Part shown: positions 1 through 64,000 of the stretch, in pieces | Layout of the letters: every line of letters starts with the position of its first letter | Numbering within the stretch: the stretch's first letter is position 1 | From: Protoeuglena noctilucae | Lineage: Eukaryota | Direction: 5' to 3' | DNA: 64,000 bases | Assembly: GCA_958009085.1 (NCBI GenBank) | Contig: OY253668.1 | Coordinates: 1,674,001-1,738,000, forward strand | Translations under genes and position numbers: made by a program | Notes under the pieces: generated by a model | The model's database searches: none | The model's input: only the letters and a program-made list of their open reading frames with translations | What the model was told of the DNA's origin: nothing

Positions 1-3000
1 AATCCCGAGTCCTCGCTGCGAGGGACGGCCCACCGGGGCGGCCCGCGGGAGCCCAAGCGCCGGGTCTTTGGGGCCGGGTTCCGGTCATTTCGACGATTGA
101 CGAGGACAACGTCAGCCGCGCCAAGTGGCAGGGGCAGCTGCTGCCAGCGCCGGAGGTGCTGATGGCGTCGGGCGGGGAGGGTGTCACGTCAGGCGACAGC
201 GCAGTGGTGACGAGCGGGGGCGGGGAGGCGGCGGGGCCTGCGGGCGAGGGTGGCGGGGAGGAGGAGCGGGAGCGGGCGCGGCTGATGCTCAAGGCAACGC
301 TGTCGCAGCGCGGCATCCTGAAGCGCAAGGTGTCGTTCCGGGGTGGGAGGGGCTTCGGTCTGGAGGCGCCTTCGGAGGATGCGGGGGACGCGGACGGTGC
401 ACACGCGGCGTGGTGGTCACGGGTGCGGGGCGGTGGCTCCGGGAGCGAGAACAGCGACGGGGCCGCGACGGAGGTGACGGCTGTGGCCGAGGAGGATGAC
501 GAGGATGACGAGGATGAGGACTATTCGTCATCGGAGGGAGACGACGACGACGACGATGATTATGCGCGGAGCATCATGGGGGCTCGGTCGGACGTGGGGA
601 CGCTCTTCACCCGGGGCCGCAAGAATGAGAGCCTGAGCGACAGGTCGGACAAGGGCGGGCGGGGCAAGCGCAAGGGCGCGGCGCTGGACACGCTGCGAGC
701 CGAGCGCTACCAGCGCCTGCGCAAGCTGCTGGTGGCGGCCCAGATGGCGACGCTGGGCATGGCCCTGCGCCAGCGCACGAACATGATCGTGGCCGCGGCT
801 TTGGCGGTGCAGGGCGCTGTCTTCGGGGCGCTCACTGCCGGGTGAGTGGGACGCGGGTGAAGACTGGGGCCACTGGCCAGGCACTGCCCAATGCATGGCC
901 CAATGCACCACGGTGGGGTTCACGAGGGCACCCCTCAATGGCTCACCTCCGTACGCCTCTCAACCCCCGCAGTCTCATGATGGGCCGTGCCAAGTTCACG
1001 ACTGCCGCAGAGTCAGGGGCTGCGTCTGGGTACTCTGCCGCCATCGCTGCGGAGACGAATCGCATCACCACGTTCCACGAGCCCACCGGATGGGGCAAGG
1101 TGGGTGGCAGATGCGTGCTTCTATCATGCCGTGTCATCTGCATTCCCGAGGCAGGGTTAGACGCTGAGAAGGGTGTGGGAGGCAGCCAGACCTCGCTGGC
1201 GCATTGCTGCAGCGTTCGCGGGTGCGTTCCTGCACTGAACCACCGAACCCACGTCCGGGCTGTGTCCCATTTTCTTGCAGGTCCTTTACAGCACGGAGGT
1301 TCCGCGGTCGCTGCTGTCTGTGTACACGGCAGACCTGCAGACGTACGCTGCCGAGGCGCGGCAGCTGCGCCTGGGCGCGATGGCGCCTCCGTCGGACGCG
1401 GGGGACCTGGTGGCTGTCACGTACTACGACTACGCGGACCCGGACGTTGCGAGTGCCGTGAAGAGCGGCATCACGGCGCGGCAGCCCGTCTACTCGGCCA
1501 TCGACGCGCTGGTGCAGAGCGCGACGGTGGTGTTCGAGCCCCAGGCCACGGCTGCGTCTGAGGCCGTGGCAGGGACGGCCGTGGAGACCAATGCCTGGGG
1601 CGTGTGGGGCGGCATCAAGGCCGCCGCAGTGCGGGACCAGGACGCGGCCGCGGGGCTGCTCCGGGCGCTCACGCACGCGCTGCTCGTCGTGGCGCTCGTC
1701 GAGGGCCTCGTGCTGGCCCCCGCCTGTGCGGCCGCGCTCTGACTCACCGTCTCGCAGCTCAACCGGGCACGCTCGCGGCTGTTCCAGCTGTTCCTCTCCG
1801 TGCCCCGCGCCGTCGTCGCCGCCCTCGCGACGCGCGAGGTCGCCACCGCCGAGCGCGCCACGGTGGTTGAGTCCCCTGCGGATGCGGCCGACATCGAGGG
1901 GCTTCACCTCACGGCAGCGGAGCGCAAGGGCGCCGAGGAGGTCAACCGCAACAGCAAGGAGTACCTCGCGTCGCTCTCGCTGGGCGGGGGCGCCAAACGG
2001 CCCCTCCGGGCCCACGGCGTCAAGCAGATGTCGATCCTGTCGGCGCCCATGGCCGTCGTCACGGTGCTCTTCTTCGCCATCCACCTCTCGGCCTACATGG
2101 TCCTCCAGAACGCGCGCCACCCCCTCGGGGCCCTCTTCGGCACCGCACGCATGCGCGCCGTGGTCCACGAGCTGCGCTACGCCGCCGACGAGTACGCGGT
2201 TTCTGGCGGGGCATCTCCCTCGGCCACGCCGGGGCCCACCGCGGCCCCGGGCCAGGCCGCGTTCCCCGCGGACCTGCGTCAGGCGCTGACGGACAAGATA
2301 AGCGAGGTCACCACGCTCTGGAGGGCCCTGATGGTCGGGTCATCGAATCCTCCCGGCGGCGTCGGGGGCGGGATACCGCTTCAGGGCCTGCTGGCCCACG
2401 ACCCGCAGGTCGCCGCGATCGTGCAGGAACGCACGTGCCACTCGCATCCCGGCACAGGTGAGCCGGCGTGCGTGCCGAGGGCGCCTGGCCTGGCACATGC
2501 TGCCTGCGCTCGCTTGCTGCGATCTGTCCCTAGTTCCGCGTCCGCCGGTTACTCTTACTCTTACTTCTACACGGCGACTGATCGCCGATCTTCGTTTGCC
2601 GCCCTTGCCTTCTGCGCACCGGGCATGCGATCATTTGTAACCGTCCTCCGCCCTTGCAGCCGTGGAATCCGCGTGCCTCAACCCCAGCAGCCCGTACCTG
2701 TCCACGACCACAAACGGCCTCGATCTCCTCGTCGGCTACTACGTCAATGCGGCCACGAACCTCTCCCAGGCGGCGCCATACTCTTTGACTGCCGACCCCA
2801 GTACGGCCGTCGGGGCGCAGAACGCGAGCCTGCAGCTCATATGGGGCGTGCAGGGCGACGTCGAGGTGACGGCCGCACCGCCGCACTGGTTTTGATTACG
2901 CAAGTCGACGACAGGCGATGTATCGACCCACCCTGACTCAGAGTGCACTCTGCGGTCCTTGGGTCAATATCCTGCTCTGCGCCCCATCGCATCAAGAACG

Positions 3001-3725
3001 GCTTCCGCGTTCGCCGCTTGCTATTGCAAACACGTAACATTCTCGCCTCTCCGCGTCTCTGTCCGCAGGGCGGCCTGCTACAGATGCGGGATGCGCTGCA
3101 GGCGGAGCTTGGCTCGGCCATCACCCTCGTGATTGGCCTGGAGGCCATTATGTTCGTCGCCGTCGCGCTGTCGTTCGGCTCGCTCCTCCCGCTCATCAAG
3201 CCCTACATCCGGATGTCCAAGGAGGAGATCGGGAGGGCGGCAGACTTATTGGCACAGGTGTGCACCGCGCAAACTCGCATCCGCACCCGTACTCGCACGG
3301 CAAGCTCGCCCGTCGCGACGCTCCCTGCGGCTTTGTGATGGACCGAAGACGCACTGCTGGGGGTTTGAGTCGAGTGGGCTTGGAGCGCAGCTGCTAGGGT
3401 CACGATAGGGTTATGATAGCACTTATGATAGCACTTATGATAGCACGTGTATCGGGTTCACTGCTGTCACCGACGCCAGCTGCCGCCCGCGCTTCCGCAG
3501 CTGCCCCCCGCGCTCCCCGTCGAGGAGTTCGTGACGCGGGAGATGGGACTGAGCCGCAAGGACGGCGGCCCACGGACGGTGGGCGAGGTGCTGTCGGCGG
3601 CCCTGCTGCATTTCCTGGTGGGCAAGCGCGCCGAGCTGATGCTCGAGCTGGAGGCGCGGCAGAAGAAAGCCGAGCGCGAGGCCAAGGAGAGGGCCAAGGG
3701 ACTCGTGGAAATGGACCTGCAGTGA
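1..3725 (+). CDS. Large multi-pass membrane protein, TmcB (tiny macrocysts)-like; 5'-truncated, about 6 exons
   Basis: Exons linked by GT-AG sites (about <156-841, 973-1098, 1281-2457, 2661-2865, 3069-3257, 3480-3725). Contains an acidic low-complexity stretch, several hydrophobic helices and a C-terminal 'IGRAADLLAQ|LPP..PVEE' tail resembling algal TmcB-like proteins. The family call is from memory of that pattern. Confidence 0.5.
3411..3446. repeat. Intronic tandem repeat (TTATGATAGCAC)x3
   Basis: ttatgatagc acttatgata gcacttatga tagcac, read directly; AT-rich in a GC-rich context. Confidence 0.9.
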
Positions 3726-4331
3726 CCAGCGGACGCCAGTTTGCGTTTCGTGATACCGTGACGCGCGATGCGCGATGTGAAAGGTGCCTTGGGCCTCCAT
3801 GGGCCCTGCACAGCCGGACATGCGCCTTTCTTTACCAACGTTTGGGCTTTTGTTTGTTTTTGGCATCGCCCTCCATGCCGGGTGCAGGGCCTGTATGCGT
3901 TGTTGCCAGTTGCCGGTTTTCCACCCCCGGGGTTACCCCAGTGAGGCAACCCCGTTCTGTATCTTCTCATCGTCTCCTCTGCTTTTGGTGTTCCTAAGCG
4001 CCACTTGCCCAAGCGAGTGATGCATCGGCAGGTCTCTGTCCTAGTGTGTGGCGATGCCCACTCAAGTCAGTTGATTCAATCAACTTGAATAGTCTTCAAT
4101 AACTCAAAAAAGCAACAGCAACAGCCGCGTGCAGGCGCCCCTCTCTTGCATTGCACCTTCTCCTTCGTCGCCCTCCCAAGTCAAGCCCGGTTCTTCACAA
4201 GCCTGGGCCCACCCCACCCGCCCACAGTCCGTAAATCTGTTGCTCAGCGAAGCGGGACGTCGAAGCAAGGCCACGCCCGCCCGCCCGCCTCCACCGACCC
4301 CCGCAGCGCCCTGCGACGACGCGATTTTGGC

Positions 4332-5879
4332 TCAGCTTCCCAGCACAGCACGACTTCGCTCGTGCTTCCTCCGGCACACCACCCGCACTCGCCTGGCCCC
4401 GAGCTCCTCGCAGAGCCTTCGAAAGTGGGACTCTGCGAACCGCAGTGCCTCCCCGCTCGCCACTTCCACTCTGCTCAGGTACGGTGGGCCAGCCCCGCCC
4501 CCGTCGTCCCCCCACACGTGCGTGATGTGCACCGGCACCATGCGCAGGCGCACGGGGCCCCACGCGACGCCGCCGCCCGCGCCTGGAGCCGGCGTCGGCC
4601 CATCTGGTGTTCCGCGTGCGGCACGATCCGAGGCCTGGAAGTCCAAGACGTGGAAAGCTCCGATGTCGTTGCGATATTGGGCGTCCACGGCGTAGTCGTC
4701 GATCGCCGACCTGGCAGAGAAGACGATGGGGCGGCCTCGGTACACCTCCACTCCCTGGATGTGGTGCGCTGCGGTGGAGGTGCCAGGCACGGCCAGTCAG
4801 TGTTGTCGGTGCAAACAGGCTTTTTGGACAGTATCCAAGGTGGCTTGGGAAAACAATCATCCAGGCCCCCGGCGCACTGACCGCCCTCACACCCACCCAC
4901 CCACCTGAGTGCCCAAACACGCATGCCGCGCCTGCGTCGATGAACGCGTGCCCCAGCTTAATCAAATCCTCCGAGGGGCGCCAGCGGTAGTTGGGGCCCC
5001 TGCGTCACACCGCGGGTGTGTTACATTCCAAGACTTGCGCGGATACCACTCTCGCCCCGAGTGCAGCGAGCGAGAGCAAGTGTGGCGCCCACGCATCGCG
5101 CCACCACAGCTGCCACTGCCACCCCAGCGCGCTCACCAGTGGATGAACACGACGACTGCGTTCGCATCGCACGCCGTCCGCGCGTGGCGCAGCTCCTCCT
5201 CCACCTTTAGCCGGTCGAACGCCGTGGGGTCGATGAAATGGATGCCCGGGCGCGCTGGCCCCGCCGCCCACTCCTGCAGAGAATCAGAGGGCAGGGAGTC
5301 AGACAACGAGCCACGAGAGCTTGTGAAACCGCACCGCCACTCGCAGCCGGAAGCAGGCACAGCATCGACCCCCGCACTCGCCTCGTAGTGGTCTGCGTAG
5401 GACAGGAACGCCACGCGGCAGCCCCCGACGTCGACCGCGGCCGGGGCCGATGCCGACGCCGCGTCCATTCCGGCACCCGCATGGAGCACGCCCGCAGCGT
5501 CCAGGACCCCGATCGTCTCCCTCAATCCCTCCGCCATGAAATCCAGGGAGTGGTTGTTGGCCAGGCTCACGAACTCGACGCCCGCGGCCGTGAGGGCCCC
5601 CACTGCCCCCGGGGGTGCCTTGTAGTTAAATGTCTTGTTAGGCCACTTGACGTCATGCGTGGTGATGGCGGTCTCGAGGTTGCCCGCCACGGCCACCGAC
5701 GCGTCGCCTGCGCTTTCCAGGCCCCGCACGAGCGCCAGCGTGTCGCCCCACACCTGCCTGTGCGCCAGGGGCCCCCCCACCTCGAGCTGCCAGCCCACGT
5801 AGCGCCCCAGCATGATGTCCCCCAACAGGACAAGCGTGGCCACCCGGGGACACCCCGAAAGGATCGCAGCACACGACAT
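4332..5879 (-). CDS. CapA/PGA_cap family metallophosphatase (poly-gamma-glutamate synthesis protein-like), 4 exons
   Basis: The spliced product has LGDIMLGR, GNLET, SLANNHSLDF, HAGAG, VFIHW|GPNY and GHS|AHHIQGVEVY motifs typical of CapA. Introns include 5274-5381 (GC-AG) and 5000-5136. Confidence 0.88.
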
Positions 5880-5907
5880 GGCCACCGCCGACGTGACGCG
5901 GGGGGCC

Positions 5908-6517
5908 CTAGGTGGAGGGAGGGGATCCGGAGCCGGGCTGCGAGGGTGGCCGGTCCTTGCGGGCCGAGAGCAGCTGCGACAGCGTGGCGCGGGCCTTGGC
6001 GGGGTCGGCCTTCGGCTCTGGATTCGCTTCCCAGTAATTGCCCTCCCGGGGCACCGGTCTGCGGGCGCGCCGGGCACTCCCCGTCTCGTAACCGCCTGCA
6101 CGAGGCATCGCAGCGGCGCGCGGCAGGGCCTCCCGGGCGCCGCTCACTTCATCTCGTAATCGGAATCGTCCATGAACTTGCGCATCCACGCCTGCTCGGC
6201 CTCGGCGTCGCGCTTGCGGATCATAATCTTGTCGGCGGGCATGCGCTCGTCGATGTAGTTCTTCCGCGCGTCCCTCACGTCGATGCGACCCTGTGATGAA
6301 GTAGGAAGCCCGAGCTGACGGCGGATGAGGAACCCCCGCGCCCAGGGACGTCCAGCAGTGGCACCCGGGAGGGGCACCGCCCGCCAGCACGGGGCAGCAC
6401 CGCCGCGCCAGGGCAGCTCGCCTGGTAGAACTGTATGGCCATGTACCAGCTGCCGAAGATGAATGCGAACATCGGGAGACCGATGTGCATGATGTGGTGG
6501 CGCCTCGAGGAAGCCAT
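5908..6517 (-). CDS. COX16: Cytochrome c oxidase assembly protein COX16, 3 exons
   Basis: MASSRRHHIMHIGLPMFAFIFGSWYMAIQFYQ|GRIDVRD...DDSDYEMK|PVPREG. The N-terminal GLP-TM segment and the DYExKxVPR motif match COX16. Introns 6291-6421 (GC-AG) and 6059-6147. Confidence 0.8.
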
Positions 6518-6931
6518 GGTCGCTGTGGCGCGTAGTCGTGGGACGAGGGCCCCGGCGAAGCGATGGCGCGCGAGGCCACAGCTGCTGCCTCTGTGGTGAA
6601 CAAGCTAACCGATGTGATCCAAAGACGCGTGTTTTGACAGGCCCCCCAGACATCTGGCAGATTCATCGCCAGGAACGTGGTCAAATTCTCTGAAATTGAG
6701 ACGCCACGGGCCCTGCTCCGGGTATGCGTTGACGGTAGGAGTGTCGCAAGCTAGCAGCGTGGGTATCGGTCGCAATCGGTCATCGCACGCTCGGAACTCC
6801 TTTCTCCCCATCGACGGTCCGCTGTCCCTGGCACACCATTGGCTCTGAGGCGACTTGCGCCGATCGTTTGTGTCGGGGGGGGGCACTGGCTGGCTGCAGG
6901 GCGCGGGTGCGGGAGGCAGGGCGCTGCACAA

Positions 6932-9005
6932 ATGAAGCGGGGCCCCGGGGACGACATCGGCGTCGGAGGCCTGGACTCCGACTTCTCCGGGCCGGATGGG
7001 AAGCGTGCGCGAACTGAGGTGAGCTAAGGGGCACCGCTTTCGCCGCGCGGGCGCAAATTCCCGGCTTGTCAGAGGGCCCCGGTTCGCGCGAACCCGCGGC
7101 TGCCGGGGGAGCTGGGGTTCGGCGTCGGTTTCGATGACTGGATCGGCGATGGTGGACGTCGCGGAGGCTCCCGGGGCGTGGCCCCAGCGCCACCTTGACG
7201 CCACCGGTCGCTGGCCGGTCGTGCCCACTTGGGGCGGTGCTCTCTGCCCGCTTGGATGGCCTCCTCGCGTGATGGAGCGTTTCCGCGGAACATCCCGCCC
7301 CTCGCATCGACCTGTGTCGGTCTCGGCAGCGCAGAGCAGCACCTCCCCTCCCCTCAGCGTCAGGCCCGCGGATTTCGGGGCCGGCCCGGTCGCATTTGCC
7401 CGACCTAGATGCCGATCGTTAACATGCTGACAAAGCATTGGCTTGACGCGCCCGCAATGCGCCTGCGGGCACCCGCACGCCCGCGCGGAGCTCGTGATGA
7501 CCGACGTGCGCTGCGAGGTCTTCGCGACCCGGGGAAGGCGTTTGCGGCCCGAACCGCCCCCTGCAGCGCTCGGTCGATACGTTAACGGTCCCTTGACGCC
7601 CCCACCGCCCCCGCAGGATGGGCACTTTGTGGGTCGGAGGGGACGGGGCCGGGGCGGCAGCAGGAGCAAAGGGAGCCGGCTGGACTCCAAGCTGCCGACG
7701 ATGGTGTACAGGCGAGTGTGGCGAGGTCCTGTGCAGACACGCCGCTGCGGCCGGGGAACTCAGGAGGCGCCGTGGCCAGCAGCTGCGCGTTTGCTCAGCG
7801 TGTCACGTCGTTGCCGTACCTGCCACGCAGGGAGGGCGAGCCTCTGAAGGACCTGGCGCAGTACCTCGAGGGTCCCGAGGGCGGCCCGCAGCAGGTGGAG
7901 GTGCGCATCGCCCCCGAGCAGATGACGGCGCACAACAAGCAAGTCAAGGCGCGGCAGCTGTGGGGTTGCGACGTCTACACGGAGGACTCGGACCTCGTGG
8001 CCGTCATCATGCACATGGGCTTTTTCTCGACCAACGCGGGGCAGCCGCCGTACACCGTGCAAGAGTTCCGTGCCACCGTCACGCCCATGCCGCCGCAAGA
8101 AAAGTACGAGAGCAAGTCGCGCAACGGCCTGTTCTCGCGCGCGTGGACCACGCCCTCCAAGGACTGCGCCTACACCGTCGACTCGGTCAAGATCCTGACC
8201 AAGATCGGCACGCTCGTCAGCCTGGAGCCCCGGCTGGAGGGCGCACCCATGCTCGCACCCACCTTCATCCCCGCGCACGCCGACCGCACCATGACGACCC
8301 GGGTGCGCGGCCGCGCCTGTTGCGCTCTGACTGCTCGCGCGGCCCCGCGAGCTTCCTGCGATTCGAACCTCCGCCTCGGCTGCAGGCGGCGGCGGCCTCG
8401 GTTGAGCGTCGCTTGCGGCTGAAGCAGGAGGTGACGGTGCAGTACAGCCTGTGCAACGAGCCGTGGATCAAGTACACCATGGGGGTCATCGCGGACCGCG
8501 GTCTGAAGCCCAGCCAGTGGACGTCGTCGCGTCTGATCGAGGAGGTGCTGTATTTGGAGACACACCGGGAGCGTTTCGAGTTGTGCCGCATCGCGCCCGC
8601 GGAGGGGGACCCCCGGGGGGACCAGTACCGGTTCAGCAAATGCAAGCGCATCCTGCCGCTGTCGGGTGACCTGCCAACGGGGCCGGGCGCCGCTACGGGT
8701 CGTGGGCGCGCTGCGTGTTGTGCGAAACAGTGTCATGCCCGCCGCCTGCAGGGATTCGGAAGCTGGGGCTGCCATTGCCGGAGGCCGAGCTGGTCGTGCA
8801 GCATCAAAAGCTCTTTTGGGAGGACTTCGAGTGGACCACCACGGGCCTGGTCATTGGCGACACCAGCTACCCCATCATGCGCGTGCTGTTCGCGCCCATC
8901 GACCCGGAGCGCTACGAGAGGCAGACGGACGCCGACAATGCCGAGGACGTCGAGGAGGAGCATGCATATGCGATGACGGGCCGGCCAGCGCCGCCCATGG
9001 CTTGA
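6932..9005 (+). CDS. Histone deacetylase complex subunit HDC1/Rxt3-like
   Basis: RQLWGCDVYTEDSDLVAVIMHMG, SRNGLFSRAW and QEVTVQYSLCNEPWIKY are Rxt3/HDC1 motifs. The start exon at 6932 is less certain. Confidence 0.85.
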
Positions 9006-9293
9006 CGGTGTGACGCGGGCTCTGCCCCAGATGGGGTGCCTCCCCACCACGCCCACGCTCAGGACTCTAGTTCAGTGAACGCGGGCCGCAGGCTCACGGG
9101 CTGTCGGTGCCGCTTTCATCCTTGAAAGGCTGAGGCGCGCCAGACGGGTGGCGGTGCTCGAAACCGCCAGGGCCGCGCCGGCCAGCCCCATTGCCATGCG
9201 AATCGCATGATCGAGTCGAGAAAGGGAGGCAAGCTTGGCCCACTGACTGCGCTGACTTTTCGACACTGCACCGCGATCGTACAGGGGGAGCCC

Positions 9294-11191
9294 ATGGCGA
9301 GGGGAAAGAAGCGCGCGGCTGAGTCCGCGCCGGCGGAGTCTAGCCAGCCCACGAAGACCAAGAACGGGGATGCGCTGAAGGTGTGGCCGGAGCTGGATTG
9401 CCCGCCCCCGCTCAATCCTGAGGCCCCAAGATGCTGCGGCGAGACACGTTGCTCCGCGACCTGCGAGGGCGCGGGATCCCGGCAAACGTCGCAGGATTTC
9501 ATGACGGTGTACGAGCAGTTGAAGAAGGAGATTTTGGAGGACCCGATCCTGGGCACTTGCCCCAAGGAGGCGCGGGCATGGATGGAGGAGATGCTGGACT
9601 ACACCGTGGTGGGCGGGAAGGTGGGTTCACGCACGGCGCAGGAACGTCCAACAAACCAAAATGCCATCGGCGATGCTTCCGAGCAGCGCGTCGCCTCGTG
9701 CAGGCGGGCCGCTGCAGGGCCGCTGCCATCTCCCCGATCGCAGATGAACCGGGGGCTCGCTGTGCTGGAGGCGCTCAAGGCGATCAAAGGGGATGTCGAC
9801 GAGAAAGAGGCGTTCCTCGCCAACGTCGTCGGATGGTGCATCGAGCTGCTGCAGGCCTTCTTCCTCGTGGTGCGGCGGCAGCGCCCCCCCGCGATCCCGT
9901 CGCGCCTGCCCCGCGCCAGTGTGCCGCGTCAGAGCATTTCTCGCCAATCGAGATGTCGGATGCGTGAGCCCCTTTGCCGACCTCCCGCAGGAAGACGACA
10001 TCATGGACGGCTCCATCACCCGCCGCGGCCGCCCGTGCTGGTACAAGAACGAGAAGGTGGGGATGATCGCGATCAACGACGGCATCATCCTCGAAGCCTG
10101 CATCTACAACATCCTCAAGGTGCCCGCCGCGCTGCAACGGGAGCTGCACCACGCTGCCCTTGCAGGCCGCAAACACAGCATGGCATGCGGCGAAGTGGTG
10201 CTGCGGCCCCGTCCTTCCTCGCAGCGCCACTTCCGCGACCACGCCTCGTACGTAGCCCTCCTGGAGCTCTTCCACGACACGACTTTCCAGACGGCCCACG
10301 GGCAGCTCCTCGACCTTCTGTACGCCCCCATCGGCCAGCGTGACTTGACCAAGTACACCATGGACACTTACCTTCGCATCGTGACGTACAAGGCGAGCGA
10401 CGACTGACAGTGCTCGGTTGCGCGCCCGCGGGCTGGTGGCAGGCGCGTGAGCTCACGCGAGGATGGCGTCGCTCGCTTGTGCCGTGCAGACGGCGTACTA
10501 CACCATCTACATGCCCATCGCGAGCGGCATGGTTTTGGCGGGCATGACGGAGGACTCCAAGCTCCAGGTCGCGCAGAAGATCTGCGTCAAGATGGGGCAG
10601 TACTTCCAGGTCCGGCTGGGCCAGCAGGGCCGTCGGAGCCGGGGAGCGGCACGCGTGAGGGCGGCGCCGATGCTTGGCGAAGGAGTCTGACGATCGTCCG
10701 TCCCGCCTGCGCGATCCGCAGATCCAGGACGACTACCTGGACTGTTTCGCGGACCCGGAGGTGCTGGGCAAGATCGGGACGGACATTGAGGACTCCAAGT
10801 GCTCGTGGTTGGTGGTGAAGGCTCTGGAGAAGGCCAACGCGAAGCAGAAGAAGGTCATTAAGGACAACTACGGCCTGCACGACCCGGCCAAGGTGCAGAA
10901 GATCAAGGACCTGTATCGGGAGATGAAGCTCGAGGAGATGTTCCGGGCGTATGAGGAGGATGCGCACAAGGAGCTCAGCAAGGAGATCCGCGAGCAGAAG
11001 GAGGTGCGTTGCTGCAGCCATGATGGTGTGATACATGCGCAGGGTGGGTCTCTGCTGGGCATGGCGGGCGCTTCAGCTCAGCTGTGGGGAGGGTGAGCGC
11101 GTCGAGACGCGGGGCGCCCGTGTCGCATGCGCAGGTGCCCGAGCACTGCTTCAACTGGATGCTTAACAAGATCTTCAAGCGCAAGAACTAG
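9294..11191 (+). CDS. FPPS: Farnesyl diphosphate synthase
   Basis: [40 protein letters not shown] and KIGTDIED motifs, with a basic C-terminus IFKRKN. Confidence 0.95.
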
Positions 11192-11477
11192 GCGGGAGAC
11201 TCCTGGGCCGCAGAGGCTGCTGGGGAACTGCTGGGGAATGATGGAGTGCCGGACGTTCCCCTCCCTCGTCACTGTCCTGGACTGGGGCGACCTCTCCACG
11301 CAGGGGACCTGTTGGGCAGCTGGCGCTGCCGTTTCCTGATGTGTTTTTCTTGCGTTTCCTGGCAGCCGTCAAGACCGTCGACCACCGCAGCTGCGCGTTA
11401 TTTGTGGACTGCACTAGACCTGGCATCATAGGCTAGCAACGCCGCCTGAAGAGGGTCGCTGAGATTGACAGCAGGCC

Positions 11478-12442
11478 ATGGGCAGCGCGCGAGGTCGAGG
11501 CCCGCGGGCGCATGCGCCGACCTCCGGGCGCCCCGGCAGATCAAGCGGGAAGAGCATTGACAGGACAGTGCAGATATCGAAGGAGATGGCGTATATCTTG
11601 CGTCATAGCCGCGTCCCAGGTGCGCGTCGGTTGCCGTGCCTCAACCGCAATTTCCCCGTCCCGGCGGGCCTGAGCGGCCGGCGCGCTCGGCTGCGATACG
11701 ACACAGTCCACATCATATTGATGGCGAAGCACACGGACACAGCATGCCGCGGGAAACGACGCATGTCGGGTTCTCGGTCCCCACAGAAATGGACGGGAGC
11801 GGTTGGGTGCCTGTGCAGCGTCTCATCGAGCTCATGTCGTCCGCACCTACGACCGAGGAGGTGGAGGCAGTCGTGACCAGGTGCGACTGGGCGGCACGGG
11901 CCGCGTGCCGTGCTGCGGGCGTGCGCAGCCCGACCGCACCGGCATCCGTGTGGCTGCAGTAGCGACAAGCAGCGCTTCGTGCTTGACAAGGAGCGAGGTC
12001 TTATTCGGGCCGCACAGGGCCACTCCATCAAGCTCGAGAACCCAGAGTTGACGCCGGTCTTGTCGCCGGAGCACGTGCCGGTTGCAGTGCATGGCACGAA
12101 TGAGGACGCGTGGGTAGCCATTCAGGCCTCGGGCTGTCTCCTCCCCATGGCGAGGACGCACGTGCACTTCAGCACGATGCCGGTGCAGCTCAAGAAGGGC
12201 CACCTGTCTGCCGTGCTGTTGCGACTCGACCTCGCGCGTGCTATGGGTGAGCAGCGCAGGTGCACGCAACCACCCCAACGCAGCCCCTTCACGGTGTTCA
12301 AAGGAAGCCAATCGTGCACGCAGAGGCCGGGCTGGACTTCTACCTCTCGTCGAACCACGTGTTGCTATGCGCGAAGGCCGTGCCGGTGCAATTCCTTAAG
12401 AGGGTGACTAGGGAGGACCTCGGGCCGGAATGGCTTAGCTGA
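11478..12442 (+). CDS. TPT1: tRNA 2'-phosphotransferase (Tpt1/KptA)
   Basis: ISKEMAYILRH, DKQRF, IRAAQGHS, HGT, MARTHVHF and FYLSSNHVLL motifs across 4 exons. Confidence 0.92.
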
Positions 12443-13074
12443 GTCGCCACGTGCAGTCCTCCTTATTGCCGAAGAGGGCCCGGTACTGCGTGAACGAGTG
12501 AGAAAGCGCTCGCGCCACCGACCGCGCCACGCGCGTCCTTGAAGACCTCGAGCAATGCGTGCCCACCTTGTCCCGAGTCAATGCGACCATGGATTCGTAG
12601 TTGCCGAGGTCAAAGTCGTTGCCGAAGTCCGTCACCATCATCGCGCGCACCGACGCCGGGCCCGTCACCGTCCCCTCCACCTCTGCGGGGAGCGTGGGCG
12701 CCCGCCGCGATCCCGTGACACCCGCAGGCGTCAGTCCGAAGCCTCCGTGCATTATGCAGCTAGCGGGAGGCCCCTCACCCACATAGTCCGTCGTAGGAGC
12801 CCGGTCGCTCTCGACGTGGACGGTGACCTGGTCGCTGGTCGTTAGGACGAATCCCTTGCCGCTAATGTCCCCCGCCTGCGCGTGCGGGAAAGTAGATACA
12901 TGTCGCGGTCGAGGAATCATTGGGGAAGGCCGGCATGGACCCGGCCGGCAGCCGCGGGGCACAGCGTGCACCCCAGCGCGTCCTCACCTTCCCAACGAGC
13001 CGGAACGTCTGGCTGATGGACATGTTCCGCAGCATCACACCCGTGACGAACGGGACGGGCTTGCTGGTGTCCAT
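12435..13074 (-). CDS. RPA3: Replication protein A 14 kDa subunit
   Basis: MDTSKPVPFVTG...FRLVGK, YVEVEGTV, DFGNDFDLGNY and K|YRALF match the plant-type RPA3 OB fold; 4 exons. Confidence 0.85.
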
Positions 13075-13294
13075 CGCGGCCGCACGCAATCCAACGGCGA
13101 GCTGGGGCCCAGCAGACGTTCTCTTCAGCGTACAGACAGCAGAGCCGGACTATCGCCTGTGATTAATGCTCCGTGAGAGTACACAGCGATATGTAGCGCT
13201 GGGTCGCGGCCGCCGCCAGCCCATAAAGCGCGCTGAGCCGTCAGGCCGCAGGGCTTTCGTACTGGCAGAGATGCATCAGAAAGATCAGCTGCTT

Positions 13295-16034
13295 TCAAGC
13301 GCCAGTTTGTCGACCGCCAGTTTCTCGTACATGGCCCGCGCCTTGGCCTGGACGGCGCTGTCGGCAGCGAAGGTGAAGGACGGTGAGGAAGACGCGAGGT
13401 CCTGGGCCGCGCGGATGAGCGCGGGCGTCTTTGGGTGCTGTGGTAAGAGCATAGGTTTTCCCAAGTTTGCCTCCAGAACGCCTCAATCATGCGAACGACC
13501 CGTGCCGCGCTTTGGCCTCTCTCGCCTCGGCTGGGGGCTCGAACTTCCTCAGGTCCACGGGGGTCCCCTGGCTCAGGCACAGGCGCGCAGGGACGACGTA
13601 CTGCCACCAGAACTCGGCAAGCACAGGCCATGCCTCGGCCCAGAAGGTCTCGTTGCGATCCACTGCAAAGGAGTGCAAGCGGGGTGCGCCGGTGCGTGAT
13701 TGCCTGCCGCCCAGCTCCACACTAGCAACCTGCCATGCTCATGCTGCCCTGCCTGCCCCGCTCACCGTGGTACACGGTGCAGCCGTTGTAGCTCCAGCAA
13801 AATAGGTGGCACCATGGGCGGTCGTAGATGTACAGCAAGCCCTGCACCTGAGGCATGTAGTAGTGTGGCGGCGCTACCCAAGGCTTGCCGCTCAAAGGCT
13901 GGCCACTGAACCAGGGGCACTTGACCTCCAAGATTCCCTGCACTCACAGCCGGGAGCAAGGAGGTCAGGACATCGCATCACCCGCACCCTCCCAGCCTAG
14001 CTGGGGTGCTGCGTGCGCGCCTGCCGCTCACCTCGCGCCCCCCCTGCAGCTCCGTCAGCCGCCCGAGTTGATCCTCCCACGCTCCCGGCAGCGTCGCCGT
14101 CCCCGGCTGCGGCGCGCCGTCCCCGCCGCCTGCCACAAGCCGACTGCTCACGACGCCCAGGACCTCGGACGCCCCCGTCGCTCCCTGCACCGACTCGGCG
14201 CCACCCCGCGGGACCAATCCGTCGGGAGAGCCCCCCACCCAGCTGTGCGCGTGGTCAGTCCCCAGGAAGCGGAACATCTCCCGCCCCACGCTCCGGCCCG
14301 TCAGCTGAGCGTACTGCTCCAAAGCTAACGGCTCCATCTGCGCCCAGGGGAGATACGAACATCAGTGTCCAGCGCCCTTCCCGCCGCGGTCACGGCGTTC
14401 ATGTGGACAGCACCCTCGGTCCGACAGCAGAGCGCGGGAGGCCTCGGGACAGCTCACCGTGCATCCCCATCGGTTGTCCTGTGACAGCTCACCGTGGATC
14501 CCCATCGCGTCGCCGCGTTGCCCGTGAAGCGCGGCGCCAGTCCTAGCTTCTCCTCCCACAGCTCGACGCGCCCCGCCTTCCTCCCAGGCGAGGCCCAGAA
14601 CCCCAGAGCGTTCGCAAAGGCCGACGCTGCAAGTAGCGATGGGGCACTTGTAGAACACGGAGCCATGTGCAGGCTCCTCGCCTCGATTATCATGGCGGGC
14701 AGCGCATGCGGTTATGAGTCTCACCCGTGAGCCTCGCGTCTCGGAGCTTGAACCAAGCCTCGGAGCCCTGCTCTCCCTCCAGAGAGACCTCGCCAGACCG
14801 CAGCTGCGCCAGGTGGTAGTCCTGGCTGGCGCGCTCGAACAGCAAGTGGTGGCGCACCGTCTGCCCCGACACCTGCCGGTTCCCGAACAGCCGCTTCCTC
14901 TCCTCCTCCTCCTCGGGTGTCAGTGGCCCATCGCCGGTCGCGGACACGTCCATCCCAGAGCTCTGCATGACATGCGACGACGGGTAAGCGTTGCGTCCCA
15001 TGCATAGCGGCAACGACCCTGTCAAAGCACACCCGTGGCGCCGACATGAGCACCCCCGCAGAAGCACGGTCCAGCCCCATTCCAGTCCCTCACCTTGCCC
15101 GGCCAGTCGCCCGTCACATCCCTCCCCGCCGCCAGACTCTGACGACGCGCCAGTCGCTCCAAGAACACCCGCTCCTCAAAGTCCAGCTTGGCGAGCGCCG
15201 CGCGGGCCGCCTCCGACATCCGCGCGCGGGCTGCCGGCGCCAGCCCCGAGTCCGCACCGTCGCTCCCGCCAGAGGGCTCTGGGTCTGCCGCCCTCGCGTT
15301 CTGCCCTCCGTGCCCTGCACCGGGCGCAGGCGCCCCCAGAGACGTGGCCGCTGCTGCGGGAAGCCCCGACGCGCCGTCCCTCACGCCGCTGCGAGCCGCG
15401 GGCGACGGTCGCCAGGCCCTGGCGCTGCCCACCCCCGCTGCTGGACGCTTCTCCTGCACGCGTGCCTGCTCCCAGTCGTCCCCGCTCAGCGCCTGGAGCT
15501 CCCGCTGACAGCTCTCGACGAGCCTCCGCCGCTCCTTGATCCCCAGGCGGGGATACGAGCGGAAATACTCCGCCAAGGCGCCCAGGCGGGCCGCGCCACC
15601 CGCAGGCTCGGCCGAGCCCGCGTCTCGCGCTGCGCCGGACTCGACGATTCGGTTGAGTGTCAGCTCCGCGTACTCCGAGAATCTCCAGCTGCGGGGGCTC
15701 GACAGCGAGGCCGTCGCTTGAACTGTTTTGTTTGGTGTGCACCCATGAATGGAGAGCCGTGGGGAGCCGCTAGCAGCCCTGCCTCGCACCTCAAAGCCTT
15801 CCCTTGAACGTTGTTGAAGTTGCCATCAATCTCCTGCGCGATCGCCTGCAGCAGGTTTTTCCGTGCGCTCGACCGCGCCTCAACCGTGCTAGCCCAGCGA
15901 CGGGAGGGCGGTGCCAGGGTCTCTCTCCATAAGTGCCGTCTTGGTGTGGGTGCCCACACCCTGCACAGCGCCGTGTGTCCCGACCTGCCACCGCCTGGGC
16001 ACGTTACGTGGCCAGAGGACAAAGCAAGAGCCAT
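13295..16034 (-). CDS. YqaJ/lambda-exonuclease-like (PD-(D/E)xK) nuclease with long N-terminal extension and possible organellar presequence
   Basis: EQGSEAWFKLRDARLT|ASAF, ATRWG, EPLALEQY, GGSPDGLV, ILEVKCP and YYMPQVQG motifs. The N-terminal exons (Arg/Ser-rich, 'RRWASTV') are inferred. Confidence 0.85.
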
Positions 16035-16436
16035 CGGCACTGCCAGCCTTCCTCTCATGCCACAACGATGTCACCCGACCCGACACATCTTCTGCCGGAC
16101 CCGGTGCGCCAATCCAGTATGTCCTTTGCTTGCTCCATTTACCCAGTCCGACTCACTGTGCCCCCTTCCCGCAAAACCTTGTGACGCAGCTCCCACAGTG
16201 CAGCACTGCGAGCGTTTGTCCCACGGCGACGTCGGGTTTCAGCCGCATCGTGTCCCAGAGTTCGCACAGCGTGTGCGAAGCACGACGGTGCGCACATTGC
16301 CCGTGCGCGACGGTGCTACGCCCCGCGCATTGCCCAAAGGAACGCGAGTGGTGGAGCCGCATTGCCGAGGGCCACTGGGCCGGAGTCCCGGGCCCGGGAC
16401 GCGAGCTCTGGGCTCCACGTAGGTCGCCGATTCTCA

Positions 16437-19400
16437 ATGGACACTGGCCTCGACCTGAGGGGCTGTTTCGCCAGAGTGCGAGCCATACAATGGCGCCAAA
16501 ATGTCCTTCTTGCGCACGAGGTGATGCCGGGGACCTCGTGGGGCGCGGGGCACTGCTTCGGGCTGTGCCCGTGGCCAAATGCGGCCCAATGCGGCCCCAA
16601 CGACGCCCACGATCATCCACACGGGCTACTGTGATGGCTTTGAGTGCACTGGGATGTCCCTGCCCGGGACTCACGCAGCGCCCGCTGCACCTACCCTACC
16701 CTTCCTCCCACCCTGCAGGCACAAGAACTCCTGTCTGCCGTGATGGGCTGCGCCGACGTTTTCCTGCGGGCAAGTGGTAGTACCAATGATAGTACCAATC
16801 TAAACGACGCTGTGTCCGAATTCTACGAGTGTAGGGGCCTGGAGACGCTCACGCCAGTCCTGGGCATCAGCGCTGCGCAGAGGGCGGTCCGGTCGCAGCT
16901 CGCGGCGGGGGACCGCACGGAGGACGGCGCTGTCCTCGGCTTGCTTGACCGTGTGGGGCAGGAGATATGTGCTGTGCTCGCCCACGTGCTCCGCAACGCC
17001 TCGCACTGCGCCTCCTTCCATGACCTCGGTGGCCTGCCGCACCTGGTCGACTACCTCAAGCGCACCGTGCACGCCGACGTCAGCAAGTCGACCGCCGGTG
17101 GGTCCCCGCGCCGGGCGGCCGACGCGCTGAGGGCGGTGCTGGCCGGCGGGAAGGACGTGCGGGCGATGGTGCTGGAGCTGGGTGCGATGGAGCCCTTGGT
17201 GCAGCTGACGGTGTCGGGCAACTTCAAGGTCGCCGCCGCGTCCCTCATGGCGCTGACGGTCGTCTTGTCGGGGATGGACGACCGCTCGCGCTCCCTCGCG
17301 ATCCAAGCCAGGGCAGGCGAGTGGGACCGGGGGGGACGGCGACAGGGGCCGCACCATGGCCGTGCTCACCCCCGGCTGCGCTCCCCTGCGTGCAGTCCCC
17401 AACCTTCTGACCCTGCTGCACTCTGCCAAGCCCAGTCTCCGTCTCGATGCCCTCCAGTGCTTCCACTACCTGCTAAGAGGCGGCAGGGAGGAGCGCAGGG
17501 CAGTGTTGGCGCACATATCCCCCGCAGCTCTCGTCCAGGTGAGAAGACGCGAGGGCGCGGGATCTCCGCGAACCCCATCGTGATGGAATGGCTCTTGCAA
17601 TTCTCGGCCCTGCCGAGCTGCCGCGCCCGCTGCCCTGCCGCTGCCCTGCAAAGGCCGCTCGCCCCGTCGTCTGCCCGTGCAGGCCACCGTCCCTCTCCTG
17701 CTGGCCGCGCAGCCCTCATGGGCCTCTCGCCTGGCGGCGTCCGTGCTGGGCCAGCTGTCGAGCGAGCCCGAGCTGTCCCGGAAGATCGCCATGCGCGGCG
17801 CCGTGCCCCTGCTGTCCAACATGCTCACCCATCAGGTCGCCATGACCCGCCGGACCGCCGCCTTCTGCCTGGGTCGGCTCGTTGCGGACCCGGACGTCAA
17901 GGGCGCGGTCGTGACGCTGGGCGCCCTGCCCCGCCTCATCAACATGCTCGACGGCGACAACAACCTCCACGCGCCGGCGTTCGTGCTGAGTCAGCTCCCC
18001 GCGAGCCCGGACCTGGCCCTGGCCGTCTCCAGGGTGGGCGTGCTCGAGCGGATGTGGGAGCTGCGGCAGGAGGGCGGGGCATCCAGGGACGCGGGGTCGT
18101 GCATCGCGCGGTGCATCGCCAGCACGGGGGCGCAGCTGTCGTCGCCGGTGAGGCAATACGCGGCGGGACCCCGCCCGACCTCCGCGCTGGCTGACGGCAT
18201 TCAAAGACACTCGCGCTTTCAACCGCCCTTGTGCAGGACGGCGTCGCGCTGGCGATGCGCTTCCTGGCCGAGAAAGTGGGGCAGCTCCGGGAAGCCGCGG
18301 CGGCGCTGGCGGCCGCCCCCGACACGCGCCCGACTGCGTTGTCCCAGGTGGCCTCGGAGACGTGGCGCGCGGAGCGGGGGTTGGCGGGCGCGCTCCTCGT
18401 CTTCACGCCGTGGGAGGGCCTGTGCCGGCAGCTGGCGTCGGGGACGAGCCTGGCGTGGGAGGTGAAAGGGCGGTCGCTACCATGCCGCGTGCCCTCGCAC
18501 TGCTGCCCGCCGTTTGCGATCCGCGCCGCCCATGCCCTACTCCTCTGCAGGCCGTGGCTGCCACCCTGCCCCTCCTGTCCCAGGCCAGCAAGCGCATGTC
18601 CTTGGGCGCATGCTTCCCAGCCGCGTCTATGCTCCATCGGCTCATCCATGTCCGCGACAAGGAGCCCTGGCCCGTGCATGACAGCCCCTGGTTCGAGCCG
18701 TCCCACGCCGGGGCGAGCGCGGTGCCCAGGCCCAGCGCCGCCCCCGCCAATGCTCCCGCCAGTGCCCCCGCCAGTGCTCCCGACAGCGCCCACGCCACCA
18801 CGCAGACAGGTGTCGAGGCCCCTTCCGAGATGACGCTGGTGATGACCGTCCCAGAGGCCTTGGCGGCTGCCGTGGACATGGTCCGGGCCCGGACGGCGAG
18901 CGAAGCGCGAGTGCTCACCGTGGAGGCGGGCGGCGCGGGCCGGGAGGGCCCGGGGGACGGCGCGAGGCCCCGGGAGGCGAGGGACTCTCCGGAGGTGGAG
19001 CGGCCACGGAAACGGGCGAGGGTCGCGGGCGCAGAGGACCAGGAGGGCGCGGGCGCGAGCCCCCGCCCGGCGCCTGGCGGGGGCGATGCGAGCGGGGGCG
19101 CGGCGGCGGTCGCGGGGTCGTCATCGCCGGACGGCGGGGCGGAGGCGCGGGGGGAGTCGGAAGGGGGCGCGGGGGAGCCGTGCGTGGACGTGTGGGTGAG
19201 CGGAACGCGCCACAGGGTGCCGCGGGAGGCGCTCGTGGGGCACTCGAGCTTCTTCCGAGCCCTGCTCGAGGGGCCGTTTGCGGAGGGCGCCGGGAACGAG
19301 GTGCGGCTGGGCGAGGGCAGCCCGGGGGACATCGCGCGGGCTCTGGCGATGCTGGGCGAGATCCACGCCGCTGGCAGGGAGGGGCGGGCGGTGGGGGACG

Positions 19401-20563
19401 CGGCGGGCGGGGTGGCGGATTGGGGCGAGATGGTCAGCTGCCTCGTCCTGGCGGACCAGTGGGACGTGGGCGGGCTCAAGGAGGTCATGGAGAGGCGACT
19501 GGCGCGATCACTGGGTGAGACGGCCCCTCGGCGCGGCAGAGTGTTGCGTTGCGGGGGTGCTGCGGGGATGTTGCGGGGGTGCTGCGGGGCCGTTGCAGAG
19601 CGCTCCGGGGGTGCCATCCGCTTCCTGCGTCGCTCCCCGCAGACACGGGCAATGTCCTGCAGACCGCGGCGGTCGCCGAGGCCCTGCGCTGCCCCGTCCT
19701 GGCCCTGGCGGTGCTTCGGTTCTCGCTGTGGAACTACGGCGCTGTCGCCGCGGCGTTCTCGGAGCAGTGCAGCCCGCGCCCGGGGTCCAATGGCAAGTCG
19801 GACGCCTCGCCGGCCACTTTGCACACGAGCGTCGATGCGGGAGAGGGCGCGGGCGGATGTCTGGGCGACGGCGCGGCTGCGGACGGGCCAGCGCAAGCAC
19901 TGCCTTCTGCGGAGGGTGGCGTGGCTGCGGATGGCGCGCCGTCGGGGTCGGAGGGGGCCCAAGAGTTGGACCGCCTGCTGCCGCGCATGGCGGCGGTGGC
20001 AGAGAGCGAGATACGGAGGCTGGCGCAGGACGCATTGGTGCGTGGCGGGCATTGGCGGGGAGGCTCTGTCGCGTCCTGGTGGGCCCTGTCAGCCTTCCGT
20101 AGTTAGTCACGAAACGAGCCTGGTGTGCCCCATCACTCCCCCGCAGGACGCGCTGGCGGAGGAGGCGCTGCGATTCCAGGCGACGGCGGGGGACAGCCAG
20201 AGGGCGCAGGGACTGATGAGCGAGGTGTCCGAGGCGATGGCGAGACTGTTCGAAAGTGCGGACTTGCGCGTCGACGGCGCGCCCGTCCAAGCCAACGAGC
20301 TCCGCGCGGTGCTTCAGGACGCGGTGACGCGAACCGTCATGCAGGCGCTGCTGCCGCGCCAGTTGCAGGGGGCGGAGCGCGGGGGGCAGGCGTTGGGCGG
20401 GGAGTCGAACGTGGTGCGTTGGCGCATGGTCTGGTCGTCCAGGGGCGTGGTGCAGACATGGCAGGGGGCGGACGGCCAAGTGGAGCCAAGCCGCGACGGT
20501 TCTGCATCCGAGGGAGAGTCGCCCGAGGGCACTCCCATGTTCGGGCAGGGAGAAGGGTCTTGA
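16437..20563 (+). CDS. Armadillo-repeat plus BTB/POZ domain protein (ARIA/ABAP1-like architecture)
   Basis: ARM-like repeats (LGGLPHLV, LGAMEPLVQL, RGAVPLL, LGALPRLI) and a BTB motif (VDVWVSG...LVGHSSFFRALLEGPFAE...LVLADQW). Exon boundaries are approximate. Confidence 0.75.
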
Positions 20564-21188
20564 GTCGTGTCACGACGATCGCCCCTTGTTGCCTGCCCGC
20601 GCATTCAGGGTGGGGCGGAGGGCTGGCACTGTGTTGAAGTGCGATTGGAAGGGCTTAGTGCAGCGAGTGAGGATTTTGTGCCAGAATCGCTCCAGTCCTC
20701 ATTGGGCCGCTTCCCGACACGATTCTTTACTTGTTCTCGGCATCTGCTGGACGACCAGTTCACCGCAGGCCCTCTAGGTGTAACCGCGTTTCGCTGGGAA
20801 GCTCGTCCCCTTGTGGCTCCTGCCTCTCCGTCCCGGCCCGGTGGGGGTCACCGAGTGTACATTACGCATGTGTGCGTACGGCGCACCGGGTGTCGTGGTG
20901 AGAGGGCTGCGCGCGCGGATTGGGGCCTCGCGTGTCGAGATGCATCCGCATGCGTCGCACTAGCGCGTTGCGGGGCGTCGGGCGGTCCCCAGCTTGTGCA
21001 TACGGGGACGATATGCACACAGCGCGCGTGTCGTGTCGCGCGATGCGGGCGACGGGCGCGGGGGGCCCCGGGCGGGTAGAGCGGGGCAGAGCACGGTAGC
21101 GGGGGACGGCCGCGCGACGTGGCGGGGGGCGTTGCCGGTGCGGAAGATGGAGAAGCGCCACGCGTTGTGTCCGCAGACGCCACCGGCC

Positions 21189-22588
21189 ATGCCATATCGA
21201 GTCTCGCTCATCTTCCTGGTCGCCGTGCTGGCAGGCAAGCGGGGGCGGGGGAAAGAAGGCGCGATTGACGCGCGTGGGGGCATGCGATGCGCGGGCGGCG
21301 TAGCTGATGGCTGGCGTATCGTTTTGCAAGCAGGTCTGGGCGCACAGGCGGTGCAGGCGAAGGTGCACCAGCAGCCTGATGTCGTCCAGAAGGCGTCCAA
21401 GCCTGGGAACGCGTCTGAGCTGTGGGACGACTCGGCTGCAAACAACTTCATCGGCGTCGCAGTCAGCGAGCGTGTGAATACCCTGGCGGCCTCTGGAGAC
21501 GAGCGCCTGCTCGCCATGTCGACCGTTACATTCCTCCCGCACCCCGGGGGTACAGCTAAGAGTGATGCGTGGTTTCTGGTGACGCCGGATGAAGGCGTGG
21601 CCTTTGGTCTGGCGGACGCGGGAGGGGGGACGTCGGATGCGTACGCCAAGGAGCTCATGCAGCAGTCGGAGGTCTTGTCTAGCAAGCACATGTGCTGGGA
21701 GAGCATGTCGACGCAAGAGCTGCTGAGGGAAGCCCATGCCCAGACCAAGACCAAGGGCAGCTCGACGGCGACCATGGGCATGATTTGCGGGAACCGGCTC
21801 CAGATCGCTGCGCTGGGGGACGCGGGGGTTGTGGTGGTGCGGGACGGAAAGGTGGTCCTCGTCACCGCCTCGCAACAGCACGGGTTCCAGCAGCCTCTTC
21901 AGGTGAGTAGTTGCGTAGAATTTGCCGTCTGCCCCAGTCGGACCCACAGATTGATGCATGCATGTGAATTCCGTTGCAAAAAGCGAGGCACACTTTGATA
22001 ATCCTGACATAACCAGGGGCTGACTCTCTTTGGTTGCAGCTTGGAAAGCCCGACAATGGTGTCGATGCAGACGATGCGCTCTTCTACGACTTGACCGTCC
22101 AGCGAGGGGATCTCGTGGTGGCGGCCACAGACGGCCTTTGGGACAACATGTTCGAGCACGAGGTGTTGGCTTTCGTGGCAGAGGCTCAGAAGAGCAGGAA
22201 AGGCCCCCGTGCTCTGGCGAAGATGCTAGCCGTACTGGCGCAGCGGCGCGGGGCGGATGGGTCGGTCACGACGCCCGTGGCAGTGGATGCCAAGGCGGCG
22301 GGCCGGGAGTGGAAGGGCGGGAGGCGGGATGACATCACAGTTATGGCCATATACGTGGTTGGTGGGCAAGATGTGCGGGATGGGGTTTACGTGGACTACT
22401 GCGATGCCCAGAGGAACATATGCGGTTCGATGGGGACGTGCGTGCGATTGTCGACTGGTTACAGCTGCCAGTGCACAGAGGGGTACGGGGTGAAGACCGT
22501 GGGCGGCCAACAGACGTGCGTGGACATTGACGAGTGCGCAGACGGGCAGCACTGTGTCGGGGGGTGGTGTGAGAACACCATCGGGAGA
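21189..22588 (+). CDS. PTC7-like PP2C phosphatase with N-terminal signal peptide and C-terminal EGF-like repeats; truncated by the gap
   Basis: MPYRVSLIFLVAVLAG|LGAQAVQA signal peptide; SDAWF, LADAGGG, GSSTA, LGDAG, QQHGF, ATDGLWDN and GGRRDDIT PP2C motifs; followed by CDAQRNICGSMGTC...YSCQC..GY...CVDIDEC EGF/cbEGF repeats. Confidence 0.82.
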
Positions 22589-22788
22589 NNNNNNNNNNNN
22601 NNNNNNNNNNNNNNNNNNNNNNNNNNNNNNNNNNNNNNNNNNNNNNNNNNNNNNNNNNNNNNNNNNNNNNNNNNNNNNNNNNNNNNNNNNNNNNNNNNNN
22701 NNNNNNNNNNNNNNNNNNNNNNNNNNNNNNNNNNNNNNNNNNNNNNNNNNNNNNNNNNNNNNNNNNNNNNNNNNNNNNNNNNNNNNNN
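22589..22788. other. Assembly gap (200 N)
   Basis: A run of N. It truncates the 3' ends of both convergent flanking genes. Confidence 0.99.
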
Positions 22789-25184
22789 CGAAGGACGCGG
22801 GGAGGCAGTAGCCGTGGTCGATCGGGACGAGCTCGATCTCCCCCGACGCTGTGCGCCGACGCAGGATGTTGCCGCCGTTGCGGTCGGCGTTGGCCAGGCG
22901 CAGGTCCAACACGGCAATCTTGTGCACCTGCGGGGAGCGCCGTCGGGGGCTACAGAGTGAGGCCGGGGCACGAGGAGGCGTGATGATGGGACATGTCGCA
23001 CTGCAAGCACGCGGGCCGCGCATCGCATCGTCGCGGTGCTCCCCACCTCGTGCACGGGGATATTGGAGTACCCGTACTCCTCGCAGTCGCCCTCAGACGT
23101 CACGAACTCCTGCAAGGACCCCCGCTTGACCTCCTGCTGCACGCCCGAGGGGTCGTGCTTGCAGTACGACACAAGGGCCGTGGCGGGCACCCCCGCGAAG
23201 CCCCCGTGGTCCAGCAGGTACGCGGCCACCTCGCGGACCGCGCCCTCGCCGGGGATCGTCCCGCGGCGGAGGTCGGAGCTGCCCGTGCCGGGGGCCGTGC
23301 TGCCAGACCGCTGTGGCGACCCCTTGGGGTTGTTGGGGGCCGCGGGCTCCTCGTCCTGCAATGGGGAGACGAGCACAAAAGGGGTGAGATTTGAAATAAC
23401 TGATTGAAAGAGCTGGGATGCTGGACTGCCCTGTGCAGTGTGGGAAAGGGTCGGTGTGAGGCACATGCGGCGAGCCCCGGCTGGTCCAATGCAGAGGTCA
23501 AGGCGCGGCTGTCGCCCACCCGCAGCCCCCGTCGTCACCTCGGGTTTGAAGACGGCGACGCGGTCGCCATTGGCGCCCCGGAGGAAGTAGGACCCGCCCG
23601 TGCCGACGGCGGCGAGCTCGGGGTCGTAGCCCACGCTGAGGCCGAGCTGGGCGTCGAGGAACTTGCGGTTGAGGGCGTGGTTGGGGCAGGAGAGGGGAGG
23701 GGTGCCGACGGGCGCGCACTGCTGGTCGCCCACCGGCACGAGAAAGTCAGACAGGGCCGGGCCGGGGCGCTGCGAGGTGCGGCTCTGCCGGCGGTGCGCG
23801 GTGTAATCGTAGAGGGAGGCAGGGGCGACGTCGGAGCCGCTGGTAGGGGTGGCGGCGCCAGACCCCACCGGGGAGACGCGGGAGGGGAGGGAGGCGGCGT
23901 GGGGAGGGCCGGCGGGGGCGGCTGCCCCACGCGACCCACCCTGGGCCTTGCCGGAGGCGACCGTCAGCTTGCGCCGCACGGACTCGGCCGTGTCGTGGTG
24001 CGTCACGGAAAGCTCTGCGGCGGGGGCGGGGACGGGTGAGTAACCAGCTACGCAAGGCGCCGGTGGGTCGCGCGTCTGTCCCGCCACACAGTGCGCCCAG
24101 TGGTGCTCGTCGCGCGAGCGTGTTGCTGTCCTGCTCACCTAAGCTCGAGCTCTTCGTGGCTTGCATGGACATGGCCGAGGCCCGGGGCCACATGAGGTGG
24201 AGGAAGGTGTTGGGGAGGAGGGACATGTCGTCCCCGCGGGCGAGGGCGGTCGGGCGGGGAGGTGGCGTGCCGTTGCCGTTCACGATGGCGAGGCTGCTCG
24301 ACGACGGCACGGGACGGATGGCGTCGTCCGCCTCCCACCCGTCCTCCGTCGTGCCGTCAGCCGCCGTGACGACCTCCAGCTCCACCGCCCTACGCAGGCC
24401 TGCGCGATCGGAGCAGCGCGGGCGGTTGTGGTAGTTGGCGCAGCGAGGGCGCAGGACCGGCCGGAGTGCGCGGAGGTCGCACGTAAACACACAGGCACGT
24501 GAAGCGGGAAGGGCGCTCACCTCCGGAGGGCGCGCGGGGGTTCGGGAGAGCTGCGGCGGGGGCGTCGATGGGGAAGCCCAGGCCCGGTGGCATCTCGAGG
24601 GCGGGCTGGGCCCGTGAATCGCCGAAGAACACGGTCTGCTTGTCAGTGACGATGTGCCCGCCGATGATGTCCTGCGGCCGCACCAGGAGGTGCAGGTGCG
24701 CCTTGTCGTGCTTGGCCGCCCGGGCCACCTGGCCGACTATCTCGTTGTCGTGGAGCTCCCGGCCGCCGCAGACGAGGACGTGGCGGTCGTTAAACCATCC
24801 CTTGTTGCTGTGCAGCTTGAGCTTGATGTCCCGAATGGTCTGGTCCGCGAAGGCCTGGATGGTCTCGATCGTCTGCAGGCATGCGTAGCACGGCAACGTC
24901 ACGGCCGCGCTCCCCGCCCCGGCGACGCGGCACGGACGTCGACGATGCAAAAATAAAGGAGAGGAGAGGGAGCGGGGGGCGGGGCGCGCGCGGCGTCGCA
25001 CCTCTTCGTTGCCGTCGTTTCGCCTGTAGAGGAACCGGAGCGCGATTTCCTCGTGGGCCATCAGCGGGGGGACCTGCTGGCTGGCGTTCGCGAGGGCTGA
25101 TGAGAGGCCGCCCGCGGCCGGGGAGCCCCCCCGCGGGGGCACGGGGGGCGTCATGCCAGGGGGCTCCGTCATGGCTGTGGCCAT
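22789..25184 (-). CDS. Type II phosphatidylinositol 4-kinase gamma with N-terminal ubiquitin-like domain; 3'-truncated
   Basis: UBL segment ([10 protein letters not shown]...LVCGGREL), [58 protein letters not shown] and PIDHGYCLP motifs. Confidence 0.93.
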
Positions 25185-25950
25185 GGCCGTCGCGCGCGGT
25201 CGCGGGCCCCGAGAGGGATGCTCGGTCCAAGCCTCGCCCTGGCGATGCGTTCGGCGTCCCCTAACTCCCGTCGGTGGAGCTCCACGCGCTGTAGGGTACC
25301 CGGAGCCAAACGACAGGGCCGAGCCCGTCTCCGCAAGGCCCCCTGGCCGGGTTCTGCGCGCCAACAACGACTCGATGACATGAATAGCGTGGGATACGGC
25401 GCAGAACCGGGCCATGCCGCCCGGCTTCTACCCGAAGAAGCCTCTGAGAAGACTCCACGGCACGAGGCCCCCGCGAGGCCACCAGGGCTCGTATTTTCAT
25501 GACAGTGGTCTACTCGAAAGGCGACGGGCCCCGTTCGGCGCGCGATTGCCTGTCACCTTCTTCACCCGCTGCAGGGCGACCTCAGAGCGACGGGGGGCGA
25601 CGCTCCAGCACAGATCGAAGACCAAGTGACACGCAGGCAAGCTCAATCGGTTGGCCCGTCGCCCAGCGAGATGGGCGCCCACAGTCCGCCGGGTGGCACG
25701 CCAGCGAATGCCGACGTGGGGCGTAGGCCCAACTCACAGGTCATGCAACATGCAACAGCCCCGCAGGCGCAGGCCGGGGGCTCTACATCGTCCCGCGGGC
25801 TGTCAGTGGCCAGCCAGTCTGACGTCAGTATCAGGTGCAGCGATGGCACGTTCAACCGTGAGGTCACTACATCGAGATCGCAGCGAAGGACCGCAGGGAC
25901 GCGCGCGGGGTCGTCCTCTCGGGGGACGTCCGGCATGCCGGTCCATGCGG

Positions 25951-27858
25951 TCATTCAGCCAGGCTCATGACGACGCCCGGCACCATGTACTTGCTCTTGA
26001 AGTCCACCTCGTCGCCCTCACGGTGGCCCGGCAGGGGCAGCAACCTGCGCGGGGGCCAGATACAAGCGTCGTCCACCCACGCCACTTTCCGCATGGCCAA
26101 ACTGGCACACGGCGCGGCGAGCTCGTCACCTGACGGCGAGGGGCTTGCTGAGGCGGTAGGCCAAGCTCCACGTGTCAAGCATCACGGCGGCAATCTCCCG
26201 CTGGATGCGCTCGCTCTCGCCCGCGTCGCTCGCCCGGCCGGGCACGGGGACCGTGTCGAGCCCCGTGCCGCAAACGGACGAGTACATGAGCAGCTTCTGC
26301 ACCGTGAGTCGCCCCTCCCTCGCCGCCTGCGCCAGCCCCTTGTCCTCCAGGACCGGCAGCATGAGCCCTGAGTAGCCACAGAGATGGATGCCCCGGGTCG
26401 CCAGGCGCTTGCACGCCGCCGTGATGAGCGCCGCGGCGGAGAGAGAGCCGGCCCGCCCCAGCAGCCCCAGCCCGATCTTCTCCACGGACGTCGACATGTC
26501 CGGCGTGTCCAGGCCAGGGACAATGGACGCGTCCACACCGTAGCATTTCCACCCCGACGCTCCTGGGACCACGTCAGGAGAAAGGGTCAGGAGCAGCTGT
26601 AGGTGCTACCTACAGCCCTCTGCCGCCTCGCATCGCCTCTCAAACACCCACGCGCACGCACCTGCGATGGCCTCACAGGCGGACTGGACCTTGGCCGTGG
26701 CTCGGAAGAGCGCCCTGCAGGGACAGACAGGGAGGAGGACCGTGGCGCGACGCTCGCCACGCACGGAACCAGCGCGGGTCGCGACACCTTTCGATGATGC
26801 GCTGCGCGCGACTCACTCGTGCAACAGGTCCGCGGCCTTGTTCAGCCTCCCCTCGCAACGCGAGAAGGCCAGGTTGAGGATCACGTCGTTCTCCAGCCCC
26901 ACCGCGAACGAGTTACCCTGGCCCTTGCCACTGCGAGACATGCCCGGCAGAGCGGATGAACACTACGAACTTCGCAGCCGGCCCCCGCAGAGCCTTCTGT
27001 ACAAAGCACGTTCGCGCGTGTTAGACACACGCCGCGATTCCCTATCAGCGCGTCTCACCAGTACGACACGGGGAAGTAGGGCGTCCCCGGCGGCACGTTG
27101 CACGCCACGGCGAATCGGAAGTTGCCCTGCCCATCGGTCGCGTCCGCGATGTCCAGCGTCGCCTTAGCCACCGCGTACACCTCCTCGCGGATCCCCGCAT
27201 GTGAGCCCCCCGCCCTGCGGACACCGAGCAACGCCAGGGTGCAGAAAGGAAGCTAAGGATCGCTGCAGCTAGATCCCTGTGTCCTGGTCTCACCCGAGAT
27301 CGTAGGAAATGTTGGCCGTGGTCGAGCAGGACGCCACGGCAACAGCGGCGGCCAAGCCCTCTTTGGTGCGCCCGGGCCCCATCGCGACGAACGTGACGCC
27401 GTGCTCGGTTGCGAGCGTCTCCAACAAACGCATCGCGTCCACGGCCTGGTCGGGATTCACGTACTCCTCAAAGGGCTGCGTTGCGATCCTCGTGGTCTGG
27501 ACCTCTGCGGAGCAGTGCCTCAACTCTTCATGCCGCGACCGCTGCAGCGCCGCCACGACCTACCCGTCTGTCGACACGCACCGAGAGAGGTAATCGCCGT
27601 CAGCTTGGCGGCGCCTTCCTTGAGAAACGCGGCGGCGCGCTGCATGATGGGGCCCCAGGCGTCCTGCCATGATGCCTCACTGGGCCGCGGCAGCTCCACA
27701 AACGCAGTGAGACATCGGATCTGCGGATGCAACAGCGGCGCGCTGTCCGGGTCGCTGTGCGGCGCGTGGAACGACAAGTCAGCGCCGCGCACGGTCAGCG
27801 ACGATGGGCGACGCGCCTTTGGAACCGGTACTGCCCCCCCCGCCGCCTTTCCGTCCAT
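25951..27858 (-). CDS. DUF711/UPF0210 family protein
   Basis: IRCLTAF, VQTTRIATQPF, GYSGLMLPVLED, YSSVCGTGLDTVPVPG and KPLAVR|LLPLPG motifs. Confidence 0.8.
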
Positions 27859-28173
27859 GATGCACTCCTCAGGCAGCCGAGCACCGCGAGGAAACGGCGA
27901 GTGGCGAGAATCTGCTTTTATCCGCCGCGGCAGGCCTGCGAGCGGGTCGAGGCGTGAAAGCTGACCCAACGTTAACCTCGTCGACGGTTTGTTGTCACGT
28001 CAGCCGCCCACCAAGCCCAGGCTACGAACTCTCGATGCGAGGCCTGGTTCGGCTGGCGGTGCACACCGTGTCAGTGGCACAGCTACAACATCGCACTCGT
28101 CGCGCCATCGGCCCCATAGTCGCTCGTTAGCGAAGCGGACACGCGTCTCATATCCATCGCGACGCCGGTCGAC

Positions 28174-28961
28174 ATGTCCATGGCCTGTGCTGCGCGCCTT
28201 TCGCTCGTGCCGGATAGCCGCGCTCCTCTCTGCCGCCTCGGAGGATCCACCCTGCTCATAGGGCACCTGGTTCCGCCTCGAGCTTCTGTCAGGCCTGGGG
28301 CTATGACGTCCGAGGCCGGCGCAGCTACCTGGGCCCAGCGCGTTCTTACGCTTGGCGCTAAGCCGCGAGGGTGCCATCTCGTCACTCGAGAAATCGTCGC
28401 AGAGGTCCCTGAGATCGCCAACTACGAGATTGGCCTCTTGCATCTATGGCGAGGGGCTTCTCTGCGCTGACACAGCACCGGTGCTGTCGCGACCCCTCCC
28501 GCTCGACACCCAGCCTCGTCCCTCCTGCGCAGGCTGCAGCACTCGTCCGCGTCCTTGACGGTCAACGAGAACGCGAGTCCCGACGTGCGAGCTGACCTGA
28601 ACGACGCCCTTGACCGGATCGTCCCCGAGTCGGAGCGATACCGGCACGCAGACGAGGGCCCCGACGACATGCCGGCGCACGTCAAGTGCTCGCTGATGGG
28701 GGCGGGGCTGACCCTGCCCATCCGCAAAGGTCGGGCCCGCGCTGAAGCCCGATGCCGGCTCGCACGCAGCCGGCATGTCGCGAGAGCACACCCAGTGCAC
28801 ACGTGAGCCCGTTCTTGTCCGTAGGGAGCCTGGCGCTGGGGACGTGGCAGGGCATCTATCTCAACGAGCACCGCAACTACGGCGGGCCGAGGTCGATCGT
28901 CGTCACCATCCAGGGCCAGCCAGCCGCCAAGCCCTACGGGCGTAGCATCGCGGGGCGGTGA
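28174..28961 (+). CDS. UPF0047/YjbQ family protein
   Basis: [47 protein letters not shown] and [13 protein letters not shown] motifs. An alternative start lies at 28303. Confidence 0.92.
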
Positions 28962-29120
28962 ACGCCTCCCTGCTTCTGTGCTTTTTTGCTTCCCACCCCG
29001 CCGGCCTCCTCTTTCAATATCACTCGTGGAATCGGTGCAAGGGCGGCCCGACTCGAAGGCCGGGCCGAGTCTGAGCAAGAGCCAAAGGGCGAGCGAGTAC
29101 GTCCATCACAGCGCGTCCCT

Positions 29121-31030
29121 TCAAAGGAACTTCTGCTGCTGCAGGCCGTCCTCGAAGGCCTTCAGCACCAGGTGCACGTTGGCGGGCCGGGCGTTATACC
29201 CCATGAGCCCCACGCGCCACACCTTGCCCACCGACGGGCCCAGGCCGCCCGCAATCTCGACAGAGTACTTGTCCATCGCGTTGGCAATCACCTTGGCCCA
29301 GTCCACGCCCTGGGGGACCTGGATGGTGTTCACGGTCGCCAGGCGCTCCGAGGCGTCCTTCACGTACGGCTTGAGGCCCATCTGCGCGCACGGCAACGCC
29401 CAAGCGTGCGGCCCTCCCATATGACCGGCCGCAGCACGTGCCCAGCCGCGACCCGGCCGACAGGACACGCCTGCGGCAGCGCACCTTGCCGAGCCCCTCC
29501 CACAGCATCTGGTGCATCTCCTCGTGGCGCTTCCACAGGGCCGGCACGCCCTCCCCGTTGACGATCGCCAGGGCCTCCCGCATGGCGTAGAAGGTGGAGA
29601 CGACGCCCGTGTGGTGGAAGCTGCGCTTGTTGAACCAGCCCCAGTAGTCGCCGATGAGCGTCATGTCCAGGTTGAACGACTGGACCTTGGTCTTGCGGGA
29701 CTGGAGCTTCTGCATGGCGCGCTCCGAGAAAAAGAACGGAGCGGCGCCGGGCGGGCCGGACAGGCACTTTTGCGACCCCGAGTAGATGCAGTCGACGCCC
29801 CACTCGTCGGCCATCAGCGGCACCCCGCCGAGCGAGCACACCGTGTCCACCAGAAGGAGCGTGCCGTTCGCCCGGCAGATCTCCCCCAGCCCCGCCAGGT
29901 TCTGGTGAACGCCCGTAGAGGACTCCCCCTGGCACAGGAAGAGCACGGCGGGCTTGTGCTGCTCCAGGTGCTGCAGCGGGGACAGGCGGGGTGGGTGGGT
30001 GAGGGCGGCTCGCCTGTTGTGCAGAACCTTTTGTCAAGGCCGGGCGGGGTGCAGTGCGCGGCCGGGACTTGGACTGACAGCCTTGTACAGCACGTGGCCG
30101 GCCCACCTTGCGAATCGTCTCCTTGTCAAAGCCCCGCCCCTCCTCGGCCTTCATCTCCACGACCTTGGCCCCGAACCGCCCCGCCATGTCCGCCACGCGC
30201 TGACCCCAGATGCCGGCAACGCCCACCACGATCGTCTCGCCCGGCTCCAGCAGGTTCACGATCGCTGCCTCCATGCCCGCGTGCCCCGTCCCCGACACCA
30301 GGAGCGTGTACTTGGAGTCCGTCTGGAAGACGTAGCGCAGGCCCTCCTGGCATTCGTCCATGATCTTCAGCAGAGGAGGGTGCATGTGGCTGCGGGCGGG
30401 GCCGGCGCGGGGCTCGTCGCGGGAGTTGGAGGCCGCCCTGGCGACTGCGACGCGGGCCGTCCGGTGGCCTCCGCGGCCCGGCCGACGACTCCCGGGGCAC
30501 ACGAACTGCACACACATCCCCGCTCTGCTGGCGCGCGCTCACCCCAACAGCGGAAGCGCCATGGCATTCAGGACACGTGGATATGCGTTGGCGGGCCCGG
30601 GTCCCATCAGCAAGCGGTTGGGGACCTGCGGGAGCAAGGAGCCGGGTCCCTGTCGGCGCCTCGCTGGCGGACATGGAGGGCTGCGCTCACGGGGCGGTCC
30701 CCAGAGGGAGTGGCGATGGGCGGGCCGCGTGACGGGCGCTCGGGCCAGGAGCGATGTCGACGCCGCGGTAGATGTTTTCAGGACAATCGAATCTTGCCAT
30801 CGGGATGTGACAGCGGGGCCGGGATGGCCCACCCGAGGCCGCCCGGCGCGGAAACCCCCAGTCTGGGCGGAGGGGCTCACCTCGATGGCCTTCGTGGGGT
30901 CCATGCGGTGCGCATCCTTGATGGCGCCCACCGTCTCCCCGGGGCAGCTCTTGGCCGCCGAGGCGGACGAGTGGAAGCCCCGGAGGAGCCGAGACGCCTC
31001 AAGCGCCCTCTTCAGCTGGGACTTCGACAT
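29121..31030 (-). CDS. AGT: Alanine/serine-glyoxylate aminotransferase (class V PLP enzyme) with mitochondrial-type presequence
   Basis: RLLMGPGP, LLG|HMHP, SGTGHAGMEA, GESSTGV, DTVCSLGG, YSGSQKCL (PLP lysine) and EIAGGLGP..GKVWRVGLMG motifs. Confidence 0.93.
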
Positions 31031-31271
31031 GATGAAGAAAGGCAGACGCGTCCAGCCCGGCCAGCCAGGTGACGACGGCAGGTGATTCAGGCTACGGCTG
31101 GCAAGGTGCAGCACAAGAACTCGTGGTCGCATCTTTCCCCCCGCACGCCGGCTCCCGACGCACATTGATAGCAGGGACGTCGAGTGCTCGTGAGCATCTG
31201 TCGTGCTCCATTGCTTTCGCGAAAGAAGACGCCGTGACATAGGATCGAATCACTGGGCCGGGGAGGGAGCC

Positions 31272-32123
31272 ATGTCCGTGCGTCTAGCCCTGCGGGCTTC
31301 CAGACGCCACGTGCTGGGCGGGGCGTGGCCTGCACCCGCGCGGGGCTTCGCCGACAGCCTGAAAAGCTTCGCGGAGGATGGCGCTGTGGCCTCCTCCTCG
31401 AACGCCAAGAGGGATTTGAGGCAAGGCATGGAAGTGTCCTGTCAAACGTGCTCCCTCCCCTGCGCTGTGGCCGGCGTACGCCTCGCCCGCTTCGGGGGAT
31501 GCGTTGGCCTGCCTGGGTCCCCTTCCTGCCCCTCCCCCGGGGTCCCAGGCGGCCCTGCGGCCGCGATGGCCAGAGCGTGTGCAACATCTTAGTCATACCT
31601 GCTTGCGCAAACCCGCTCGCTCGTCGGCGCGTCGCGGCGTGCGTGTTTTCCTCGACAAGAACGCGGACGCGCATCCCCACAACAAAACGCCCTCGCCTTC
31701 TCCTCCCAGAGCGACGGGGGGCCTCGGGCTGGGGGATGGAATCAAGACGCACACGGAGAAGTGGTTCTGGGGTAAAGGGCCGACGCCGATGGAGTACATC
31801 TTACGCGTGGAGCCCATCGCCAACAAGGGCAGCGTGGCCGCGTGCTACGGCGGCGTCGAGCCGGCGCTCGGCCACGAGGTGCGGCGCGCTGAGGCGGCCG
31901 GGAGCCCTAGAAGGAGCTCGTAGAAGGAGCTCATAGCGCACAGTGCACTGGGCGCCAGGGCGGCGCATCCCTTCAGCCACCGCTTTGCCTCTTGATCGCC
32001 TGCTCCTGTCGGCATGCGCAGGTCGAGTACATCAAGGTGACGGGGCGGTCCAAGGACGACCCCGCGGTGTGCAAGTACTGCGGGCTGCGCTACTACGAGG
32101 CCCCCGGCCACCACGGCCACTAG
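31272..32123 (+). CDS. NDUFS6: Complex I 13 kDa zinc-finger subunit (NDUFS6), 3 exons
   Basis: Presequence MSVRLALRASRR; ACYGGVEPALGHE|VEYIK...AVCKYCGLRYY zf-CHCC motif. Confidence 0.92.
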
Positions 32124-32298
32124 GTTGACAATCATACGCGTCTCTTCATGCGTCTGCATGTGATAGTTTGAAGGCTTGCGTTGCGTCAGTGGGGCCCGCA
32201 GCAGCGGACGCACGTGCGGCGAGCGCGCCTACGTTGCGAGTTGCGACAAACTAGAAACGGGGGCGGGGGTGTGCTGCAGCTGGGGCCTGCGTCTCGGC

Positions 32299-34470
32299 TC
32301 AAGCCTGCGCGAACTCGATGCCCTTCTTGATGTTGTCACGCAGCACGGGCACCAACTCCTCAAGGCACTTCTTCTCGTGCGCCGACAGCGGCGTGTTGCC
32401 GACCTGCAGCGGCAGCACCTCCTTCACGCCCTCCTTGCCCAGCAAGCTGCGGGAGCAGGGAAGAGTCCAGCGTCGGTCCGCCATGCCCGCCGCGGACCCG
32501 AGTCACCCCCGCGGCGCTATCACGGGCGCCCCCAGCCCCCCCGCACGAGCCCCGCGCAAGACCCACCAGCGAGTGGCGAAGAACTGGAGCCCCTCCATGA
32601 TGGTCGTGTCCACGTACGCGCACTCGACGACCCCCTGCTCCCCGTCCAGCGCGCGCAGGGCGCTCTGGAGGAAGCCACACGCCGCGTACGCCATCGACAG
32701 CGTGGCCGAGCCCTTCCCGTCCTTGGCCTTGACGACCTCCGTGCCGGCCTCCTGCGAACGCACAACACGCGCGGCACTCTCTGAGCACCGTCACCGTTTG
32801 TGAGATTCCCCTCTCAAACCGAGCATGCCACCCGTACCATCGTCCCGTGCACCGCCCCACGATCCGCAAAGCACCGCCCCCGATCCTCGCCTGGATCTTC
32901 ACGGTCATGGCCGCGGCCTCTTGGTCGTTCCACTTGCTGGCGCTCGCGGGCGACGTCTGGGAGAGCAGCGGCAGGATCGTGTTGCCCGCGTGGCCGCCCA
33001 CCACGGGGACCGACACGTCCTTCACTGACAGGCCCCGGGCCTCAGACACGAACGTGTTGGCGCGGACCACGTCCAGCCTGCGGCATCGGGAGCGGGCGCG
33101 CGTGCTCATGCGCGGCAATGGCGCTGTGCCAGCGCGGTGACCGCACTTTGTCGCATGCCCTGACGGAGCAGCAGCCCGTTCGGACGCGTCCGCCGCATGC
33201 CGCTGCCTCGCCTCGTCACGCCCATGAGCTTGCGCTTGTCGTAGACGCCCTTGGCGCGGAACACCTCAGCGGCGATGGGGACGGTCGAGTTGACGGGGTT
33301 GGAGATGACGTGGATCTGGGCCTGGGGGCAGTGCTCGGCGCACGCCTCGGCGAGGGTCTTGACGATGCCCGCGTTGGTGAGGAAGAGGTCGTCCCGCGTC
33401 ATGCCGGGCTTCCGGGGCTGCAGGCAACGGGCGCCGGGGGCCTTCACAGGGCGGGGCTGCAGCGGCGACGCACGGCGGGCAGCCCAGGATCGGGAGCCGG
33501 CTTACCACTCCCGCGGGGATGACGACGACCTGGCAGCCCTTCAGGGCGTTCGGGAGCTCCTCGGGGCCCGTGAAATGGGCCACCTTCGACGGCGTGTTGA
33601 TGTGGGACAGATCCGCGGCGACGCCCGCCATCGGCGCCACATCTGGCGGCGAAGGGAAAGTGGTCGCGACACGACAGGTCGGGCCGGTGCCCAAGCGGCG
33701 CGGCCGGGTTGCGAAAAGCACCAGGTGCAAGGGCGCGATCTCCGCGCCTCCAGCGCACCGTCGCACCGAACTCGGCCGCCCAGCTCACCGTACAGGTTCA
33801 GAGTCGACACCTCCGGCAGCATCTTGACGAGGAGGGCCAGGGGCTGGCCAATCCCACCGCCAGCCCCCAAGATGGCGACCTTGTGGGCCTGCGCGGGGCG
33901 TGGCGGGGCGCAGTCGGCGCATACGGTGCAAAGGATTTCATTTTAGCGTCACAAGGACTGCGCGTCGGCCGTCCCCGTGGTCGGAGGCGCCCAAAAACTC
34001 GGGTCCCGACGCAGGCCTCGGCGCGGCGTTGATTTCCGCGCAAGGAGCGGCTGAGGCGCCGATCGTGTCGATCCAGAGCGAAGTAATCGAGGTATGCAGC
34101 GGAATGCGACGAGGCGCGGTCCAATATTGCAGCGGAGTTGCCCGGGAGAGGGCCGACAGAAGGAACTGTCGCCACGCCGCGGGAGCGTCCCCGACGGCTC
34201 CCCACGACCCGCTGAGCAGTTCCGCCGCACGCTCGGTGCCGAATTCGACCCGTCGACCCGTGCCAAGGGGGGCAGCGATGCCCTGGAACGCGGGGCGGGG
34301 GCGCAAAGGCCTCGGGCGGAATCACGCACCTCCACAAGCACGACGCGGGCCCGGGAGCGGCGATCCCCAGCAGCAACGCGCGGTTTGTACGTGACGGCCT
34401 TGCCCCGGAATGCGGAGGCGCCCTGCATCCCTCCCCGCGACGCAGCGACCCCAACAAACTGCCCCTGCAT
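32299..34470 (-). CDS. MDH: NAD-dependent malate dehydrogenase, probably plastid-targeted
   Basis: [49 protein letters not shown] and [17 protein letters not shown] motifs; the first exon resembles a transit peptide. Confidence 0.95.
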
Positions 34471-34681
34471 GCTTTTCCCGCTATCTCTCTATGCGCCGGT
34501 GGCCGATGCTTCACACCTCGCGTTCTGCACCCGCGAAGCTGCACCCCTCGCGCTGGAACGGCCAGGCGGACGAGGCATTGCCCTGCCAGGGTGCAGCGTG
34601 CGAACGCTGTTCAAGCTGCAGCACGACACGGCGAGAAGAAGCAAGCAAGCGCTTCTACGAGAGCCCAGCGACGCCAGGACC

Positions 34682-37228
34682 TCACTTCCGGCCCCCCTTG
34701 CCCTTCGGCCGGGGCAGGCTGGGGCCCTTGGACAGCGCTGGCTTGGGCTCCACGGGCTGGTTGTACAGGTCGAGGGCCTCGTTGGCACGGCCACCACCCT
34801 GCGGGCGACCCGGACGCGCATGCCGATCCGCGCAGCCCGTGCCACCGCGCCCGCTGCAGCAGCCCCCCGCGCGAGCCCCTGCCATCGCCCACCTGCGCCC
34901 CCCGCTGCGCCTCCTTCTTCGCCTGCTTCCGGAACTTGTGCTTGAATCCCTTGCGCATGTACTTGGGGAGCCACCGCTCCGGGTCCGGCGGGGGCCCCGG
35001 GTTCGCCGGGTCGAATCCCTTCGGGTACCGCGGCTTGCGCTTCTTCCTCTTCTTCGCCGCCGGACCCGCCCCCGCGCCCTCCATGGCGGCATCGCCGTCA
35101 GCGTCCACGCCCCGCCCCCGCTTGGCCCCGCCCCGGAAGCCCCGCTCGCGCAGGGCGGCCACGAGTGCGCCCACCTCCGCGGCCGGCACCCGCGCCGCCT
35201 CTGCCTCGACGGCCCTGGCGACCGGCTCCATCGCGGCCTCGACCAGGGGCAGCGCCCACGCCCGCACGGCCGGGAGGAAGGCCGCGACGGCGCCCAGCAA
35301 CCGCGCGCACTTCAGCCGGTCCCCCTCCGGCGCCGACCGCGACAGCCCCGCCCGCGCGCACTCGGCGGCCGCCTCCACGTCCCCCCGCGCCGCAAACACC
35401 TCCGCCCGGGCCATCCCCAGCCACGCCAGCACGCGGTCCCGCTCGCCCGTCCCCGGCTGCGCGTCCCAGTGCGCCTGCGCCTCCTCCAGCCACGCGTGCA
35501 GGTCGTCCAGCCGGCCCTCCCGGAAACACAGCTCCCACGCGCGCGCCAGCGTCGCCGGCTGCAGCCTCCCTGGTCCCTCCCGCAGGGCCGCCAGCGCGCG
35601 GTCCCGTGCCGCCCGCCCCCGCGCCTGCGACGCCACCGACGCACGCAACGACGCCACCGCGGCGTCGGATCCGTCGACACGGGGGTCGTCCAGCGCCGCC
35701 AGCGCCGCCTCCGACTGCCCCTGCCGCGCCAGGGACACCGCCCGCGCCACGCACACCAGCCCGTGCCTCGGCCACCGCGCCTCCACCTCCCCCAGCAGCT
35801 GCCGCGCCTCGGCGGCCCGCCCCGCCGCCGCCAGCAGCGCCGCGCGGTTGCAGTGCAGCGCCAGTTTCTGCGAGACCGACATGCGGACCTCCAGTTCCGG
35901 CGACACTTGCAGCGACGCGGGCCCCGGCACCCCCGCCGCCCGGTCGATCTGCGAAAGCGCGTCCTTGGGCCGCAGCGAGCCCTGGGCATGCACCAGCACT
36001 GCGCGGTTGAGCGCCACCACCACGCGCGTCACGGGGTCCGTTGGAGGCAGCGCCTGGCACGCTGTCAGGTCCCGCAACGCCTCGGACGACTGACCGCCCC
36101 GCGCCGCCACCACCGCCCGCATGGAAGCGACGTGCGCCAGTTCCGCGTCCGCCTCCGCGCCTTCCACGCCGTCCTGCGTGCAATGGAGGCAACCGGTGTC
36201 ACCCAGCCTGCCCTGCTGACCGCCCAGCAGCAGGCCATCCCCGCCACCGCGCGCTTGCCCTGACGCACCTCCGACAGCGCCTCGAGGCCCAACGTCCGAG
36301 CTGCCTCGAGTTTGTCGGCCGCGGCAGCCAGGTCCCCTTGCAACAAGGCCGCGCACGCGAGGTTGAATGCCACCTCGCTCGACTCGTCCCCACGCACCCC
36401 CGCCTCCCGCAGCACCCCGCTGACGACCCCAGCCGCCTGCGCCCGCGGCTCGCCCTGCGCCTCGGCCGCGCTCGCCGCACTCACGGCGCACGCCAGCATG
36501 TTGGCCACGATGTCGTTGCGGCCATCATCTCCGACGTCCGGCAGCAACGCGCGGTAGGTCTCCAGAGCTTGAAGGAAGTCCCCGCGACGATAGGCGATCT
36601 GCGCCAGCAGCATCCGTCCCTCGACAGCGGTGGAGTTCGCGTTCAGCCCCGCGGCCGCGTCCTCCATGCGGCCCAGGCGGTACAGCAGGTACCGTCGCTG
36701 GATGTCCAGGCGCGCGCGAAGCTGCGCAGGCGCAGAGTCGATGTCCGCCAGCGCCGCCTGCAGCGCCGTGCCGGTCTGGAGGGCCGCGACAACCTGCGAG
36801 GACGAGCGAGGCAAAGCATGAGCGCCTCCCGGGCTGCACGGGCGGGGCCAAGGGGCCCAGCTGATGGAAACTGGCCATACCTTGCAGTGCAGCGCCTCCC
36901 CGTACGCGTCCTCCTTCCCCTCTTGGACCCCGTGTTTCAGAACTGCGGGCAGGTGCTAAGAGATCATTTGCGCGCGGAGATGGCCGGGGAGGTTGAGTGT
37001 ACGAATGGCAAGAGCTGTCAGCGCCCGCATCGGACGTCCTGGCTGGAGAAGCCCCGCGGTTTGGGGGCATCCAGGCCCGAAGATGCGCGAGGGTGTCGGG
37101 CACCCTCCGCGAGCTGAGCTGGCCAGGGACTCACTCTGCCCCGCCACCTCGAGCACGGCCTCATCCTCCACATTCTTCACGTGGCGCGCGAGCTTCCTGT
37201 ACAGCTCGGCGAGGTTGGGCGCGGCCAT
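34682..37228 (-). CDS. SRP72: Signal recognition particle subunit SRP72
   Basis: A TPR-like helical body followed by the SRP72 RNA-binding motif KKRKKRKPRYPKGFDPANPGPPPDPERWLPK. Confidence 0.92.
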
Positions 37229-37663
37229 CCGTCTCAGACAATCGCGCCCCCGCCAGGGGACGGGTAGAAGGCGGGAAGCCCTGACTTTTGCACGCAACGC
37301 GGGGATGCTCGCCTGCGTTCAGCGATTCCGGCTGCCATTTCGTGCCAGTCTGCTGCCAGTCACTGCAGTCGCGAGCCTGCAGAGAAGTTTCGGCCCCCTG
37401 CTGAAGTCCTTAGAATGCCAATAGAGCATCCCCAGGTCGGCTCCCCGCCATCGTGCTCCTCGCGCTGTCCAGAAACACCCTTGTGATTCTTCATCTGGAG
37501 GCGCGCTTCAGGCACCGCCGGACGCGCCGGAAGGTCGTTTTCGTGTACGGGAAACTCAGGCGCTGCTTTCCTTGGGTTATCGCTTTCTCCCCAGCGCGCA
37601 GCTCGCCGCGCACCCGGGGGCGCGCCAGGGGCGCGGGCGGGGAGCGGGGGGCAGTGAGAGACG

Positions 37664-41783
<4,120 letters not shown>

Positions 41784-42320
41784 GGAGAGGGGTGGGGGGG
41801 TGAGAGGGCGCGAGAGCGGGGGGGTCGCGTGAGGGGAGGGGTGGGGGGTTGAGAGGGTGACAAGACTGTCAGGGGTTGAGAGAGGGAAGCGGGAATGTAC
41901 TCTGCGTGCTTGGCACGAGCCAGGTGGCGCGGCGGGTGCGGGGAGGCAAGGGGTAGCATAGTTTGCATGTGTGCGTTTGGTGGGTGGGCACAGGCGCTGC
42001 CCCTGGCCTGCATGTAGGTCGGCTCTGTCGCGGCAGCGTGCCTTCCGATTCAAGAGAGGATGCGTGGTCGTGACGCTGCGGCCGTGAGAGCGTAGATGGC
42101 CCGCATCACAAGCACAGACGCTGGATCAGCTGTCAGATGTCGCTGGCATCGTCAGCCTCCGATATCCGCGGCTGCGTGCATGCTCAGCGCAAGTATGAAG
42201 TGCATGCCGTCATCGGAAATCGCATCCAAGCTCGCTGCTATCCGCGATTGTTGCTGGAAGTCGGCACTAGGTGCTAAGCTGGGGATTGCTCGCGCGCAAC
42301 GCGTCGGTGGCGCGGCTGGG

Positions 42321-43739
42321 ATGGCGAGGGTGCTTTCGAACGTGTTTCCAAGAGGTCGAGTCCTCCACGGGCGGGGATACCAGGCTGTGCGGGCGCCCTC
42401 GCGACTGCAAAGGGTCCCTCTCGCTCGTGCATCGACTCCGGAGTACCAGGGAAAGTTTGGGACGTGGCGAGTGGAAGAGGAAGATGTCCGCGAGGTGTTC
42501 CTGTATCGCTTGGGACTCAACGTCGCTGCAGCCGGCGCCGTCACGGGTGAGCAATGTCGATCGATGAATGCCGTCGCGTCTCATCGACATCCGCCGTCGC
42601 CGCCCATAGCCGCGCGTTCCTATGCCCGCAGAGTGCGTGGCGTCGCTCCTCCCCGACAGCCCCGTGGGCTCCGTCCTCCACACGAGCGCGGGCCTGGAGA
42701 ATGCTGTGGCGCTGCTCGGCGCAGGCGGGCTCGGCCTGTCCCTGGCGCTCATCCACGGTGAGAAATGGCGCGCTGTGGTTCTCATTAGCTTGCGTCCCTC
42801 AGCACCGGCCGCCTCGTCACGCGGTGCGAGTTGGAATGCACGTCCCACACACCCACAGTCGCTGCCCTCCCGCCCTCTCAGTGTACGTGGCCCCGCTGAA
42901 GCGAGCGGTGCAGGTGCTCTTCGCCACGGGCCTGGCGGGTGGCCTGTTCCTCATCGCATCTCACCCGGGCGAGGGAGTGGTGGCGCACGTGGCAACACAT
43001 CCAAGTGCCACTTGGCTGGTCGGGCCTCTCTTCGCGGCTGTGACGGGAGTGGGGGTCAAGGCGAGCGGCTGCGGGCGTGGGTCACGCGGTGCGCACCTGG
43101 CTTGCTCACTCTCACCTTTTGCTCCCGTTCGCTCACTCTCCATCCCACTCACCGCCCTCACTCACCCGCCCCCGCCCACCTGCTACCCCGCAGGAGGGCC
43201 TGTGCTACGGCAAGCCCGAGTGTACCGTCTTGGCAGCCCTGACCCCAGTCATGTGCCTTGCGCACCTATCGGGTCTGTGCCCTGCCCCGGTGGAGTCGAC
43301 TGCAGTGGTGCTGTTTGCTGCCACGTGTGCCGTGTTTGCCGCACGCAAGTGGTCCCAGGATGTCAAGGATGACATTGGGGACAAGTCGGTGTTTCAGTTC
43401 CTGGCTCTGAGCGAGAGGGACCAGGTGAGGGTCTTGGTGGATGTGAGGGGAGGCACGGTGATTAAGGTGTGCGTGAGGTGTGCGTGGGAGTGCGAGAGGT
43501 TGGCAATGGCATGGCTAGGGTGCGTGGGAGCATGTAGTTCTTATCAGCATGATAAGGGGTGCATGACCATCACTGGTAATGGATGGGTGTGGAAGGGCTT
43601 TTGTTGTTTGCAGGAGCGGGTGTTGGCGGGAGAGCCCCTGTCTGTGGTGGCAAGCGGGGGATTAGCAACACGCGAGGGTGCGGTGGCGGGGGTCGGCAGG
43701 GCCACAGGGCAGGGCAGCGCAGCGGGGGAGGGCGAGTGA
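42321..43739 (+). CDS. DUF2301 integral membrane protein, plastid-type
   Basis: YQGKFGTW...DVREVFLYRLGL, GPLFAAVTGVGVK|EGLCYGK and RKWSQDVKDDIGDKSVF motifs; transit-peptide-like N-terminus. Confidence 0.85.
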
Positions 43740-43793
43740 CGACTGCTGTCGTATGTCACATGACCCGTGTCACTGTGTGTTGTGGAGCAGCCA

Positions 43794-43798
43794 TGTAA
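43794..43798 (+). terminator. Possible chlorophyte TGTAA polyadenylation signal
   Basis: TGTAA lies about 55 nt after the DUF2301 stop. Similar sites occur at 20779 (+, after ARM-BTB) and 61106-61110 (-, after OSBP), but not behind every gene. Confidence 0.4.
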
Positions 43799-44415
43799 AG
43801 CGTCAGCATTTTTGCGAAAGATGTCTACGACATCGGGGGCTTGGCATAGATCCGCTGTCGAGAAACGTGGCTTGCAGCAGCTCCAACTTTCTTGTCCGTG
43901 CATGGCAGCGACCTTGTGCACGCCGTGCGTTCAATCGCGTCGCACGCCACGCTGGCCTGCCGCAGCCCCATGGCGGGTCAATCCATGTCGACAGCTACGA
44001 CCCCGCCTCAGTTGCTGGCTAAGGCAACCAACCCTTTGTTCCAGGGCAACCCCTCGCATCCCGCCCTGGCCCCTATGTCACTCGCCAGCGGCAGCCCCAG
44101 CAACCTCTTTCACCTCAAGAAAGGCAAGAGCTTGCCTCACAAACCCGCCTTGGCCCTTCCCGCCAAAACCTCCGAGAAAACTCCGAGAACGCCATCGGGC
44201 TACCCATGCCATGCCCTCCAAGTACCTCACAACCTGCACCTTCCCACTCACGCGGACAACATCGTCATGTATAGCGAATCCCGACCCCTCCCATCCCCCC
44301 ACACCAGCCCTGCCCTCCCGACCCTACTGCACCCCTCACCCCATCCCACCGCATCCCTCACCACCTCCCCTGCTACCCCCCATCACTCGCGACCCCCCCA
44401 TTCCTCAGAAATGCC

Positions 44416-45133
44416 TCACTCCTGGGTCCTCTCGAGGAGGGTCTTGGAGTCGAGGGCGAGCCCCATGGTGTTGAGGCCGTTATCCACGTACATGATGTGG
44501 CCCGTGACGGCAGAGGCCAGCGGAGAGCACAGGAACGCAGCCACCGCGCCCACCTGGGGGGATGAGGGAATGGGAGAGGTTGGGATTGGATAGGGTCATG
44601 AACGGGGACTTGGAAGGGGCAGGGGTTGGCACTCAGAGGTGACCGGCAGTATGAAATAAAGAGGTGAGGGGCAGCGCTAGCACTACCCATGGGCAGTCTT
44701 CGACAAGCTCAGTCACTCAGCAAATTCCAACAAGTTCCCCGCACTCGCCTCGTCGGCCGCGAGCTCCTTCTGCACGGGCGCGTTGGCGTAGGAGTAGCGG
44801 ATCATGTCGTCGATGAAGCCGATGGCGCGGGCGGCGCGGGAGCCCAGGGGGCCGGCGCTGATCGTGTTCACGCGGACCTTGTACTGTGAGAAAGGGGTCA
44901 GAGAGAGGGCAGCGTCAGGGGCGCATCTCAGAGACGCGGGGGGTGTCGCCATGGCCCTTGTCAGGGCCACAGAGTGACTGTGGTGCAGGTGGCACTCGCA
45001 CTAGGGGGTTTCGGAACAAGCAACGCCGGCGTGCGGGTATCGCACAAGCCCAAGTCACGCAGCCACGTGTCGTCCCCCCCCGCTCGCCTTGCGCCCTGCC
45101 TCGTACGCCAGAACGCGCGTGTCAGACTCGAGG

Positions 45134-45173
<40 letters not shown>

Positions 45174-46869
45174 TGACCCTCTCCGACGCGAGGTAGGTGA
45201 GCGACACGGCAGCCCCGCCCTCGTTCATCAGGGGCCCGAAGCGCTGCAGCATCGAGATGAAGGAGTAGGACGACGCCGACAGGGCAGCCAGGTAGCCTTG
45301 GCGGGACGTCTCGAGCAGCGGCTTCTTGACCTGCGGCACAAGGATGGTGGAGGTGGCGCAAGGGCAGGTGGGGGCGCCAGTCACAACGACAGTCATTGCG
45401 ACGGTGGCGGACGGTGACGGCCGTCCAGCGAGCGTGTTGGGTCGCGCATCCGTACACCCCCGCACCTCGGGCCCGTTGGCGAGGGAGTGGACGAGGATGT
45501 CGATCTTGCCAAAGTCCTTGGCCACCTTCTCAGCCGTTTCCGACACGGTGTAGGACCCCGCCGCCTCGTACCGCTTGTTCTCCTTCACGTCCGCGGGGAC
45601 GTCCTCGGGGAGGTCGAACACAGCATCTGCACGTGGCGATACACGCTCGTCTCATCGCAAGAGCCCTGGCCCCTCCGCAGCGTGCATTGCGAAGGGGCCG
45701 GTGGCAAGGGTTGCCGTGCGCGTTTACTAAGATAGGACGCCATTGGCCGCGCGTCCCTCACCCATGGGGTAGATCTTGACGAATTCCATCATGCCGCCGT
45801 TCGACAGCTTGCGGGACTCGTCGAACTTGCCGCGGTTGAGCGACGTCTCAAAGATGTTCAGCGCGGGCACCCACACGCCCAGGATCACCTCCGCGCCCGC
45901 CTCCGCCATGGCCTGCGAATCGCAGAGTCGAGTCCGGGTGACGCCGAAGCCCCGGCCGCCCGATGGTCCGCGGAGGTTGGGGCAGATTTGCACGGCGCGC
46001 ACAGGCCGCGCCCACGCGTGGTGGCCCGCGGTGCACGGCCGGCTCGGGGCCTGCCCGGAGTCCGTGCGCGGTCACCTTAGCGATGGCCCAGCCGAAGCCC
46101 TGGTCGTCGGCCACGCCGGCGATGAAGGCCCTCTTGCCCTTGAGGTCGATGTTGAGGCCCGCCGCGCAGCTCACGGACCGAGAGCTGGCACGGGAGGCGC
46201 GCTGGGCGCGCAGCCCCGCGCCGGAAGCCCTGCTCGCCCGTGCGGACGCGAAGGAGGCCGTCGCTGCGGGGGTCGCGGAGGGGAACGTCTCAGGACACTC
46301 CGGCCTCGCAGCCGCGTCGGCGAGGGGGCAGGGCGCGGCCAGGTCGCGCTGGGTGATAGAACACACGCCACGCGTCCTGCCGTGAACGCGGATTGGCGCC
46401 TATATCTCGCATCGACGCGCGGGGTCGCGGGAATTTATCCGGCCCCACAAGGCACCGCCCCGCCGCCAGGAGGGGACGCACGGCCTCTGGATGCGGCAGC
46501 AGCGTCGATGCGGGCGAATCAAATCCATCGCGGCCAACGGATCCCCACCCCCGATTCGCTGCTGCCGGGGACCCCGGCAGGCCTCCCTTGGGGGCGGGAG
46601 GGTGAGCGACAGGTGCGATGGCGCAGCGGGCGGGTCTAAAACGAGCCATATGAGCCAACGGATGCCATGGAAGCAGCACCGCTTGCGCTTCCCCCGCCCC
46701 TTGCCGCACGCAAGGGCCGAGGAAGGCAGCAAGGAGCGCGTGGGCCGAACCACGGATCCCCAAGTCACTCACCGGGCATCGCATGGTGAAGGCAGGCCGC
46801 CCCGGCCTTGCGGGCCGGGGAGCGGACCGACTGGGCCGCGAGGGCAGCGGAGGTCGCGAGTGCCGCCAT
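44416..46869 (-). CDS. ENR: Plastid enoyl-ACP reductase (ENR/FabI)
   Basis: [64 protein letters not shown] and YVDNGLN motifs. Exon 1 ([13 protein letters not shown]...) joins the next exon in phase 1. Confidence 0.95.
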
Positions 46870-47035
46870 CGGTGGAGACGCACAGATCGATTTTCTGCAC
46901 GGGGACGAGACCGGGGGCTCATCGCCGGGCTCTCCTTGGAAGCGGGGCGTGCCCCTCTGACGGTGCCGGGCCGCGCCGAAAAGGGACAGCCGGTTGGCGC
47001 CTGGGCCAAAAGTTCCGTAGCCGTCGTGGAGGAAG

Positions 47036-49136
47036 ATGTCGACCGCGCGCGCCTGCACCCTCTGCGCGGCCAGCGCGGCTCGCCCGCGCGCGCCCGGGGC
47101 GGCAACGCTTGCCCCCCCCGCCCCCCGCGCCCTGGCCTCGTGGTGAGGTCCCCGCCGTCGCCTGCACGCTTATCGACTCGAAATCACACCGCTCGTGGCC
47201 TCTCGCCTAAGTATCTAGCGCCGCGGGTGCGAAACTACCCCGAACTACCTCCGCAGGGTTTGCGGGCGGGCCCGCGCGGAGAGGCGCGTTCGCGGCGCGG
47301 CGGTGGTGTGCCGCGCTTCCGCGGCTGGACATGGCGCCTTCGACGCCGCCAACTACTTCGAAGCGTGCGTGGAGAACGGTGAGCATGCCCACCCATCTTG
47401 TCGGCCCGGGGCGCCGCCCCCCAAGACCCCCGCGCCTGATTCTCCCGACATCTGCGTTTATTTTTGCAATTTGCGACGCATCCGATCCAGCGGGGGATGC
47501 AGGGACGCGAGACGCGGAATTGCACCATGCGCGCCACAACGCAGCCGACTCGCGCTCCCATTGCCACCACGCGCGCGCCCTCTCGCGTCCTTGGCAGGTC
47601 CGTCATCCCTGGATGCTCCCCTCCCGCCCCGCAGTGAAGGAGACGCAGAAGTACGGTCACGTCATCAACCTCCGTCTGAACGATGGCTCCCGCAGCATCC
47701 TGCCCCTGTATGTTGGTGAGCCGCGCCCTCCAGAGTGGCCTCTGACACCTTGTGCGTCGCTCACGGGCGCGAGCGCGGGGCGCGCCGCGGCGGGGCCGCC
47801 GGGGCGCGGGGAACGGTTTTGCAGGGGGCTGCAAGGTCCGGCCCGCGGACCCCGGGACGCTGCAAGCCGCCCTCCAATCGCATGCATTTCATCGTGCAAA
47901 TTTACGCTCTCCCGCGTCGCCGGGAATCCCCGGCCGCGTCCCGCGCCGCACCTCGCCGCGCCAAACGCTCGCCTGGCCTCCCCCGCAGGCGACTTCGAGT
48001 GCGCCGCCCTCTTAAAGGAGCTCAACAAGCGTCCTTCGGTGAGGCGCTCTCGCAGAAGTCGCCGTTGGGGGTTCCGGAACAAATCCCCGCCCCTTGTCCT
48101 TGTTAGCCTGCCCGGGCCCCGCCCCCTCGCGCCGAATCCCGCCGCACCTGCCCGGCCTGCCCCGCTCTCGATTCGCGGAGGCGCTGCGTGACGCGCCCGC
48201 GCCCGCGAGTCCCCCGGACCCTCGCCACCTGTCACCGCCTCGTGGCCTTGTCGCGCCACTTTCCGTCCCTAGCGCCGCCGCCCCGCGCGCCGACACTTCC
48301 GCGCGTCTCTCCTCGCCCGCAGAAGCGCCCGCTGACGCACGACCTGCTGAAGAACTCAGTCGAGTCGCTGGGCTTCACCGTGACGCGGGTGTGCCTGGAC
48401 ACGCTGGTCGGGCAGACCTTCCACGCGTCGGTGGAGTACGCGCCCATGTTCCCCGCGTTCCAGATGGGCCGCCCCGTCCTGGTGGACGCCCGCCCGTCGG
48501 ACGCCATCAACCTGGCCGTGCGGTTCGGCGCCCCCATCTACATCCGCCGCGACATCGCCCGGCAGATGGCCTACGTGCCCTCGCCGTCCATGGTCCAGGG
48601 GAAGGAGACGCAGCAGGATGTGGTGGAGTCCATCCGCGAGGAGATGCTCTATCACAGCGACCCCACCGTCCTGGTCAAGCTCGAGCTGCAGCTGGCCATC
48701 GCGAATGAGGACTACGCGCGGGCGGGGGAGCTCCGGGACCGCATGGACCGGATGCTCATGAACAACTACGAGCTGGGGATGCTCGTGGCGATGGAGACGG
48801 CCATGTTGGACCAGCGGTACGACGAGGCGTGCTACTTCCGCGACGAGCTCCGGCGCATGCGCGAGAGCCAGCCGGGGCTCATCCCCAAGTGGGGGACGTG
48901 GGGTGAGGGACGGGAGGGAGAGCCGGGGTGCAAGAGTAACCGAACAGCGTCGCCTTGCGTGGGGCTGGGGGGGCAAGCCGGTCGGGGTGGGGACGTCATC
49001 CCGTTCATGTGGGCATAAGATGTGACCCGGCCCCGCTTGCTGCGTCCTCGCAGGTCGGAGGGGTCCGGAGACCGGGCCCAAGAGCCAGGCGGAGCTCTCC
49101 AGCGGGGGCGGTGCGCAGGAGCAGGACTCGCACTGA
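47036..49136 (+). CDS. Bifunctional nuclease (DUF151/BBD) with C-terminal UVR motifs, plastid-type presequence
   Basis: ILPLYVG, KRPLTHDL, VDARPSDAINLAVRFGAPIY and LQLAIANEDYARAGELRD motifs. The last exon is inferred. Confidence 0.88.
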
Positions 49137-49450
49137 TCGATGGTCCATGGACGTCTCGTGTGTGCACTGTGACACGCGACTTTGCTGAGCCACTTTCGCG
49201 AGCTTGTTGAGTTGCCATGCTTCGGCATCCAGCGTGGCTATGTGATCCTTAGCCCGCACCCGTTCCCTTTCCTATGCTCCCTCGGGGGCCCGCGCGTAGC
49301 CTGCAGCACGTTCCCGCCGTCCAAGCCGCTTTTTCCGTACCAGCTTGGCGCGGGGACAACGATGTGAGGCAGTCGAGTGATTCGGTTGATCCATGTGATT
49401 CAAAAATAACGTTGACATATAAGTGCAAAGGCGGGCCAGCTAGACGCCAG

Positions 49451-50280
49451 CTAGACGGTCAGCCGCCACCGCCCCTTCTCCCGCCGGCGCTGCAGCACGC
49501 GGCGCCCGCTCTTGTCCGACAACCGCTTCAGGAACCCGTGCGTGCGCTTGCGCTTGAGCTTGTTCGGCTGGTATGTCCGCTGCGGGAGGGTGCGGGCTCA
49601 GAGGCCGTCGGGCGGCGATCTAATCGCATCGAGACCATGACCCCTTCCAGCAGCCGCCGCCTCTGTCACAAGGCCTTCATAAAAGAGATCAAGCTCTCAC
49701 CTTGAGCAGCAAGAGCCCTTCCCGATTGGTGGATTCCCCATCATCTTCCACAGAGGCGTCGTGCCCAGAGGCTTTGGACACCTGAGCATGCAGGCAGAGC
49801 GCGAGGGATGACGCACAACAGACGCTGAGCTTCACATGCAATCAATCAAATGTCATGCTTTATGACTCACCGACGCCCCTTCCGCGGCACCGAATGCCTC
49901 GTCACTGCGCCCGGGACGCAGCGCCCACCCCCCACGAGTGGCCCAACCCAGCGTTGCCTCTGTCTCTCCGCTCCCCGAGGGCACGTGCTGCGATCCCAGG
50001 CTCGCACGGGCAGGCCAGGCCCAGAAAACGCTGCGGCGATGCGGGGACGGCGGTGAAAGGGGGCACAAGCTCGGGAGACTTGATGAGGTCCCAAAATGCG
50101 CGCCCCGCCCTCTCGCCTGGCGAAGCCAAAGGCCGATGCGGCCGTCTTCACGTGATGTTGCAACGGCGATGGTGTGCTGGCCACGTTCCCGGCGGAGATT
50201 GCGGCGCGGGCGGCCTGGCACAAGCAGCCGAGGGCCTCACTCCACAGGGGGCGTGCTCTGAGCCACGCCGTGGCAGCCAT
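49451..50280 (-). CDS. RPL34: Organellar (probably mitochondrial) ribosomal protein L34; missed by the ORF track
   Basis: Exon 49451-49579 reads [42 protein letters not shown], the bL34 signature. The upstream exon 49701-49781 ends LLLK|. The start and presequence exons are uncertain. Confidence 0.85.
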
Positions 50281-50693
50281 CCTTCCTACCCCGACAACAG
50301 AACCCGCTGCGCTGAGAACACGCGCGCTGGATGCTGGCTCTGGCCGACAGGGACGTGTGAAAGCCACGCGCGACTGGTCTCAGGGCCAGGAGGACCCAGC
50401 GGGCAGCAGCTTCTGTCGCGGGATCTCTGCGCGCCATCTGATGAAAGGCAGTGCTGAAACGAACGAATCGCTGCGCACTCGTGGGCAGACCGGGGAGGGT
50501 TCGGGGGCTGGCGTTGCTCCCGGAGAAAGAGCGGCCACCCTGCGGCAGGTGGACGACATTAACACGCAAAATTACAGCGTAGGCTGCGAGCAGTTCCCGC
50601 GCGGATAGCCACGCGAGTTGTTGGGAGGCCAAGAGCGGGCTGGAGGGGATTTCTGCGGCCTAGCGGGTTACTGGGGCCGCTAGTGTGGAGATC

Positions 50694-52223
50694 ATGGGGA
50701 CTGCGATGCGCGACCCTTTCTACCTGGTGAAGGAGGAGCTTCAGGACACGGTGAAGCAGGTGCGGGAAGGGTCCGGCTCTCGGCCTCGGAGTTTCCGGCG
50801 CTCCCGCCGAATGCGACGCTCGCCGGTCGCGTCCGGGAATTGTGGGTGTTTTTGCTTGCTGCGGTGCGCCTGGGGCGCCAAATGACGTCGGCGTGCGGCG
50901 CGTGGGCGAGGGCACGCTGATGGCCATCTTGCGTCGCCTGCTCTGCGGCCGCAGGTGGATGAGGCGTACCAGAAATGGTCCAAGATGCCACCAAGCGCCA
51001 CGACGGAGCAATTGGGGCGGGAGTTGGAGGACAAGGCGAGGCGAACCGGCCTTGCGACGCGAGGGGCCAGACGTGTGACGCTCTGTGCGCGCTCGCGACG
51101 CCCCCTTGGGCTCTTGATCCCTTCTCGCAGTGCGTGTCGATCCTGTGGCAGGTCGACGAGCTCGACAACGCCGTGAAGATGAGCGAACGCGACCTCGATC
51201 GCTTCAAGCTGACGCCGGCGGAGGTGGCGGAGCGAAGGCGGTGGGTGGAGGCGACGAGGGCGGGGGCTCTGGGTGAGTCCGCAAGCGCGTAAACATGCAG
51301 TTGCTTGGGTGTTGTCGGTTGAGGCCTTTGGTCTCAGTGAGGGGAACTGGGGCCTGTCACAGCCTCGTACAACGCACCGGCAAGCGAAGGCAGGGCGGTG
51401 CTTCCCTGCTCGCAGACATGCAGCGACGGCTTCGGGAGGCGCGCAAGCAGGCGACGAGCAAGGGTGACGTGGAGATGGGGGACCTGGCGGACCCCCTCTC
51501 GCGGCTACGCAAGCAGAAGGAGAGGGAGAACGAGGCGTTTGTCGGGTCGCAGGTGCGTGAGGGGGATTGAACTGCTACGCTGCATGCACGTGACTCTTGC
51601 ACGCACCCAGCACGCACTCGGCTGTCATGGGAACGCGAGGGCTGGCGGCGTGGTGGCTAGTTAGTATCGTAGGAGCACGTCTCTGCAGCTGGCTGTGACC
51701 TCGGCCGGGCTTCGTGTGCGCAGGAGCAAGAGCAGCATTTGATTTTAGCGAGGCAGGACGAGGATCTGGAGGCCCTGGGGAAGCAAGTGGGGCGCATTGG
51801 GGAGATCGGACTTGCGATAGGGGAGGAGCTTAAGCAACAGAGGTGAGGGGGTTGGGCTGCAGGGGACACGGCTTCGCGAAACAGTGCGGGCTTTTTGTTC
51901 GATCAGCCGTGATGGCGTCTGGCGATTTGGAGTTGGCCACTGCCACTTCTCGCGATGGGCCGTCGGGAGTGGCACTGGCAGTGCACTCAAGAGCACCACC
52001 TCTGTGCGCTGCATATCTGTCGCTGACATGTCGCCGTTCCCGGCACCGCAGTGGCATTTTGGACCAGGTGGGGGACGACATGGACGGCACGCAGTCTCGG
52101 CTCAAGATGGCGCAGCGCAAGGTGCAGGAGATCATGCGCAAGACGAGCGGCAAGGCACAGTGCTACATCATCATCGCCCTCTGTGTCGTGCTGGCCGTCC
52201 TCATGCTCCTCACCTTCATGTGA
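50694..52223 (+). CDS. SYP61: Qc-SNARE syntaxin-6/SYP61
   Basis: DPFYLVKEELQ, CVSILWQVDEL, RQDEDLEAL..V.RI...G.AIGEEL SNARE motif and a C-terminal TM segment IIIALCVVLAVLMLLTF. Confidence 0.92.
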
Positions 52224-52382
52224 GAGCGATGGGGCGGACGGTGGTTGGCATGCTGAGTGCGCCTGCAGAGTGCACCAACTGTGTTGCTGGCAATCTTATG
52301 TGCAAGCCTTTGAATGATGGTGCAGAGTGAGTAGAGTGAGTGTCAATGACAGAACCTTTTAAACACGCCTGGATGTGATTGC

Positions 52383-54004
52383 TTACGCGCGCCCACGCCT
52401 ATCCCAGTCCCTATCCCCACCCCTGCTCCTATCCCTCTCGTACCCCCGCTCCAACTCACGCTCCCTCCTATCGTCCCTCCCCCTCGCCTCCCTGCTCCTC
52501 TCCCTATCCCTCTCGTGCCCCCGCTCCCACTCACGCTCCCTCCTCCTATTATCCCCACCCCTCTCTCTCTCGTCCCTGCCCCTCTCCCTGCCCCTCTCAG
52601 ACCCACCGTCCCTGCCGCCCTCCCTCCACCCTCCTCGCTCCCCGCCCCGGTACCCACTCTTCTCTCCGCGGCCGCGCCCCTCCCCAGGTGCGCCTGCCTC
52701 ACGCCCCGCATCCCCACTGGGCCCCCCGCGCCCACCACGCCCTCGCCCGTTAGGCGACGCTCCTCGCGACCCACCCGACGAATCCGAGGAGCTGTCGCTC
52801 GTCGCGGCCCCTCTCCGGCGCTCCTCCTTCCTGCGCCGTTTCTCCTCTCGCTTCATTGCCTTCTGTGGCCGCGGTAGAGCGCAGAAGAATTGCCACCATC
52901 CTGCCTCTACACACCGTCATGCCACATGCGACCTCCCCTGTCATCGATGGGAAGCGTGGCAAGCGTATACCAACGCCACGGGTGCGTCTTTTGACACGCG
53001 ATGCATCGCGACTCGCCTCGGCCCTTTTCTTCTCCTTTCGCTCTCGTTTCTCGGCCTTGCGCCGCTGACGCTCGTCTTCGCGGCTCGGCGCGGGCTCCTG
53101 GGACCGTCCGGCAGGGCGCGAAACGTCCGTCCCTCTGCTCGTTCCAGACGGCCGGGGCTCGTCGGCGGGCGGACCCGGCAGCTCTCGGGAGACGGTGGAA
53201 GGGTCCGCGACGAATTGCCGCGTCCCCGTCGTCATCCCCGCCGTCCCGGGAGCCCGACCACCGAGACCGCGGTGCTCCTCAGCGTTGCTGAAACCTGCAG
53301 GGATGGCACAGGCAGCCGAAGGGCGTCGCTCGCGGCGCGGAAGCACTTCCCAACTTGAGCTGCGGAAATGAGCTGCGGAGGGCCCTCAAGCCCCATGATG
53401 CACCTGCCGCGCCCTCCGCCTCCGCCTCGGCGCCCTTCCCCATCAACTGGTCCAGCTCTCGCTTGTCGAGCTGCCCCTGCGGCAGCACCTTCTCCTTCGG
53501 CTTGATCCCCAGCGCCTCATCGATCATCTCGCGCTGCGGTGGAGGCATGGGAAGAGGCGATGCGGCGCACGTGGTACAATCGAGTCACTCGCATCCGAGC
53601 AAACGCGCTGGCGACGCTGCGGGGACCCACACGCTCTGCCCCACCTCGCGCTGCTTGATGAAGGCCAACTCGTCCTCCTGCTGCTGCTCGGCAGCCTTAT
53701 CTCGCGTGTACCAGTAGACGTCCTTTCCCTTCGTCCACGCTCCCGCCAGCGCGTGCACGCTGCGGGCAGGAACGCTCTGGGCCAGCTTCCCTTCCTCCGC
53801 CCTTCCAGCCTGGTGGGTCCGCGCAAGGTTCGGCTGCCGCAAGCGCGCCAACCGGACAACAGCCAACTTGCAAGCTCGCCTCGCGCCCAGGTAGTGGTCC
53901 CGCTCGTTCTGGGGCATGGCCTTCACGTCCGCCCAGTTGAACTGGTCGCGGCCACCGCGCGCCCCCTCCCGCGAGGGCTCCATGGGCAAGCCTCGCTTCA
54001 CCAT
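52383..54004 (-). CDS. MMTAG2/C1orf35-like protein with RE/RD-rich C-terminus
   Basis: PSREGARGGRDQFNWADVK, HYLGA|SVHALAGAWTKGKDVYWY and MIDEALGIKP motifs. An alternative start lies at 53983. Confidence 0.85.
52428..52544. repeat. 42-bp coding duplication (offset 75) in the RE-rich tail
   Basis: cctatccctctcgtRcccccgctccMactcacgctccctcct at 52428-52469 and 52503-52544. Confidence 0.8.
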
Positions 54005-54529
54005 GACGGCCACTTGCAGCTGGGGACGGCGCCACGCCCTGGGATTTCAACAAGAATGCAGAAAGGCACCTGCCCTCGCCCCAATCCTGAGGCCACTCGC
54101 GCAGGAGGTCCGCGTCAACAACCTACGCAAAGGGAAATGCTTGTTTCACCGTCGCGCCTCTCCAGTAATCCCCTCGGCTTCAATTGCCCGCCCCTGACAG
54201 ACGGGGCTGTGTTCATGGAGCGTGCGGCCGACGCAGCCCTCAGAAACGCGCTCCAAGCACACCGCGTTATGAGCACTCATTCCCTCTGCACCTGACTCCA
54301 GGCACTTGACTTTCCTTTTCACACACCCGCCTCCCCCGCCTTCTCCACTTTACAGAACTCCTCTTACCTCCCCTGCCCGCGCCCGGGCTCCCGCTGCGTG
54401 TTGGCGAGTCAGGTTACTTTATAACAGCCTCCAGCCCGCCGCGCATCCCTAGGCGGCGGCTAGGCGCCGAGCAGCGTTTGAGTTGCGTCGCTTCGTGTTG
54501 GCGGGACCCGTGCCGGGCGCGCGGCGCCC

Positions 54530-57067
54530 ATGTCTTCGCGGAGCCCCCTCCGAGGCAGCTCCCTCTATAACTCCGCGTCCGGCAGCGCGGGGTATCCAAG
54601 CGTCCAGGCCGTCGGGGGCTTCAAGTCCACCAAGCCCGCCACTCCGGCTCGCAAGCGGTCCGCGGACCCCGAAGGCGCGCCCGAGGCCGGGGCCAAGCGT
54701 GGCAAGGATGAGCGCGTTATCGACGCCCACATCGGTGCGTGCGCGGAGCTGGCACGCGCCGACGGTGGTGTGCATGCCACCCTAGCGCAAAAATTCACAG
54801 CTGACACCCACCTGCGCCCGCAGGGCTTGGGAGCCTCAGCGAGCGCTCCCTGACCAGCCACGCCGCGCGCGACTCGTCCATAGCGTCTCCTCAGGACGCC
54901 CCGTGCCGTGCGCTCGTGGGTTGCCCGGGAGCGTCGCTCCTCGACTCCCTCGCTCTCGAAGCGAGCCGGCCTGCGCCGCAAGACGCAGCGGGCGGCCCGA
55001 GCGGCACGTCTGCGTTCCCGGAAGACTTCCTCGCGACGCTCAGGTGTGAGGCCGGTCCAGGATTCGACTTCCCAACGGTTGTCGTGCGCAGCATAGCTCA
55101 CGCTGGAAAGCGCGGAGTGCCTTTGCAGTAGAGGGTCGGCAGGGCCTGACGTGGTGGACGTGAATGCGAACTTTACCCTGCTCCGTGTCGCAGGGCCCGG
55201 AAGGAGGGTCGCACCGCACCGGCAGCGTCGGCGGACATCGCGCGTCTCCTCGCATCGTCCAACCGTATCATCGTCGCCCCTCGGGAGAACCCAACCGACG
55301 CAGCCGCGCAGCGCTCGAGGCGAGTTGTCCGGCGCGGCCGCTTCGGAAGACTCGCAATCAATCACTGCATGCCGTCTTCGCGCTTTGCCGTGGGTCCGCC
55401 ACCCCATCAGACATCCGCCCCCCGCGCCCCTTTACCACCCCAGGGCTCCCGCGGGTCCCCCACCCGAGCGCCGCGTCCCCTGCGACCCGTCGTCCCTCCC
55501 TCTAGACCTCTCCATCCACGCACGCCTCACCGTCTCGATCCCCGGTCCCCTCCGCCCCACTCCCGCGGACGCTGCGGGCCCGCGGTGGCCCCTGCACCGC
55601 GCGGCGGGCGTCCTGGGACCCCGCGCGGCCCGCCTGGCCTCGGCTTGCGGGGTTTGGAGCTTCCCGGGCCATTCAATGGACCCTACGCATGTGTTGGCGG
55701 TCGAGGAGGCAGATGCCGGTGAGAGATGCATGGGGCTGGCATCATGGCCTTGCTATCTTCGTACGCTGTCTTTATTGTCCCGGCCTTTCCTGATGTCCTC
55801 TCTGTTGTCTCTAGCCCGGCACCCATCCACATGCTCGTGCGACATGCTCGCGCGCGTCGCTTGTGTTGTTGCTACGTGTGTCACCACCCAGCCTCGCCTC
55901 GCCTCGCAGCTGCGGCCCAGGAGGCGGCCAAGGAGCGGCAGGGGCAGTACCGGAGAGTCGCGGGGCAGGCCGAGGTCCTGGCGGAGGCGCAGAGGTGACA
56001 GCCCAGTCCACCATGCGTGGTTGCAGTCGTGACAATAACTGCTTGGCTTGGTCACAACCACCACCCGCCCGAGCGGTGCGGGAGTGGTGGATGCGATGGG
56101 TCGTCAGCGATCTAATCCTATGCTTCTCGTGGCTCCTGTGCCCCCAGGACGTCGACGTTCATGGCCCGTCGCCGCGCCACGTTTGGGGAGGCCCTTGCGT
56201 CCGCGTTTGAGCTGGTTAAGCAAGGGGCCGTCCGGTGCGTGCACGTGCTGCCGCCGCCGGGATCGGCGTTCACCGGGAGTGTCGCATTTATTGCCAAGGG
56301 TCAGGGCATGCCGCGGCTGACAGCGGTCGTCACGCGAAGCACTGCCCACGTACGGGGTCTGGTGGCCCAGGCGGGCGTGCGCTTCTGGGCGCCGCTCGCG
56401 GACCGGGCGCAGCGGGAGGCCATGGCGGAGGGGTGAGGCGGTTCTTTGATCGGGGAACTGTGCTACAAGGGCTGCTAGTACCACCGCTCTCACGGCATAC
56501 GGTGGGCACCATACCATGAGCTTTAAATGCAAGGGGCGCTGCTGTGGTATTCCCAATGAAGTCATGACCACCTTTCCCCGCTCCCCCCGTCGCAGGACGG
56601 TCGATGGCGCCGCAGTGGACAGGACACGAGCGTCGTTGCTGCTGGCCCAGGGGTCACGGAGCTGTGGGGCGTTGGCGGGGCTGCTGGTGGCCGCCCACGC
56701 GGACGTCTACCGCGGCCGGGCGTCCAGCGGCGGGGTCGTGGACGTGCCGAGGGTCCTCGCGGCCGCGCCGTTCGCCGGGGCGGTTGCGACGGCGCCGACC
56801 GTGTCGTCAAGAGCGGAGGGCGGGGGGATGCGGGTCGAGGTGGCGGGGGCGGTGCCGGCGTGGGTTCTGCCGGCGCTGATGGAGGAGCTGGGTACGGCAG
56901 GGGGCGCGAGGGTGGAAGGGGCCGGGGGCGCGACGGCCGCGGAGTGGGCGGACGCAGTGGCGGCGCTCGACGGACTGCCCGGCGCAGCCTCGCGCGGGAC
57001 GTGCGCGGTTGTGCGGGTTGTCGAGAGCGTGGACGATAAGGGGTGGATGGCAACCTTGCAGGAGTGA
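54530..57067 (+). CDS. DONSON: DONSON (downstream neighbour of SON)-like replication protein
   Basis: LPLDLSIHARLTV, FGEALASAF, AVVTRST..VR, LLLAQG....AL...L, DVPRVLAAAPF and EVAGAVP resemble conserved DONSON blocks. Confidence 0.7.
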
Positions 57068-57257
57068 TTTCGATGGTTCTGGTCCTGTTTCTTGCATGGA
57101 ATGTGCCGGAGGAATGAGTTTTAAACCCGCCGCGCACTCCTGCGGAGACAGATTTGAAGTGTGAGAATATCGAGCGCACTCCTGTCGCGAGAGCCGAGCG
57201 AACGAGACCGCGAGAGCACAGAGAGCGCACTTGGCGCGGACTTCGCACGGTGGAGCG

Positions 57258-60200
57258 ATGGCGCCGCCCATCGGCATTGACCTGGGCACCACGTACAGCT
57301 GCGTGGGTATCTGGAAGAATGACAGGTGAGCGTGCGACTGCAAGCGAGTCCTCGCGAGTCCAGAGCAGGTTATCGCTCAGCGCGCACCAGCACCCCCTCT
57401 CGCGCGCTCTCCGCCCACGTTCGCTCCCCGCCCACGTTCGCAGGGTGGAAATCATTGCGAGTGAGACGGGTAACCGGACCGTCCCGAGCTATGTCGCGTT
57501 CACGGACACCGAGCGGCTGATCGGCGATGGTGAGCTTCTAGACCCTCGTCCGCCGTATCGACAGCATCGGCTGCCTTCGCATGTGGATGACTCTGTTTGT
57601 TACGACATCTGTTTTCTCGGCCGCGTTGCTGCGCCCGGGATTGCGGCGGCCATCTTGCGCGATGGCCGGAGTGCAGCCTGCTCCGCCCCACTCCCGCGCT
57701 CCCGCTGACCGATCCCGCCCTACCGTTGCCTCGCAGCTGCGAAAAATCAGGTGGCAATGAACCCCGAGAACACCGTGTTCGACGCCAAGCGCCTCATCGG
57801 CCGCAAGTTCAGCGACCCGAGCGTCCAGAGCGACATGAAGCACTGGCCCTTCCAAGTGGTCCCCGGCGACGCGGGCAAGCCGAGCGTGCGCGTCCGGTTC
57901 AAGGGCCAGACCAAGACGTTCTCGCCGGAGGAGATCTCCGCGATGGTGCTGACCAAGGTGAGCTTATGTGCTACGGCATGGCGTTCGTGCTGCTGCAGCC
58001 CCAGCGTGCTTGCCCATCATGCCTGCCCATCACAGCACGTTCGGCACGGTTTGGCCCCCAACAACATCCCATGTTGCCGGCTCTTCTGGCCCGCTCTGGA
58101 GAACACAGACAAACACAGAACGGGCAAGCACGGAACGCAAGGTCTCTCTTCGCGCTCTTGCAGATGAAGGAGATCGCGGAGTCGTACCTGGGAGAGCGCG
58201 TGAAGGACGCGGTGGTGACGGTCCCCGCCTACTTCAACGACTCGCAGCGGCAGGCGACCAAGGACGCGGGGGCCATCGCGGGGCTGACCGTGCTGCGGAT
58301 CATCAACGAGCCCACGGCCGCTGCCATCGCGTACGGTTTGGACAAGAAGGCCGAGCGGCGCGGCGAGCGCAACGTGCTCATCTTCGATTTGGGCGGCGGC
58401 ACGTTCGACGTCTCGCTCCTGGCAATCGAGGAGGGCATCTTCGAGGTCAAGGCGACGGCGGGCGACACGTATTTGGGCGGTGAGGACTTTGACAACCGAA
58501 TGGTGGCGCACTTCGTCGAGGAGTTCAAGCGCAAGCACAAGCGGGACCTGTCCGGCAACGCCCGCGCCCTCCGCCGGCTGCGCACGGCCTGCGAGCGTGC
58601 CAAGCGCACGCTGTCGTCCTCGACCCAGGCCAGCATCGAGATCGACTCGCTGTTCGACGGCATCGACTTCTTCACCAGCCTCTCACGCGCACGCTTCGAG
58701 GTGAGTGCAGCGGGTGGGGCTTTGATCCACCTGCGCCCTCGCCTGTCGGTACAGCACAGCACAGCGCAGCACACCACGATTGTCATCAACGTGCTCTTCC
58801 CATCTACTCCCACCCCGCAGGAGCTGAACATGGACCTGTTCCGCAAGTGCATGGACCCCGTGGACAAGGTCCTGCGGGACGCCAAGATGGACAAGAGCAA
58901 GATCCACGATGTCGTGCTGGTAGGCGGGTCGACGCGGATCCCGAAAGTGCAGCAGCTGTTGCAGGATTATTTCAACGGCAAGGAGCTGTGCAAGAGCATC
59001 AACCCCGACGAGGCCGTGGCGTACGGGGCGGCGGTGCAGGCGGCGATCCTTGGGGGCGAGACGAGTTCGAAGGTACAGGACCTCCTGCTGCTGGATGTGA
59101 CGCCGCTGTCGCTGGGCCTGGAGACGGCCGGCGGGGTCATGACGGTGCTCATCCCGCGCAACACGACGGTGCCGACCAAGAAGGAGCAGGTCTTCTCGAC
59201 TTTCTCTGACAACCAGGCGAGTGGGTGATCTGGGGGTGATGGGGGTGGTGGTGCGGGTGGTGATGGGGGTGATGATGGGGGTGTGATGGGGGTTATGGTG
59301 GGAGCGATGATGGGGGTGGTCATGCAGTGCTGTACACCAAGAGAGCGATGCGTGCATGGCGTGAGTACGCATCGTGCTGCGTGGGTGTTGGTGCCTTCGT
59401 GCCGCACCGGCGCACCTGCAACACTATCTAAGCTCTCTCCCCAACCCGCAGACGGCCGTTACGATTCAGGTCTTCGAGGGCGAGCGCTCCATGACGAGGG
59501 ACAACCACCCGCTGGGGAAGTTCGACTTGACGGGCATCCCGCCCGCGCCCCGCGGCGTGCCCCAGATCTCCGTCACGTTCGACATTGACGCGAACGGCAT
59601 CCTGAACGTGTCTGCGGAGGATAAGACGACCGGGCGGCACTCGAAGATCACGATCACCAACGACAAGGGGCGCTTGAGCAAGGACGACATTGAGCGCATG
59701 GTGCAGGTGCGGGGTGGGTGGCTGAGGGTGCATGGTAGTGGCATGGCAGGGACTGTGACTGTGGCTGCTGGCAGTATTGGAAAGGCACCACGATGCAGTG
59801 GACTATGTGATGGGTCAGTCCAACTGACCTACAGCAGCACGCGTGACTGTTGATATTGACGCCTGTCGCCTTTGTGCTCGTTTGTCACGCAGGAGGCGGA
59901 GAGGTACAGGGCGGAGGACGAGAGCCACAAGGAGAAGATCGAGGCGAAGAACACGCTCGAGAACTACGCCTACTCGATGCGCAACACGGTGCGGGACGAC
60001 AAGGTGCAGATGTCAGCGGTGAGTGGCAGAGTGGCTGATGTGCGATGACAGGGTGTGAGATGACAAAGTGCAGATCGCACAGGTGAGTGGCTGAGCGGGG
60101 AGGGAGCGGGGTGCGGGGTGAGACGTGGGGTCAAGGGTGAGGTGCTGGGCAGGATGGGGGCTGAAGGGTGGGAGGTGGAGTGAGTGCTTGGCAGGGTGGG

Positions 60201-60614
60201 GGGCAAGGCACAAGGCAGGATACTCTGGGCCCTGCAGAGCACTGCGCCCTTCGCAGCAGCAGGCTGGGTGCATGCTCCGCCCAGGGCAGTTGCTATCTAC
60301 TACCCCCGCCACCCTCTCTGACACCCTTTCCGACAATCCCCGTTTCTGGCACCTCATTGCAGGAGGACAAGAGCCGCGTGGAGGAGGAGGTGCGGCGCGT
60401 CATCGACTGGGTGGAGCACAACCCCATCGCCGAGAAGGCTGAATACGAGGCGAAGCAGAGGGAGCTGGAGGCCATTTGCACCCCCATCATCACGCGCATG
60501 TACGAGGGCGGGGGTGGGGGCGGGGGCGCGAGTGCGCATGTCAGGGCGACGGCGGGTGGGGACATGCCGGGGGCCGGAGGGGCTGGTGGGCCAACGGTGG
60601 AGGAGGTGGACTGA
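57258..60614 (+). CDS. HSP70: Cytosolic HSP70
   Basis: [54 protein letters not shown] and C-terminal GPTVEEVD; 8 exons. Confidence 0.98.
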
Positions 60615-61191
60615 GAGGGAGCGGGGGATTAGATGACAGGGGTGGGCTGGTCATGGTTGGGGAGGAGGTGGATTGAGCGGGGAGTGGTGGTGGAGTGGTG
60701 GGGGTGAGGGCTTGGAGAGCAAGGCGCATGTGTATCTTTTCTTAGAACAACAACAACTCTTTGTTAGCTTCCTTTCCTATCCATCAGCGCGGAATGTTTG
60801 CTTGACGCGCGTACCTGTCTAGCGCATTTGGCGCACCGCACTCGCGAGCGGGCACCTGGCATGCAACGGACCCAGCCCCTTGTTTGTTTCTTTCTAACAG
60901 CGCATGTCCCCCTTTGGCATGGCATTTACGCTTAATTGGCCCCGTACGCATGGCCGAGCACAGCTTGCGCCCTCTGAAGCCTTGCAGCGCCATTTCAAAA
61001 CCCACAACAGCGCCACCCGCAACAACCACGCACATGTTTGGCTCCTGACCCACCCCCACAGCACACCCCACAGCACTGGTGCATATACTGTACATACGAC
61101 TGCCATTACAGGAAGCCCCCTGCATCACTCCAACCCCCACACACCACTCCACACCACACAGCATGCCCGCTGCACCCAACCCAACCCCCGC

Positions 61192-63560
61192 TCACTCCTC
61201 CCCGCCGTCCTCAAAGTATAGCGGCTTGTGCACATCCGGGTACTGCCACGGGCAGAACGCCAGCCCCTCTTCCCCATCATCCTCCTCCTCACCCTCCCCC
61301 GCACCCGCCCCCGCGTCCCCGTCGCCACCCTTGGCCGGTGCAGGCAGTGGGGTCATGTCCCGCCCCCGCCATTCGTACCACGGGAATTCCGACTCTTCCG
61401 GCTCCCCCTCGACGATCGTAAACCCCGACTTGACCTCCTTGAACCACGCAGGCTCCCACTTGTCCCCACGCTCCGCGCGCACCTGGGGAGGGTGGTGGAT
61501 GGGGTTAGTGAGTGAATGGAGGGTGGTGGTCGTGTTGAGGTGGAGAGGTGGCTGAACGAGGATTGGAGGTGTGAAAAGGATTTGCCAGATGTATCGACAT
61601 ATGCCAACGCCACGCATACCATACCACATCCCCCACCCACCTTGCGCTCCAGCCGCTGCATCTCCTCCACGAATGTCTTGGCCGCCTGGGCGAGGCCATT
61701 CTCCCCAATCTCCAAGTGGTACCTGCGCATGGGACACCAGCACATGATATGTCACATGTCACGTCAGTGCATGATGCTGCCAGGAAATCCTGAAAGCTAG
61801 TTCCATCGCGCATGGCTGCAGCACAACAACACTGCTGTGCTGCTTGCACCCCACCCCGCACACCACCACAGCCCTCCTCCCTCCACCCCCGCGCATCTGT
61901 CACGCCTCCCACAACCCCACCCCTCCACCCCCCCGCACCTGTCCGGCCGCCTTCGCGAGTCCGACGGCCGCGGGGAGAACCCCCTCGCGCGGTTGAGCTC
62001 CCGGGCAAAGTAGGTGAAGCCGTAAGGGTCGCCCTCCGGCTTGGCCCGCGCCTCCCACACCCGCTCGAACGCCCCCTGGGGCTCCCCGTCCTCGTCGCAC
62101 TTGGCGATCTCGCAGTTGGCGTTCCACTTGCCGCGCACCACCATCAGGCGCTTGCCGTCCGCGTCCGTCACGTGCCCGCTGAACTCGTACCGGCCCTGGG
62201 TGTGAGGGGTGGGAGGTGGGAGATGGGAGGTGAGACATGAGGGAGATGAGAGATGGGAAATGGGAGATGGGGGATGGGAGGTGGGAGATGAGAGGGGAGA
62301 GGGTTGGGAGGTGGGAGATTGGATATGAAAGAGGCAAGAGATGGGAGGTGGAAGGTGTGGGGGGTGTGGGGGGTGCCACATGTCAAGGGTGCGGGGTGAA
62401 GCGGCTGTCGGGGCGCCTTCGCTCGCTCGCCTGGGAGAGCCAGCCGCAGGGCGTGAACTCCAGCGCGCACTTGTATCCCGACGTGACGCTCCCGGCCTCG
62501 TAGGTGCCGTAGGTGTCGATCCAGGTGTAGCCCAGGATGATGTTGTGGGCCACGGTGGTGGGCGGGACGAGGTAATACTGCTCTCCCGTCGCCTTGACGG
62601 TGATGCGGCAGCGGTTGAGCGGGTAAACCTCGACGGAGTTGCCGAGGAACTTGGTCTTGGGCGCGGAGATGATCTGGTAGGTCCAGGCGGGTGCATCGGC
62701 GAACATGGCGGCGATGGGCGGGTGGTGCGACACCTGTTCCGCCATTAAATGCGCCCCCCGCTGCTCGTCGTGGTACTCGAACGTCTCTCCCAGAATGGGG
62801 TTGAAGGGCTTGTAGCACCGCTCGACGGCCCCGTACTGGGAGACGGCAAAGGCGACCACCAGGGCCAAACGCTCGGCGGGGTCGGCCGTTGCTGCCGCGC
62901 GGTCCATCAGATCCGCGTGCTCCATCACCTCCGCGACCTTCTGGAGAGTCGTGAAGGGCTCCATGAAGTAGACGGGCACGGACAGAAGGGACTGCGAACG
63001 GGGATGGTGGCGGTGCGATGGGGGCTTGCGTGCGCTACCGGGCTCGATTGGTGCGCCAGCATGGGCGTGGCTGCGCGACGGAGGCGTCGAGGGAGTGGGT
63101 GGGATGACGTGGAGGATTCGGTTCGAGTCGCGCCGGAGCCAGCATGTCTGGGAAAAAGGCGCACCTGGACATCCTGCCCGACAAAGTCGCGGATGGTGGA
63201 GAGGAAACTCGCGCGGCGCTCGTCGACCTTCGTGTCCGTCGGCTTAGCGCCTGACGGATCCACCACCTCCATCGCATCGAAGCCCAGAGATCTGCGGGCG
63301 CGGGTGCCGGCAGGAGGCGGGCGTTACGTCCGGCGGCAAGAACGGCGCGTGGCTGGCCGCGGCGGCGACCGCGACTATCGAGCACGCAAGGAGGGTGAGC
63401 AAAGAGCCGCAGAGTGATGGGCGGGCGCGGGCATCTGGCCGCGCCGCAACGCAACGCGGTGCCGGAGGCGACAACCGAGGGGCGGCCCCGGCCGCGCTCG
63501 CCCGATCGCCGCCATCCCGAGGAGGCGGCTGCCGCAGAAATTAACGGCCTCGCTGACCAT
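61192..63560 (-). CDS. Oxysterol-binding protein-related protein (ORP3-like)
   Basis: SLLSVPVYFMEPFTTLQK, KPFNPILGETF, EQVSHHPP, PSDSRRRPDR, EEMQR and FCPWQY motifs. Confidence 0.93.
62212..62352. repeat. Intronic degenerate (GGGAGAT/GGGAGGT)n low-complexity repeat
   Basis: gggagatgag/gtgggagatg units are repeated in the OSBP intron; they form a pyrimidine-rich tract on the sense strand. Confidence 0.75.
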
Positions 63561-64000
63561 GCAGGAGCACTCGCCCCGCAGCCTGGCGCGGGGCGGGTCA
63601 AAACATGGGCGCACACTCAGGTGAGGGCAGCGACGGGCTCCTCACTTGGAAATGCTGGACGTCACGTCGGAGAGCCAGCTCCCCCATGACTGGCCCGACA
63701 TTGTAAACGGATGGCAGAGCCTCTCGCGCCAACGGCGCTCCCTGCTGGCCCTGGCGGCTCAGGTCTGGTCACACGGAACGACCAGCTACGGCGCGGCTGG
63801 CCAACCCGGCTAATCAGACTGGATTGTTTTGGAGGCGTGTTATGTCCCGCAGCCGGTGGTCGCCGACTTCCGTCCGACAGGGGGCTTTCCCCACTGGCAC
63901 GAGTTCGTGGCTCCTGATGAGCCTGCGGCGCATCGCGACCCCTGCCTATCTCCGTCTTCGCGTTTGAGTGCCACAGGACACGGCCGGCGGTCTGAGCACC

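What the first reader, a model, noticed from the sequence alone, without database searches (positions are those of the whole stretch)
21189..22588. Apparently secreted PP2C phosphatase fused to EGF/calcium-binding EGF repeats
Seen: a signal-peptide-like N-terminus, a PTC7-type PP2C domain, and then within the same exon (no intron between DDIT and the Cys-rich part) one complete EGF and the start of a cbEGF (CVDIDEC..C..GWCENTIG), cut off by the gap. The metal-binding Asp residues are kept, but nearby motifs are altered (EDA to SDA, DGVGG to DAGGG). Known: PP2Cs are intracellular or organellar, while EGF repeats are disulfide-bonded extracellular modules. Inference: an ecto-phosphatase, or a receptor-like protein that uses PP2C as an ectodomain. 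I do not recognise this architecture.
Basis: partly seen in the sequence, partly recalled or inferred. Interest (0 to 1): 0.72.

Follow-up and report, generated by a model that had tools for sequence, protein, structure and literature searches.

The report
Secreted-type PP2C phosphatase fused to EGF modules
A marine GC-rich alga carries and expresses two back-to-back copies of a gene that joins a secretion signal, an apparently working PP2C protein phosphatase and two EGF modules, a combination not found described elsewhere that would put a normally intracellular enzyme outside the cytoplasm.

Summary
Window 21189-22588 encodes a hydrophobic, signal-peptide-like N-terminus, a PTC7/PBCP-class ("PP2C7") phosphatase domain and, in the same exon, one EGF and the start of a calcium-binding EGF. 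Spliced metatranscriptome contigs confirm three introns, one of them GC-AG, and show no splice between the PP2C and EGF parts.

Database ORFs supply what the gap hides. The cbEGF is completed and the protein stops 28 codons later. There is no transmembrane, GPI or kinase segment. The window gene ("A") is 416-430 aa.

A second copy ("B", 456-470 aa, full length = P0280) lies tail-to-tail in the gap. It is nearly identical over the first 1.4 kb but about 30% different in protein from the last PP2C strand onward.

All six metal-binding Asp positions of PP2C7 enzymes are kept. The fold is confident and closest to rice PBCP.

No PP2C+EGF protein turned up among the 149 nearest relatives or in five literature searches. 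Secreted PP2Cs are known in Toxoplasma, and 3 of those 149 relatives also look signal-bearing.

Verdict: a real, expressed new variant of a known kind. It is probably a lumenal or extracellular Ser/Thr phosphatase. That function is inferred, not shown.

The parts
20868..20897 (+). End of the 5' leader exon, with the first in-frame ATG (20868). How far this exon extends upstream in copy A is not verified.
   Evidence: The loose ends of the RNA contigs before 21176 match window 20868-20897. P0280 starts MCAYGAPGVVTPPAMPYR. An in-frame stop lies at 20781, and 20868 is the only ATG in 20723-20897.
20898..21176 (+). Intron 1 (279 nt, GT..AG)
   Evidence: RNA contigs X9 and X10 resume at 21176/21177.
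21177..21234 (+).
   Evidence: RNA contig pieces cover 21176-21230. The translation is open and matches P0280.
21235..21333 (+). Intron 2 (99 nt, GC..AG, in frame)
   Evidence: A joint skipping 99 nt appears in both RNA runs, with 5 ambiguous letters. Placing it at 21235-21333 gives GCAAGC..AAGCAG. P0280 lacks the KRGRGKEG... stretch that the unspliced ORFs P0004 and P0284 carry.
21334..21902 (+). Exon holding the end of the signal peptide (to about 21359), a disordered linker with one N-x-S sequon, and the N-terminal two thirds of the PP2C domain (from about 21531)
   Evidence: Pfam. The 6ae9 alignment covers P0280 residues 96-325. In the AF2 model pLDDT is below 50 for residues 1-75 and above 90 from about residue 90. 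Sequon.
21903..22039 (+). Intron 3 (137 nt, GT..AG, phase 0)
   Evidence: A joint skipping 137 nt appears in both RNA runs.
22040..22357 (+). C-terminal third of the PP2C domain (TDGLWDN and RRDDITV motifs)
22400..22519 (+). EGF module 1 (six Cys)
   Evidence: Pfam EGF and EGF_CA. Cys positions.
22520..22587 (+). Start of cbEGF module 2 (VDIDEC...C...C.N), cut by the gap. It continues SYKCTCKPGQLPFKNKCQNPDECSPWCNW and then stops.
   Evidence: P0154 and P0277. RNA contig X9 record 12 continues 137 nt past 22587.
22589..22788 (.). A 200-N placeholder. It hides the last 88 nt of copy A's coding sequence, about 196 nt between the two stop codons, the whole of copy B in reverse orientation, and at least 903 nt of mRNA from the neighbouring kinase gene.
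   Evidence: The 1196-nt hairpin contigs in X1 and X3, and RNA contig X9 record 13. The hidden content is an inference.
22789..24200 (-). Neighbouring convergent gene, PI3_PI4_kinase (type II-like). It is not part of the finding.
   Evidence: Pfam E 8.7e-11. It has three spliced introns in RNA contigs.

Best explanation
The window holds copy A of a convergent (tail-to-tail) pair of paralogous genes.

**Architecture, in order**
- A cleavable signal peptide, or less likely an uncleaved type II signal anchor.
- A disordered linker of about 50 residues with one N-glycosylation sequon.
- One EGF and one calcium-binding EGF.
- A short tail ending in a Cys pair. Copy B has an extra two-helix insert of about 36 residues here.

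**Proposed mechanism**
- The protein enters the ER co-translationally and the EGF disulfides form there.
- The soluble enzyme then works in the lumen of the secretory pathway or outside the cell, removing phosphate from phospho-Ser/Thr on secreted or surface proteins.
- The Ca2+-stiffened EGF pair acts as the docking arm that gives it a partner or a place.
- The two copies keep the same catalytic body but have diverged in the EGF arm, which suggests two different partners.

**Shown:** the gene structure, splicing and transcription of copy B, the complete ORFs, the fold, retention of the metal-binding Asp residues, the absence of any other hydrophobic segment, and the duplication.

**Inferred:** signal-peptide function, secretion, catalytic activity, the substrates and the docking role.
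For: **Domains and fold**
- Pfam on P0280: EGF_CA 44 bits, PP2C 34.9 bits, PP2C_2 25.7 bits, all above cut-off.
- PDB 6ae9 (rice PSII core phosphatase PBCP): E 1.2e-26 by sequence. By Foldseek it ranks 1 with E 1.3e-19 and target TM 0.83.
- The AF2 model has pLDDT above 90 over about residues 90-330 and about 80 over the EGFs.

**Active site**
- The Asp residues of motifs 1, 2, 5, 8 (two of them) and 11, which the PP2C7 paper names as metal ligands (PMC4524716, passages read), are all present. In P0280 they are D107, D124, D192, D250, D254 and D317.

**Secretory features**
- The only 19-residue window with Kyte-Doolittle mean above 1.6 is residues 13-40. It is followed by AQA and VQA.
- There is no C-terminal hydrophobic stretch.
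- There are 12 Cys in two EGF patterns plus 2 terminal Cys.
- The stretch after the hydrophobic core carries D and E residues and no aromatic residue at the likely cleavage site. It therefore looks neither like a transit peptide nor like a bipartite plastid signal (read directly from the sequence).

**Transcription**
- Spliced RNA contigs of 1709 and 1728 nt from two metatranscriptome runs of one study carry SP-PP2C-EGF as one molecule.
- P0280 (470 aa) occurs on 4 contigs from JGI and Logan.

**Native origin**
- GC3 is 0.79 in the EGF part and 0.74-0.80 in the PP2C parts.

**Duplication**
- One ENA contig of 1,271,004 nt carries both 3' forms (P0279, P0282) and two 5' ORFs that differ by one residue (P0004, P0286).
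- The 1196-nt contigs in X1 and X3 read copy A forward, then 538 nt, then copy B reversed.
- In X3 the shared part has depth 18.7, against 10.4 for the hairpin contig and 9.56 for the flank.

**Precedent**
- Secreted PP2Cs exist in Toxoplasma.
- 3 of 149 relatives carry signal-peptide-like N-termini.
Against: - No signal-peptide predictor could be run. The hydrophobic core has about 15 residues, with 18 before it if translation starts at ATG 20868, so an uncleaved anchor is possible.
- Three near-invariant family positions around the metal site are changed: E106S, G125A and V126G. The Trp after DGVGG is also lost. Activity could therefore be reduced or altered.
- No activity, localisation or proteomic data exist.
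- For copy A itself, which is the window's gene, transcription is not proven. The one RNA-library contig that matches it (380 nt, depth 5.9) crosses no splice site and could be DNA carry-over. Its splicing is inferred from copy B, which differs at 2 coding positions over the shared 1.4 kb.
- In X1 the depths (46 shared, 16 hairpin, 64 flank) do not fit a simple 2:1:1 ratio.
- The organism's lineage was not established.
Confidence: 0.6

Rival explanations
1. Same secreted protein, but the PP2C domain is a pseudo-phosphatase or a phospho-protein binding module. The whole protein would then act as an adhesion or recognition molecule rather than an enzyme.
For: E106S, G125A, V126G and loss of the conserved Trp lie next to the metal site, in columns that are at least 90% conserved in 82 aligned sequences. 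The Pfam scores for the PP2C models are modest.
Against: All six metal-ligand Asp residues are kept in both paralogues. Pseudo-enzymes usually lose these residues (from general knowledge). The G125 contact is through the backbone in PP2C-alpha (recalled), so Ala may be tolerated. The catalytic body is held nearly identical between the copies, with 2 differences in the first 294 residues.
Confidence: 0.15
2. Same secreted, active enzyme, but its job is nutritional. It would strip phosphate from dissolved or surface phospho-proteins and phospho-peptides for phosphorus scavenging in seawater, where Mg2+ and Ca2+ are plentiful. It would not regulate specific proteins.
For: The protein is soluble and has no anchor. 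The organism is marine and the gene is seen in ocean metatranscriptomes. PP2C enzymes need millimolar Mg2+/Mn2+, and cbEGF needs Ca2+ (established knowledge, recalled).
Against: Nothing links expression to phosphorus stress. The known algal scavenging enzymes belong to other families (recalled). An EGF docking arm that has diverged between two copies fits specific partners better than bulk hydrolysis does.
Confidence: 0.15
3. The N-terminus is not a secretion signal. The protein stays in an organelle or the cytosol like other PP2C7 enzymes, and the Cys-rich part is not disulfide-bonded.
For: Most PP2C7 proteins are predicted to be mitochondrial, plastidial or cytosolic. Only one of the non-photosynthetic set had a predicted signal peptide (PMC4524716, section 15 read). 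The closest solved structure is the chloroplast enzyme PBCP.
Against: The N-terminus is a short hydrophobic core followed by AXA, not an Ala/Ser/Arg-rich amphipathic presequence. At most 18 residues precede the core, which is too few for a stromal transit peptide ahead of a lumenal signal. Canonical EGF and cbEGF modules, with all 12 Cys and the Ca-binding consensus, are known only from oxidising compartments (established knowledge).
Confidence: 0.07
4. Artefact: a chimeric assembly or a read-through of two genes, so that PP2C and EGF are not one protein.
For: The locus sits at an assembly gap and inside an inverted repeat that tangles assembly graphs.
Against: The junction lies inside one exon. 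It is read identically in the window, in ENA genomic ORFs (P0154, P0277, P0281, P0283), in a JGI contig (P0155) and in spliced RNA contigs from two runs. Codon GC3 is uniform across the parts.
Confidence: 0.02

Closest known systems
PP2C7 class of PPM phosphatases (yeast Ptc7, human PPTC7, plant PBCP; solved structure 6ae9)
   Same: It has the same catalytic fold and the same set of metal-binding Asp residues. The best sequence match (E 1.2e-26) and the best structural match (target TM 0.83) are both to this class.
   Different: The known members are mitochondrial, plastidial or cytosolic and end about 14 residues (median) after motif 11. This protein has a signal-peptide-like N-terminus and a 150-residue EGF-cbEGF tail. 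It also deviates at E106, G125, V126 and the Trp after motif 2. The best non-self relative is only 43% identical.
Secreted apicomplexan PP2Cs (Toxoplasma gondii PPM3C, PP2C-hn)
   Same: Signal peptide plus a PP2C catalytic domain, with action outside the producer's cytoplasm (PMC7793252, passages read).
   Different: Those enzymes are aligned with human PPM1A (canonical PP2C) and have N-terminal extensions but no EGF modules. They serve a parasite-host interface. This one is PP2C7-class, in a free-living marine phototroph, with a C-terminal EGF pair.
cbEGF tandem modules of extracellular matrix proteins (fibrillin-1, LTBP-1) and of plant vacuolar sorting receptors
   Same: Six-Cys spacing and the Ca-binding consensus. 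phmmer hits include LTBP-1 (2.2e-17), fibrillin (2.2e-12) and vacuolar-sorting receptor 1 (6e-4). Pfam EGF_CA is above cut-off.
   Different: There are only two modules, attached to an enzyme. There are no TB, hybrid or transmembrane parts. A stretch of copy B's tail aligns to the region after a cbEGF in LTBP-1 but lacks its cysteines.
Other signal-bearing PP2C7 relatives found here (P0014, P0028; P0087 with an N-terminal LTP_2 domain)
   Same: PP2C7 domain behind a signal-peptide-like N-terminus. P0087 also joins a Cys-rich extracellular-type module to the phosphatase.
   Different: None has EGF. Their sources are unnamed, and P0087 could be a fused gene model. Identity to the query over matched stretches is 30-35%.
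Receptor-type protein phosphatases of animals (recalled, not tested)
   Same: A phosphatase domain combined with extracellular adhesion-type modules in one polypeptide.
   Different: In those proteins the phosphatase is a cytoplasmic tyrosine phosphatase behind a transmembrane helix. Here there is no transmembrane helix, and the Ser/Thr phosphatase is on the same (lumenal or outer) side as the EGFs.

Membership tests
PPM/PP2C, PP2C7 (PTC7/PBCP) class | PP2C fold (beta-sandwich flanked by helices) | tested here: met
   The AF2 model has pLDDT above 90 over residues 90-330. Foldseek rank 1 is 6ae9 (E 1.3e-19, target TM 0.83), and the listed ranks 2-50 are all PP2C-type phosphatases.
PPM/PP2C, PP2C7 (PTC7/PBCP) class | Metal-binding Asp in motifs 1, 2, 8 and 11, plus the motif 5 Asp and the second motif 8 Asp (PMC4524716) | tested here: met
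   D107, D124, D192, D250, D254 and D317 of P0280 align with the family columns. The same residues are present in the window copy.
PPM/PP2C, PP2C7 (PTC7/PBCP) class | Family-typical residues around the site (GGEDA, DGVGGW) | tested here: not met
   These read AKSDA and DAGGGT. Columns E106, G125 and V126 are at least 90% conserved in 82 sequences. These residues are typical of the family rather than defining.
PPM/PP2C, PP2C7 (PTC7/PBCP) class | Pfam gathering scores | tested here: met
   PP2C 34.9 bits against a cut-off of 20.3. PP2C_2 25.7 against 24. SpoIIE 18.8 against 25, which is not reached.
PPM/PP2C, PP2C7 (PTC7/PBCP) class | Mn2+/Mg2+-dependent phospho-Ser/Thr hydrolysis | not testable with these tools
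   This needs an enzyme assay.
Calcium-binding EGF (Pfam EGF_CA) | Six Cys in EGF spacing and a score above the Pfam gathering cut-off | tested here: met
   EGF_CA scores 44 bits against 27 on P0280 and 33 bits on the window exon. A Cys-pattern regex finds two modules in P0154 and P0155.
Calcium-binding EGF (Pfam EGF_CA) | Ca-binding consensus D-x-D/N-E-C ... N ... Y/F (consensus recalled) | tested here: met
   Copy A reads DIDEC...CENTIGSYKC and copy B reads DVDEC...CRNTVGSYTC. The first module lacks this consensus and is a plain EGF.
Secretory-pathway (signal-peptide) protein | N-terminal n/h/c regions with small residues at -3 and -1, and no other membrane segment | tested here: inconclusive
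   The hydrophobic core is VSLIFLVAVLAGLGA, followed by AQA/VQA. No other stretch scores high. No trained predictor was available, so cleavage versus anchor remains open.
   The ORFs end ...CSPWCNW (copy A) and ...QQAYCK (copy B), with no hydrophobic C-terminus.

The most novel reading that the evidence does not exclude
This may be a dedicated eraser of extracellular or secretory-pathway protein phosphorylation in a free-living eukaryote. It would be a PPM-family Ser/Thr phosphatase exported and held in place by a Ca2+-dependent EGF arm. Two paralogues would share a catalytic body kept identical by gene conversion, while their EGF arms diverge to address different surface partners. Seawater levels of Mg2+ and Ca2+ would keep both the enzyme and the arm loaded.
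Probability: 0.3. Interest if true: 0.75.

Novelty: new variant of a known kind. Interest (0 to 1): 0.55.

Why it matters
Kinases that work inside the secretory pathway and outside cells are known. Dedicated protein Ser/Thr phosphatases on that side are hardly known outside apicomplexan parasites. This is a natural, expressed PP2C built like an extracellular matrix protein, in an abundant marine phototroph. It offers a small, soluble test case of 416-470 aa for three questions. Can PPM enzymes work in oxidising, Ca-rich compartments? What do they act on at an algal cell surface? How does a duplicated gene keep one half identical while the other half diverges? It also shows that the 200-N gap in this assembly conceals a palindromic gene pair.

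Tried and rejected
- **Whole-genome search:** no genome is held for this window.
- **Earlier findings of the scan:** none by place, words or sequence.
- **Closing the gap with DNA from JGI metagenome contigs:** the protein-pattern scan found 591 pattern matches but no relative. An exact 47-base pattern found 0 matches. The gap content is therefore known only as protein ORFs and as contig tables, not as DNA.
- **Lineage:** an HSP70 exon search gave the organism's own sequence (100%), then unnamed hits at 89% and 87%, then plants and animals at 82-87%. An Atlas search on the full HSP70 was equally uninformative. The lineage is left open. The enoyl-ACP reductase gene and an Ala/Arg/Ser-rich stretch upstream of it hint at a plastid-bearing alga, but that gene's start codon was not found.
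- **Search for longer fused forms:** using the exon-4 piece returned only 3 metazoan EGF proteins.
- **Atlas search with P0280:** the best clusters scored 0.84 and carried PP2C families or, in one listed row, no common Pfam family; none carried EGF. Scores under 0.9 are leads only.
- **Long ORFs on the opposite strand** (20865-22265 and 20963-21898): 0 Pfam families, so they were rejected as GC-rich noise. The upstream ORF 18152-20560 also gave 0 families.
- **A joint 21237 to 23940** in X1 rests on 22-letter matches with 11,655 letters between. It was rejected as a chance match.
- **Alleles rather than paralogues:** rejected, because both forms lie on one 1.27-Mb contig and on one hairpin contig.
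- **Complex prediction:** no job was sent, because the report claims no specific binding partner.
Full report
**What is in the window.**
The region is 62-72% G+C, like the rest of the window, and looks eukaryotic. Read with the standard code, 21189-21902 and 22040-22588 are open. Pfam finds PP2C in the first piece. In the second it finds the C-terminal end of PP2C plus EGF_CA/EGF. The gap is exactly 200 N, at 22589-22788. Long ORFs on the opposite strand over the same DNA have no family match and are GC-rich noise.

**Transcript evidence.**
A run search found the stretch in 12 of the 24 listed runs, from 3 studies. These include marine metagenomes, four metatranscriptome runs, and runs labelled with one organism.

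I laid four runs on 20900-24200. All four are contig sets, so depth is only a rough guide.

- Two RNA contigs (1709 nt in X9, 1728 nt in X10, same study) cover 21176-21230, 21330-21899 and 22037-22358, and then continue.
- They define three introns: 20898-21176 (GT..AG), 21235-21333 (99 nt, GC..AG once the joint is placed within its 5 ambiguous letters) and 21903-22039 (GT..AG). The splice-site letters were checked.
- No joint falls between the PP2C and EGF parts.
- With these exons the window translation is open for 401 codons up to the gap.
- The 5' exon carries an in-frame ATG at 20868. It is the only ATG in the putative leader, and an in-frame stop lies at 20781. It has a pyrimidine at -3. 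The ATG at 21189 has G at -3.
- The protein therefore starts either MCAYGAPGVVTPPAMPYR... or MPYR....

**What the gap hides.**
A near-length protein search with the exon-4 translation returned two unnamed proteins. Their clusters hold 4 and 5 members. The sequences were read.

- P0154 and P0277 are ORFs from ENA genomic contigs and are 99-100% identical to the window. They continue ...CENTIGSYKCTCKPGQLPFKNKCQNPDECSPWCNW and then end.
- An RNA-library contig (X9 record 12) matches 22345-22587 exactly. It runs on with letters that encode the same SYKCTCKPGQ continuation.
- Window base 22588 is therefore an edge artefact.
- Copy A has 416 aa counted from ATG 21189, or 430 aa from ATG 20868.
- It has no transmembrane, GPI or kinase part.

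**A second copy.**
The main RNA contigs depart from the window after 22265.

- They show 12 differences in 22266-22358.
- They then carry 143 letters in place of the window's 146.
- They then carry a 40-letter match to 22505-22544 with 4 differences.
- After that they carry different sequence that still encodes a cbEGF.

The corresponding proteins are P0155, P0281-P0283 and the full-length 470-aa P0280, which comes from JGI and Logan contigs. Compared with the window translation, P0280 has 2 differences in the first 294 residues (Q157R, M256V) and 69 in the next 107.

These are paralogues, not alleles, for three reasons.

- One ENA contig of 1,271,004 nt bears both 3' forms (P0279, P0282) and two 5' ORFs differing at residue 157 (P0004, P0286).
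- In both X1 and X3 a 1196-nt contig reads window 22236-22587 forward, then 538 nt, then the variant form reversed.
- In X3 the shared part has depth 18.7, against 10.4 for the hairpin contig and 9.56 for the right flank.

In X1 the figures are 46, 16 and 64, which do not fit as well.

Subtracting the two coding tails (88 and 254 nt) leaves about 196 nt between the stop codons. The contig that carries the shared part starts at 20866. The identical arms therefore run from about 20866 to 22265. The sharp edge at 22265 is best read as the end of a gene-conversion tract (an inference).

Right of the gap a PI3_PI4_kinase gene runs on the minus strand. Its RNA contig has 903 more nt inside the gap. 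The 200 N therefore stand for several kilobases.

**The protein.**
On P0280 Pfam gives EGF_CA 2.6e-11, PP2C 1.7e-8 and PP2C_2 9.7e-6, all above cut-off. The best solved relative is 6ae9, the rice PSII core phosphatase PBCP, at E 1.2e-26 over residues 96-325. The EGF part matches LTBP-1, fibrillin-1 and others.

An exhaustive HMMER search with the 238-aa exon piece found 447 proteins at E <= 0.001. Only one reached E <= 1e-30, and that was the organism's own unspliced ORF. The best other hit is 43% identical (E 1.3e-19).

I aligned P0280 with 79 of the 149 non-self hits and with two ORF fragments, P0281 (copy B) and P0277 (copy A). I chose mostly the higher-ranking hits, leaving out short fragments and the longest multidomain proteins. 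The family consensus is LPHP.K...GGEDA.FI...GVADGVGGWA...GSSTAC...LGDSGF...QQH.FNFP.QLG...TDGLFDN...GGK.DDITV.

The protein keeps the Asp of every motif that the PP2C7 paper lists as a metal ligand (motifs 1, 2, 5, 8 twice, and 11; PMC4524716, passages read). It changes E106 to S, G125 to A and V126 to G, and it lacks the Trp after motif 2.

AlphaFold2 with that alignment gives mean pLDDT 79.

| Residues | pLDDT / structure |
|---|---|
| 1-75 | below 50 |
| about 90-330 | above 90 |
| the two EGFs | about 80 |
| 422-457 (copy B only) | two helices |

Foldseek ranks 6ae9 first (E 1.3e-19, target TM 0.83). The other listed matches through rank 50 are PP2C-type phosphatases.

**Targeting.**
A hydropathy scan of P0280 finds one hydrophobic stretch, residues about 18-36. 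It is followed by AQA and VQA. Nothing comparable occurs elsewhere, including the C-terminus.

There is one N-x-S sequon at N55. There are 12 Cys in two EGF patterns, 2 Cys at the very end and 2 in the PP2C domain. The residues after the core include several Asp and Glu. No aromatic residue sits at the likely cleavage site.

The N-terminus therefore resembles neither a transit peptide nor the second half of a bipartite plastid signal. This argument holds whatever the lineage. No trained predictor could be run. A cleaved signal is my reading and a type II anchor is the alternative. Either way the PP2C and the EGFs are on the lumenal or outer side.

**How unusual is it?**
- None of the 149 non-self hits has an EGF-type Cys pattern.
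- Of 13 hits picked for hydrophobic N-termini or long C-terminal extensions, 0 have a Pfam EGF family.
- The median tail after motif 11 is 14 residues among the 112 hits with that motif. Here it is 150.
- Eight of 149 hits pass a crude N-terminal hydrophobicity test. By eye three are signal-peptide-like (P0014, P0028, P0087), two look like anchors, one is a false hit inside the domain and two are unclear.
- P0087 joins an LTP_2 domain to PP2C7.
- The Atlas offered only plain PP2C clusters at 0.84 or lower.

**Literature.**
- Four terms (PP2C, EGF, signal peptide, secreted) gave 21 papers, of which 20 were listed. Going by the listed titles and abstract openings, none is about such a protein.
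- 'Protein phosphatase 2C' + 'EGF-like domain' + 'domain architecture' gave 0 papers.
- Two further searches brought up the Toxoplasma secreted PP2Cs.
- The PP2C7 paper has 0 occurrences of 'EGF'. It reports one predicted signal peptide among its non-photosynthetic sequences. Its supplementary tables were not read.
- PMC7793252 states that PPM3C has a signal peptide, reaches the vacuole lumen and is one of several signal-bearing PP2Cs, including PP2C-hn (passages read).

**Reading.**
The architecture is real, native (GC3 0.79 in the EGF part against 0.74-0.80 in the PP2C parts), transcribed and duplicated. The most economical mechanism is an exported, metal-dependent Ser/Thr phosphatase whose EGF-cbEGF arm provides Ca2+-dependent docking. 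The two copies would differ in that arm.

Activity, secretion and substrates are inferred. The changed residues beside the metal site keep a pseudo-enzyme reading alive. A phosphorus-scavenging role is a second functional alternative.

It is a new variant of a known kind, not a new kind. The fold and chemistry are PP2C7. Secreted PP2Cs exist. EGF shuffling is common. What I could not find elsewhere is the combination, together with the palindromic gene pair that has one homogenised half and one diverging half.

Noticed in passing
window 22589-22788: The 200-N gap is a placeholder for several kilobases. It covers the end of copy A, an inverted paralogue (copy B) and at least 903 nt of mRNA from the neighbouring kinase gene. 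The assembly appears to have dropped one arm of a palindrome.
   Followed up: partly
window 20866-22265: This stretch is shared almost letter for letter by the two paralogues, with 2 coding differences at 21715 and 22148. Identity falls abruptly after 22265, which looks like the edge of a gene-conversion tract.
   Followed up: partly
window 21931 and 22588: Public DNA contigs have one extra C after 21931, inside intron 3. This explains why the unspliced ORFs P0004 and P0284 end differently from the window's ORF. They also read T, not A, at 22588.
   Followed up: yes
window 21235-21333: This is a GC-AG intron of 99 nt that stays in frame. Unspliced, it would insert a basic, Gly-rich 33-residue stretch into the middle of the signal peptide.
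   Followed up: yes
window 22789-24200 (-): A PI3_PI4_kinase (type II-like) gene converges on the PP2C pair. RNA contigs show three spliced introns, with skips between 22924 and 23044, between 23354 and 23538, and between 24014 and 24139.
   Followed up: partly
window 57591-59225 (+): A cytosolic-type HSP70 gene interrupted by introns. A full-length, 100% identical protein exists in JGI data (P0185). The next best hits are unnamed at 89% and 87%, so no close named relative of this organism appeared.
   Followed up: partly
window 44716-46399 (-): An enoyl-ACP reductase (adh_short_C2, E 2e-23) in several exons. An Ala/Arg/Ser-rich stretch precedes the Rossmann motif and may be a plastid transit peptide. 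The start codon was not located.
   Followed up: partly
P0280 residues 420-462 (copy B, inside the gap): The two-helix insert after the cbEGF aligns weakly to the segment that follows a cbEGF in LTBP-1 but lacks its cysteines. Copy A lacks this insert. Both copies end with a C-x(3-7)-C motif.
   Followed up: no
P0087 (unnamed relative): It has a signal-peptide-like N-terminus, then a plant-type LTP_2 lipid-transfer domain, then a PP2C7 domain. This is either another secretory PP2C7 fusion or a merged gene model.
   Followed up: no
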